From a virus (taxonomy: Duplodnaviria; Caudoviricetes): a stretch of DNA of 49,205 nucleotides. The DNA lies in the IMG/VR virus record IMGVR_UViG_3300033067_001503, positions 1-49,205 of that record; one strand, 5' to 3'. Of this stretch, positions 1 to 49,205 are shown in pieces. The translations under genes were made by a program, and so were the position numbers. The stretch's first letter is position 1; each line of letters begins with the position of its first letter. The notes beneath the pieces are model-generated. The model had not been told where the DNA came from, did not search any database, and saw nothing but the letters and a program-made list of their open reading frames with translations.

Positions 1-117
1 ACCGAACAGCTCCGCGCGGAACTCGCCCGCAAGGCCGCCGTGCGCGATCCTACGCTGTGGGCGATGCCGGGAATGCCTGACTGGCAGGCGGACAGAATTC
101 GCGAAGGAGGGCCGTGA
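1..117 (+). CDS. 3' end of a hypothetical phage protein (truncated by window edge)
   Basis: Open frame TEQLRAELARK...REGGP* whose TGA overlaps the start of the next gene. Confidence 0.5.
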   Translation, partial: TEQLRAELARKAAVRDPTLWAMPGMPDWQADRIREGGP

Positions 118-506
118 TGGGCATCATCTCCGCGAAGCTCCGCGCCAGCGCCAAGGGGCAGCAATGCACGTTCAACACGTCCTATTGCAACCACGACCCT
201 GAGACGACAGTCCTTTGCCACTTGCCTTCCGAGGTCAAGGGCATCGGCAACAAGTCAGACGACTTCCATGCCGCCTTCGGTTGCTCGGCTTGCCATGAGG
301 TCATTGACCAGCATCGCCTGCCGGCTGAGGCAGAGCTTTTCTACTGCTTCAGAGCCTTGCAGCGCACGCTGAAAATATGGGTTGCCAAAGGCCTCGTCGT
401 CGTACCTGGCGACATTACCAAAACGCGCCCGAAAAAGAAAACGAAATGGCCGACGAAGCCTATCCCTGCACGCCTGTTTCGAGCAAAGGACGACTCCCAT
501 GCCTGA
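114..506 (+). CDS. DUF1364/YbcO-like zinc-binding nuclease-fold protein
   Basis: KLRASAKGQQC...CNHDPETTVLCH...KSDD..AAFGCSACH motif typical of DUF1364. Confidence 0.8.
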   Translation: MMGIISAKLRASAKGQQCTFNTSYCNHDPETTVLCHLPSEVKGIGNKSDDFHAAFGCSACHEVIDQHRLPAEAELFYCFRALQRTLKIWVAKGLVVVPGDITKTRPKKKTKWPTKPIPARLFRAKDDSHA

Positions 507-900
507 CCACTTCACAGACGAGGAAGTAGAAGCGCTGAAGGCGGGATTGGAAAACCTAATTGAACAACGCATCGACCTGCTCGCGCGGATCGGACTAGAC
601 CCCTCTCGGCTTTCGACCATCAGCGACACGGCGGGTTGGATAAACAAGGCCGCCGACGCCATCCGTCGCCTCCTAGCCCGTCTTGAACAAGCGGAAGCAC
701 GGGTGAAGGAGTTGGAGGACTACGCGCGCGAGGCGACAAAGGCCATCACTGGTTTGACTGTCGGTGGCTCCGAGTTCTTCGGCAAGCGCATCGGTGAGAT
801 GTACACCGCCGATCTTCCTTACTGCGTCGAGCATATCCGCGACCGCGACCGCCGCAACCATGAGCGTCTGGTCGCCGCACTCAAGGAGCCGAAGCCATGA
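499..900 (+). CDS. hypothetical phage protein (coiled-coil)
   Basis: AAGGA RBS before ATG 499; coupled to neighbours. Confidence 0.6.
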   Translation: MPDHFTDEEVEALKAGLENLIEQRIDLLARIGLDPSRLSTISDTAGWINKAADAIRRLLARLEQAEARVKELEDYAREATKAITGLTVGGSEFFGKRIGEMYTADLPYCVEHIRDRDRRNHERLVAALKEPKP

Positions 901-1310
901 GCACCCCCGAACCTCTCCCCATCGCCTTCGGGCGCGCATCTGCCGAGAATGAAGGCGAGCCGGTGGCGTGGCAGTATCGAATACTTGCTGGCGCAGAGTG
1001 GACCTCTTGGCTGCCGCTCGATAAGCCGGAATGGTTCCTAACCAATTACGCTTTCAACATCGCCAACGGCACTGCAAAGCGTCGCCCCCTCTACGCTCGT
1101 CCAGACCCGGCAGTAGAGCGCCTACAACGGGAACTGGACGAGGCGCGGGCTTCTCTTGTGAAAGCGAGAGATGCGCTGACCAAGGCTCTTGAGCTAGCCG
1201 AACTGGCCGAAGAGTTGACCGGCAATCAAGCCGACGATGAGTTCGTGTGGTCGCTCCAAGCGCTCTTCAAGCAGACGCTCGCTGACCTGAAAGCCGGAGA
1301 CCAGCCATGA
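897..1310 (+). CDS. hypothetical phage protein (EPVAWQYR...PLYA type)
   Basis: ATGA overlap, GGAG RBS; PVAW...PLY motif common in phage early proteins. Confidence 0.65.
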   Translation: MSTPEPLPIAFGRASAENEGEPVAWQYRILAGAEWTSWLPLDKPEWFLTNYAFNIANGTAKRRPLYARPDPAVERLQRELDEARASLVKARDALTKALELAELAEELTGNQADDEFVWSLQALFKQTLADLKAGDQP

Positions 1311-1867
1311 TAGACGACCGCGCCGTAGAGGCTGCGCTGATCAAGCGCACGCTATCATATGATCCCAAGACCGGGTCTTTTGCACGCCTGCCGAGACCGC
1401 TTGAAGATTTCCCAGATGAGCGCACTTGGCACTGGTATCACACCTATTGCCTGAGCCAGCCTGTGGGTTTCATCAATCGGGAAGGTTACTTCCAGATCAA
1501 GATCGATCAGCGATCATACAGGATGCACCGCATCGCGTGGCTGCTTCATTTTGGCAACTGGCCGGCTGGGCAGATCGATCATATCAACGGAAATCGCTCT
1601 GACAATCGCATCATCAACTTGCGCCTTGTCGATCACGTAGGGAACGGCAAAAACCGCAAGAGAAGCGTTAACAACAAAAGCGGAGTAACCGGAGTTCGCC
1701 AACGTGCCCCTGGCGGGTCGTGGCTCGCACAGATCAAGGCGAACAGACGAACAATCAATTTAGGTGCCTTCCCTACTCGCGAGGAAGCCATCCGCGCACG
1801 CAAGGACGCAGAGCGCCGGCACGGGTTTCATCGCAACCACGATAGGGTGGACCCGAACAATGTCTGA
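1307..1867 (+). CDS. HNH-AP2 endonuclease
   Basis: YRMHRIAW...IDHINGNRSDNRIINLR HNH motif; C-terminal AP2-like SGVTGV...WLAQI...LGAF.TREEA. Confidence 0.92.
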   Translation: MIDDRAVEAALIKRTLSYDPKTGSFARLPRPLEDFPDERTWHWYHTYCLSQPVGFINREGYFQIKIDQRSYRMHRIAWLLHFGNWPAGQIDHINGNRSDNRIINLRLVDHVGNGKNRKRSVNNKSGVTGVRQRAPGGSWLAQIKANRRTINLGAFPTREEAIRARKDAERRHGFHRNHDRVDPNNV

Positions 1868-2189
1868 TTTGGATCGCGCGATTAAGGCAATGCGAACGGT
1901 CTTGCGCCCCTTTGTCCCGCCGAATGACGAGACGCTGGCCAGAGCGTTAACCGCCGCCGCTCCCTTCCTGACGCAAATACCGGACGGGTGCCTCAATGTC
2001 GGGCACCAGGTCGTGAAGACGAAGGGCTATCCGTTCCCCGGCGAGGTTCGCGCCGTGTTCAAAACCCGCGCCGGCTTCGTGCGCTACGTGGTCGAAGCAA
2101 CCGGCGAGGACTATCGCGGGATGCTGCATATCTTCGATGCCACGCAGCTCGCGCTTCCCCCGCCTCCACAGGAGCGCACCGATGGCTGA
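1860..2189 (+). CDS. protein with C-terminal SH3-like domain resembling DfrB/R67 DHFR
   Basis: VGHQVVKTKGYPFPGEVRAVF...YVVE...GMLHIF aligns by eye with R67 [21 protein letters not shown]...YAVE...GSVQIY. Confidence 0.5.
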   Translation: MSDLDRAIKAMRTVLRPFVPPNDETLARALTAAAPFLTQIPDGCLNVGHQVVKTKGYPFPGEVRAVFKTRAGFVRYVVEATGEDYRGMLHIFDATQLALPPPPQERTDG

Positions 2190-2544
2190 CCATGCTGCAC
2201 TGATAGAGCGGCTCGAAGCGCTAACCGGGCCGGATGCTGAGACCGACTGGCTGATCACGCAATGGGCCGATCCTGGTGCTGTGCGCCACTCTTCGGCTCA
2301 TCAGCACTATACCCGGTCACTCGACGCCGTCATTGCCCTTGTAGAGCGAGAACTGCCGGGGTGGTGCGTCGATTGTCTCCAACATATGCGCGGAGAGGAC
2401 ATGTGGAACGCCGCACTTCGCGACGACAAAGCCGACATCGATCCTATGACGAAGTGCCCGCCGCGCCGATGGGGATTTGGGGCGACTGCTTCGATCGCCC
2501 TCTGCATCGCCCTCCTGAAGGCAAAGGGTGGCGATAATGGCTAA
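2182..2544 (+). CDS. hypothetical phage protein (possible ABA-sandwich-like domain)
   Basis: LIERLEALTGPD.ETD..I...YTRSLDA..ALVER.LPGW...A.ALCIALLKA pattern; GGAG RBS. Confidence 0.6.
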   Translation: MADHAALIERLEALTGPDAETDWLITQWADPGAVRHSSAHQHYTRSLDAVIALVERELPGWCVDCLQHMRGEDMWNAALRDDKADIDPMTKCPPRRWGFGATASIALCIALLKAKGGDNG

Positions 2545-2735
2545 CCTGACCGGTCACCGCCTTAGCAAGAGCGCCCTGCTACTGCCGGGCTTCGTCGTGC
2601 TTAAGCGTAGAGGGCAAGTCGTGTGGATCGGCCCCATAAGCGCTCCGATTGAAGACGCTGAATGCGACGAAATGGTGCTCCACCCCGCCGATTTCGACCG
2701 CGTGCTTGCGGCGACAAAGGGTGGCGATAATGGCT
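2522..2735 (+). repeat. 21-bp direct repeat CAAAGGGTGGCGATAATGGCT at two gene junctions (2522-2542, 2715-2735)
   Basis: Exact copies, each containing the RBS and ATG of the next gene; both upstream genes end KGGDNG. Confidence 0.9.
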
Positions 2736-2737
2736 GA
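2537..2737 (+). CDS. hypothetical protein
   Basis: ATG within the first repeat copy, stop just after the second. Confidence 0.6.
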   Translation: MANLTGHRLSKSALLLPGFVVLKRRGQVVWIGPISAPIEDAECDEMVLHPADFDRVLAATKGGDNG

Positions 2738-3143
2738 GCCGAGACGCGCGGGCGACCTGCTTGACGCCGATCCGATCACGTTGACGGAAGCCAGCCAGGT
2801 TGTCTTGCGCGGCGTCGTTTCGGTAAGCGCCTTGCGTGCGGAGATTCGGCGCGGCAATCTTGCCGTCGAGCGCATCGGAAAGAACCTCTACACCACCCCA
2901 GCCGCGATCCGCGAGATGAGGGAAAAATGCCGCGTCAAGCAGCACCACCAAGACTCTACCTCCGAAACGACAAAGGCCGCAACGTCTGGATCATCCGCGA
3001 CAACGGCAAAGATCGACGAACTGGCTGCGCTGAAGGCGAGCGTGACCGCGCTGAAATCCGGCTCGCTGAGTACCTTGCACAAAAGCACATCGCACGACCT
3101 GCGCAAGGCGGAAAGTCCGATACCGTTTCCCTTGCCGAGGTGA
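2730..3143 (+). CDS. xis: excisionase-like winged-HTH protein overlapping int
   Basis: ITLTEAS...SVSALRAEIRRGNLAVERIGKNLYTTPAAIREM Xis/HTH_17-like motif directly upstream of integrase. Confidence 0.75.
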   Translation: MAEPRRAGDLLDADPITLTEASQVVLRGVVSVSALRAEIRRGNLAVERIGKNLYTTPAAIREMREKCRVKQHHQDSTSETTKAATSGSSATTAKIDELAALKASVTALKSGSLSTLHKSTSHDLRKAESPIPFPLPR

Positions 3144-3970
3144 TGCGGGTCTACGTCATGGAACACGCGCCGTCCACAGCCTCGCCCCATCTCATCGGAG
3201 AGCATATCGAGGGGCTGACGCCATATTGGGCGCATCGCAAGGTTGCCGACATCAAGGGCAAGACCTGCCGCGATTTTGCAGCGACCAAGAAGCCGTCAAT
3301 GGCAAGACGCCAGCTCGAAACGCTACGAGCCGCCGTGAACTACTTTCACAAGGAATATGGGCTGGACCCCGTGCCGGCGTTCACGATGCCGGCGAAGCAT
3401 CGCCCGCGCGAGCGCTGGCTGACCCGCGCGGAAGCCGCGCATCTGCTGCGCACCGCCCGCAAGACGCCTCACTTGGCCCGCTTCATCCTCATCGGGCTCT
3501 ACACCGGCACGCGCTCCGGCGCCATCCTGGGGCTGTCGTGGGTGCCTGCAATCAATACCGGCTGGATCGACCTCGACCGTGGCATCCTGCACCGCTCCGG
3601 TTCAGGCCAACGGCAGACGAAAAAGCGCCAGCCGCCCGCCAAGTTGCCGGCCCGGCTCATCGCTCATTTGCGGCGCTGGAAAGAGGCCGACAAGGGCATC
3701 CGGCACGTCATCAGTTGGAACGGTTCTTCTGTGCTTTCCATCAAGAAAGCATTCCGCTCGGCGCGCAGGGCGGCTAATCTGTCAAAGGATATAACGCCCC
3801 ATACATTGCGGCATACTTGCTCGACCTGGCTGATGCAGGCAGGCGTTGAAACGTGGGAAGCGGCGGGCTTCTTGGGCATGACCGTCGAGATGCTGGATCG
3901 CGTGTACGGGCACCATTCTCTGACATTCCAGAAGGAAGCTTCCGAGGCGATAGCGAACAGGAGAGCGTGA
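2927..3970 (+). CDS. int: tyrosine integrase
   Basis: Catalytic motifs YTGTR, HTLRHT, LGM (His replaced), VYGH; adjacent attP. Confidence 0.95.
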   Translation: MPRQAAPPRLYLRNDKGRNVWIIRDNGKDRRTGCAEGERDRAEIRLAEYLAQKHIARPAQGGKSDTVSLAEVMRVYVMEHAPSTASPHLIGEHIEGLTPYWAHRKVADIKGKTCRDFAATKKPSMARRQLETLRAAVNYFHKEYGLDPVPAFTMPAKHRPRERWLTRAEAAHLLRTARKTPHLARFILIGLYTGTRSGAILGLSWVPAINTGWIDLDRGILHRSGSGQRQTKKRQPPAKLPARLIAHLRRWKEADKGIRHVISWNGSSVLSIKKAFRSARRAANLSKDITPHTLRHTCSTWLMQAGVETWEAAGFLGMTVEMLDRVYGHHSLTFQKEASEAIANRRA

Positions 3971-4344
3971 TGGACGAACTTCGCGAACTGGATAGAGCAC
4001 TCTGCAACGTTCTTAACGGCGCATTCGATCCCTACGAACCGGTGGAGTTGTGGCGAGATGAAATCTGGAACGCAATGTCTGAGCTGGGCCACGCATATAA
4101 CGAGGCGCACCGGGCTCGCTGCTTCCCTGACTGGCGAAATGAGCCCGCCATGACGCAGGCCGCAGCATTCGGCACTTGGCGCCGTGACGTTAGGCGCGCG
4201 CATGGCAAATTCCGCATGATGGTTCTTTCGGATGAAAACGGACGACCGATTTCGGCCGAAGCTTTATCCCCAACAGGCGGTGAGCCACTCTCGCATTGGT
4301 CGCGCACAGAACGCGTCACGAACGAGAACAAAGAAAGCGCATAA
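3970..4344 (+). CDS. hypothetical protein between int and attP
   Basis: ATG overlaps int stop, AGGAG RBS. Confidence 0.5.
   Translation: MDELRELDRALCNVLNGAFDPYEPVELWRDEIWNAMSELGHAYNEAHRARCFPDWRNEPAMTQAAAFGTWRRDVRRAHGKFRMMVLSDENGRPISAEALSPTGGEPLSHWSRTERVTNENKESA
4309..4323. promoter_or_regulatory. putative alphaproteobacterial LexA (SOS) box
   Basis: GAAC-GCGTCAC-GAAC fits GAAC-N7-GAAC. Confidence 0.45.
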
Positions 4345-4378
4345 TGCGGACCATGCACGAACAAGATGGGCCGGCCAC

Positions 4379-4426
4379 TCGTTCGGGACGATGGGGTCGC
4401 AGGTTCAAATCCTGCCACTCCGACCA
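4379..4426 (+). other. attP: attP core: 3' part of tRNA-Pro(CGG)
   Basis: Anticodon loop TTCGGGA, T-arm GCAGG-TTCAAAT-CCTGC and CACTCCG-A-CCA with no 5' half; about 400 bp after int; tandem CAGATACGC (4435, 4447) may be arm-type sites. Confidence 0.9.
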
Positions 4427-4472
4427 GAAGCGCCCAGATACGCGCACAGATACGCCCCGGCATCCCCTGTTT

Positions 4473-4487
4473 GTTCACGCGCTGTTC
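4473..4487. promoter_or_regulatory. putative LexA (SOS) box
   Basis: GTTC-ACGCGCT-GTTC fits GTTC-N7-GTTC, just upstream of gene 4511. Confidence 0.55.
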
Positions 4488-4510
4488 CCGTCTTGGATAA
4501 GGGGTGAGCG

Positions 4511-5179
4511 GTGAGGGTGCTCGTCGGCTGCGAATGCTCCGGTGTGGTGCGGGAAGCTTTCCGCCGGTTCGGCCATGACGCCTGGTCGTGCGACATCAAG
4601 CCGGCTGAGGACGGCAGCCACTACCACATCAGGCGCGATGTCAGACTGGTCATGAACGATGGCTGGGACCTGGGCATCTTCCACCCGGTCTGCCGGTATC
4701 TGACGAACAGCGGGGCCAAGCACCTCTATCTCGGAATGCGCAAGGAGAACGGCCCTAATGAAGAGCGCTGGCGGCTGATGCGCGACGGCGCCGACTTCTA
4801 TCTGGAATGCTGGCAGGCGCCGATCGATCGGGTGGCAGTCGAGAACCCCATCTGGCACCGCGCCGCCGCGGAATACATCCAGGCTAAAGCGACCATCCCC
4901 CACCCGGTCAAGCGCCAGTTTGTCCAGCCGTGGTGGTTCGGGCACCTGGAGGTCAAGGCAACGGGGTGGGCTCTGAGGGGCTTGCCCGCGCTCATGCCAA
5001 CCAACGATGTTCGAGCCGAAACCTACGCCCTGCCCTATGCCGAGCGCGCCAAGGTCCACTATGCCTCACCGGGGCCAAACCGTGAGGCCAATCGCAGCAG
5101 GACGCTGCATGGCCTCGGTGACGCAATGGCAATGCAATGGGGCGGCGAGGTGGCTCAGATGAGCCTGTTCGCAGCATGA
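4511..5179 (+). CDS. phage DNA cytosine methyltransferase-like protein
   Basis: MRVLVGCECSG, SCD, HPVC (motif IV variant), VENP (motif VI). Confidence 0.75.
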   Translation: MRVLVGCECSGVVREAFRRFGHDAWSCDIKPAEDGSHYHIRRDVRLVMNDGWDLGIFHPVCRYLTNSGAKHLYLGMRKENGPNEERWRLMRDGADFYLECWQAPIDRVAVENPIWHRAAAEYIQAKATIPHPVKRQFVQPWWFGHLEVKATGWALRGLPALMPTNDVRAETYALPYAERAKVHYASPGPNREANRSRTLHGLGDAMAMQWGGEVAQMSLFAA

Positions 5180-5194
5180 CGAGGAACCCCGCCC

Positions 5195-5455
5195 ATGACT
5201 GACCTACGCGCACGGTCACGCAAGACCGCAGACCTCATCATCGACCGGCTTCTAGAGAAGGCAGGCTTTGCCGTAATACCGACTGTAGAGCGAGAACATG
5301 CTGCGGGTGTGGTTGCGGAAGCTCTTGCCGAGCAGATCGAAGCAGATGCACGGGTGGCGGAGACGTACTTTGACGTTCACCGGCGCGACTCGTACAGCGA
5401 CGAGCCAAACGAGATCGCCACCGCTATCCGCCAAGCAGGGGATAAGAAGGTATGA
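5195..5455 (+). CDS. hypothetical protein
   Basis: GAGGA RBS, coupled to next ORF. Confidence 0.6.
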   Translation: MTDLRARSRKTADLIIDRLLEKAGFAVIPTVEREHAAGVVAEALAEQIEADARVAETYFDVHRRDSYSDEPNEIATAIRQAGDKKV

Positions 5456-5682
5456 GCGACGACCTCAGCCGGGCGATGAAACCGCGTTTTAAGATGGAGA
5501 GGCGCGGCAACCAATGGTGCGTCCTGTCCCGCATGGGACGCACCGTTTACGCTGACACTTGCTACGCCAAGGTTGCTGGCGTCTTCGATTTCATCACCGA
5601 ATGGTCGGGCATGAAAGGTGCTGGCGCCGCCGATGCGGCACCGAATGCTCCTACTACACATGGCAGCGGAGACGAACAATGA
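5452..5682 (+). CDS. hypothetical protein
   Basis: ATGA overlaps on both sides. Confidence 0.5.
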   Translation: MSDDLSRAMKPRFKMERRGNQWCVLSRMGRTVYADTCYAKVAGVFDFITEWSGMKGAGAADAAPNAPTTHGSGDEQ

Positions 5683-5780
5683 CCCGCGCCCGCACGGTCT
5701 CCCTCATCCTATCCATTGCCGTGGTAGGGCTGCCGGTGTGCGCTGTAGCTGGTATCGGGAGAGCGATGGGGTGGTGGTGA
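5679..5780 (+). CDS. small membrane peptide
   Basis: MTRARTVSLILSIAVVGLPVCAVAGIGRAMGWW hydrophobic stretch; GGAG RBS. Confidence 0.45.
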   Translation: MTRARTVSLILSIAVVGLPVCAVAGIGRAMGWW

Positions 5781-5782
5781 GA

Positions 5783-5888
5783 TGAGGCGGGCCGGGGCTT
5801 GATACCCGGCTCATCTACTCCGCTCTCGCGGGATCATCGCGGCCCAAAGCTTGCGCTATGTCGCGTTTCCTTCAACGCCGCCGCCTCA
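5783..5888 (-). ncRNA. tRNA-like structured RNA without a canonical anticodon arm (C4-like architecture)
   Basis: Minus strand: terminal stem TGAGGCGG/CCGCCTCA, D-like arm GCGT-TGAAGGAA-ACGC, T-like arm GCCGGG-TATCAAGC-CCCGGC; TAGCCA-N17-TATGGA upstream. Confidence 0.6.
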
Positions 5889-5920
5889 CTGTTTCCATAG
5901 CAGAATCGAGAGTCGGTGGC

Positions 5921-5990
5921 TAGACGAGATTCACGCTTTGTGCTACCGGCAGACCATGAACCGCGTCCGCAACATAGACCGACCGCGACC
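5921..5990 (+). promoter_or_regulatory. tRNA array promoter and leader
   Basis: TAGACG-N17-TACCGG, then ATGAACCGC...GACCGACCGC; paralogous to 29490-29560. Confidence 0.6.
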
Positions 5991-6000
5991 CACCCCCGAT

Positions 6001-6076
6001 CAGGGCGTGGCGCAGTTGGTAGCGTGCCGCACTTGGAATGCGGAAGTCGTCGGTTCGAGCCCGACCGCCCTGACCA
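6001..6076 (+). tRNA. tRNA-Pro(TGG)
   Basis: Full cloverleaf CAGGGCG/CGCCCTG, CCGCA-CTTGGAA-TGCGG, TTCGAGC loop, encoded CCA. Confidence 0.95.
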
Positions 6077-6129
6077 CTCTCCAATTACGATATCGACTCA
6101 GTCGATCATCCTGACGCCCTTTCCAGTTC

Positions 6130-6215
6130 GGAAGGTGGCGCTGAATGGCCGGCAACTGGTCCCGAAAACCAGGCCAACCGAAAGGTTGAGGGTTCGATTC
6201 CTTCACCTTCCGCCA
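6130..6215 (+). tRNA. tRNA-Ser(CGA)
   Basis: GGAAGGT/ACCTTCC, CTGGT-CCCGAAA-ACCAG, long variable arm, G73, CCA. Confidence 0.88.
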
Positions 6216-6223
6216 ACATCTTA

Positions 6224-6309
6224 GGTATCGTGGCAGAGCAGTAATGCAGCGGTTTGCTAAACCGTACAACCGCAAGGTTGCGGAGGTGCAATTCCTCCCG
6301 GTACCGCCA
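6224..6309 (+). tRNA. tRNA-Ser(GCT)
   Basis: GGTATCG/CGGTACC, GCGGT-TTGCTAA-ACCGT, long variable arm, G73, CCA. Confidence 0.9.
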
Positions 6310-6310
6310 T

Positions 6311-6400
6311 GGGCTTCTTTCCCGGCGCGCGGCTGTAACCCGCGTGACTTCGAAATAGTCGGGGCAGTGTCGAGAGGTGCAAGTCCTCGGGGGCCCACCA
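6311..6400 (+). tRNA. atypical tRNA-Tyr(GTA)-like RNA lacking a D-arm
   Basis: Acceptor GGGCTTC/GGGGCCC-A-CCA, anticodon arm GCGCGG-CTGTAAC-CCGCGT, T-like arm GAGG-TGCAAGT-CCTC; only TTTCCCGGC where the D-arm should be. Confidence 0.7.
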
Positions 6401-6401
6401 C

Positions 6402-6478
6402 GCCCGTGTAGTCCAACTGGCAGAGACGGCACGCTTAGAACGTGCGCGATGGGAGTTCGAATCTCTCCACGGGTACCA
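6402..6478 (+). tRNA. tRNA-Leu(TAG), short variable loop
   Basis: GCCCGTG/CACGGGT, GCACG-CTTAGAA-CGTGC, A73, CCA. Confidence 0.9.
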
Positions 6479-6554
6479 GCCGCAGTAGCCCAACGGCAGA
6501 GGCACCGCCCTCAAAGCGCGGTCAGTGTTGGTTCAAGTCCAGCCTGCGGCACCA
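6479..6554 (+). tRNA. tRNA-Leu(CAA), short variable loop, C31-C39 mismatch
   Basis: GCCGCAG/CTGCGGC, CCGCC-CTCAAAG-CGCGG, TTCAAGT loop, A73, CCA. Confidence 0.82.
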
Positions 6555-6555
6555 T

Positions 6556-6629
6556 TCCCGCTTCGTCTAAAGGTAGGACTGCGCACTTTGAATGCGCCTA
6601 TCGTGGTTCGAATCCATGAGCGGGAGCCA
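6556..6629 (+). tRNA. tRNA-Gln(TTG)
   Basis: TCCCGCT/AGCGGGA (U1-A72), GCGCA-CTTTGAA-TGCGC, G73, CCA. Confidence 0.93.
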
Positions 6630-6634
6630 CAGCA

Positions 6635-6805
6635 CTACCCCTTCGCCTCATCAGCATCATATCGAAGCGCAGACACCGCCTGCATGATGAAGTCGATGAG
6701 CTCCGCGCGGTTCTTGAACTCGCCTGCCTTGTAGCCGTCGACCAGCAGTTCGCGCTTGAAGCCTTTTCCCGCAGGAGTGACGGCAATTTCAAACCTGGGT
6801 CTCAT
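6635..6805 (-). CDS. hypothetical 56-aa protein
   Basis: MRPRFEIAVTPAGKGFKRELLVDG...ALRYDADEAKG; ATGA overlap with upstream ORF; below the ORF-track cutoff. Confidence 0.55.
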   Translation of the reverse strand: MRPRFEIAVTPAGKGFKRELLVDGYKAGEFKNRAELIDFIMQAVSALRYDADEAKG

Positions 6806-6946
6806 CGTCCAATCACCGTTGCAATGTAATAGGGCCAGACCGAGATGTTCCAGTGCAGGGCGATGTTCATGCGGAAGAACAGCCAGCGCACGGCAAAATG
6901 GTGTATCATGATGTCGCCTCGGAATTTGCAGGCCGCGTTGCCGCCT

Positions 6947-7204
6947 TCACCCGCACCCGTTCTTTTCTGTGGATGACGAAACCGATGGGCGGCATCCATC
7001 CCGATTCGCCCACCCCCACTTGCGAGCGAGGTAATACCAGCCCTCGGATATGGCACCCATGCCGAGGCCGAGGCCGATTTCGAGCACCTGCGCAACGTCA
7101 GGATCACTCACCAGCGCATTGCCGTCATCCGGCGACAGAAAGCCGTGAAGCACCAGCGCGCCCGATCCATAACGAAGAATGATTCTTGTAACCACAGGTA
7201 ACAT
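6947..7204 (-). CDS. putative holin
   Basis: Small hydrophobic protein (RIILRYGSGALV...EGWYYLARKWGW) downstream of endolysin. Confidence 0.6.
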   Translation of the reverse strand: MLPVVTRIILRYGSGALVLHGFLSPDDGNALVSDPDVAQVLEIGLGLGMGAISEGWYYLARKWGWANRDGCRPSVSSSTEKNGCG

Positions 7205-7267
7205 GCGGTACCCTTTCCACGGTTGATTTTTAATAGACCAAGCTGCTGATTGGAGTCATTATTAGCT

Positions 7268-7840
7268 ATGCAGTTGTGTTCCGTTGATGGATGCGCCGCG
7301 CCCGTGGACAGAAAGGGATTTTGCACACGCCACTACATGCGCAATCTGCGACACGGCGACCCTACAAAAGGACGCCGCAGGGCGAATGAGATAACCGAAT
7401 TTGTTATGGGAACGGCTCTCGTCTTTGAGGGCGACGAATGCCTTGATTGGCCGTTCTTCGTTACGAGAGTGGGCTACGCTCAGGCGCGGTTGGGGGGCCG
7501 GTATAGGCTAGTCCATCGATTTGTGTGCGAGAAGACAAAGGGGCACGCGCCTCGCCCAGGTCTTCATGCCGCCCACGTCTGCGGCAATCGCAAATGCGTT
7601 AATCCGCGCCACTTGTCGTGGAAGACGCCTATAGAAAATGAGGCGGACAAAGTCCGGCACGGAACATTGTTGGCTGGACAGCGTCACCCTAACGCAAAAC
7701 TGACCGACGATGAGGTGACGGCTATCCGAGTTCTCAGGGGGCGCATCCCCACGTCCGCAATCTGCGAGATTTTCAACGTTCAGAAGGGCACCATCTCGGC
7801 TATCCAGCTTGGCCGGACGCACAAAGAACGTAAGTCATGA
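7268..7840 (+). CDS. HNH homing endonuclease inserted antisense in the lysis cassette
   Basis: CSVDGC...C.RHY zinc motif, ECLDWP, VHR, HAAHVCGNRKCVNPRHL, NAKLTDDEV HTH. Confidence 0.9.
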   Translation: MQLCSVDGCAAPVDRKGFCTRHYMRNLRHGDPTKGRRRANEITEFVMGTALVFEGDECLDWPFFVTRVGYAQARLGGRYRLVHRFVCEKTKGHAPRPGLHAAHVCGNRKCVNPRHLSWKTPIENEADKVRHGTLLAGQRHPNAKLTDDEVTAIRVLRGRIPTSAICEIFNVQKGTISAIQLGRTHKERKS

Positions 7841-8764
7841 CGGTTTCCTTTTGAACAGTTTGGAGAGGATGGAGAGGATGAGCGAGAGCCAGCCTGTCTT
7901 TGCCTCAGGGGCGGGCGCAGGAGCGTCCTTGGCGGCTTTGGCTGCCATTGTGTCCCGGAAGGCCTTGTCGGTTTCTGAGGGCAGCGGCGAGACGCGCTGT
8001 ACGGGCTCCGCAGGCCCCTTTGCCTTGACCTTTTCGGCAATGAGCGCCAGCGTCTTCGGCCCGGCGTAGCCATCGTCCTTCAGGCCATTGGCGCGCTGGA
8101 ATTTCAGCACGGCTGCTTCCGTGCCGAAGCCGAACACATCGTCGAGCCGGCCAGTGTAGAAGCCAAGCGCTGCGAGGTTCAGGATAAGCGTTGCGACTGC
8201 GGGCCCGCGCTCGCCTCTGACCAGCACGCCATCGGCCAACGGATCGACCGCAACAGGCTGAACATTCGTGGTTACGCCGGTATAGATGCCTTTGCTGATG
8301 AGCAGGCCTTCCTCTTTGCGGCGACGCACCAGACCGGCAAGTTTCTTGCCCTTGGCCGTCACGCGCGTCGTTTCGAGGAACCGAGCCGCCGTGGCATAGT
8401 CGGCGCGCTTCGCGGCAATCGCCCATCTGTCGTCAAGCGTGCCGGCACCGCAGTTGAACACCACGGAGGTCATCGCGTCGAACACATGCGGCGGCACGTC
8501 ATGGCCGAGAAAATCGTTGACCGCCTTGCCGTATTCGTCCTGACAGAGATAGCGCAGGCAGTTGTCGGCTTCGGAACGGGTCATCCTGGCGGAAAGGTCG
8601 AACGTCTGGCCGGGTCGGTTCTTCTCCCACCACTGGCGGAAGGCATTGGAGCGCCATGTGAAGCCGACGCCGATGGTCAGGACGCCAACCGCGTCCCTGT
8701 ACGCGTGGTCGACAAAGCCCTCCTGCAAGCGCAGAAAAGCCGCTCCGTTTACGGAGAGGTCCAT
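7835..8764 (-). CDS. endolysin: GH24 lysozyme plus peptidoglycan-binding domain
   Basis: EG...AYRDAVGVLTIGVG catalytic motif; GLVRRRKEE; PG_binding_1 DDVFGFGTEAAVLKFQRANGLKDDGYAGPKT; C-terminal amphipathic helix. Confidence 0.93.
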   Translation of the reverse strand: MDLSVNGAAFLRLQEGFVDHAYRDAVGVLTIGVGFTWRSNAFRQWWEKNRPGQTFDLSARMTRSEADNCLRYLCQDEYGKAVNDFLGHDVPPHVFDAMTSVVFNCGAGTLDDRWAIAAKRADYATAARFLETTRVTAKGKKLAGLVRRRKEEGLLISKGIYTGVTTNVQPVAVDPLADGVLVRGERGPAVATLILNLAALGFYTGRLDDVFGFGTEAAVLKFQRANGLKDDGYAGPKTLALIAEKVKAKGPAEPVQRVSPLPSETDKAFRDTMAAKAAKDAPAPAPEAKTGWLSLILSILSKLFKRKPS

Positions 8765-8794
8765 GCGATGTTTCCTGTGTTTGTGAGAGAGCGG

Positions 8795-9772
8795 CTAGTT
8801 TCCGATGCGGTTGAACGCGCCGAAAAATCCACTGATGGTCCGGCGCTCGCCAGCTCTCAGCGTCTCATTTCCCTCGTAGCCGCGCGGGTAGAATTTGCCG
8901 GGTGCCGACCGTTCAAATGCAGTCGTCAAGGTGCCCCTGTTGACGCCGGTATCGAAGCCCATTGCATAGGCCCATTGGGCAACGCCCGCCTGCCTTACTT
9001 CCTGAAGAAAGTAATGGGGCGGGCTGTTCGGGTCGGTCCAGTCCGATGGCGGCATAAGCCGCTGTGTCGCCTCCGACGAAATATCCACCCCGTCCGTTAT
9101 ATTGGAGCCGGGGACGAGCAAATAGAGGGATTGCCCGTTCGCCAGCACCGGCTTTAGCGCCTGCATTCCGTTGATGTAGTCGAGCGTCAAGGTAGTCAGC
9201 GCGGTCAGCGCGTAGGTGTATCGGCAGAAGCCGTCCGGGCCGAATGTGCGGGTGATGACGACAGAGCCCTTAAGCGAGGACGAAGCCGGCATTGGAAGGC
9301 CGTAGGACTCGGTTATCGTAAGAACTTGGCCTGTCCAATCGCCGCGCGTTGCCGTGATGGCCTTGCCATCAAGCGCAATTGAAAGCTTGTAGAAGGGTGT
9401 TGTGCTATGGTTGCCGCCCGTCCACTCGCCATCGATATGGGCAGGCGGGGACTCGTCGGATGCGTTCCGAAGCACCGTTCCCGACTTGGTGAAAACCGAT
9501 GCCGTGGATGAAATGGACGTGCTGGACGGGATGAGTTTTTCGCTCACCCAGTCCACCGGGTCCGTGCCGACCTGAAGGCGCACAACCTTGTCCTGCGCGC
9601 TCCGATACCACGGCGTCCGGACATAGAGCATTCCGTCAAAGCGGATGACGGTGATGGTCATGGGAGCGCTACTTTGGGCACAAAGCGGGGTCAGCAAGCA
9701 TAGCGCTACGCCATAACAAGCCCGGCGATGCCAGACTGACCAAGTGTGTTGGAGCCGCTGTCGCCAACCCAT
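8795..9772 (-). CDS. hypothetical beta-rich protein (true start uncertain, probably about 9690 or 9662)
   Basis: Long ORF between tail fibre and endolysin; Cys/hydrophobic N-terminus. Confidence 0.55.
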   Translation of the reverse strand: MGWRQRLQHTWSVWHRRACYGVALCLLTPLCAQSSAPMTITVIRFDGMLYVRTPWYRSAQDKVVRLQVGTDPVDWVSEKLIPSSTSISSTASVFTKSGTVLRNASDESPPAHIDGEWTGGNHSTTPFYKLSIALDGKAITATRGDWTGQVLTITESYGLPMPASSSLKGSVVITRTFGPDGFCRYTYALTALTTLTLDYINGMQALKPVLANGQSLYLLVPGSNITDGVDISSEATQRLMPPSDWTDPNSPPHYFLQEVRQAGVAQWAYAMGFDTGVNRGTLTTAFERSAPGKFYPRGYEGNETLRAGERRTISGFFGAFNRIGN

Positions 9773-10986
9773 GTGAAAGCAACTACCGAGTTCGCTTCAA
9801 GCCAGACCAGATAATGACGGCCAACTCCGGGGAATCCCGAATAGAACGCCGACACGTGAACGTGAGACCCGGCGACATAATTCATACCGCGACCGGCAAT
9901 GCAATTGGCGTCCATCGTGGTTGTGCTGTCGAGCCCGACCGCAACAATTAGGTTTTGCCCGGTCGTGCCAGTGGCGGTGCCGGCTGCCTTGACGGTCGCC
10001 GTGACAGCATCTTCATCAAGCCCGCGCACCATATCGAGCTGGTTGGCCGTATTGGCGTTCGCCTGCCGCATGGTGCCGGAAGCGTTCGACCAGTTGTCAG
10101 TCGTGTCGATGACGCGCATTGGCCTTGGTGCGCGATTGTCCATGTTCCAGACAAAGCGCTTGGCGCGGCTGTCCTCTGTCGTGGTGGTCGAGGTCGTGCG
10201 GAAAGTGCCGACATAGCGCTTGTTCGTCGAGCCCGACTTTACATAAACACCGTCCTGCGTCGTCAGCGCCGTGGCGCGGCCAGTGTCGGAAGACCATGCA
10301 ACTGCTTCAAGCGTCAATGTGCCGGAATTGTCGTAGAGAAAAACGTCGTAGTTGACGCCGCTCGATAGCGTGCCGAGCGCCAGCGACTTTTCCGTGAAGG
10401 TGTAGGGAGACCAAAGACTGCTGGTGTAAAGCCAGACAACATTGCCCTTGTAAGGCGTGTAGTAGATAGTCGTCGCACCAGTCACGTCGCTGGTGGTGAT
10501 GGCGGTGCCGGCGGTCAGTGTGAGGCGGCCCTGCGCAATCTTCGGCTGCACCAATTGGGTGACCGGCGCACCGCCCATAAGGGTATAGAACGCCGTGCCG
10601 TTGCACAGGATGAGGATGGTACTGCCATTCGGCACGCTAAGGGTGGCCGCGCCATCGATGGTTTCTGCGCCGTTCGGGTCGATGGTGACGACGCCGCCGC
10701 TAGCGCGTACCCAAAGCGCCCATCCGGTCGTGAGCGTCGCCGCCGCCGTCAAAGACAGGGTTGCCGCTACCGAAAAGTCCCAAAGCTGGTTGTGGTCAGT
10801 CTTGGCAGCCGTCGCATCGGCAGACTTCGCAACGCGACGGGTGACGGCAGAGGCAATCATTGCCCCGAGAGCACGCATCGCATCGTCGCCGTTGGCGAGT
10901 GAAGACGAACCCTGGATGCCGACGCCCTTGAAATCGACGTTGCTGGCGTCAGTCGTGCTGAGTTCCAGCACGTTCGCTATGGTCAT
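9706..10986 (-). CDS. tail fibre/spike protein
   Basis: Thr/Ala/Gly-rich, GRLTLT...IYYTPY.G motif seen in podophage fibres; follows ejection genes. Confidence 0.75.
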   Translation of the reverse strand: MTIANVLELSTTDASNVDFKGVGIQGSSSLANGDDAMRALGAMIASAVTRRVAKSADATAAKTDHNQLWDFSVAATLSLTAAATLTTGWALWVRASGGVVTIDPNGAETIDGAATLSVPNGSTILILCNGTAFYTLMGGAPVTQLVQPKIAQGRLTLTAGTAITTSDVTGATTIYYTPYKGNVVWLYTSSLWSPYTFTEKSLALGTLSSGVNYDVFLYDNSGTLTLEAVAWSSDTGRATALTTQDGVYVKSGSTNKRYVGTFRTTSTTTTEDSRAKRFVWNMDNRAPRPMRVIDTTDNWSNASGTMRQANANTANQLDMVRGLDEDAVTATVKAAGTATGTTGQNLIVAVGLDSTTTMDANCIAGRGMNYVAGSHVHVSAFYSGFPGVGRHYLVWLEANSVVAFTWVGDSGSNTLGQSGIAGLVMA

Positions 10987-10998
10987 GTTGTCACCATG

Positions 10999-11021
10999 AA
11001 AAAAGGCGGCTTCGGGCCGCC
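10999..11021 (-). terminator. intrinsic terminator
   Basis: GGCGGC-loop-GCCGCC stem followed by a U-run on the minus strand. Confidence 0.75.
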
Positions 11022-11045
11022 TGTCAGTCGCCTATGGACGAGGTC

Positions 11046-13586
11046 TCACCAGAGACCGACGCGCCCGCCGTACTTGTCGCGTTCAGCGCGGGAGAAGCCG
11101 CCGCGATTGCCTTCGCCGCCGCCGAACAAACCGCCGAGACCAAGGCCTCCAAACAGCCCGCCTAGTCCGCCAGGACGGTCGCCAAGGAGCCCGCCGCCTG
11201 CATTGAAGGCATCGGAAAGGCCGCCAAACAGGCCGCGCGCATTGCCGCCGGCACGGGTAGAGCCGTCGGGGCCTACCATCTCGCTCCATCCGTACTTGCC
11301 GGACGTGCGAATGCCGCCCATGCCGGGACCGAGCGAGGTGTATTCCGTGCCGTTCGAAGCACGGGCAGTGGCACCACGAGCGCCACTCATGGCGCGCTCC
11401 ATGCCGCGAATGCCGGAGCCGACACTGAACTTGTCAATCGGGCCGGGACCGTCGAACATACCGCCCAACATGCCGTCTTCACCGCCAAGCAGGCCGCTTG
11501 CGAGCCCGATTGCAGCACCGGGCAGACCGCCTATGGCTCCCATGACCGCAGCGCGTTTCATCGCGCCGGGAAGACGGGTCTTCACCTTGTCCATGCGAGT
11601 GGGTTCGGGCGGTGCGGCGGGAAAGTCGGCAGGTGTGGCGAGTTCTGGCGTGCCGAGCGGTTCGGGGCTGGACAGGCTCGGTGCGACGGGCTGCTGCGCA
11701 TTGATGGCGTCCGCCATCGTGAACATGGTGCCGCCCGGCTGCGGGACAGCGTTCTGTGCCGTGGTCCGGGTAGCGTCCAGCGCCTTGCGGATGCCGCTCA
11801 GGTCTGGCGAGAGTGCGCCGGTTGCGGAAGGTGCAAGGGAGGCTAGTTCCACGGCGCGGCTGACATTTGCCGGCTGAAAGGACTGCCCAACCGAGCTGCC
11901 TATCATGCCGCCCGCCATCGGGGCGGAGAATGCCGGTTCGTTACTGAACGGGTTCGGCGCATCTTCCTGCGGCGGCGTGTAGCTGGCACCTATGACGCCG
12001 CTTTGGTCGCCAACGGGAACCTGCCTTGTTGCGACAGTCTGATAGTCCGGCGCCGACGCCATGAGGGTGTCAGGCAGCGGACGGCTTTCCGGCGTGGGGA
12101 CGTTTTCGGGGAGGCCCGCACCGAACACAGGAGCGCCGAACGCTCCTGCCTGCGTAATGGCCTCGTGTAGAGCCGGGTCCATGTTCGCGCTGGAACCGCC
12201 AGCACCCCAGGCCGTCGGGCTCTGGTGCGCAACGTCGAGGTGCATGCGGCCCGGCTCCATATAGCCGGGGCCGACGCCTATACCCGTGAAGCCTTGCGAC
12301 GCGGCATATGCGCCGAAGTCCGCCATGCGCGCGGGGCCAACCTGCTGCCCATCGGGGCCGATGACATCGAAGTCAGCCGCAAAGCCGGACGGATGGTTGT
12401 GGTTGCCGCGCCTCGATACGCTGCCGTCCGGGTTGCGCATGACGCCTTTGCCGGACGCGACAGAAACCGAATAGCCGGGGCCGAAATAGCCCGCTACCGC
12501 GTCACCAATGCCGCCCATGAAGCCTTCGTCGGGGCGCTGGTTGCGCTGGACACCGCCCGCACTCAGCGGCGAATAATCGATGGCAGCAGGTTGCCTGTCC
12601 GGGGTGTAAGTTGGCGTGTCGAATGTTGCCGTCCGTGAAGTCGTTTCGACCTGCGTGGGAGGAACAAGGTCGCCATAAGCTCGTCCGGCAGGCCCGGCAT
12701 TGGCCGAAGGCATGAGCGATGGCGAACCGAATAGCCCGCCTGTCTCTGCCATATCATACGGCTGCGAATAGGCAGCGGAAATGATGCCTGCGTTCGGGTC
12801 CGGCGTGCGATAGCCCAGCGCGGTTTCAATGGCCCGGTTCTTCGGGTCGTCGAAATAGATGTGCCCGGTGGTCGATGCGACTTTCTGCAAGCCAGAGGGG
12901 AGGTTTTTCTTGGCCGACGGCGTTGCGTAGAACGTGCCGCTGTGAACGGGGCCGTTCTGCTGCACGTCTGCCAAGGCCTGCTTTGCGAGGTCGCGATAAG
13001 CTTCGACACCGGCTGGCAGCGTCTTGCCATAGGCGGTGAACTCGCCCGGTGCGGAAATGACTTCTTCCGGGGTGACGCCAAGCTCTTTCGCGCGGTTGGC
13101 AATAACCGACGCAATGGCCTTCATGTCCGTGAGGCGCTTGGCTCGGGAACCGCCTACAGCCTCACCAAGAAGCACGTCCTCGATGGTGGTGGCTTTCCCC
13201 GGCTTGTATCCAACGTCAAGGAAGGATGAAGGCGCTTGCCGCATATAGTCATCAGGCGCCATTGCTGGTTTCTGAGAATATCTGGGGCTCGGCATGTCCA
13301 TGATGCCGGGCATCCTTGCCGTGGATGCCAAGCGGCCCGTTTTGCCCCCGGCAACATGTTCAGTGCCGAAGGCTTTGGAGGCAGGCACGCCGACGCTGCC
13401 CGGCAACATCCCAATCTCGCCGCCGGCAACAGGCTTAGCGAGGCCTGCCATGGTGTCGACATAGTTCATCGCCCGCGCGATTTCTTCGCGCAAGCGACGC
13501 TCCTTTTCCCTCCGAGAGCGCTCTAAGTCCCGCGCTTCAGCCTTGGAAAGATGCGCCGCAATCTGGCGGTTAGGTCTGTTGACCAT
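11046..13586 (-). CDS. large ejection/internal virion protein with SleB-like and M15 peptidase-like domains
   Basis: LLGEA.G...MKAIASVIANRA...EF (Hydrolase_2-like); NHPSGFAADF...GIGVG...MHLDV (M15-like H-x6-D...H). Confidence 0.72.
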   Translation of the reverse strand: MVNRPNRQIAAHLSKAEARDLERSRREKERRLREEIARAMNYVDTMAGLAKPVAGGEIGMLPGSVGVPASKAFGTEHVAGGKTGRLASTARMPGIMDMPSPRYSQKPAMAPDDYMRQAPSSFLDVGYKPGKATTIEDVLLGEAVGGSRAKRLTDMKAIASVIANRAKELGVTPEEVISAPGEFTAYGKTLPAGVEAYRDLAKQALADVQQNGPVHSGTFYATPSAKKNLPSGLQKVASTTGHIYFDDPKNRAIETALGYRTPDPNAGIISAAYSQPYDMAETGGLFGSPSLMPSANAGPAGRAYGDLVPPTQVETTSRTATFDTPTYTPDRQPAAIDYSPLSAGGVQRNQRPDEGFMGGIGDAVAGYFGPGYSVSVASGKGVMRNPDGSVSRRGNHNHPSGFAADFDVIGPDGQQVGPARMADFGAYAASQGFTGIGVGPGYMEPGRMHLDVAHQSPTAWGAGGSSANMDPALHEAITQAGAFGAPVFGAGLPENVPTPESRPLPDTLMASAPDYQTVATRQVPVGDQSGVIGASYTPPQEDAPNPFSNEPAFSAPMAGGMIGSSVGQSFQPANVSRAVELASLAPSATGALSPDLSGIRKALDATRTTAQNAVPQPGGTMFTMADAINAQQPVAPSLSSPEPLGTPELATPADFPAAPPEPTRMDKVKTRLPGAMKRAAVMGAIGGLPGAAIGLASGLLGGEDGMLGGMFDGPGPIDKFSVGSGIRGMERAMSGARGATARASNGTEYTSLGPGMGGIRTSGKYGWSEMVGPDGSTRAGGNARGLFGGLSDAFNAGGGLLGDRPGGLGGLFGGLGLGGLFGGGEGNRGGFSRAERDKYGGRVGLW

Positions 13587-13637
13587 TCATGTGCTCGCCT
13601 TGCGGAAGGTTGGGGGAAGCGCCTATATTCAGGCGCG

Positions 13638-13952
13638 ATGGAAAGCTGGTTCCTGCGAATTACGCAGATGCTGGTGGCCTTCGGAGTGTCGGGCTCCGCA
13701 GCCGCCTATCACTGGACGAACAACAACGCCCTGATCGGCTCCTGGGGCCTCATCGCCGCCATCGCGTGGACGATGATTTATGCCAAGGCAGCCGACTGGT
13801 ATCTGGCCCGCAAATACGGCTGGCCATCACCCTTTCCACCGAAGGCCGTCATCTGGTCCGTGACGTGGAAGGTCGTCGCTGTGACCGTTGGGTGGCTGGT
13901 GGTGGTCATAGGCGGCGCATTCGCCTATGGGTGGTGGGCGGGCATCAATTAG
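13638..13952 (+). CDS. antisense membrane moron, possible superinfection exclusion protein
   Basis: Two to three TM segments; own TTGCGG-N18-TATATT promoter (13600-13629); lies between ejection genes. Confidence 0.65.
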   Translation: MESWFLRITQMLVAFGVSGSAAAYHWTNNNALIGSWGLIAAIAWTMIYAKAADWYLARKYGWPSPFPPKAVIWSVTWKVVAVTVGWLVVVIGGAFAYGWWAGIN

Positions 13953-15558
13953 CTATTCTGCCGCGCGCTGACTGGATTCCGGCAACACCAGTCAGAAGTT
14001 GCCGGATGAATTTCTGGTTCCTGAGCGCTTTGGCGCTGGCGGCAATTTCCGGAGAGGAAAGGTTGCCAGATCGGATAGCCGCGCCCACTTGGTTCAACCC
14101 GCCTTCGGTAATGCGCGGGGCGGCAAACTTCGCTGCCGTGCCCGCACCAACAAGTCCGCCAGCCACTAGTGGAACCGGAATGCCGAGGCCTGTTGCGACA
14201 GCGCTGGCCGAACCAGCGCCAATGGTCGGCATCAATGTCGCGTTGCCGCTGAGCTTTTCGAAATCGACGCCGAAGCGTGAAAGGCTACGCAGCGCCTTGT
14301 TGTTGTGCTGGACGTCCAGGAGCGCCTTGCGCTCGTCAGCACTGAAAAGCTGGATTCCGCGCTTGGAGCGAAGCAGATTTCCAATGCCGTTTCGAATGCC
14401 GGCATCTCGTCCCGACTGGTACGTGTCGGCATTGGCAACAATCTCGTCCAGTGCCCTTTGCTTGATTGAACGAAGGGCGAGCTGGCGGGCGCTGGTGCGA
14501 AGCTCGTCGAACTGAGCCTGTGGCATCGGCGTGTCGGAAATGAACGGCGTGCTGCTTTCGAAGGTGTCAAGGTGGTCCTTGATGATATCGAGCGCCTTGC
14601 CAAGCGACTTTCCGTCTTGCGAACGATAAGCGTCCCGTGCGGCTTCGCCCACGGCAGACCGCAGCGAATTGATGTCGCTGAAATCGGGGCTGTTGCCCAC
14701 ATCCTTTGCCAGCTCGTCGACCCAGTCGAAGGCTTCCTTGACCCTACCGACAGGGCGGAAACCTTCCTTGCGAAGATCCTGCGCCATTTTCAGCACGGTG
14801 TTGCTGTACGAGTCCGCGTCATAGCGAATACCCGCATCGCGGAGGGCCTGATAAGCGCTGTCGGTTTCGGCCTTCAACGCCTGTGCAGTCGGCGCGTCCT
14901 CGGCGGCCATTTTTACGGTGGACGGATTGCGTCCTGCGGCAAGCGCTCCACCCACGATAGCAGCGCCGGCGCGCGCCCAAGGTTCGGCAGCGGTTCCCTC
15001 GGTCAATTGCCCAGCCGCCTCCGAAGCAAGCCCCGGCACGACAGCCATCGCGACTTTGCGACCAGCCGAACCGGGACCAAGCGCGGCTGATGGCGCAAAT
15101 TCTGCAACCGTGCGAGCGTATTTGCCGGCAGTCGTTTTCGGCTGGTAGTTCTTGCCGACTGCGGCGTTCGTACCGGCCTGAATTTCCTCGGTGCTTGGAA
15201 GGAAGCCAGTCGGCGAAGCATAGCGTCCGACATTGCGGGCGAAGCTCTGAAGCCACTCGCTTCCACCCATCTTGCCGGTCAACCACGCGGCCACGTCGCC
15301 GGTCATCTGGTTTGCCGAGCCAAATTGGCCCGCCAGTCCTTCAACGCCGGAACGCAGGCCGGACATGGTGCTTCGGCCCACATCTTCGGCCATGCCGACG
15401 GCTGGTTGGTCGAACTGTCGCGTTATCGCCGAAGCTTGGTCGCGGAATGAGCGCGATGCATCGCCTTCCGGCTGCGGCCCGACAGGCACGCCCTTGAAGC
15501 GCGGCCCGTTCTTGGGCTGGTCGCCAATATTGACGGGGATACCAGAGAAACGGGGCAT
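13945..15558 (-). CDS. DNA transfer/ejection protein
   Basis: Ala/Gly-rich helical protein, YQPKTTAGKYARTV motif; position in podophage ejection cluster. Confidence 0.7.
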   Translation of the reverse strand: MPRFSGIPVNIGDQPKNGPRFKGVPVGPQPEGDASRSFRDQASAITRQFDQPAVGMAEDVGRSTMSGLRSGVEGLAGQFGSANQMTGDVAAWLTGKMGGSEWLQSFARNVGRYASPTGFLPSTEEIQAGTNAAVGKNYQPKTTAGKYARTVAEFAPSAALGPGSAGRKVAMAVVPGLASEAAGQLTEGTAAEPWARAGAAIVGGALAAGRNPSTVKMAAEDAPTAQALKAETDSAYQALRDAGIRYDADSYSNTVLKMAQDLRKEGFRPVGRVKEAFDWVDELAKDVGNSPDFSDINSLRSAVGEAARDAYRSQDGKSLGKALDIIKDHLDTFESSTPFISDTPMPQAQFDELRTSARQLALRSIKQRALDEIVANADTYQSGRDAGIRNGIGNLLRSKRGIQLFSADERKALLDVQHNNKALRSLSRFGVDFEKLSGNATLMPTIGAGSASAVATGLGIPVPLVAGGLVGAGTAAKFAAPRITEGGLNQVGAAIRSGNLSSPEIAASAKALRNQKFIRQLLTGVAGIQSARGRIAN

Positions 15559-17081
15559 CAGGGCTTCCGATACTGCTGTCCGTCTTCGGGGTCGATGAAG
15601 AGCGAGCCCGACGGCAATGCATCATAGTCAGCCTGTGATTGCGGACGAGCGGCTTGACCCGCTTCAGGCTGGCTTTGGCCGGGCAAACCCGTGCCGTATT
15701 GCTGCTGTCGAGCCTGCGCATTTCGGATGCCGCGCTCAACAATGGCCTGGTATTCGTCAAGCGCCTTGAGGAAGGCTTCCTTGGACAGTGCGGTATTCAT
15801 GCGCGTGACGGCCTTCGACGCCGTGTCGCCTTCCGTGTTGGAAAGGGAACCGAGGCCGCGCATCTGCTGAATGGCCGTGAGGAACGCGCCCGACTTCGCT
15901 TGGTCGACAGCGTTCTGGAAGTCGTAACCGCCCGTGCCCCACACGCCGTTGAAAAGAGAGCTGCCACCGGTTCCGCGCTCCAGATATGGGTCGTTGCGGA
16001 TTTGGCCGATGATATCGAGCGCGTTCTGACCCGCCGTGATGTCGGCCGGTGCCGTCGCAGCCTGCTTGCCTTGGAAGTCGCCGATGGCCGCTTCGGCGGC
16101 AGCACCGCGAACGTTCTTCGGGATGGTCTGCACCACTTCGCGCGTCACCGGGTCGATGACCTGAAATTCGGTGCCGGTGTCTTTGACGATTGGAGCTTTG
16201 GCAATCTTGGCCCCGCCGGGAATTTTGGTGATGTGCCCCTCGCCGGCCTTGTCGACCTGCAAGAGGCCGGCCTCGCCATTTTCCAGCACGATGGGAATGG
16301 TGTTCAGGCTCATTTCGGCAGCGCCACCGCGAGCGGACGGCAATTCCCCGGTTAGCGTGAACTGCTGCCATTCCGGCGTGCCTTCCTGCAAGCCGTATTG
16401 CTTGGCTGCGGCGGCGCGTTCAGCGTACTTGTCCGTTTCACCCGGCTTCAGCAGCATCGACATCAGCGACGGGTTCTGCGCTGCCATTGCGGCATCTTCC
16501 GCCGAAAGCCCGCGCTTCATCAGCCAGGCGCGCGTTGCGTTCTCCTGCGCCCTGCCCTGCTTTATCTTCAGCGCATCGGCCATGCCGCCGGAGAAGTCGC
16601 CGCGCATGAGGCCAACGCCAAGGGCTCCGAGAACGTCGCGGTTCTCAGGCTGGAACAATCCGCCAAACGGACCGACAGGAGCGCCCTGCGGGCTTGCCTG
16701 CGGCGTTGCGGGCATATTCGTCTGCAACCAGCCCTGCGGGCCTGTAGCGCCCGCCATGCCGTTCGTTTCGGCATACTGGTAATTCCTGCCGTCGGAGCCC
16801 GTGCGAATTTCACCCGGACGCCCTGCGCCGTCTGGCTTGCCGCCTGCCGCCATGACGAGGTTGTCAGCGTATTTGCGCTTCACGGGCTTCGGAGCGGGCC
16901 AGCGCATTGCCGCGAGTTCATACGGGCCGGGAAGCATCTGAGGCAAAGGCGCACCGTTCCTCGCATAGCCTCCAATCAAGCCGCGATCGGGCGGCAGACG
17001 GCTGAGGTCTTCATCCATGGGCAGGCCTTGGCGCTGGCCCATGAAGCCGGGAAAGAGCAGACCGTAAGGAGCAGGCATCAT
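15558..17081 (-). CDS. DNA transfer/ejection protein (P22 gp20-like C-terminus)
   Basis: AFLTAIQQMRGLGSLSNTEG motif; position. Confidence 0.72.
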   Translation of the reverse strand: MMPAPYGLLFPGFMGQRQGLPMDEDLSRLPPDRGLIGGYARNGAPLPQMLPGPYELAAMRWPAPKPVKRKYADNLVMAAGGKPDGAGRPGEIRTGSDGRNYQYAETNGMAGATGPQGWLQTNMPATPQASPQGAPVGPFGGLFQPENRDVLGALGVGLMRGDFSGGMADALKIKQGRAQENATRAWLMKRGLSAEDAAMAAQNPSLMSMLLKPGETDKYAERAAAAKQYGLQEGTPEWQQFTLTGELPSARGGAAEMSLNTIPIVLENGEAGLLQVDKAGEGHITKIPGGAKIAKAPIVKDTGTEFQVIDPVTREVVQTIPKNVRGAAAEAAIGDFQGKQAATAPADITAGQNALDIIGQIRNDPYLERGTGGSSLFNGVWGTGGYDFQNAVDQAKSGAFLTAIQQMRGLGSLSNTEGDTASKAVTRMNTALSKEAFLKALDEYQAIVERGIRNAQARQQQYGTGLPGQSQPEAGQAARPQSQADYDALPSGSLFIDPEDGQQYRKP

Positions 17082-17091
17082 CGATAGGTTC

Positions 17092-17409
17092 CTACCGGCT
17101 GTAATAGTTCGTGCGCCGGGTGACCGTCGGTTTCTTGTCCGTCGGCTTCGGCGTAGGCGTCAGAGGCGTCAGAGGCGTCTTCGGCAGCGGGCCTTGCGAC
17201 ATCACCGTTGCCGGGTCATAAATCTTGTCGAGCCAGCCCATGTTGGCCTTCGGCGTGCCGAACCCGCCCATTGCCAACTGGTTTGCAAGCATCTGCTGCT
17301 GCCCCGGCCCGAAAGCCGGAATCGTCGTCGGGCGCATATTCATCATCCACGGCGGGATTTGCGCATCGACGTTGTTGTCAGGCGCCTTCGGACCTTTATT
17401 GCCAGGCAT
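17092..17409 (-). CDS. hypothetical virion-associated protein
   Basis: GGAGG RBS, within late operon. Confidence 0.55.
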   Translation of the reverse strand: MPGNKGPKAPDNNVDAQIPPWMMNMRPTTIPAFGPGQQQMLANQLAMGGFGTPKANMGWLDKIYDPATVMSQGPLPKTPLTPLTPTPKPTDKKPTVTRRTNYYSR

Positions 17410-17420
17410 GTCAGCCTCCC

Positions 17421-18539
17421 TTAGCCAAAGATGCCGCCTAAACCGCCGAGCAGGCCGCCCAGCGGGGTGCCCGTCAGCCCGTAGCCGCCCAGGAAGCCGC
17501 CGAGACCCTGACCAATCGGGTTGTTCGGCTGCTGGTTGACCGTCGTCGAACTGCCGCCCTGAAACTGGCTAGCAAGACGCGACAGCCAGTCCAGCGGGCC
17601 GGTGATGGCGTTCTTCTTTTCGTTGAAGATGCGAGCCTGGTCCTGCAAAAGCTGGCTGTTCTTGTTCTCGTACATGCCGCCGACATTGAGCATGTCCTGA
17701 TAGGGCGATTTGCGGAGCCCGTAGGCGTCGGAAAGCTGCTGCGTGCCGTTCAGGAGGTTCTGGCGCTGCTGCGTGCCAAGGTTCGTCAGGTTGTCGATGG
17801 CGTTCATGCGCTGGGCCTGCCCGGTCGAGCCCATGCCGAACTGACTGTTGATCGCGCCTGTCTTCTGCGCCATGCCCTGCGAGCCCATGCCGAACATGGC
17901 CTGGATAGCTGCGTCGCGGCGGCCAAGCTGGTTGTTATAGTCGTTGAAGCGAAGGTTGCCCGCGAAGTCGCCGATGTTGCGATTGAGCGACTGGCTCTGG
18001 TCGGTTGAGCCCACCCGCCCCATGCCCGACGCGGCCAGTTTGTTGGCATTGATAATGTCCTGCGAGCCGCGGTCGATAACCCCCTGCAAATAGGGGTTGT
18101 TCTGCATCTCCTTGCCCTGCGCGATAGGGTTCAGGAGATTGACCGCGCGCTGCTGGTCTGCGTTGTAGCCGTTCCCCTGCGCAATCGGGGTTAGCCGATT
18201 GAAGGAGTTCTGCTGCATCTGGTTCAGGCCGTTGGAATTGGCGATGCCCTGATAGCGCTTGACTTGCTGGTCCTGAAGGTTGTTCAGGCCGCCGTCCTTC
18301 AGGGTGGCGTTCACCCTGTCGAAGTTCATTTTGAGTGGGTCGTAGGCCTGCTTGGCGACGTTGTTGATGCCGGTAAGCGCAGTCTGCGTCTGCTTCGAGA
18401 ACGGCGTGACCTGAGAGGTGGTGTTCGGCTGCCAGCCGCCGCTGTTCTGCACAACACCCTTCGCCCACGGAAGGATATCGTTCACCAGCGGCATCGACGT
18501 GGTCGAGGTGGACGAACTGGTCGTCTTGTTACCCGGCAT
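17421..18539 (-). CDS. ejection/pilot protein (Gln/Asn/Gly-rich)
   Basis: NPYL motif, QN-rich body, Gly-rich hydrophobic C-terminus. Confidence 0.65.
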   Translation of the reverse strand: MPGNKTTSSSTSTTSMPLVNDILPWAKGVVQNSGGWQPNTTSQVTPFSKQTQTALTGINNVAKQAYDPLKMNFDRVNATLKDGGLNNLQDQQVKRYQGIANSNGLNQMQQNSFNRLTPIAQGNGYNADQQRAVNLLNPIAQGKEMQNNPYLQGVIDRGSQDIINANKLAASGMGRVGSTDQSQSLNRNIGDFAGNLRFNDYNNQLGRRDAAIQAMFGMGSQGMAQKTGAINSQFGMGSTGQAQRMNAIDNLTNLGTQQRQNLLNGTQQLSDAYGLRKSPYQDMLNVGGMYENKNSQLLQDQARIFNEKKNAITGPLDWLSRLASQFQGGSSTTVNQQPNNPIGQGLGGFLGGYGLTGTPLGGLLGGLGGIFG

Positions 18540-18951
18540 TGGGCAACTCCATTTCATAGACGTGGCGAACCACGCGGATGGGAAGGAAGGGCTTCAGGAG
18601 GCGGCCAAGACCCGGCCTGCCAACGGCTTCCGCGCGCTGGATGTTCATGGTCTTGAGCCAGGGATATTCGTGGAGGTCGCGGACCCAGCTTTTCAGGTCG
18701 CGCCCGCAGATGGCGATGACTTCGACAGTCCTGCCCCAAGGGCTTTCGTAGACGTGCATGACGATGCCGCCGACGACTTCGCCGTCATCTGTCTTGGCTA
18801 CATGGAGCCAGTAATGGCCGGTTCGGCAGGCCTGCCAGAGTTCAGGAGCGGTTCGGTTGCAGCGCGCCTTCTTGCAGGCCCGCTCCATGCCTTCGGCTAG
18901 GTGTTGCCAGTATCCGTCAACCTCGAGCGGGTAGACGGGGACGATGTTCAA
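18529..18951 (-). CDS. hypothetical morphogenesis protein (GNAT-like fold possible)
   Basis: GRPGLGR motif, position after tail stabilization genes. Confidence 0.55.
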   Translation of the reverse strand: MNIVPVYPLEVDGYWQHLAEGMERACKKARCNRTAPELWQACRTGHYWLHVAKTDDGEVVGGIVMHVYESPWGRTVEVIAICGRDLKSWVRDLHEYPWLKTMNIQRAEAVGRPGLGRLLKPFLPIRVVRHVYEMELPNAG

Positions 18952-19352
18952 CTATGCGAAGGCCCGGAAGATCTGACGCCTGCGCCTTGCGTGACTTGCG
19001 GCATCAGGTTGATGAACGAAAACGTGATTGTCAGGTCGGTCGCGACAGCCGCCTTGGCCCGGATTTTCTTCGCCACGCTGTTGCCGCTGGTGGCATTCGG
19101 GTCGATGACAAAAGCGATGTCGCTGAAACTCCAGCCATCCACTGTCGGCACAGTCTTGGTGGCGAAATGGTTCGATGTCGTTCCGTCGGACCAGTAGACG
19201 TCCACCTGTCGGTTTGAACCGTTGCGATTGGTGACGTGCCACCCAATCAGCAGAACCCGGTTAGTCGGAACCCACGCGTCTGCCTCGCTGGCGGTCAGCA
19301 CGTATGAGACAGGCGGACCAACCGGGCCGGCAAGATTGAGATTGACGCTCAT
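18948..19352 (-). CDS. hypothetical virion protein
   Basis: Translationally coupled within the structural operon. Confidence 0.6.
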   Translation of the reverse strand: MSVNLNLAGPVGPPVSYVLTASEADAWVPTNRVLLIGWHVTNRNGSNRQVDVYWSDGTTSNHFATKTVPTVDGWSFSDIAFVIDPNATSGNSVAKKIRAKAAVATDLTITFSFINLMPQVTQGAGVRSSGPSHS

Positions 19353-20794
19353 CTGGCCCCCGATGGCATCGCATCGACGTCCAGCCCGTCGAGATGGGAC
19401 CAGTTGACTCCGGCGACTAGGTCGACCTTGAACTGATGCAGAAGCCCGTCGATGCGCTTGTTGCAGATGCCTATAGAATTCGGAGAAACGGCCGAGCCAA
19501 ACGTGATGGCATCGCCGTGCTTTGCAGCCGAGCCGAACGTGATTGTGTGACTCTGCGTGTCCCCGATAAGACGGGCGCCGCTGACGAACGAGCGGCGGCC
19601 CGGCGTAAACTGGATTTGCGACGTGTAAAGCGTCGCCGCCATGGGCGTCCCGGTGAAGAACCCCAGTCGATAGGTGTTATCGAACCCTGCGAAAGTCGGC
19701 GCGCCGCCGATGAGGACACGCGAGTCCCACGCAACGGTCGCGGCATCCCAACTGGCAAAGATCGCGCTTGCCCCGTTCCACGTGATGGATGGCGTGACCA
19801 GATCGACCAGATACGAACTGTTCAGGTCCGAATAGAACCACCGGTCCAGCGCCCAGTTGTAGCCGACGGTGAACCGGGTGCCGTCAGCCTTGGTGGCCTG
19901 CCACAGGAAATGCTTGCGGTAAGGGTCGGTGCCGCCGCGAACGTCCTGAACCTGGCTTTGGTCGATGGTGCTGAAGAACCAGCGGTCAACCCGCTCCGAT
20001 CCGATGGAACGTCCCTCGACGCCAACGCAGAACCCGTCAGCAGAGAGATAACCGAACAGGTCTGGCCCAATGCCGGTGATGGACAGCGGCGCGATGACCC
20101 CGCGCGAAGCATTCACAGGGGCGATGCCGAACGGGTAAGATGTGTCGCCTGTCACCGATAGCTGGCGAATCTTCTTTTTCTGGAAAATGAGGCAGCCAGC
20201 CTCACCCGAAAACAGCCCCGAAATATCTTCGCCGTCCGGCAGGGTTTGGTCGCCGGAAAGCCTCAGGCCGACAGTCCAGAAGCCAGCGTCGTCAATGCCA
20301 GACGTGCGTAGGCCGGTCGGGTTTCCCGTCAAGTTCGCGAGGATGACGAAGCCGCCCGCCGAGCCGACGTATTTTGCCCTTGGCGGGGAGCCCGGAAGGG
20401 CCGCGAAATTTGTCCCCGAATTGATGTCGATATATTGCGGATCATCCGCGATTTGCGTGGCTATCAGATAGCCGCCAAATGGCGCCATCGACCAGTTGTC
20501 AGTCGGCGGGCAGGCATATGCGCCACCCGCCAGCCGGGATACGTCCGTCCATGTCCAGTTCGACGTATTCAGCTCATAGAGCCCCGTCGTCGTGGCAGCG
20601 AAAATGCGATAGGTGCCGCTGGACGTCCGAACCGCAATTGCGCCCTTGGGCGCCGACGCCAATGCCGACGAAAGCGCCACGAATTGGCTAAGCGGTCCCC
20701 ATCCGTCTGCAACCGGCGCACAATTGACGACAAGCGGGGAGGAGCCGATCGAGAAAGAACTGCGATCGGGCTCAAACGGCGGGAACGGTATCAC
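19349..20794 (-). CDS. tail nozzle / packaged-DNA stabilization protein
   Basis: Beta-rich 481 aa; position after adaptor as for P22 gp10. Confidence 0.72.
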   Translation of the reverse strand: MIPFPPFEPDRSSFSIGSSPLVVNCAPVADGWGPLSQFVALSSALASAPKGAIAVRTSSGTYRIFAATTTGLYELNTSNWTWTDVSRLAGGAYACPPTDNWSMAPFGGYLIATQIADDPQYIDINSGTNFAALPGSPPRAKYVGSAGGFVILANLTGNPTGLRTSGIDDAGFWTVGLRLSGDQTLPDGEDISGLFSGEAGCLIFQKKKIRQLSVTGDTSYPFGIAPVNASRGVIAPLSITGIGPDLFGYLSADGFCVGVEGRSIGSERVDRWFFSTIDQSQVQDVRGGTDPYRKHFLWQATKADGTRFTVGYNWALDRWFYSDLNSSYLVDLVTPSITWNGASAIFASWDAATVAWDSRVLIGGAPTFAGFDNTYRLGFFTGTPMAATLYTSQIQFTPGRRSFVSGARLIGDTQSHTITFGSAAKHGDAITFGSAVSPNSIGICNKRIDGLLHQFKVDLVAGVNWSHLDGLDVDAMPSGAR

Positions 20795-20843
20795 TGCCGT
20801 TCACAGGCCTTGTCGGGCTCGTAGAAGGCGAAGGCGGTCAATG

Positions 20844-21488
20844 TCAGTCGCCCGAATTGATGTTGAAGGATCGGGCAGCGACCAGCGCGGCATCCACTCT
20901 CAGCGGCGCATTTGCCTTCGAGCGCGCCGCAAGCCAGGCAACACCCTCGCGGGCCTCTTCATAGCGGCCGTTGAAAAGCGAGATGAGGTTGCTGTCGCGT
21001 ATCCACGTCGCGAACTCGACCAGGGAACCCCACAGGTAGACGTTCGGGTGGTTCGTGAGCAGCCAGTTCGGGTCGGTCGACGCCAGATTGAGCAGCTTCA
21101 TGCGATAGCGGAAGGTGAAGGTGTGCGCCTGGTCGCAAGGGGCGTCGAGGTCGATATTCGAGCCGTTTATCGCCCATGCCGAAGGCGGCCCGTTCGCCGT
21201 GTCCAACTCATAATTGCCGGCAATGATGGGCGAAAGCTGCTGCTGCGTTCCGTAGGTCGTCAGAAACAGCGCAACGGGCTCCAGAAAGTCGCTCGGAAGC
21301 GTCAACTGGCGCGAACTTGTGGACCCCGTGAGCGTCGTATCGACTTCCGCCGTTCTCAGCGGGAGTTCGACATTGGCGCGCGCCTCGAAAAGCGAGACGA
21401 ACTCGCTCAGTTGGGCGTCGGACACCTCTTCGCGGGCCACCCATGTGCCCATGGCGGTCTTGAGCGTGGCATAGCTGGTAATAGCCAT
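20844..21488 (-). CDS. head-tail adaptor
   Basis: MAITSYATLK...NWLLTNHPNVYLWGSL motif of podophage adaptors. Confidence 0.8.
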   Translation of the reverse strand: MAITSYATLKTAMGTWVAREEVSDAQLSEFVSLFEARANVELPLRTAEVDTTLTGSTSSRQLTLPSDFLEPVALFLTTYGTQQQLSPIIAGNYELDTANGPPSAWAINGSNIDLDAPCDQAHTFTFRYRMKLLNLASTDPNWLLTNHPNVYLWGSLVEFATWIRDSNLISLFNGRYEEAREGVAWLAARSKANAPLRVDAALVAARSFNINSGD

Positions 21489-21489
21489 C

Positions 21490-22185
21490 TCATGCCTCGC
21501 TGCCGCCGGGCTGGCGCATCATGAACCGGTGGAAATTGCCGGGGAACGCATCGGTCTTTGTGTGGTGCGCAATATCCAGATCGGGGACGATCCAGAGTTC
21601 GCCGCCAATGGCGATCCAGCGCCGGCTAAAGGCGTAGTCCTCGCCGTACCAGACACCCTCATGGGCACCATGGTTGAAGAGGTCGACCGACGGATGATAG
21701 GCTTGGCCGTACACCAGTTCCGGGTAGGCCTTCATGAAGCGCTCGACGGCTTCCTTGGTGACCTTGAGAAAGCCGGCCGGGACACGATCCGCCTTGATGC
21801 ACCCGTCGCGACGAACGATAGGCCGATGGTCGGGGCCATCAATCAGGGCCCCCATATATTCCTCGTTGGCTTTCTTGAATCGGTACACCCCCGCGACCAC
21901 ATCGCCGGGCGTTTCGATAAGAGTGAGCAGGTCGCTAGGCTTCCAACTGAGGTCGTAATCGAGGAACACGATCACGTCCGCGTTAGCGTCGAGCGCCTTG
22001 CGCAGCATGATCGAGCGGGCGGACGAGATGTACGGATTGCCGCGCTCCTCGACGCACCCCTCCTGCCAACCCGCCTCGATAATGGGCGGGATTGATTTCT
22101 CCAAGGCCTCCAAGAAGGGAGCAGTCGGCCCATGGAGAGAGGGGACGCAGAAGATGACCTTGCGCGTCCCCAATTCGTCGCTCAC
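21490..22185 (-). CDS. GT-A fold glycosyltransferase-like protein
   Basis: ISSAR, VIVFLDYD (DxD), AGF, GEDYAFSRRW motifs. Confidence 0.75.
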   Translation of the reverse strand: MSDELGTRKVIFCVPSLHGPTAPFLEALEKSIPPIIEAGWQEGCVEERGNPYISSARSIMLRKALDANADVIVFLDYDLSWKPSDLLTLIETPGDVVAGVYRFKKANEEYMGALIDGPDHRPIVRRDGCIKADRVPAGFLKVTKEAVERFMKAYPELVYGQAYHPSVDLFNHGAHEGVWYGEDYAFSRRWIAIGGELWIVPDLDIAHHTKTDAFPGNFHRFMMRQPGGSEA

Positions 22186-22412
22186 GCGGCGCCCTTCCAT
22201 GCGCCAAGCGCAGTCAGGGTGTTCATGATTTCCTGGATTACGGCCAACTGGGTGGCACCGAACGACGCCGAGACGGCGATGTTGGTGGTAGCCTGGTTGG
22301 ACGATGCGCGCTGCGCGATTGGCGTAACGCCATACAGGGAAATCAGGTCGGAAGTGCTACGGCCCAGCGAGACGCCATCGTCATTGCCGGTGCCAACATA
22401 TTCGGTCGCCAT
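22182..22412 (-). CDS. small virion protein (head decoration/fibre-like)
   Basis: AAGGA RBS; directly after capsid gene. Confidence 0.6.
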   Translation of the reverse strand: MATEYVGTGNDDGVSLGRSTSDLISLYGVTPIAQRASSNQATTNIAVSASFGATQLAVIQEIMNTLTALGAWKGAA

Positions 22413-22449
22413 TTGGCGGTCCTTTCATGGTTCAAATCGTGGGGAAAAG

Positions 22450-22472
22450 AAAAGGGCCGCGCGTGGCGGCCC
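22450..22472 (-). terminator. intrinsic terminator after capsid gene
   Basis: GGGCCGC/GCGGCCC stem followed by a U-run on the minus strand. Confidence 0.75.
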
Positions 22473-22481
22473 CTCACCGGC

Positions 22482-23672
22482 TTAGTTATTCGCCCAACGG
22501 CACGCCATTTCGGGACGTACAGTTTTATAACCGAACAGGACATCGACCCTGCAAGGAAGATTGTCGTTGTTGATGTCGTAGTCGCGGACGATACGCATGG
22601 AGATGCCGTCCATGACCTGACGGGCCGCGAAATCGACGCCCTTCGGCATCACCAGGTCGGCCGTCGCGAAGGCGAAGGCGTCGCGGTGGAAGCCGAGGCC
22701 GATGTTGCAGACCGCCGAGGCAGCACCGTGCTTGGTGATGGCCGAGCTGTTGGTCGGCGAGGCCGATACGTTCTGCGTCGGACCCGAAGTGATGATCGAC
22801 GGCGAAATCGCAATCGAGGTGCCGGCCGAGCTAACGTCCGAAGTGACCACGAAGGTCATCAGGACGCCGGTATCGGCCTTGGTTTCGGGGTGAACGCGGT
22901 TGCAGCCCGGCAGCGTGATGATGTCGCCGGCCTTCAGGGTCTTGGACGAACCGTTGGTCACCGTGACGGACGCGCCGGTCTGGCTAGCGCCGTTGATGGT
23001 GATGGTGCCCGAGTTGGTCTCGGTGCCCGTGGTGTGCGACGGCAGCAGCGTGTTCTCATAGAATGTGAACCCGCCAGTGCGGCCGATGACGCCATCACGG
23101 TACTGAGCCGCGACTTCCTTCGAGTCCTGGAACAGGCCCTTGAGCGCGTCGACCATGTCGACGTTCTCCTGGGTGCCGAAGATCATCGTCAGGTCGTCCT
23201 GCGGGGTCAGGGCATCGACCAGACGCTTGCGAACAGTGACTGCGCCCGCGAAGGTCGCGGCCGAGTCGATGTTGTTCACCTGCTGGTAAACGTCCTTGTA
23301 CACCGAGGCCAGAATGTCGGACTCGATGTTGGCCGCAAGCACCGCCATTGCCGGCGAGATGATGCGCTTGGAGAAGTCGTCCAGCGACAGGGTCATGTCG
23401 GCGCTGGAGAAGTTCATGTCGACGCCGTACTGGTTCGACACCTGAAGCGTGACGCTCGACTCCGTCGTGTCCTGCACGTTCAGAGTCTTGGTCTTGCGCA
23501 CCGCGTACTTGTTCGGCAGGCGGATTTTCAGCGAGTCGCCGATCTTCGCGCCTTCGTTGGCGTAGCGGTCGTCATAGTCCCGGTTTATGCTACCGATGAA
23601 GTTACATTTTTGGTGGAGGACACGAAGGGCTTCCCTCGTGACCGCCGTGGGGGTCAAAAGCGTGTTAGCCAT
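22482..23672 (-). CDS. major capsid protein (P22 coat protein family)
   Basis: MANTLLTP...KIGDSLKIRLP...CRVDVLFGYKTVRPE motifs. Confidence 0.92.
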   Translation of the reverse strand: MANTLLTPTAVTREALRVLHQKCNFIGSINRDYDDRYANEGAKIGDSLKIRLPNKYAVRKTKTLNVQDTTESSVTLQVSNQYGVDMNFSSADMTLSLDDFSKRIISPAMAVLAANIESDILASVYKDVYQQVNNIDSAATFAGAVTVRKRLVDALTPQDDLTMIFGTQENVDMVDALKGLFQDSKEVAAQYRDGVIGRTGGFTFYENTLLPSHTTGTETNSGTITINGASQTGASVTVTNGSSKTLKAGDIITLPGCNRVHPETKADTGVLMTFVVTSDVSSAGTSIAISPSIITSGPTQNVSASPTNSSAITKHGAASAVCNIGLGFHRDAFAFATADLVMPKGVDFAARQVMDGISMRIVRDYDINNDNLPCRVDVLFGYKTVRPEMACRWANN

Positions 23673-23763
23673 GGAAATATATCCTTCAGGCGGGCACGGC
23701 TCTTGGCCGTCCCGCGCGGGGACCGGGCGTCATCACGACGCTCGTTCGGGTTGATGTGTCAGG

Positions 23764-24684
23764 TCAGGCGGCGTTGCGCCGGCGTACCTGGTTGTTGCGA
23801 AGCTTCACCCAATCCTCGACCGGCAGGTCGTCGCTCAAGCCACGGGTCGCGGGAGCCTGGCCCTTGGCGGGCTTCTCCAGCGGCTTCGGCTTGTCGTCGG
23901 GTGATGGCTGTTTGGTCTTGGCTGCGGCGACTTGCTTCCGCAACTGTTCCTTGAGCTGGACGCCTTCCATTGCCTCTCTGAGAAGCTTCACGTAGCCGAC
24001 ATTCCTGATTGAGCGCAGCTCTTGATCGGGAATGCCGCGCGACCGCGCGAAGTTCGTCAGTTGGAGGTCTAGTTCCGGGCTCCAGTCCTTGATCTCGGCA
24101 GCAAGCGACTTGCGAAAGTCCTCGGTGCGCTTGGCGTCTTCGCGCTGCGCCGTCTGGTTCCGCTCGGTCTCTTTCTGCTGGATCGAAAAGTATTTGGCCT
24201 GCACGGCATCCTTGAGGTTCTGATACTCGCGGAATGCGCGCTGGGCGCCAATCGGGTCTTCCTCGTCGAGGCGCTGCCAATCGACTTCCTGATATCGCTC
24301 CAGGCTCATGCTCATCGCACGAAGCTCGGCATATTCGCCCAAGAGCGCGGTCTGGGATTCCACCTGCTTGGTGAATTCCTGCTCGCGCTGGGCAAGCGTC
24401 TGTTTCGTCTCCTCGATGACGCGCTTTTCCTGCGACACCGCCTGCGTCTTGCGGGTGTAGTCCTCATGCATGAGGAAGCGGTCTTTCAGACCCTTGGGGA
24501 GCTTGAGGCTCTTTCCTTCCCACTCGAAATCTTCGAGGTCGGGGTCTTCGACTTCCGGCTCGGTCTCGGCGTCCTCGGCCGCGCCTTCCTCGGTCGTTTC
24601 GGCTGCGCTGGCTTCGAGTTCCGGCTCTTTGCCTTCGTTGGGCGCTGCGCCATTGGTTTCAACGTCGGATTCTTCTCCGAACAT
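23764..24684 (-). CDS. capsid scaffolding protein
   Basis: Acidic N-terminus, DYTRKTQ motif, coiled coil, upstream of coat. Confidence 0.82.
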   Translation of the reverse strand: MFGEESDVETNGAAPNEGKEPELEASAAETTEEGAAEDAETEPEVEDPDLEDFEWEGKSLKLPKGLKDRFLMHEDYTRKTQAVSQEKRVIEETKQTLAQREQEFTKQVESQTALLGEYAELRAMSMSLERYQEVDWQRLDEEDPIGAQRAFREYQNLKDAVQAKYFSIQQKETERNQTAQREDAKRTEDFRKSLAAEIKDWSPELDLQLTNFARSRGIPDQELRSIRNVGYVKLLREAMEGVQLKEQLRKQVAAAKTKQPSPDDKPKPLEKPAKGQAPATRGLSDDLPVEDWVKLRNNQVRRRNAA

Positions 24685-24720
24685 GCATCACTCCGATTTT
24701 CGGTTGGTGAAAGGAAGGGG

Positions 24721-25071
24721 TTACGGCGACTCGTAGAGGAGGTTCAGGCCGACGATGTCGGCAGCCGTCACGGCGGTGTTGTCGCTGTCCGCAGAGCCGG
24801 TAACGAGGCCGTAGCCAAGACCGGTCTGGAACGTGAGGCCGTCGAGCGGAATGTTGAACGCAGCCGATGGCGCCAGCGAAATGGTCATGAACGGCGCGTC
24901 GGTGCCGGGCACCGGAAGCACACGCAAGTTGAACAGCTTCAGGTAGCGAACGGCGGCTGCGGCGTTGTAGCCGGTGACGCGCCAGAGCTTCGTCCGCTGG
25001 TTCGAAACGAGGGTGGCGTTGTTGCTGTTGGCCGCCGACACCAGTCGGGCCACGGTATTGGGAAAGGACAT
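24721..25071 (-). CDS. hypothetical virion protein
   Basis: AAGGA RBS; beta-rich, in head module. Confidence 0.6.
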   Translation of the reverse strand: MSFPNTVARLVSAANSNNATLVSNQRTKLWRVTGYNAAAAVRYLKLFNLRVLPVPGTDAPFMTISLAPSAAFNIPLDGLTFQTGLGYGLVTGSADSDNTAVTAADIVGLNLLYESP

Positions 25072-25078
25072 GGCGAAC

Positions 25079-25276
25079 CTATCCGGCTTGAGCGGGTTCT
25101 TTGGACTGGTTCCTGCCCCTGTAGAGGTCGCACCAGCCGCTTCGGCTGATGGTTCCCCTCAAGGCGTTGCAGGCATCAGTCGGAATGAAATGGGCGCAGA
25201 CTTCGCAGCGCATCCTGGCTTTAGGCGTCGGCTGGAAATTGGCTTCTGCCTTGGTCTTGCGGGCGTCGATGGGCAT
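25079..25276 (-). CDS. HiPIP-like four-cysteine protein
   Basis: FQPTPK...CEVCAHF.P..AC..LRGTISRSGWCDLY fits the HiPIP C-x2-C-x8-C-x10-GWC pattern; ATG overlaps portal stop. Confidence 0.65.
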   Translation of the reverse strand: MPIDARKTKAEANFQPTPKARMRCEVCAHFIPTDACNALRGTISRSGWCDLYRGRNQSKEPAQAG

Positions 25277-27399
25277 CAAGCACCCATCATCGGCTGCTGC
25301 TGCATACCGAGCGCGGCCTGCTGCCTTGCCGCCAGCGCAGCCTTGAAGTTGGCCGTCGCGATTGCAATACGCTCCTGCGACGCCACCTTCTCCTTCTCGA
25401 TGCGTTCGTTCGAGGCGATTTTCATTTCCTCGATTTGTTCGTTGGCCTGGATTTCGGCAACCTTGTCCGACTTGTCGGCCTTCAGTTGCTCGTTCTCCTG
25501 CTTGAGGCTCTGCATCTGCTTCAGGCCGTCGTCGATTTGCTTCTGGATCTGTGGCGGCACCTGACCGGACGTCATGGCCTCCAGCTTCTTGGCGATTTCT
25601 TCGGCCCCCGGCCAATCTAGGTTCTTGGCCATCTCCGGGCCGACAACCGTGGCCGCCTGCGGGAAGGCCTGAATGAGGTTCCCCATCTGCGTGGCCGCTT
25701 CCTCGCGGCGCGTCGTGTAGGACGGGCCAGAGGAAACCACGAGGTCGTACTTGCCGGCGGTCAGGTCGTAGATTTCCGTCTTGGGCTTCATCACCGGCTG
25801 CATATGCGGCTGGCCGGTGTTCGGGTCCACGACGGGCTGGCCCATTTCATCCGTGACCGGCTGCATTTGCGGCTGGCCGTCAGGTCCAATCGCAGGCTCC
25901 ATGACCGGGTTGCCATCCTCGTCCTTGACGGGCACCTCCTGATTGATGGGCGTCGGCGTCTGCGATCCATCCTCGCCCAGCACGCGGACGATGCGCGGGC
26001 TGTCGTAGATGTGCGGAATGAGGTCGATGAGCACCCTGCCAGTGTGTCGAATGGCGCGGGTCAGGTTGTCGATGAAGTGGAAGGTCGAGACGTCGCCTTC
26101 CTTCTGCCTTGCGATGATGGCCTTGCCGCTCGTTTCGTTCGAGCGCGCGCCCAGCGAAGCATCGTAGAGGCCGACAATGGCCTTCATGTCGTCCGATGCG
26201 TTCAAGGCCTCCTGCAGCGCTCCTGCGGCCACGCCACTGTCAAGCGACTGGCGCATCGGCATGCCACCGCCCGGCGCATTCGGGACTACGTCGAACTCGA
26301 CAAAGGGATGGCTGACCGTGTTGATGGTCTGCCATTTGGCAGCGTCGGTCTTGAAAGCACCCTTCGGCCCGATAAACGGCACGCGCGGCGCAAGCGCGAC
26401 CAGTTCCGTGCTGGTCGTGCGCCAGTAGTTGAACATGGTCTGCGCGTCTTTGGCGTTGTGGATCAACGACCGCAGATAGCGCTTGCCTTCGATGTCGAAG
26501 TCGTCGCCATAGACCGGAATGATGGGGATGTACTTGCCCGGCCACTTGTCCTCGGAGATGACTTCCGCACCGGTCAGCTTGTAGCGGCGCACCTTGAACG
26601 AACGAACCTGGCGCTCGCTCTTGACCGAAAGGCCAGCGGGCTCAAGCAGGTCGCGAATCTTCTCTAGTTGTTCGGCGTCAATCACGCTGCCGTCGGAGAG
26701 CAGCACAACGGTTTTCTGCACTTCCTCACGGCGCCACCAGTCGGCGACCATGACGCTGTCTTCGTCGATCCACGCGCTGTCGACGCCAGCGAAATCCATT
26801 TTCCAGTCGACCTTCTTGGCCCCCGGATAGGAGCGCTTGAAGGCCGCCTTCGTCATCTTGTCTACGAAGAATGCGGTATTCCAATCGGACGAATCCGCCG
26901 ATGTCGATGACGGGTCGCGATAAACCGCGAACGGGTTGGCAATGCGCTTGATGAGAATGTCGAGGTCGAACGTGTCGTCGTTCGCATAGTCGATATCGAC
27001 GCGCCAGTAGCCTACACCACGGTCAACAGCGCACTCGACACCAGTGTCGTAGGCAACGTCCGCGTCCGAGATGTACTCGATATTGCGGATAAGGCCGTTG
27101 TAGATCTCGGCGGTCTTCACGTCCGCCTTGTCGTCTACCGGATGCGTCTTGATGGCAGGCTTGTTCTGCCGGGCGTCGTTGACCACCTGTCGGATGAAGG
27201 CGGGAAGCTTCGGAATGGTCAGGCAGGGGCGACCTTCAATCTCGCGCTGCTTGCGAACCTTGTCGGGCCAATGCTCATTCAGGCGGGCGAAGCGGACGTC
27301 TTCAAGCGAGAGCTTGCGGTTCTCGGACTCTGCCTCTTCGGCGGCCTTGAACTCGTCCATGGCCTCCTTGAGGATATCGTCTGACATCAGCTCATCCAT
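25276..27399 (-). CDS. portal protein (P22-like)
   Basis: GRPCLTI, PGKYIPIIPVYG, AKDAQ.MFNY, SGKAI.ARQ, G.YD..V..GPSY.TRREEA motifs. Confidence 0.95.
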   Translation of the reverse strand: MDELMSDDILKEAMDEFKAAEEAESENRKLSLEDVRFARLNEHWPDKVRKQREIEGRPCLTIPKLPAFIRQVVNDARQNKPAIKTHPVDDKADVKTAEIYNGLIRNIEYISDADVAYDTGVECAVDRGVGYWRVDIDYANDDTFDLDILIKRIANPFAVYRDPSSTSADSSDWNTAFFVDKMTKAAFKRSYPGAKKVDWKMDFAGVDSAWIDEDSVMVADWWRREEVQKTVVLLSDGSVIDAEQLEKIRDLLEPAGLSVKSERQVRSFKVRRYKLTGAEVISEDKWPGKYIPIIPVYGDDFDIEGKRYLRSLIHNAKDAQTMFNYWRTTSTELVALAPRVPFIGPKGAFKTDAAKWQTINTVSHPFVEFDVVPNAPGGGMPMRQSLDSGVAAGALQEALNASDDMKAIVGLYDASLGARSNETSGKAIIARQKEGDVSTFHFIDNLTRAIRHTGRVLIDLIPHIYDSPRIVRVLGEDGSQTPTPINQEVPVKDEDGNPVMEPAIGPDGQPQMQPVTDEMGQPVVDPNTGQPHMQPVMKPKTEIYDLTAGKYDLVVSSGPSYTTRREEAATQMGNLIQAFPQAATVVGPEMAKNLDWPGAEEIAKKLEAMTSGQVPPQIQKQIDDGLKQMQSLKQENEQLKADKSDKVAEIQANEQIEEMKIASNERIEKEKVASQERIAIATANFKAALAARQQAALGMQQQPMMGA

Positions 27400-28712
27400 G
27401 CGCCGGCAAAGGCCGGTCGTTCTGCGGCCTTGCGCTTTTCTTCAACGACAGGAACAACGTCAGGGAACAGGTCTGTCAGCGCCCACACGAGCGCATCGAC
27501 CCTATCGGGGCTGTAGCCCTGTTCGGTCCTGTCGAAATCCGGGGTGAACGCGCACATCTGGTCCTCAAGCCGGTCGAAGATGCCGACGTGGAAGACCTTG
27601 CCGCGCTCGTACAATGCAGCGACCGGCTCCGCCCGCAGCCACTTGCCGCGCGTTGCTCGAACCGAGGTCGTCGGGATATTCGGGGCCTGTGCGCGAATGA
27701 CCGCATCGACCATGTCGCCGCCCTGGTTCGCCTCGTAGACGATCCTGTCGGCGTTGTATGAGCGATAGAGCCCCACGGCCCGCCTTGCCCATTCCTCTGG
27801 GCTGTAGCGGCCACTTTCGTCGGCAAGGACGATGCCCCTGCCCTTCTCGTCTACGCCCGCAACGATGATGCCGGTTTCATCAGAACCAATGGTCGTGGAC
27901 ACAGCCGGATCGATGGCGACGACGATGCGCGCCATGGCTGGCGCGTCCGACAGTCGTCCAATGATCTGGCGGCGCCACAACGCCCCCTCTACATCGCTCT
28001 GGAAAAGCCCCTCGTAGAAACGACGCCGCTGCCTTTCCGGCATGGTTTGCAGCATCCGCAGATATTCTTCCGGCAGGTTGTCGAGATTGTCCGCCGGGTT
28101 GATGACGATATGCCGGTAATCGTCCTTGTTGACGAACTTCTGCGATTGCGGTTCGACACCCGCCACCCAAAGCTGGTTCGTCCAGTGCGTTTCCGTCGTC
28201 GGGTTAAGGTCGACGTAGTCCTTCAGCGCCAGCGGCCTGCCGTCGAGCTTCTGGACCTTCTGCGCCAGACGGGTTTGCAACAGCAGGTAGCTTTCGTATG
28301 GAACCTGGCTCGCCTCGTTCGTGTAGATGGTGGCGAATTCCATGCCGAGGATTTTCTCGGTGCGCTCCTTGTCGTCGAGGCCGCCGAACCACAACTCCGA
28401 CTTGCCTTCAGCCGTTACCAGTTCGGCAAAGCCGTCCTGCTTGTTCGTGGCGACCGAAACGCCTGGAAACGCCAGCTTCATCACCTTGGGAAAGGTGTCG
28501 AGCATGATGGACGTCTTCACCGCGTTGAAGCGGTAGCGGAATATCCCGTGACGAGAGCCCGGCGCGTTTATCGCCCTTGTGCAGATGGCATCGACAAAGC
28601 CGAACGTCTTGCCAGAGCGCGAACCGCCATATGCGAGGCAATGCGTGGCCGGGCCGGACAGCAATTGCCGAAGCTCCTGCTGTTTCGCCGTGCGCTTAAA
28701 GGTCTGCGTCAT
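27387..28712 (-). CDS. terL: terminase large subunit
   Basis: Walker A GGSRSGKT, NEA Walker B, nuclease AIDPA...DETGI...SPDRVDALVWA. Confidence 0.95.
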   Translation of the reverse strand: MTQTFKRTAKQQELRQLLSGPATHCLAYGGSRSGKTFGFVDAICTRAINAPGSRHGIFRYRFNAVKTSIMLDTFPKVMKLAFPGVSVATNKQDGFAELVTAEGKSELWFGGLDDKERTEKILGMEFATIYTNEASQVPYESYLLLQTRLAQKVQKLDGRPLALKDYVDLNPTTETHWTNQLWVAGVEPQSQKFVNKDDYRHIVINPADNLDNLPEEYLRMLQTMPERQRRRFYEGLFQSDVEGALWRRQIIGRLSDAPAMARIVVAIDPAVSTTIGSDETGIIVAGVDEKGRGIVLADESGRYSPEEWARRAVGLYRSYNADRIVYEANQGGDMVDAVIRAQAPNIPTTSVRATRGKWLRAEPVAALYERGKVFHVGIFDRLEDQMCAFTPDFDRTEQGYSPDRVDALVWALTDLFPDVVPVVEEKRKAAERPAFAGAWMS

Positions 28713-29208
28713 CCCGGCTCAGGATGACCGCCACGCCGCCTGAGTGCTCGTGGTCATGCTTGTCGCGCCAGTCTTCCTTGCGACGGTTCTTCAGCCAGAA
28801 GATTTGCGCCGTCACGTCAGGCGGCACGTGCTCGCGTATCGGAGCCCGGACCACGCCCTCACGTCCGTTGAACACCTTCTCGCTATCGAAGGTGTAGCCA
28901 ACCGCGCGTTGGTATAGGCTACGCTCGACTTTGGCGTCCGCCGTCTCCTTCGCTTCCTTTACGGCCCGACAAAACGGCTCGTGTTCTACGGTCCAGCGCT
29001 CGATTGTGCGAATGGCGACTCCGAAGAAATCGGCCAGGTCCGCATTGGTCGCTCCGAGCAGGCAGAGTTTGGCAGCCTGTTCCGCAAAGGTGTCCTTGTA
29101 TTTTGGTGGCCTGCCGATTTCGGCCTGCGGTGCGTCGGGCTTCAGGCCTTCAGCGCGATCCGCAATGTCTTTGACCTTATCGGGCGAATAGCCGCGTTCT
29201 TTCGGCAT
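28696..29208 (-). CDS. terS: terminase small subunit
   Basis: GRPPKY...LGATNADLADFFGV HTH, SLYQRAVGY, PPDVTAQIFWLKNR. Confidence 0.9.
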   Translation of the reverse strand: MPKERGYSPDKVKDIADRAEGLKPDAPQAEIGRPPKYKDTFAEQAAKLCLLGATNADLADFFGVAIRTIERWTVEHEPFCRAVKEAKETADAKVERSLYQRAVGYTFDSEKVFNGREGVVRAPIREHVPPDVTAQIFWLKNRRKEDWRDKHDHEHSGGVAVILSRDDADL

Positions 29209-29451
29209 TAGTTGCCCTTCATGGGATTTCATCAGGCGCTGCCGCTTACCCGCTTCATGACACGGCCGACATGCGAGCCGGTGGCCCCGCGCGGGTGCTT
29301 CTCAGGAACGAGCGTTGCAGCTTTTTCCCCGTAGCCGGTATCAGGGGCAGGGAGGTGCGGGGCGGAACTGCGAAATGGAAAGAGCCCCGGACGCTCGTCA
29401 GCGTTCAACAGGGCTCTGGTTAGTCGCGTTGCGTCGATTTTGTAGGATGGC

Positions 29452-29484
29452 GCATTAATTCGACTGCTTCGGAGGGAATGTCAA
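29452..29484 (-). promoter_or_regulatory. candidate late promoter upstream of terS
   Basis: TTGACA (29479-29484) with AT-rich AATTAAT 18-19 nt downstream; hairpin AGAGCCC/GGGCTCT at about 29379-29417. Confidence 0.5.
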
Positions 29485-29489
29485 GAGGG

Positions 29490-29560
29490 TTGACGAGAAT
29501 CCCACTGCGCTGATATAGCCGCGCGCATTATGAACCGCTCCACGCATCCAGATCGACCGC
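29490..29560 (+). promoter_or_regulatory. promoter and leader of the second tRNA locus
   Basis: TTGACGAGA...GATATAGC, then ATGAACCGC...GATCGACCGC; resembles 5921-5990. Confidence 0.6.
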
Positions 29561-29821
29561 CATCAGGCCGAAGAATACGTCCGGTACGAGGACGGCTACA
29601 CCGTCCACACGAACACGGTCGAAGGCTATTTCAGCATCTTCAAGCGCGGCATGAAGGGCGTTTACCAGCATTGCGCGGAGCACCACCTGCACCGCTATCT
29701 GGCAGAGTTCGACTTCCGCTATTCGAACCGCGCCGCGCTTGGCATTGACGACGCCGTTCGTTCGGTCGTCGCGCTGATGGGCTTCAAGGGACGCCGCCTG
29801 ACTTATCGCAAACCTGCTTGA
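29561..29821 (+). pseudogene. IS1595-family transposase C-terminal fragment
   Basis: HQAEEYVR...VHTNTVEGYFSIFKRGMKGVYQHCAEHHLHRYLAEFDFRYSNR...GRRLTY; no start codon. Confidence 0.92.
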
Positions 29822-29934
29822 CGCTAAGAAGCAACATTATCGAAAGCCGGTTCAACTGAAGCTTCCCCTATGGCGATACGAGAAGAAGCGGCGTGGCCGG
29901 TCTTGACGACTGAATATGAAGCTTGCACGGTCTA

Positions 29935-29966
29935 AAACCGGCCGCGCGCCACCGCGCGGCCGGTTT
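29935..29966. terminator. perfect 14-bp hairpin
   Basis: AAACCGGCCGCGCG-CCAC-CGCGCGGCCGGTTT. Confidence 0.65.
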
Positions 29967-29977
29967 GGAGCAAGCCA

Positions 29978-30329
29978 ATGGCCCACGAATTCCGGTCCGA
30001 GATACGCGATAGCATTATCCGTCGCCTCTTATTGAAGGTCAGGGAACAGTCCTATGGCGCGTATCTCCGGAAAATACGTCTGACCAAAGTCCGTGCCTTC
30101 GACGGCGAAGCCGTAGATTTCGACTCGCCAAGTAGTCGAGGATATCGCTAGGAGCAATCGCGACCCTCACTTATTGTTTAATCAGGTTGGGCAGTCGCTG
30201 GGGTTTATTCCCGCCAACATTGTTTCATCGGCCTTTGTGGCACTTTGGATCGAGGGCAATCCAACTGAGGCAGATCGGATTGCAGACTTTATCAAAGCCA
30301 ATGCTGCCGCTGCACGAGCAGAGGATTGA
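29978..30329 (+). pseudogene. internally deleted ABC/AAA-type ATPase (N- and C-terminal stubs)
   Basis: MAHEFRSEIRDS...YGAYLRKIRLTKVRAFDGEAVDFD breaks just before the expected Walker A; another frame continues RQVVEDIARSNRDPHLLFNQVGQSLGF...AED*. Confidence 0.6.
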
Positions 30330-30331
30330 AC

Positions 30332-30526
30332 ATGCCCAAGAACCCGAAAACCCAGCGCGAGAAGTTCGAGGACGCCGCGCGTGAGCTCGAGACGGACCAG
30401 TCCGAAGCGGCGTTCGACAAGATCGTGAAGCGCATCGCCGAAGCGAAGCACGCGCCCTATGACGAGATGGTCATACGCGCTGACAAGGAAGCGCAGGCGA
30501 AGGCTGCTAAAAAGGCCAAGGGCTAG
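30332..30526 (+). CDS. small hypothetical protein
   Basis: QREKFEDAARELETDQSEAAFDKIVKRIA, a type I recall next to IS1595 transposases; GAGGA RBS. Confidence 0.65.
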   Translation: MPKNPKTQREKFEDAARELETDQSEAAFDKIVKRIAEAKHAPYDEMVIRADKEAQAKAAKKAKG

Positions 30527-30530
30527 CAGG

Positions 30531-30797
30531 CTACTCTTTTGTCTTGCCGGCATTGTAAGGATCGCTGAACTCCCAGCCCGGCGGAGCGAGAGTTCCCATG
30601 TCCTGCATCAGCCCGTGAAAAGTACGCTCATCCATAGCGCCCCCGGATTCCGTCGACACGGTAAAGGGTGGGCCACCCCACGGCCACCGCCACCACTCCG
30701 CAGTATTCAGCTTGGTCAACCCTTCCACAGGGTAACAGCCGTATGACCTAAGGCGTTTTTCCCACTCTTGCCGCTGCAAGAGGCGAACGGCGATCAT
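30531..30797 (-). CDS. HicA-like small protein (putative toxin)
   Basis: EWEKRLRSYGC...WWRWP..PFTV...MDERTFHGLMQD resembles the dsRBD-like HicA layout; paired with a HicB-like gene. Confidence 0.45.
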   Translation of the reverse strand: MIAVRLLQRQEWEKRLRSYGCYPVEGLTKLNTAEWWRWPWGGPPFTVSTESGGAMDERTFHGLMQDMGTLAPPGWEFSDPYNAGKTKE

Positions 30798-30801
30798 CCG
30801 A

Positions 30802-31086
30802 TTAGGCGGCTATCTGGCGAACCGTATAGTCTGTCTGCGTAGGGGTGGCAGGCTGTTCCGGCAATGGAAGTTGTTCGCCTGCCATTCGCACGCGGACAAC
30901 GCTGCCAAACATTTCCCCGATGATAGTTTCGAGCGCGGGGATGATGTCGGCGGTTACAAGTGCTGGATTGCTATGGGAAAGCCGAAAACCTGGCACATCG
31001 GGGCTTGAAACCCGGAGCCCACCATCTGAACGTTTCTCAAAAACCACTAACACACGATCGAATGTTGAATGTTCGACGTGATGCAT
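30802..31086 (-). CDS. HicB-like antitoxin
   Basis: VVFEKRSDGGLRVSSPDVPGF is the HicB N-terminal motif. Confidence 0.6.
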   Translation of the reverse strand: MHHVEHSTFDRVLVVFEKRSDGGLRVSSPDVPGFRLSHSNPALVTADIIPALETIIGEMFGSVVRVRMAGEQLPLPEQPATPTQTDYTVRQIAA

Positions 31087-31221
31087 AGAGAAGCCCCCGC
31101 TCGACAAGCAAGGTAAAGTGATTTGCCTCTCCAAGCAACGAACGTGTTTACCTCTCGTTCCAAGATAGTCAACGGAATGCCCGACTACACCGCCGAAGGC
31201 TGCCGGCCCGGCAAGCGCGCG

Positions 31222-31506
31222 TCAGTACTCGACAATTTTCCCGTCAACTTTAAGGGTGGCGGGGCCGTTCGTTATGGTGTGAATCCGGCCGTCTCCACAT
31301 CTGACATTGATGTCGTGGCCTAGTTGAGACGTGATTTCGAGATCGCCACAACCGGTGATTTTGGCGATTGCCAATGCGTGGACTGCAACAGTGAACGCGT
31401 CGTCATCTGACAGCTCAACATAGTCGTCTCGCTGCGGTCGACACATCGCTACGACGATGGCGATCAAGAATACGACGCCGATAAAATGCCGACCCTTCAC
31501 CGTCAC
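31222..31506 (-). CDS. hypothetical membrane-anchored protein
   Basis: N-terminal TM helix, GAGAGG RBS. Confidence 0.55.
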   Translation of the reverse strand: MTVKGRHFIGVVFLIAIVVAMCRPQRDDYVELSDDDAFTVAVHALAIAKITGCGDLEITSQLGHDINVRCGDGRIHTITNGPATLKVDGKIVEY

Positions 31507-31575
31507 CCCTCTCTCAGCCGGTCATATCAGCTCGTCCTTGTTTAGCCTAGCGGGTTTGTCAAAGATATAATCGCC

Positions 31576-31615
31576 ACTCCGAAGGTTGCGAGTTCAAGTC
31601 CCGCCGCAGCGGCCA
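31576..31615 (+). pseudogene. 3' half of a tRNA (probably Asp or Glu) cut by the IS end
   Basis: AC-TCCGA-AGGTT-GCGAG-TTCAAGT-CCCGC-CGCAGCG-G-CCA starts exactly at the IS IR. Confidence 0.72.
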
Positions 31616-31617
31616 TT

Positions 31618-31691
31618 TCCCGCTTCGTCTAACGGTAGGACATCTGGTTTTGGTCCAGAATATCGGGGTTCGAATCCCTGAGCGGTAGCCA
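31618..31691 (+). tRNA. tRNA-Gln(TTG), second copy
   Basis: TCCCGCT/AGCGGTA (one mismatch), TCTGG-TTTTGGT-CCAGA, TTCGAAT, G73, CCA. Confidence 0.88.
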
Positions 31692-31693
31692 CC

Positions 31694-32212
31694 TCAATCT
31701 TTGAACGGATCGAACTCGGGACACTCGCAACTGTCCGGCTCTAACGTTTCGTGTCGCTCAAGATATGTTGCCGCCTGCCGCAGGACGCTCGGTCTATCCT
31801 TTGAGTATCCGAGCATGAGATTGCAGCCGCCGCAAAGCAAACCGCGCACGCTGCCTGTCGAATGATTGTGGTCTACCGATAAGGCGCGACGCTTATTGTC
31901 GCCGCCGCACACGCCACAAAGGCCGCCCTGCCGCGACCACATCGCCGCATAATCTGCCGGACTGATTCCGTAGGCGCGAAGCTTGCGCCGCATATCCTTC
32001 AATTGCTTGACGCTCTTGTCTGGGAATACACCGGCTGCGATCTTGGCCGCGCACGCCGGTTCATGACGGCCAAGATTCGGTGCGTTCATCTCGACACCGC
32101 AATGGCGGCATTCCTTCAAGATGAGGAAGCCGGCCGGCTTCTTGCCCTTCATCGCCTTGGAAATGCGCTCTTTGGTTTCAGTTGTGTGACGCACGGAGAT
32201 TAGTCTTTCCAA
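31694..32212 (-). CDS. NUMOD3 + endonuclease VII-family homing-type nuclease
   Basis: HTTETKERISKAMKG (NUMOD3); YGIS..DY..M...Q.G.C.VC...LSVDHNH.TG.VRGLLC..CN. Confidence 0.88.
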   Translation of the reverse strand: MERLISVRHTTETKERISKAMKGKKPAGFLILKECRHCGVEMNAPNLGRHEPACAAKIAAGVFPDKSVKQLKDMRRKLRAYGISPADYAAMWSRQGGLCGVCGGDNKRRALSVDHNHSTGSVRGLLCGGCNLMLGYSKDRPSVLRQAATYLERHETLEPDSCECPEFDPFKD

Positions 32213-33534
32213 GGGTCTTCTTCACGCGCCCCGGCCATCGCCACTGCGAACGGGCGCAGCGTATGCAGCACCTTCGTTGACGCGGAATGATGGGCGAGCA
32301 CTTCCGGCAGGCGACGATAGGCCATCGGGCTTTCGTCCAGATCGGCACCGATGAGCACAACGCCACGCTCCTGAAGCCAGCGCTCCATCTCGTCTCGCTG
32401 GAAACGCCTCTTTGCTTCCTTGCGACCGAACAGACGTCCAGCGCCGTGCACCGTCGAATAGAGCGACGAACGTGCCTCGTTGCTGTCCACGCCTTCGATG
32501 ATGACCGCGTCGTCGCCCATGGAGCCGCCGACAAAGCCGCGCTGGCCGGGAAAGGCCGGTGTCGCGCCCTTACGAACCACCCATAGGTCACGGTTGCCGT
32601 GGCGCTCTCGCCAAGCGTAGTTGTGGTGGTTGTGCACGCGGTCGGTCTCCTCGCCGCCGATGATCTTGCGGACACGCTCACAGACCCATTCCCGGCCCGC
32701 GTAGGCGTAGCGCCCGGCAAGCTCCATTGCCGCGATGTAGCGGCGACCGATTTCGCTGTCCTCGTTGATGACCGCCGGCGGAACGTTCATGCCATCCTTG
32801 CCGCCGGCTGCCTTCAGGTACTTGGTCGCGCTGGAATGGCCGAGCCCGCGCGAGCCGAAATGCACGCCGATCCAGACCATGCCAGCTTCATCGCGCATCA
32901 AATCAACATAGTGGTTCCCTGACCCGACGGTGCCGAGCTGCGCAGCCGCCTTGCTGCGATAGTCCTCTCGATCGGACTCGCGCCAAGCATCGGCATCGTC
33001 AAGCAGTTCGTGCTCGACACGCTCGTCATTGGTGCGACCGACGCCAAACGAGATGATGCGCGCCACGTCCTTGATGATGGTTGGAACGCTGTCCTGGATT
33101 GCGGAGAAAGGCGTATCGAGGCGGATAGCCATGTTCCCGCATCCGATGTCGAACCCGACACCGGAGATGCTGATCTGGCCATCATAGGCGATGACGCCGC
33201 CGACCGGCTGCGCATAGCCGAGATGGCCGTCTGCGCAGATGGTTCCAGCCACTACGTTGCCGACCGCCATGCAGTTGCGCATCTGCGCCAGCGTGCCTTC
33301 GTCGTGCTCGCCGAAAACCTTCAAGGGCGAATTCTGATATTCAGCGGCCTGCGGCGGAAGTTCAACCTGCGCAGCTTCCTTCAAGACCTGCTCCTGACGT
33401 GCCGCGTCCCGGAACGTGCACCATGCCGGCATCCCGCGTCCTTCGCCGACACGGCTTTCAGGATCAATGCCGGCGGCAACGCACAGTTCGCGCGCCCGGA
33501 CTTCCATGCGATCTGGCTGACGCATTCGTCTCAC
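32200..33534 (-). CDS. rtcB: RtcB RNA ligase with N-terminal extension
   Basis: DGHLGY..PVGG, GFDIGCG, GTVGSGNHY, HFGSRGLG, HNHHNYAW, RKGATPA, GSMG, HGAGR, DESPMAYR. Confidence 0.95.
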   Translation of the reverse strand: MRRMRQPDRMEVRARELCVAAGIDPESRVGEGRGMPAWCTFRDAARQEQVLKEAAQVELPPQAAEYQNSPLKVFGEHDEGTLAQMRNCMAVGNVVAGTICADGHLGYAQPVGGVIAYDGQISISGVGFDIGCGNMAIRLDTPFSAIQDSVPTIIKDVARIISFGVGRTNDERVEHELLDDADAWRESDREDYRSKAAAQLGTVGSGNHYVDLMRDEAGMVWIGVHFGSRGLGHSSATKYLKAAGGKDGMNVPPAVINEDSEIGRRYIAAMELAGRYAYAGREWVCERVRKIIGGEETDRVHNHHNYAWRERHGNRDLWVVRKGATPAFPGQRGFVGGSMGDDAVIIEGVDSNEARSSLYSTVHGAGRLFGRKEAKRRFQRDEMERWLQERGVVLIGADLDESPMAYRRLPEVLAHHSASTKVLHTLRPFAVAMAGAREEDPWKD

Positions 33535-34154
33535 TCCATCCCGTAATAGCTGGTGAGCGCATTGAGGCCGCGACGCAGGAAGAAATGGTCCTGCGTTGAC
33601 TTGCCGAGCGGCTGGTCGGACACCACCACGGACAGCACGACGCGCTGAACCCTGATGCCCGTCTGGTTGTCGCCGACGGTCAGGAGCATGGCTTGCAGGC
33701 GCCTTGCCTTCTCGCCGGCCAATCGGGCCGCCTTCTGCTTTCCTTCGCTCTCTCCGGCCTCGCCTCGCACGGAAAACAGGTTCTGTGCCCTCGCGCTGGG
33801 AAACGGTACGCCTGTCAGGCCGTAGTAGCGGGCCATGTCGGTGGCGAGTTTCATCCCTGCCTCGTATTGAAGCTTGGTGATGCGGTCGGCCATGAACAGC
33901 CTGCCAAGCTCATAGCCATAGCGAGGGTCGGCGGCCTGTTCCGGGGCAATGCCGTTGTGTCGAGCGCGGGCCGAGGCCGCGACAGAGATGTTGTCGACCT
34001 TTTCGGCTTCTGTCAGTTCTTGCTCGCGGAGCTGCTTCATTTCCAGGCTTGCCTTTCTGCGTGATGGTTTGCCGTTGGGCTGGTAGTTCGTTGCCGACAA
34101 GCGGGGACGGCCTCGCTTGCGCTTCAGCTTTTGGGAGCGGGTGCGGGCTTTCAA
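33531..34154 (-). CDS. putative late transcription regulator
   Basis: KRKRGRPR AT-hook-like N-terminus; Q-like position at end of the replication/nin region. Confidence 0.5.
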   Translation of the reverse strand: MKARTRSQKLKRKRGRPRLSATNYQPNGKPSRRKASLEMKQLREQELTEAEKVDNISVAASARARHNGIAPEQAADPRYGYELGRLFMADRITKLQYEAGMKLATDMARYYGLTGVPFPSARAQNLFSVRGEAGESEGKQKAARLAGEKARRLQAMLLTVGDNQTGIRVQRVVLSVVVSDQPLGKSTQDHFFLRRGLNALTSYYGME

Positions 34155-34372
34155 TCGGTCACCTGCTTTGCTTCACGTGGAACAAAATCTTCCGGGTACT
34201 TCTCCCGCCATTTCGCGAGGCCAACCGACGCCGGATCGGTGCAGATTTGATCGTAAAGCTCCGGGTCCTTTTCCTGCATCGCGTCAAGCATTGGGCCGAA
34301 TGGCCGGACGAGAGTTGACGGCGGTTTTCTTGGCCCGAAAAGCCAATCCATGAAGCGTGCGAGCGCGCTCAT
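34151..34372 (-). CDS. hypothetical protein
   Basis: ATGA-coupled ORF. Confidence 0.55.
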   Translation of the reverse strand: MSALARFMDWLFGPRKPPSTLVRPFGPMLDAMQEKDPELYDQICTDPASVGLAKWREKYPEDFVPREAKQVTD

Positions 34373-34590
34373 TCGCCTTCAGCCTCTTTGATTGCGGCGT
34401 CGATCATGTCTGTCCAGAACCAAAAATGCTGCGCCTGCGTGATGTCGTCTGGGAACTCTCCCGGCGTTAGCTCGCGCATGGCTTTGAGGGCGGCGATTGC
34501 CATTGCTTCCATGAGTTTTGTGAAGCGAAGTCCTTCAGTATTGGCGTTAACCGCTTCCATCGCCCGCGCCATTTTCTCGACCAGCGTCAT
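34369..34590 (-). CDS. hypothetical protein
   Basis: LVEKMARAM...A.AALKAMRE.T...W..MIDAA common phage pattern. Confidence 0.65.
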   Translation of the reverse strand: MTLVEKMARAMEAVNANTEGLRFTKLMEAMAIAALKAMRELTPGEFPDDITQAQHFWFWTDMIDAAIKEAEGE

Positions 34591-34766
34591 GGATGCCCGC
34601 CCACATAAATCGACGCGAGCATTGCTAGAGTGCCCCCAGCCAAAACCACGCCCGCCGTCTTGGCGGCCTGCAAATCCTTGAACCGCCACGCGGTTCGCAA
34701 CAGCAGTGCAGCCAAGAATACGAAGAGGGCGTAATTCGCCAAGACAATCACAAACCACATCGGCAT
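34587..34766 (-). CDS. small two-TM membrane protein
   Basis: MPMWFVIVLANYALFVFLAALLL...; GGAGG RBS; ATGA overlap. Confidence 0.5.
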   Translation of the reverse strand: MPMWFVIVLANYALFVFLAALLLRTAWRFKDLQAAKTAGVVLAGGTLAMLASIYVGGHP

Positions 34767-34778
34767 CCACCCCTCCCC

Positions 34779-35228
34779 TTACAGACTGCGCAGAGAGCGG
34801 CCCATCAACTCGTCAAGTTCACGGCTGGCGTGAACGCGGCTGATGTGCGCCCTGCGCATTTCTTCACTGTCGATGAACATGCGCATTCGGTGTTGCGCTG
34901 ACACGCTGCGGAGACCGTCCAGCCGGAACCGCTCGACACGTTCGGCTGCGTGAAGGCGGTCCATAAACCGCTGATGCTTTTCTTCCTCATCTTCTCCGGT
35001 CAGGAGTTTTTTGAGGCTGGCGATGCGCTGCATTTTCCATGCGCCATCGTCGAGGGTGGAGCCCTTCAGCGTTGCCCAACCGTTGGCGGCTGACATTCCC
35101 GCCGTGGAGATACTGCCGTATCCGCCAATGCCCGAAGCAACATCTTCAGCGAGCCCGGCCGCCATCTTCGGCCCGGCCACAGCAGCGCCACCCATGAACC
35201 CGAACAGCGAACGTCGATTGAGCTTCAT
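34779..35228 (-). CDS. protein with twin-arginine-like N-terminus
   Basis: MKLNRRSLFGFMGGAAVAGP. Confidence 0.6.
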   Translation of the reverse strand: MKLNRRSLFGFMGGAAVAGPKMAAGLAEDVASGIGGYGSISTAGMSAANGWATLKGSTLDDGAWKMQRIASLKKLLTGEDEEEKHQRFMDRLHAAERVERFRLDGLRSVSAQHRMRMFIDSEEMRRAHISRVHASRELDELMGRSLRSL

Positions 35229-35758
35229 GCTGCGTCATTTCTCCGATTTGCCGGCGCGTTCGGATTGGGACCGCGATAGACGCCAAGCTTGCGAACCGCG
35301 TGCAGGACCGTCGTATGGTCCTTGTTGAACAGGCGGGCGATTGCCGGCAGGGAAAGGTCCGGGCGAAGCTGGTAAACCAGCGCCATCGCCTCCTGCCTGA
35401 TGTCGGTCAAATAGGCAGGCCGGCGCGGGCTGCGAAGGTCTGTCACGGTGACCCCGTGCTTGTTCGCCACACCCTTCATGATGTCGATGCCAGGAATGCG
35501 AGGCGGCGCGGCCAATGCCGTTTCAGTCGCGCCCAGCATGTCCACCACTTTCGCATGAGCGTCATCGATGATTTGCTGCGCTTCCTCCCGTGCCCGGCTG
35601 ACAATGAGCAGGGCCTGTTCCTCCGCTTCGGCCTTCGCCTTGGCGATGATTTGCTCGGCCCTGATGTTGATGGGCTCCGGCCTTGGAGCCGGTGGCGGCG
35701 CGGGAGACCGCTCGCGAATTGACCGTTCCGTGTTTCGATATGCTGCGACAAACATCAA
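35225..35758 (-). CDS. DnaA C-terminal-like HTH protein
   Basis: DLRSPRR...RQEAM......SLPAIARLFNKDHTTVLHAVRK (Bac_DnaA_C signature). Confidence 0.88.
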   Translation of the reverse strand: MMFVAAYRNTERSIRERSPAPPPAPRPEPINIRAEQIIAKAKAEAEEQALLIVSRAREEAQQIIDDAHAKVVDMLGATETALAAPPRIPGIDIMKGVANKHGVTVTDLRSPRRPAYLTDIRQEAMALVYQLRPDLSLPAIARLFNKDHTTVLHAVRKLGVYRGPNPNAPANRRNDAA

Positions 35759-35840
35759 CGCTTCCTCCGTTCCACAGGAGCCTCACGGCCACTGGCGTTC
35801 TTCACCACGGGCGGGCAGTCTCCGAATACGCTTTCAGGGG

Positions 35841-36101
35841 CTAGTGCTTCTTCCTGCGCCTTGCTGCGGCGCCATTCCTCGATACCGAGACTGTCGGCCA
35901 AGGCCTGCTCGTCTTCGACGCTCGTATCCTCGAATTGAGCGCGGACTTGACGTGCTCCTTCGCGGCTTCAATGGCTTCGCTTGCCGTATCGAACGGTTCC
36001 GAGTTCGGCACGACATGCCAGTCCGTTCCTTCGAACAACTTGAAGGCTGCCTTGAACTTCCGGCCATACGGTTGAGCGTGATATTCGGGGAGCAGATTCA
36101 T
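35841..36101 (-). CDS. hypothetical protein
   Basis: ATGA-coupled to primase-helicase. Confidence 0.55.
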   Translation of the reverse strand: MNLLPEYHAQPYGRKFKAAFKLFEGTDWHVVPNSEPFDTASEAIEAAKEHVKSALNSRIRASKTSRPWPTVSVSRNGAAARRRKKH

Positions 36102-37912
36102 GCTGCCTCAGACTGCGCAGAGCCGTGCATGAAATCGCGCTGCCACAGGCCGCGATCGAATGACGAGTGATAGCGATACGTCGTCTGATCGAACCACAGT
36201 CCCGTCTTGCCTTCGTAGTCGCCATTGCGCTGCTTCGCGACGTTCAGGATGACGCCGGGCTTTTCCTCCAGCTCGGCTTTCAAATCTTCGTTTTCGGCAG
36301 CCTGGATATCTTCCTCGTGCCTGCGATTTCTCCAGACCGTCAGGATGTTGAAAGCGTTCGCGCCGATTTCCATCGCCCCCTTGATGTCCTCGGTTTCCGG
36401 TGCACCCTGTCCCCGCTCGCCTTTTCGCGAGTGCGCCACCAGATGCATGTGGACGTTGTGCTTGATGGACCAGTCGACGATCTGGAAAACCGCCTTTTCC
36501 TGGCCGGTGTAATCGTCCCCGGCGATGCCGAGTCGCATCAGGCTATCAATGACGAACTGGTCGCAGCCGTACTTCGCGCGGGCATAGTCGAACACGTCCA
36601 GAAGCGACGTGATGCCTGCCTTGCCGACATGCTCGTAAAGCAGCAGCCCTTGGTCAAGGAATGCGAGTATCCGGGCGATGAACTGCGCAGTCGGGCGATC
36701 GACGCCGCCTGTCTGCTTTGCCATGCGGCGCAGCGTTTGCTCGCCCTTCATTTCGAGCGAGGCGAGGCAGATGCGACTGCCGTGCTTGATCCAGTGCGGG
36801 ATGCAGTCAGAGATGATCTGGCTCTTGCCGGAGCCCGCCGCGCCCGACCACAGCGTTATCTCGCCCGGCCGGAAATGGATCTTGTCCACCAGCTTGCCGT
36901 AAGGCAGCGTGTAGCCGACCTCGCCTTCATGCGCCGGCCAGAACAAGTGGATGACGCGGTCTGTGTAATCGCTCGCACGCTTCAGGCCGGCCGGATCAAG
37001 GCTAGACGCATCTGCAAGCGCCTTTTCCATCGCCTGCTTGGTGACGCCGGCAACCAGACACTCATTGGCGTCCTTGTGCGGGAGCAGAACCCGGTAGCAA
37101 CGGTGACGGCCAAGCCGAGAAGCGATTTCCTCGGCAGCTTCCTCGCCCGGCTTGTCCATGTCGGTCGAGATATAAATTCGCTCGAACCGCTCCAGCCGAT
37201 CGAACTCGCTCTCGATCCATTTCTGCTTGCCGCCCTTGCCCCCGCCAAAGGGGACGGACATCGCCGGCCGGTCATATGCGGCCCAGGACAGCGCATCGAT
37301 TTCGCCTTCGGTGATGACGACTTCGCGAGCGTTTTCCGGGATAGCCTGCCAGCCGAACAGGATCGGCTCGCAGTTGGCTGCGGTCGGCTTTGGAGCCGCG
37401 CCGTCGACCGCTTTCCGCGACTTTGCCAGCGCCAGCGTGCCGTCCGGCAGCAGGTAGGGGAAGATTATCTCGTCGCCGTTGCAGGCGACCTTGTATTTCG
37501 CCAGCACGACACCCGGCAGATTGCGGTCCTCGCGAAGATAGTCGAGCGCTAGGCCATGGATCGGCTTGCAGGCGGGTTTCTGTGGCCGCTGGTAGTTGTT
37601 CTGAGGTTCGCGGTAGGGTTTTTGCCTGGTGACGCCCAGCCATGCCCGTGCCGCCTCCAGCGCGTCGCCAAGGGTTCCGCCTTTGACGGCAACCCATAGG
37701 TCAAGCAGGTCACCGCCCTCGCCCGTGGTGAAATCGCTCCAAATGCCCGCCTTGGCGCCAGACAGGTGGACGCCGAGCGACTGGCCCTTCTCGCCACCAG
37801 TGGAGCCGACACGCCATTCCTGCGCTTCCTTGCGGCCGTTGGGCAGGAGCATTTCCGCAACAGCCTGGGCACGGTCTGCCAGCATCCGCTTGACCTCGAC
37901 AATGTCGGTCAC
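36098..37912 (-). CDS. TOPRIM primase / SF4 helicase fusion (T7 gp4/Twinkle-like)
   Basis: ITEGEIDALS, DMDKPG, KDANE; GAAGSGKS, VIDSL, LVAHSRK, KQRNG. Confidence 0.93.
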   Translation of the reverse strand: MTDIVEVKRMLADRAQAVAEMLLPNGRKEAQEWRVGSTGGEKGQSLGVHLSGAKAGIWSDFTTGEGGDLLDLWVAVKGGTLGDALEAARAWLGVTRQKPYREPQNNYQRPQKPACKPIHGLALDYLREDRNLPGVVLAKYKVACNGDEIIFPYLLPDGTLALAKSRKAVDGAAPKPTAANCEPILFGWQAIPENAREVVITEGEIDALSWAAYDRPAMSVPFGGGKGGKQKWIESEFDRLERFERIYISTDMDKPGEEAAEEIASRLGRHRCYRVLLPHKDANECLVAGVTKQAMEKALADASSLDPAGLKRASDYTDRVIHLFWPAHEGEVGYTLPYGKLVDKIHFRPGEITLWSGAAGSGKSQIISDCIPHWIKHGSRICLASLEMKGEQTLRRMAKQTGGVDRPTAQFIARILAFLDQGLLLYEHVGKAGITSLLDVFDYARAKYGCDQFVIDSLMRLGIAGDDYTGQEKAVFQIVDWSIKHNVHMHLVAHSRKGERGQGAPETEDIKGAMEIGANAFNILTVWRNRRHEEDIQAAENEDLKAELEEKPGVILNVAKQRNGDYEGKTGLWFDQTTYRYHSSFDRGLWQRDFMHGSAQSEAA

Positions 37913-38670
37913 AGGATTTTGACTCCGCGATATTCCGGCTCATCTTGCCATCGACGTCGAGGAGGAAGCCCAATTGGCACTTCATCCAGCCATCGTTCGC
38001 CGCTCAACCATGTAGCTGGATGCGGCGTGAACTGCGGATCGTTCTTGGCATATCGCTGTGCCGCCGCTCGGGCTCCAGCCAAGAGAACCTCAACAGAAGC
38101 CTTCTTTAGCGCAACTCGATAGGCGCGAGCGGCTTGGCCTTTGCCCACATGACGCGGGTAGGCCTCATACCATCTCTCAAAATCCTGCTGGTCAATCTTC
38201 GCGGGCGAAGATTCTTCTCTTCCCTCTTCCCTCCTTCCTCCTTCCTCCTTCATCTGCGCAGGTTTTTCGGTAGGACGGGGGGAGGACGGGGGGAGGACGG
38301 GGGGGGGATTACCAGAATCATCCCTCTTGACCCCTCCGAATTCCCACAGTGCGGGTGGAAATGGATACCTGCACGACGGGTGTTTGGGACGCTGATACCG
38401 GGCGAAATTTCGAACTACACCGTAGGATTTGCCGGCTTCTTCAAACCGCTTTACGGTTCCCAGGACTTCATATTCATCGAGTATTTTTGAAAAATCGATG
38501 GCATCGGCGGGGAAGATGCGAGCCTTCAAAACTATAGGTTTCCATTCGAAAACGCCGTGGTCATCACACTCGGTCCAGAGTAGCGGCCAAGCTGCCTTAG
38601 CAGCCACGGTCATTGTCATGTACGCCTCATCGGAGGCCAGGCCTGGATGGATGGATCGAATACGGCTCAT
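37909..38670 (-). CDS. replication initiator protein
   Basis: MSRIRSIHP...LWTECDDHG; C-terminal FERWYEAYP.HVGK..A...HPATWLSGERWLDE. Confidence 0.82.
   Translation of the reverse strand: MSRIRSIHPGLASDEAYMTMTVAAKAAWPLLWTECDDHGVFEWKPIVLKARIFPADAIDFSKILDEYEVLGTVKRFEEAGKSYGVVRNFARYQRPKHPSCRYPFPPALWEFGGVKRDDSGNPPPVLPPSSPRPTEKPAQMKEEGGRREEGREESSPAKIDQQDFERWYEAYPRHVGKGQAARAYRVALKKASVEVLLAGARAAAQRYAKNDPQFTPHPATWLSGERWLDEVPIGLPPRRRWQDEPEYRGVKIL
38272..38307 (+). repeat. 3 x 11-bp tandem repeat AGGACGGGGGG (candidate origin iterons)
   Basis: Copies at 38272, 38283 and 38294 inside the initiator gene. Confidence 0.7.
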
Positions 38671-39155
38671 GATCGGGTCGCTCTCAAAAGTTCATTGAAA
38701 ACCTCGCCGGCGCACCGGAATGGGTCACGGTAGATTTCAGCGCCAGTGAACCTGAACACCTTGTAGCCGGCTGCCTGCATCTCGCGGTCGCGGCGTCGAT
38801 CGTGCTCCGCTTGTTCTTTAGTTCTCTCGTGAAAGTCGTGCCCGTCGCACTCCACCACTAAATTCCCATGCTCTGCACGGGGTAGAGGTCCAATGAGGAA
38901 GTCGGCCCTGTAGGACAGGAGGTTAAACTGCGGTTCGACAAACCATCGACGGCCGGCTGAGGCGCCAAGCGGGCCATTTTGCGCGATGATCACGGCTGGG
39001 TCGTTGCGCAAGAGGCTGATGATGAAAAAAGCAACACCGAAATGGGCTTCGATAGGACTCGAGACCAAGGGCACGATCCGATCGAAATAGAACGGGACGA
39101 ACCCGCGCATTTCGTTGGAAAGAGCTGTCATGAAATGGTCGGAAACTCCGCTCAT
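38667..39155 (-). CDS. DUF559/Vsr-like endonuclease
   Basis: YRADF...VVECDGHDFH...DRRRDR..Q..GY.VFRFTG. Confidence 0.88.
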   Translation of the reverse strand: MSGVSDHFMTALSNEMRGFVPFYFDRIVPLVSSPIEAHFGVAFFIISLLRNDPAVIIAQNGPLGASAGRRWFVEPQFNLLSYRADFLIGPLPRAEHGNLVVECDGHDFHERTKEQAEHDRRRDREMQAAGYKVFRFTGAEIYRDPFRCAGEVFNELLRATRS

Positions 39156-39364
39156 TGGACGGTCCTCCGATGCAAAGGGATGACTTTCGTTGCCGGCATC
39201 CGCTGGTCTGGCGGCAAGTACAGGTTGACGAAGCGCACCCAGGCCGCGGCTGCATTTTCCGCATCGCGAAACTTCATGGTGCGCTCCGCAAGCATCTTGG
39301 CGGCGCGATATTCTTCGAACGCCGCGTAGGCCTTTTCGTCGTCAGTCTGGTTGCTTGCGCTCAT
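39152..39364 (-). CDS. hypothetical protein
   Basis: ATGA-coupled ORF. Confidence 0.6.
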   Translation of the reverse strand: MSASNQTDDEKAYAAFEEYRAAKMLAERTMKFRDAENAAAAWVRFVNLYLPPDQRMPATKVIPLHRRTVQ

Positions 39365-39717
39365 GCCGCCAGCGCCACCTCATATTCGTGGACCAGCACG
39401 ACGCAGGGATCGCCGGCATCCACCCATTGGATCGAAATGCGCTGGACGAGGCTGTCGTCGTCGATGACCGACATTGAGACGAGCAAGTCCTCGATTGCCT
39501 TGATGACGTTGGACAGATCGCGCTTGCGCTTGTCAGGCTTCACAAGGGCAATGGAGAGGGCTACGAGGCCGTGGATGCGCTTCCTGCCCTGCTCGACGAT
39601 TGCGTAGCCAGCGGCCTCCTGCCATGCCTTGTAGGCGTCCGTTTTCGACCGCCCGCGACCCGTGTTGAAAAAAAGGTTGTTGACGCTCGGTGGATATGGG
39701 AGGGAATAGCGGATCAT
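39361..39717 (-). CDS. rusA: RusA-like Holliday junction resolvase
   Basis: LPYPPSVN...PDKRKRDLSNVIKAIEDLL.....DDDS. Confidence 0.88.
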   Translation of the reverse strand: MIRYSLPYPPSVNNLFFNTGRGRSKTDAYKAWQEAAGYAIVEQGRKRIHGLVALSIALVKPDKRKRDLSNVIKAIEDLLVSMSVIDDDSLVQRISIQWVDAGDPCVVLVHEYEVALAA

Positions 39718-40163
39718 TACCCCGCCTCCTTGTCCGGCATCGGTTCGGGGAAATTCGCTTCGAACTCAGGCTGGGGCGGGCCTTCCTCGCCGTCGCCGCC
39801 CGGAACCTCCACGGTCATCTCCGCGCCCTCTACAGCCTCGTCCAAGCTTCTGACGACCGCCTGGCTGCCATTGCCAGCCGTAAGCCAGTCACTCCATTCG
39901 GTTTGGTCCGCTGAAAGCCGGCTGGTATCTGACTTGACTTCAAGAGATGCAAACCACCCGTCATTGCGCATGACGAGAAGATCGGGCGCCCCCGGCGTGA
40001 GCCCCTCCCGCTTCAAACGCGCAATGGTCCTTGGATCGGCCTGAAACCGTCCGTTGGGGATCGAAATGACCCGGTAGCTTCCGGGCAAGGTCCGGCGCAG
40101 GAACGAGACGATAGCGCACTGAGTGCGGCTCTCCTCCCAGAATGTCCTCGGGTCGCGGGCCAT
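39717..40163 (-). CDS. VRR-NUC domain nuclease
   Basis: E...Q...IPNG...LKREG...GAPDL...LEVK....LS..Q..W. Confidence 0.85.
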   Translation of the reverse strand: MARDPRTFWEESRTQCAIVSFLRRTLPGSYRVISIPNGRFQADPRTIARLKREGLTPGAPDLLVMRNDGWFASLEVKSDTSRLSADQTEWSDWLTAGNGSQAVVRSLDEAVEGAEMTVEVPGGDGEEGPPQPEFEANFPEPMPDKEAG

Positions 40164-40166
40164 GGC

Positions 40167-40409
40167 TTACCCCGCCACGTCGCATTCATAAGGATCGGCG
40201 AGGCCAAGGCGCTTGCTGCGTTCTTGCGAAATCCAGCGGAGCACCGTGCATTCGCGGATACTGTAATGCTCCGCTATGGCCAGCGTGTCCTTGCCGGCCC
40301 GAAACATCATGTATGCCCGGTGCGATCTCGGCAGCACGCGCACGCGCCGAAAAGGCGAAGGGTCTTCCCTGCCGGCGTAGCGAAACAGTCGTGGGCGAAG
40401 CACATCCAT
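40167..40409 (-). CDS. small HTH protein
   Basis: FRAGKDTLAIAEHYSIRECTVLRWI; RYAGRE motif. Confidence 0.6.
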   Translation of the reverse strand: MDVLRPRLFRYAGREDPSPFRRVRVLPRSHRAYMMFRAGKDTLAIAEHYSIRECTVLRWISQERSKRLGLADPYECDVAG

Positions 40410-40415
40410 TTCGCC

Positions 40416-40751
40416 TTACCCCGCGATGGCGTCGAGATAGGCCTGCGCCGCGGAAAGACGCCGATCGAGATGCGTGACCTCGGAAAGCGCCTTGGCCTTG
40501 ATGTCGGTCTCGCGCTTGTCGAGTGCGGCGCGTTCCTCCGCGACTTCAGCAAGGTCGTTCGCTTCCTTGCGGCGGGCATCGGCAATGCGCTGCGAGCAGC
40601 GGGAGACCTCGATGCGGTGCAGGTCTTCCAGCCGCTCGACTTCGTTCTGGCCAGCCGGCTTGCGGAGGAGCTCCGCCGCGAAGTTCGATGGCAGTTCGAC
40701 AACGTTTTCATCAGCGCTGACGTTGCGCAGGGCTTGAACTGTGGCGTTCAT
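40416..40751 (-). CDS. hypothetical coiled-coil protein
   Basis: GGAGG RBS before MNATVQ. Confidence 0.6.
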   Translation of the reverse strand: MNATVQALRNVSADENVVELPSNFAAELLRKPAGQNEVERLEDLHRIEVSRCSQRIADARRKEANDLAEVAEERAALDKRETDIKAKALSEVTHLDRRLSAAQAYLDAIAG

Positions 40752-40797
40752 CACTTCCTCCGTTTGGCTTTGCGCGTTCCCCGCGCCGGGGTTGGTT

Positions 40798-41058
40798 TCA
40801 GGCGATGCCGAGCGCGGCCTTGTAGAGGTCCAGAATTGCTTCCTCCTCTTGCCGCTCGGCAGCACTCTTCTTGCGAATTTTGATGATGGTCCGGACAGCC
40901 TTGGTGTCGAAGCCCACGCCCTTCGCTTCGAGGTAGACTTCCTTGATGTCGTCGGCGATGGTGCGCTTCTCTTCTTCGAGGCGTTCGATGCGCTCGATGA
41001 AGGCGCGCAACTGGCCGGCCGCGACCGTCTGGCTGGTTTCGGTGACTTCGTCGCTCAT
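40798..41058 (-). CDS. gapR: GapR-like (DUF2312/UPF0335) nucleoid protein
   Basis: [39 protein letters not shown]. Confidence 0.92.
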
Positions 41059-41545
41059 GCTTTCCTCCGTTTCGATTTTTGCTTCGTCTTCGCCTTCACG
41101 ACCGGCCTCTGCCGTGTCGCATCGGTGCTCATCGGCTTGGTGGACTTGTCAGGCTTGGGCTTGGGATACTGGCGGGCGATGCTCATAGCGGGGACGCCAT
41201 TCTTTTGCTCCTGACCTACCTTTGTTGGTGTCAGAAGCAGGGGATGAAGATGCGCGACGGACGGAACTTCCCGGCTCAGGCCGAAGCGCATATGTGGTTG
41301 ATGATTTCGAGCTTCCCGGACTTGCCGCGAAGGCACCGGAAGCCGGCGAATGATGATTGTGCGGAGCGGCCATCAGGAGCCCTCCGCCGTGCGGAACCGG
41401 ACGACGATCTGCGCCTCGCTATCGACGTAGACGGGCTCAAGGATTGCATTGCGAGGCAAGGGCCGATGCAGGGCGCCGTGAATGTACGCGCCAGCAACGC
41501 CGGAAAGTAGGCAGGAGCCGAGCCAGAGAAGCACGTAGAGCGGCG

Positions 41546-42571
41546 TCATGCGGCGGCCTCATCAGGAACGGTGTCATGATCGATCGCGAACAGTTGCGCT
41601 GTGCGTTCCTCCTTCAACAGTTCAAGGTTCTTGACGGCCTGCCGGAAATAGCTCGGCTTCAGTTCGCAGCCGATGCCGCGCCTGCCCATCTTCACGGCGC
41701 AATAGACCTCGCTGCCGATGCCCATGAATGGGGTCAGGACAACATCGCCGGGATTGGTCCACAGATCGATGCATCGTTCGATGACGTCGAGCTGCAGTGG
41801 CGAGATATGCTGCTCGTCCTTCTCGTCGCGGCCGCCGCGATATTGCAGCGTGCGGGTCTGATCGATGTCCATCCAGACTGGCGATGCGTAGCGCTGCCAA
41901 ACGAGAATGCTCACCCACTTGTCGAACGGCCATGGCTCGCGTCCGTCGGCGCGGGTTTCCGCAGCATGACGCTCGTAAGCGGCGCGGCTGATGTCGAGAC
42001 CGGTCCCCACAAACGTATCGAACGGACCCGCGACCGCTTCGCTGTTATCGCCCGGCTTGCGGAACACCAGCACATAGTCGGCAAGGCCCTGCCCGCTGAT
42101 CGTGCTGTCCTTCTCGATCTGCTTGTGCAGGAGACGGATCGATTTGGTGCGCTGCTGCGCTACGACAGGGTCTTTCCAGATGCAGATTTCGCTGTGGAAT
42201 ATCCACCCTGCGTCCTCGTAGGCGCGGACAATCTCGCCCCGGAAATCGCGCATCCCGATATGGCCGTGCCTGATCTTCGATGTCGGCAGTTGCATGCAAT
42301 GCACGGCATGGAGACGGCCGGGCTTGGTGACGCGGAGCAACTCCTGGATCAGGAAGGCATAATGCTCCCAAAATTCGCCGCCTTCATTGTTCGATATGTC
42401 GCGATCGTAGTTGGAAAATTTGTAGAGCCCCTCGAACGGCGGAGAGTGAATGCCAAAGTGGATGCTGTCGCCGGGAATGGCGCGCATGACCTCGCAGCTA
42501 TCGCCTTGGTAGATTGCGTAATCAGGTGTGATAACCTGATCCACAGCCTTCACGCCGTCATGCTGCTGCAT
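41546..42571 (-). CDS. beta-class amino-DNA methyltransferase (N4C/N6A)
   Basis: SPPF catalytic motif, then HISPLQLD and TPFMGIGSE SAM-binding motif. Confidence 0.9.
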   Translation of the reverse strand: MQQHDGVKAVDQVITPDYAIYQGDSCEVMRAIPGDSIHFGIHSPPFEGLYKFSNYDRDISNNEGGEFWEHYAFLIQELLRVTKPGRLHAVHCMQLPTSKIRHGHIGMRDFRGEIVRAYEDAGWIFHSEICIWKDPVVAQQRTKSIRLLHKQIEKDSTISGQGLADYVLVFRKPGDNSEAVAGPFDTFVGTGLDISRAAYERHAAETRADGREPWPFDKWVSILVWQRYASPVWMDIDQTRTLQYRGGRDEKDEQHISPLQLDVIERCIDLWTNPGDVVLTPFMGIGSEVYCAVKMGRRGIGCELKPSYFRQAVKNLELLKEERTAQLFAIDHDTVPDEAAA

Positions 42572-43955
42572 CGATCGACCTCAGAAATTCGGGGAGAATG
42601 ACGGGGTGTGTCGGAAGATAGTCAGGTCTGTCGCGTTGCATCCCCCGGATCAACGCGGACGAAATGGACGCCGTGTGCTTGACCATTGCCGCAGCCATGC
42701 GTTCCGCGTCTGCTTCCTTTCGGCGGATATTGGCGACGACCGCGCCCTCGGTTTCCGCCGCGATAAACTGGACGTTGACGGGCTTTTTCTGCCCAAAGCG
42801 CCAGAAACGGCGGATTGCCTGATAGACCTGCTCGAAACTATCGTTAAGGCCGACAAATCCAGTGTCTGCGCAGTGCTGCCAGTTCATGCCAAATCCAGCG
42901 ACTCCTGCCTTTGTGACCAGAATGCGCGTGCGACCCTCGGAAAAATCGTTGAGCTTGCGCTCCTTGACTTCGTCGCTATCCGAACCTCGCGTCTCGACGG
43001 CGCCTGGGATGGCTTTGACCAGCGCCTCGCTCTCGGCATTGAGATTGCACCACCAGACAAACGGGCGATCGGCCGGGGTGATCGATGCTGCGAGCGCAAC
43101 ACGTTCTGCAACAGTGTCGCGCCGCGCGGCGATGCGCTCCGACATGCTTCGGGCTTCCATCGGAAACAGCGTTCCAGCATCCAGCGACGGAGCGTAATCG
43201 ACGCTGACGACATGTTGGGTCTGGATCAGCGGCGGCAGGTCATAACCGTCATTCGGATAGCCAAGGTCGGACGGCTTGCGGAGCATCACCGCCCACGATG
43301 CCATCCACTTCCAGAACTCGTTTTCGGCATGGCCTTTGAGACGCCATTTCTGCGTGTCTCCGCCATCGTGCGTGAAGAACGTGGCGAGCATGTCGGTGTA
43401 GGACATCACGCCAAGGAACTCGGCATGGTTGCCAAGCTCCATGAAGTCATTCGGGCTTGGCGTGGCGGTCGCGGCAAGCCGGAACGGCACCCTGGCGCAT
43501 TCCTCGATCAATCGCGTGCGATAGTGGCCGTCCGTCGATTTCAGGATCGACGACTCGTCAAGGACGACGCCGCCGAAAACCGACAGGTCGAAGTGATCCA
43601 TCTTCTGGTAATTGGTGACGTTGATGCCGGCGCCGATGTCGGCACCTGTGGATACGATCCGCGCATCAATGCCGAATTTCCGAGCCTCTCGAATGTGCTG
43701 CGCGGCCACAGCCAGCGGCGCAAAGACGATGACCGGCTTACCAGTGTGCGCTGCGACAGCATCGGCCCAGACCAGTTCGATCAATGTCTTGCCGAGCCCG
43801 GTGCCGGCGAATACCGCAGCGCGCCCTCTACGGAGCGCCCATGCCGTGATGTCTCGCTGATGCGCAAAGAGGAAAGGTGGCAGTTCCGGCACCGTCTTGA
43901 ACCCCGTCATCGGGTCAAGGATGCGCTTGCGTTCGAGAAAGTCCGCGTAGCTCAC
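42558..43955 (-). CDS. SNF2-like SF2 helicase
   Basis: GTGLGKT, LDESSILK, ATATPSPND, GFGMNWQ, QAIRRFWRFGQ. Confidence 0.9.
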   Translation of the reverse strand: MSYADFLERKRILDPMTGFKTVPELPPFLFAHQRDITAWALRRGRAAVFAGTGLGKTLIELVWADAVAAHTGKPVIVFAPLAVAAQHIREARKFGIDARIVSTGADIGAGINVTNYQKMDHFDLSVFGGVVLDESSILKSTDGHYRTRLIEECARVPFRLAATATPSPNDFMELGNHAEFLGVMSYTDMLATFFTHDGGDTQKWRLKGHAENEFWKWMASWAVMLRKPSDLGYPNDGYDLPPLIQTQHVVSVDYAPSLDAGTLFPMEARSMSERIAARRDTVAERVALAASITPADRPFVWWCNLNAESEALVKAIPGAVETRGSDSDEVKERKLNDFSEGRTRILVTKAGVAGFGMNWQHCADTGFVGLNDSFEQVYQAIRRFWRFGQKKPVNVQFIAAETEGAVVANIRRKEADAERMAAAMVKHTASISSALIRGMQRDRPDYLPTHPVILPEFLRSIDAAA

Positions 43956-44137
43956 GCCTTCCCTCCCCGCAGAGCTTCCCCTGCCTGAAGTGTCCGCAAA
44001 TTCCGCTGAGATGGCTGCGACGGTTTGCGCTGGCTGCAATACGCCAGTGAGCGAACGTAGCGAATCGACAACAACCCTTTGCCGGCGCATGATGTTTGCG
44101 TGGGAGTTGTCTTGTTATGCAGTAAGGGGTTGCTGCG

Positions 44138-44398
44138 ATGGCGAAGGAAGCCAAGCATATCCGCGACACGCTTTGCTCCAGACTTTGGAAGGTCGAAATA
44201 TTGGGAGGCGGCTTGGGCCGCTTCATCTTGACCGTCGATACCGTCACGGACGATGGGAGTCCCGGTCAGGAAATAGTTGCGAAAATCGTTCTGCCCCTCG
44301 ATGCCGTTCCCGATGCCATCATCAAGGCGAGCACCGCCTGCGCGGTTACGCTGGTAGGTTCCGTCAAGCGGATGTTGCCCGCGTCCCCGCTCCATTGA
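44138..44398 (+). CDS. hypothetical antisense protein downstream of cro
   Basis: AAGGGG RBS; convergent with cro. Confidence 0.45.
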   Translation: MAKEAKHIRDTLCSRLWKVEILGGGLGRFILTVDTVTDDGSPGQEIVAKIVLPLDAVPDAIIKASTACAVTLVGSVKRMLPASPLH

Positions 44399-44400
44399 CA

Positions 44401-44592
44401 TCAGGCGGCGCGCTCCGGGGCGTGGTCTTCAACCCACTTCGCCAGCGCGCCAGCCGCCGTCCCTTGGGTCGGAACGCCTACGTTCTCCCACCGCCAGATG
44501 GTGGCGATGTTGACGCCGAAATGTTTGCCGAGGTCGGACTGCGAAAGTCCAAGCCGCTTACGGGTTTCGACGATCTGCTGAGGGGTGACCAT
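44401..44592 (-). CDS. cro: Cro-like HTH regulator
   Basis: RKRLGLSQSDLGKHFGVNIATIWRWE; divergent from cI. Confidence 0.88.
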   Translation of the reverse strand: MVTPQQIVETRKRLGLSQSDLGKHFGVNIATIWRWENVGVPTQGTAAGALAKWVEDHAPERAA

Positions 44593-44597
44593 GCCTT

Positions 44598-44660
44598 GTT
44601 ATGCATTTTGCGTAGCGCGTTGTCAACGCCTTTTGCGTATTGCAGTATGCAAAATGCGGC
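44598..44660. promoter_or_regulatory. OR operators and PR promoter
   Basis: TATGCATTTTGCGTA (44600), AACGCCTTTTGCGTA (44625), TATGCAAAATGCGGC (44646); minus-strand TTGACA-N17-CATAAC. Confidence 0.82.
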
Positions 44661-44663
44661 TTG

Positions 44664-45263
44664 ATGGAAACCGTGTCAGACCGACTCAGGCAAGCTCGCG
44701 AGGCCGCAGGCTTCGAGAACGCCCGCGAGGCTGCCAATGCGCTCGGCCTGACCTATTCCACTTACGCCGGCCATGAGAACGGCAGCCGAGGCCCGCGCCG
44801 CGAACAGCTCCTGCAGTACGCGCGCAAGTTCAAGGTTTCGACCGACTGGCTTTTGACCGGCAAGGGACCGCCGCCAATCGGGCCGCGCCAGGTTCCCGTC
44901 ATGGGATATGTCGGAGCCGGAGCCGTCGCGCACTTCTACGGTGAAGCACAAGGCCCGTTCGACATGGTGCCCGCACCCGACGACGCAACCCCGGAAACCG
45001 TAGCTGTGGAAATTCGCGGCGAGAGCTTGGGCGCGCTATTCGACCAGTGGCTCGTTTTCTACGATGAAGTCAGGACGCCCGTAACGCCTGACATGGTTGG
45101 CCGGCTGTGCGTCGTCGGCCTTCCTGACGACCGCGTGCTGGTAAAGCAGATAAAGCGCTCGAAAACGCCGGGATTCTACCACTTGCTGTCAAATACCGAG
45201 GGGCCGATCCTCGACGTCGAAATAGTGTGGGCGGCCAAAGTGAAGCACATGGTTCCTCGCTGA
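44664..45263 (+). CDS. cI: CI-like repressor (HTH + S24 peptidase)
   Basis: N-terminal XRE HTH; VGAG cleavage site, RGES serine, VKQ lysine. Confidence 0.9.
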   Translation: METVSDRLRQAREAAGFENAREAANALGLTYSTYAGHENGSRGPRREQLLQYARKFKVSTDWLLTGKGPPPIGPRQVPVMGYVGAGAVAHFYGEAQGPFDMVPAPDDATPETVAVEIRGESLGALFDQWLVFYDEVRTPVTPDMVGRLCVVGLPDDRVLVKQIKRSKTPGFYHLLSNTEGPILDVEIVWAAKVKHMVPR

Positions 45264-45790
45264 TCCCATAGCTTCTGCCCTTTCCGCCTTGAAGCATGGG
45301 GCGGATGCCCGGCTCCAAGCCCCTGACTAAGGGGAGGCCTTGCGGCCCGCGTACTCAGTTCCCTTCCTCGCCCTTGCGGGTCGAGCCGGTGCATTGTCCC
45401 TGCACCGTCGCCAGCGGCTTTTTTCGGCGCCGCCACGCTTGATGTCGGCCGGGGAGTCAACCCGGTGACGATACCGAGCGCTTTCAACCGTTCCGGGGGA
45501 TGCCCGACGCTTCAAGGCCGCAGGATGCAATGGGCACAGCAGAGCCTGCGAATTTGTTGATTCCGGCGAAGAGGTCGCCGGCAGCCTGGGGGAGTTCATG
45601 CGCCGGGAAAGTCGGAGCTGGCGGGACAACACCCGTGAAGACCGCCGCCTTAACGCGTCTCAACGCAATATCCTGCCGGGAACCTCCGATCAGACGCAAG
45701 AAATTGCGAGAAATGCGTCGCGAGACAGCGAAAACCGTTGCTATTGTAAGTGGGTTTGTGTAGAACGGCTTTGACATTTGCCCTGTCTCG

Positions 45791-45829
45791 CGGCCCGGCC
45801 GGACTCTCCCCGCCGGGCCGTTTCTTATT
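45791..45829 (+). terminator. intrinsic terminator-like hairpin
   Basis: CGGCCCGGC...GCCGGGCCG followed by TTTCTTATT. Confidence 0.6.
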
Positions 45830-45860
45830 AGCCCGCTGATTTCCGGTCTGCAAGAAAAAT

Positions 45861-45911
45861 TACGCATTTTGCATTTTGGCTGTTGACGTGGTTATGCATT
45901 TTGCGTAGTCT
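45861..45911 (+). promoter_or_regulatory. OL operators and PL promoter
   Basis: TACGCATTTTGCATT (45861), TATGCATTTTGCGTA (45893, identical to the OR site); TTGACG-N17-TAGTCT. Confidence 0.85.
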
Positions 45912-45956
45912 CTCTCCATCACCGAAGCAAACCCGCATCGGTTTTAGGAGGCAGAG

Positions 45957-46397
45957 ATGGCGAGCACCGTAAGTATCGAACTGGACCTGGCTGTCGTGCA
46001 GGAGGCCATCCACGCGAAGGTGCAGCCTGCCGTCGAGGCCATCCTGTCCACCGTGGACCTGCCGAGCCTCATCGAAAAGGCGCTACTCAAGGAACAGCCG
46101 ATCCCATCCAGATACTCGCTGACGGCGATGATGTATTGGGCGGACAGCCGCCTTGGTCGCCCCATCGATGCACTCGTAGACGACGCCCTCGCGGAAGCCG
46201 CCAAGGCTTACGTGGCAGCAGCGGTGAAAGCCGAGCGTCCGAAGATCGAGGCTGCCTTTCAGAAGATGCTTAGCAACAGTTCCAGCAAGTTGGCGCGCAC
46301 CATGTTCCGAGCGCTGAACGGCGCGCTCGAAAGCGACTGGGGCTTCACCATCAACACACAGATCGAGGCGAAGGAACCCAGCCGTTACGACGACTGA
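45957..46397 (+). CDS. hypothetical protein, first gene of PL operon
   Basis: AGGAGG RBS. Confidence 0.7.
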   Translation: MASTVSIELDLAVVQEAIHAKVQPAVEAILSTVDLPSLIEKALLKEQPIPSRYSLTAMMYWADSRLGRPIDALVDDALAEAAKAYVAAAVKAERPKIEAAFQKMLSNSSSKLARTMFRALNGALESDWGFTINTQIEAKEPSRYDD

Positions 46398-46449
46398 GGC
46401 CCCCGCCTAACCATTCACCCAGCCCAACCGCATCGGATGGAGAACGAAG

Positions 46450-46641
46450 ATGGCTACGAGCACCTACTACACGACGCAGAACGGTGAATGGCGTGTGGCC
46501 GTGCGTCTGGATGACGACCGCATTTGCATAACCGACCCTGCGAAGTACGCGAGCGAAGCCGCCGCAACATTGGCGGCCATCGCTGCGCATCACGCCAAGC
46601 CTTTCATGAACTACGTCGCAGTAAAGGCGCGCCAGTCATGA
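46450..46641 (+). CDS. hypothetical protein
   Basis: GGAG RBS, ATGA overlap. Confidence 0.6.
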   Translation: MATSTYYTTQNGEWRVAVRLDDDRICITDPAKYASEAAATLAAIAAHHAKPFMNYVAVKARQS

Positions 46642-46937
46642 GATTCCAAGCTTATCCTGCAGTTGCCGAAGTATCGTTCGACTGCCCCTCGTGCGGCAAA
46701 CAGAAACGCAAGCGTTCGTTCCGCGTCGAGTGCACCGTCAATCCATTCAACAGACGTGAGGACGGCGAAATCCGAACGCCCGACGAGGTTCGCCAGCAGT
46801 CACGCGTAGAGGCGGAGCGGCGGCGAGAAGAGTTCATGCGCAAGCCGCTGTGCGCCACCTGCGAGAACAACCTCTCTTTTGCCGAACAAAGGCGCCTGAA
46901 CGCCGAGCGTCGCGGCGCCACCCACCCCGCCGCCTAA
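46638..46937 (+). CDS. hypothetical zinc-binding protein
   Basis: CPSC...CATC; ATGA overlap. Confidence 0.6.
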   Translation: MRFQAYPAVAEVSFDCPSCGKQKRKRSFRVECTVNPFNRREDGEIRTPDEVRQQSRVEAERRREEFMRKPLCATCENNLSFAEQRRLNAERRGATHPAA

Positions 46938-46953
46938 CCCGGAGGACACGAAC

Positions 46954-47163
46954 ATGACCGCGAAGCCCGACAATCAGGTGGTGCGTAACCCGACGAATAT
47001 GCCGTGGGCCGTTTATCGCTGTGACCTCATCGGACGCGGCGAAGTTCCCCGTAACGAGCGGTTTGTCAGCGGGCACCTTTCGCCATCCGACGCCATGGAA
47101 GCAGCGAACACGCTGAAGCGCTCTGATCGGCAGCATTCTTACACGGTGGGAGCCGCGCAATGA
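46954..47163 (+). CDS. hypothetical protein
   Basis: GGAGG RBS within the repeat. Confidence 0.6.
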   Translation: MTAKPDNQVVRNPTNMPWAVYRCDLIGRGEVPRNERFVSGHLSPSDAMEAANTLKRSDRQHSYTVGAAQ

Positions 47164-47798
47164 GCTTCGTCTTCGCCCTTTTCAGCAAGACGGACATCAT
47201 CGTCCGCCCGTGGCTTGAAGCGGGTTATGACGCCGTCATCGTCGATTTGCAGCACACCGCAGGTGAGCAGCGCGAAGGCAGGCTTACGCGGATCGGCGCG
47301 GACATGCTGACTTGGGTTCCGCCGAAGTGGATGGCGGAGCGTCGGGCTCTGTTCGGCGCAGCATTCCCGCCGTGCGATCACATGGCGGTATCGGGCGCGC
47401 GCTGGTTCGCCGGCAAAGGCCTTGGGAAGCTCGCTGACAGCATCCGGCTTTTCGAGCGCGCCGCATTCTGGTGCGAGTGGTTCGACGCGCCATACCTCAT
47501 CGAGAACCCGGTCAGCACGATATCGAGCTACTGGCGCAAGCCCGACCACACGTTTCACCCGTGGGAGTTTTCCGGTTTCGAGCCGGCAGATGGCTACACG
47601 AAAAAGACGTGCCTCTGGACAGGCAACGGCTTCGTCATGCCGGCCCCGAATTTCCAGACCGGCATTGAGCCGGACGACCGAATTCACAAGGCACCGCCTT
47701 CGGACGGTCGGGCTGACTTCCGGTCGGCAACACCGCTCGGCTTTGCGCGTGCGTGTTTCGAAGCAAACAAACATGGCGCGCTGGAACGCGCCGCCTAA
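47160..47798 (+). CDS. Dcm-like C5 cytosine methyltransferase-like protein
   Basis: FPPC (motif IV), IENP (motif VI), YTKKTCLW, RSATPLGFA. Confidence 0.8.
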   Translation: MSFVFALFSKTDIIVRPWLEAGYDAVIVDLQHTAGEQREGRLTRIGADMLTWVPPKWMAERRALFGAAFPPCDHMAVSGARWFAGKGLGKLADSIRLFERAAFWCEWFDAPYLIENPVSTISSYWRKPDHTFHPWEFSGFEPADGYTKKTCLWTGNGFVMPAPNFQTGIEPDDRIHKAPPSDGRADFRSATPLGFARACFEANKHGALERAA

Positions 47799-47814
47799 CC
47801 CGGAGGACACGAAC

Positions 47815-48066
47815 ATGCGCCACGTCACCAGCCTTCGCTATTCGATGTCGCACTGCCCGGAAGGCGAAGCTCCGAGCAACTGGCGCGTCTATGACCACGT
47901 CGCCCAACGCACCGTCGAGGGCTGGCTGACACGCCCGGAAGCCGAAGCGCTCATTGCCGACCTGCTTGGCGAGGAACCCGACGACGAACCCGAATTCATG
48001 GATGCAGACGACCGCGCTGCTTCCCGTGCCGACGCGAAATACCAGCAGGACAAGGAGTGGGCGTGA
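47815..48066 (+). CDS. hypothetical protein
   Basis: ATG within the repeat. Confidence 0.6.
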   Translation: MRHVTSLRYSMSHCPEGEAPSNWRVYDHVAQRTVEGWLTRPEAEALIADLLGEEPDDEPEFMDADDRAASRADAKYQQDKEWA

Positions 48067-48344
48067 TGGAAACCGAATTCATCGCATTGACCGACGATGG
48101 CGAGCGCATGACGTGCCGGATGCCGGCGGACGAAACACTGGTCGAAGTGCGCCTCAAAGGCGGCGCGACGACGCTGGCTTACTACTCCTGCAACATCATG
48201 GAGTCTGGCGACTACGACTTCATGCCGGTTGATCAGGATGGCGAGCCGACAGACGGCGACAGCCTCATCAGCGATGTCGATGCTTGGCGTCCATACCGTG
48301 CATCCCGTGCCGATGACGAGCATCAGCGGCGGATGGAGGGGTGA
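48066..48344 (+). CDS. hypothetical protein
   Basis: AAGGAG RBS; ends RASRADDEHQRRMEG. Confidence 0.6.
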   Translation: METEFIALTDDGERMTCRMPADETLVEVRLKGGATTLAYYSCNIMESGDYDFMPVDQDGEPTDGDSLISDVDAWRPYRASRADDEHQRRMEG

Positions 48345-48348
48345 GGTA

Positions 48349-48567
48349 ATGTCTGGTTTGCCAGGTTACGACGCATGGAAGACTGAATCGCCAGAGGATG
48401 AACGCGAGCGGATATTTGGTCCTCTCTGTCCATTCTGCGGTGCCTATTCACCTAGGCAATGTGAACTCGAAGAAGAAACGGACGGGAACTGCCCTTGGGA
48501 AATGAGCGAACCAGACCCTGATGAACTCAGGGAATTACGCCAAGAGCGGGGATTGATGGAGGGGTGA
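48349..48567 (+). CDS. hypothetical protein (GYDAWK...CPFC)
   Basis: GAGG RBS; lower GC; ends MEG. Confidence 0.6.
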   Translation: MSGLPGYDAWKTESPEDERERIFGPLCPFCGAYSPRQCELEEETDGNCPWEMSEPDPDELRELRQERGLMEG

Positions 48568-48568
48568 A

Positions 48569-48844
48569 ATGACGCGTGAACTGAACCATAGCCGCGTGGC
48601 GCTGCCCGAGCATACCGCGCTGAAGCGCAAGGGCGGCGGCGATGTCGAGGTCTGGAACAACTTCGTCACGGGCGAGCATCCGCACATCACGCTTGTCGTC
48701 CCGACCAATGAGAATTGGGAGGCCGTCGACCTGACGCCCAACGAGGCGCGCGCCGTCGCAGCCCTGCTGATGGCGGCGGCCGATAACCAGGAAGCCCGCG
48801 CATCCCGTGCCGATGACGAGCATCAGCGGCGGATGGAGGGGTGA
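48569..48844 (+). CDS. hypothetical protein
   Basis: LTPNEARAVAALL..AAD motif; ends RASRADDEHQRRMEG. Confidence 0.6.
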   Translation: MTRELNHSRVALPEHTALKRKGGGDVEVWNNFVTGEHPHITLVVPTNENWEAVDLTPNEARAVAALLMAAADNQEARASRADDEHQRRMEG

Positions 48845-48845
48845 G

Positions 48846-49091
48846 ATGACGAGTTACGCTGAGTTGAACAAGATTGCAGCCGATGCCGACAAAGCATGGA
48901 CTGCCGCCTATCTCGCGGTGTGTCCCAAGGGTGTTTGGCCGGGTGACTTTCGTTACACGGCAGCATCTCGCGGCGCCGAGGGCAGCGATCTTCGCAAGCT
49001 CTACGATGAGTTTGTCCGCGCTGGCGAGGCTGCTCACGAGGCATTCCTCACTCTTGATGGTCGATGCACCTGCTGCATGCCTGACCATTGA
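48846..49091 (+). CDS. hypothetical protein
   Basis: GGAGG RBS supplied by the repeat. Confidence 0.5.
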   Translation: MTSYAELNKIAADADKAWTAAYLAVCPKGVWPGDFRYTAASRGAEGSDLRKLYDEFVRAGEAAHEAFLTLDGRCTCCMPDH

Positions 49092-49205
49092 AGCCGGACA
49101 GGGAGAAGAAACGATGGCGAACGCCGCGTTCAACTGGATGGCTCATCACCCGTGGCCGACGCTGTGGCTCATCCTGCCGCTGTGCGTCGCGCTGCCCTGC
49201 TGGAT

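Follow-up and report, generated by a model that had tools for sequence, protein, structure and literature searches.

The DNA analysed here, referred to as the window, is the whole virus record IMGVR_UViG_3300033067_001503 (49.2 kb) and comes from a P22-like temperate phage. A Pfam scan of 57 ORFs identified a phage gene set with integrase, portal, coat, terminase and RtcB. The host is probably an alphaproteobacterium, because relatives of the IS1595 element described below are found in Mesorhizobium, Roseomonas and Methylobacterium. The window also encodes two HNH endonucleases and an endonuclease VII (1307-1867, 7250-7840 and 31694-32212); the latter two genes (7250-7840, 31694-32212) are near tRNA loci. 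At the gathering score, Rfam returned six tRNA matches in the window only, with no T-box or other cis-regulator.

The first tRNA array (array 1, site 1) starts with a predicted sigma-70-type promoter on the plus strand at 5921..5949 (-35 TAGACG, 17 nt, extended -10). A strict E. coli consensus scan called no promoter in this interval. The ATG of site 1 lies 6 nt past the -10 element, so its start is likely leaderless. The frame that it opens is not a short stand-alone peptide; it runs for 52 codons on the plus strand (5956..6114), encoding MNRVRNIDRPRPTPD, passing through tRNA-Pro and ending with the tail LQLRYRLSRSS at a stop codon (6112-6114). We regard this frame as a candidate sensor uORF. 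Its putative Pro test codons, CGA CCG CGA CCC ACC CCC (R-P-R-P-T-P), are located at 5980..5997, shortly upstream of the phage-type tRNA-Pro(UGG) at 6001..6076, which has a CAGGG acceptor strand and an A at position 37. The 3' end of the leader is predicted to pair with the 5' strand of tRNA-Pro in an anti-acceptor hairpin (hairpin 1, 5985..6013, plus strand; -13.3 kcal/mol as a local fold).

Downstream of tRNA-Pro, the uORF tail (6079..6114) contains Leu, Gln, Tyr and Ser codons, three of them placed after CGA. It is followed by a second predicted anti-acceptor hairpin (hairpin 2, 6115..6140, plus strand; -14.8 kcal/mol), in which the spacer pairs with the 5' strand of tRNA-Ser(CGA). This second tRNA (6130..6215, plus strand) was called by ARAGORN at a relaxed threshold and missed by Rfam and by ARAGORN at default settings, and it begins 15 nt after the uORF stop. 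The rest of the array spans 6224..6629 on the plus strand and consists of Ser(GCU) at 6224-6309, a Tyr-like (GUA) element without a D arm at 6311-6400, recognized from its sequence, Leu(UAG) at 6402-6478, Leu(CAA) at 6479-6554 and Gln(UUG) at 6556-6629. Thus, a tail of Leu, Gln, Tyr and Ser codons precedes an array of Ser, Ser, Tyr-like, Leu, Leu and Gln, and the codons match the tRNAs in roughly reverse order. We found no intrinsic terminator (stem plus U run) on the plus strand between 5700 and 6800; on their 3' sides, hairpins 1 and 2 continue into tRNA sequence.

The Tyr-like element (plus strand) has an acceptor stem, a GUA anticodon arm, a T arm, CCA and a long extra region. It is kept in a related array (L267, 1130-1219), was missed by both ARAGORN and Rfam, and has an unremarkable folding z-score (0.19). 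The CGA-TAT pair in the uORF tail hints that it serves as a tRNA-Tyr. ARAGORN also called a tRNA-Thr on the minus strand (6418-6512). This call overlaps the two Leu tRNAs of the plus strand, and we regard it as a probable artefact. The spacer at 6114-6120 is complementary to the 5' strand of tRNA-Pro as well, and this strand of hairpin 2 may therefore have two partners.

The initial annotation had joined site 1 with a second site as two tRNA-array leaders under a common promoter. Both quoted stretches exist, TAGACGAGA at 5921 with its ATG at 5956 and TTGACGAGA at 29490 with its ATG at 29530, and their likeness is above chance. When the 1627 ATG-anchored 30-mers of the window are ranked by identity to site 1, site 2 comes first (20/30; the next best has 18/30). 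A strict rule combining the promoter with ATGAAC..CGACC, derived from the two sites themselves, found only sites 1 and 2 in the window and nothing in 100 Markov shuffles. The reported identity of spacing and frame holds from the ATG onward. It does not extend upstream, where site 1 has 35 nt between the -35 element and the ATG and site 2 has 40 nt.

No tRNA directly follows site 2, which is a broken remnant and not a second working copy. Its predicted promoter (29490..29519, plus strand; -35 TTGACG, 18 nt, extended -10) is placed 10 nt before the ATG, counted from the -10 element. The leader MNRSTHPDRP (29530..29560, plus strand) is truncated and has no second R-P and no tRNA-Pro. It is fused to a transposase 3' fragment (Pfam DDE_Tnp_IS1595) which begins inside the DRP codons; in 13 of the 15 listed tblastn matches, homology starts near 29558-29561, and the junction is likely a 4-nt microhomology (29557-29560). 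The right part of this IS1595-family element (29558..31576, plus strand) consists of the transposase fragment (29558-29821), cargo ORFs and one end at about 31555-31576, which we take to be an IS1595 end. A second IS1595 end was not found in the window. The segment that follows (31577..31691, plus strand) holds a tRNA 3' half and then tRNA-Gln(UUG) (31618-31691), the next whole tRNA, 2 kb from the leader. The 3' half best matches the tRNA-Arg(CCG) of L017 (87% over 39 nt), which carries an intact leader-Pro-Arg-Gln-rtcB array. In the window, the RtcB RNA ligase gene (32200..33534, minus strand; Pfam RtcB) converges on the former array 2.

These features suggest that site 2 is likely the remnant of a Pro-Arg-Gln array, cut by an IS1595-linked deletion. 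The IS element would have entered the tRNA-Arg gene, and a later deletion would have taken tRNA-Pro and the left part of the IS element. Site 2 would thus likely be a former tRNA locus that has lost its switch. A hunt for an intact allele gave no viral match to the exact promoter pattern, and the small-terminase relatives found had an identity of only about 35%. The orphaned promoter is now directed into the IS cargo (29530-31506), with a 72-codon frame starting from the old ATG; the cargo also holds a 64-aa ORF (30332-30526) and three minus-strand ORFs without a Pfam match. In one relative of array 1 (L002, 2523-2771), an IS1595 transposase fragment is located within 1.1 kb of the array leader.

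Relatives of array 1 were collected by several scans. A motif-based search gave L002, a true relative, and L001, which was rejected as a chance match with no tRNA. A scan that set no requirement for the leader covered 119 viral tRNA-Pro loci, and 6 of its 102 distinct upstream regions were members. Conditioned scans for CC-N4-CC within 27 nt of the tRNA covered 63 viral loci and 119 of about 380 metagenome stretches. Seven loci from a pattern one base short, and loci with less than 75 nt upstream, were left out. The resulting pool comprised 219 distinct tRNA-Pro loci, 135 of them without a preceding tRNA arm. It contained 33 members, for which we required that the start codon share the frame of P-[R/H/S]-P; two of the 33 have GTG starts and were added manually. 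Phage origin was checked for some of the metagenome contigs. We found rtcB in the fetched flanks of 7/33 members. No phage-type tRNA-Pro was found in 301 genomes of the class Alphaproteobacteria, and no P-R-P uORF at 30 chromosomal tRNA-Pro loci among the matches listed (both counts include the unpublished genome G040, L328); a chromosomal counterpart was rejected on this basis. The cultured phage WRightOn, one of 4 records examined out of 402 cultured-phage records, has no such leader and was rejected as a member.

Comparison of these arrays confirmed the codon-level conservation for which the initial annotation had proposed a check. An in-frame ATG within 45 nt is present in 29/41 loci that have CCN-MGN-CC close to the tRNA, and the other two frames have 2 and 2 (p=1.5e-14), which indicates selection on the frame. 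The Pro codons of the leader differ in their third bases. Among the loci with an ATG and P-R-P, 28/29 have an A37 tRNA-Pro. The MNR start of the peptide is not a shared motif, since N-termini vary; the conserved core is R-P-R-P/N-P-R-P. The leader is thus a real, conserved, codon-level element.

The proposed leaderless start is plausible at site 1, with its promoter-like spacing, and does not apply to the family as a whole. Promoter-like spacing is found in 6 of the 33 members, a Shine-Dalgarno-like motif in 14 and neither in 13. The promoter-to-ATG arrangement, under a rule written after the members had been seen, occurs in 6/33 members vs 3/1626 window ATGs, two of which are sites 1 and 2. 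A shared DNA operator, or common promoter ancestry with an incidental ORF, had been offered as the alternative to a leader. The two promoters are indeed alike over the -35 region, and the broken site 2 still matches. However, the ATG is frame-specific, the stop is placed and the codons are matched, upstream DNA varies, and the 14/33 members with a Shine-Dalgarno-like motif do not share the arrangement of site 1. What is conserved is the ATG frame, synonymous variation and codon-to-tRNA matching, not a DNA site. The frame tests largely refute this alternative, and we give it almost no weight.

To describe how the uORF meets the tRNA genes, we examined read-through and stop placement, two features under no selection in the scans. 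The uORF is open through tRNA-Pro in 31/33 members (17.7 expected), and frame 0 is open in 26/27 vs 104/186 (p=1.3e-5). The two members whose uORF closes inside tRNA-Pro also have no hairpin 1. Tests on the second tRNA (tRNA 2) used 28 members, leaving out three without a tRNA 2 within 80 nt and two that stop early. In all 28, the uORF stops before tRNA 2, in 20 of these within 0-10 nt, and the other two frames enter tRNA 2 in 52/56 cases. The stop falls mostly within hairpin 2. A hairpin 2 of -6 or lower on the tRNA 2 5' strand was predicted in 23/28 members vs 20/78 controls.

Hairpin 1, formed by the last 16 nt of the leader and the tRNA-Pro 5' strand, is predicted at -11 kcal/mol or lower in 29/33 members vs 6/102 and 2/84 non-members, a difference partly favoured by selection, since most members come from the CC-N4-CC scans. 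The median predicted acceptor-stem probability is 0.00 in members vs 0.88 and 0.86 in non-members. Position 6 of tRNA-Pro pairs as C:G in 25 members and as U:A in 4, and in the remaining 4 it has no partner. No further pair type was seen, which indicates covariation. Against synonymous shuffles, the real leader ranks in the best 10% for 17/33 members only, with the window at 0.26.

The tail codons proved to follow the identity of the downstream tRNAs. The amino acid of tRNA 2 is among the last 4 codons of the uORF in 28/28 members (permutation mean 9.1, maximum 20 in 20000), and in 23/23 after similar tails were collapsed (class-level p ~1e-4 over 8 amino acids). The tRNA 2 classes are Thr (10), Gln (6), Tyr (4), Ser (3), His (2), Arg, Trp and Leu. 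Shifted frames give a match in 10/28 and 3/28 only. In 27/28 a matching tail codon is essentially unpaired, and pairing therefore does not account for the match. Over whole tails, 116/163 non-Arg codons belong to the amino-acid set of their array vs 48 expected, and the codon after CGA specifies an array amino acid in 22/26 (7.9 expected). In 7/28 members, the window included, standard wobble would not allow tRNA 2 to read any tail codon for its own amino acid; the match therefore holds at the amino-acid level. From tRNA 3 onward, 29/47 array amino acids are present in the tail (13.2 expected), and the reverse-order rule is modest, with 15 concordant vs 5 discordant. Two arrays that begin with tRNA-Gln (L175 and L188) have Gln-Gln-Gln leaders and Pro-rich tails before tRNA-Pro; they were found among 25 rows from the 219 loci, most of which were unrelated.

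These matches also bear on the possibility that the peptide itself is conserved, as a proline-rich arrest sequence or a trans-acting peptide, with the tRNA link being secondary. R-P-R-P resembles proline-rich ribosome-binding peptide motifs, and P-R-P persists outside the hairpin register too. However, N-termini and tails show free variation, members differ in the frame in which the tRNA is crossed, and the tail codons track tRNA identity. We consider this explanation very improbable.

Upstream Arg-Pro pairs use CGA in 32/33 cases. Other upstream Arg codons are mostly CGC (19/28), and CGA makes up 8% of Arg codons in 14 window genes. A pairing requirement for CGA was tried and rejected; its partners vary, and folding does not account for it. 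When CGA was replaced with CGC, the ensemble energy fell in 15/32 cases (by over 1 kcal/mol) and rose in 4. We therefore prefer a role in decoding. Reciprocal Pro codon use (CCG in UGG leaders, CCA in CGG leaders) was also tried and gave a weak trend only. The use of CGA before Pro would fit a constitutive licensing scheme, in which built-in pauses (at CGA pairs and at the stop) keep opening the hairpins for as long as the host translates, and the array follows general translation and not shortage; hairpin 2 would also be covered by a ribosome that has reached the stop. Yet a general pause needs no codons that change with tRNA identity over 8 amino acids, nor does it need Gln leaders in Gln-first arrays, and we judge such licensing improbable.

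The initial annotation had proposed a translated Arg/Pro leader that couples tRNA-array output to ribosome state. The frame and the codons in homologues support this idea well. Three features were absent from the annotation: the passage of the frame through tRNA-Pro, the anti-acceptor hairpins and the tail codons. To model the effect of a ribosome on the folds, we used a mask with the cognate codon in the A site and 8 nt covered past its first base, in keeping with the usual ribosome footprint. In these predicted folds, the mask switches the acceptor stem from off to on for tRNA-Pro in 27/33 members and for tRNA 2 in 16/28. In the window, the predicted acceptor probability of tRNA-Pro rises from 0.00 in the free RNA to 0.92-0.93 with the leader masked at Pro codons, and that of tRNA-Ser rises from 0.00 to 0.76 with the mask at the last Ser codon. 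Tested in the same way, 12/28 tRNA 2 show no switch, and 6/28 are unfolded even alone.

When the window's complete two-tRNA transcript was folded at equilibrium, masking at cognate codons brought back neither acceptor stem, with a maximum of 0.03 for Pro and values of 0.00-0.07 for Ser at codons 49-53. The switch thus appears only when each tRNA folds with its own leader, and the model depends on co-transcriptional or stepwise folding. RNA runs X9 and X18 gave low-depth contigs only, too shallow for RNA ends.

The ORF, its frame, the stop placement, the codon-to-tRNA matching, the complementarity and the covariation can be read from the sequences themselves, and the hairpin and cloverleaf folds are predictions. 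On this footing, we consider it fairly probable that the uORF running through the first tRNA acts as a stall sensor, in which a stalled ribosome would mask the blocking strand and let the tRNA fold. A ribosome stalled on cognate codons would cover the strand that pairs with the tRNA 5' end, and the cloverleaf could then form and enter processing. If ribosomes are absent or reach the stop quickly, the local hairpins would form ahead of the cloverleaves and leave tRNA-Pro and tRNA 2 misfolded. The misfolded C-rich RNA would likely be removed by Rho termination or decay, and the downstream tRNAs would be silenced too. A ribosome on the codons for tRNA 3 onward would be too distant, on the upstream side, to mask hairpin 2, and these codons would need a further polarity step. 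We give slightly less than an even chance to a broader reading, in which the ribosome would gate tRNA folding and maturation directly and the codon panel would be modular, rewritten on tRNA gain and releasing tRNAs amino acid by amino acid.

Rho could also be the main output. In such a scheme, the uORF would sense codons, Rho termination or decay would act on the whole transcript, as at tnaC, speFL or mgtL, and the hairpins would serve to keep the RNA unfolded for Rho, without tRNA folding being under control. uORF-controlled Rho attenuation is established, and Rho loading sites are described as favouring C over G and low-structure RNA (PMC12360218). The tails are C-rich and G-poor (C 0.38, G 0.17) and extend 11-47 nt before the stop, shorter than an optimal Rho site of 60-90 nt; test codons for tRNA 3 onward fit an output at the level of the whole array. 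Alone, however, Rho leaves unexplained why both hairpins, with covariation, fall on the acceptor strand, and why cognate codons are found at the ribosome's reach from each tRNA start. As the sole account we find it unlikely, with more to be said for it than for the licensing and peptide explanations. It can hold together with the stall-sensor model.

In the stall-sensor model, the trigger is likely to be a loss of usable host tRNA, because rtcB is found in 7/33 flanks, tRNA cleavage is a known defence (as described in PMC12409363) and an A37 tRNA would have no need of m1G37. Loss of m1G37 is reported to stall ribosomes at the affected codons (PMC8384417), and an A37 tRNA-Pro would bypass this dependence. 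The likely purpose would be an on-demand supply of tRNAs when those of the host are cleaved, unmodified or uncharged.

The overall design is best described as predicted ribosome-mediated attenuation with tRNA folding as its output. Leader-peptide attenuators are known for amino-acid operons and pheST (trpL, hisL, thrL, ilvL, pheM). Like trpL-type attenuators, the phage element has a short 5' uORF, recognized by frame, with control codons for amino acids served downstream, several amino acids per leader, and mutually exclusive predicted structures, that is, rival hairpins set by ribosome position. Unlike them, it has no intrinsic terminator that we could find, and its uORF, rather than ending upstream of the regulated genes, crosses one of them (31/33); the rival structure is the cloverleaf itself, and the regulated genes are tRNAs. 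It also differs from translational attenuators of the ermC/cat type, where stalling exposes the ribosome-binding site of a protein gene downstream, in that the sequestered strands are tRNA 5' ends and the downstream genes are tRNAs. Closer in one respect are tnaC, speFL, mgtL, corL and cruR, where stalling in the uORF determines how the RNA folds or whether C-rich RNA is accessible, again with no intrinsic terminator; these control protein genes, and none is described in that account as crossing or sequestering a tRNA (PMC12360218). In the mycobacterial whiB7/wblC uORF, the coding sequence likewise sets which amino-acid or tRNA shortage is sensed, but as presented there the output is antitermination into a protein gene, with no tRNA-folding step (PMC10274678).

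In the literature searched, with most subscription papers outside its scope, we found no description of a tRNA-crossing codon-sensor uORF. The TrcR paper reportedly also deals with the trn operon of Anabaena. With the same likely purpose as the phage arrays, that operon is an inducible tRNA reserve that responds to translation stress and is co-regulated with rtcB; its control is by promoter repeats and a repressor, and the main text of the report contains neither 'leader' nor 'attenuat' (PMC8421152). In the 33 upstream regions of our members, inspection by eye revealed no common repeat. Phage T5 tRNAs counter AriB of the PARIS system, which gives a counter-defence reason for on-demand phage tRNAs, and the account describes no leader regulation (PMC12409363). 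tRNA-Thr(UGU), an AriB target, is among the commonest downstream tRNAs in our set (10 arrays). In the T5-like phage DT57C, an ordinary CDS ends just 5' of tRNA-Pro according to annotation; DT57C and VEcB were rejected as members because, going by annotation only, a CDS abuts their tRNA-Pro instead.

The element bears on the question of when phages express their tRNAs and for what reason. Since the uORF tail reads as a list of monitored amino acids, the hypothesis that phage tRNAs replace depleted host tRNAs becomes directly testable, and the list points to likely targets of host defences. If the model is true, attenuation would be extended from termination and translation initiation to tRNA folding, a tRNA gene would double as coding sequence, and temperate phages would detect the destruction of host tRNAs and answer it amino acid by amino acid.

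Other ORFs were observed upstream of tRNA-Pro. In Roseobacter phage DSS3P8 (L362, 1127-1330), a borderline member, tRNA-Pro is crossed by an ATG-started frame whose leader has a single Pro codon, at -7, and a predicted hairpin of -10.9 kcal/mol. Short or terminal Pro-rich ORFs outside the member definition precede tRNA-Pro in L057/L150, L065, L159, L299, L043, L085 and L222. In L149, L161, L191 and L058, a Leu-rich ORF follows tRNA-Leu(CAG) and ends in RPRP or RPHP, with its stop within a hairpin just 5' of tRNA-Pro, possibly representing a second design.
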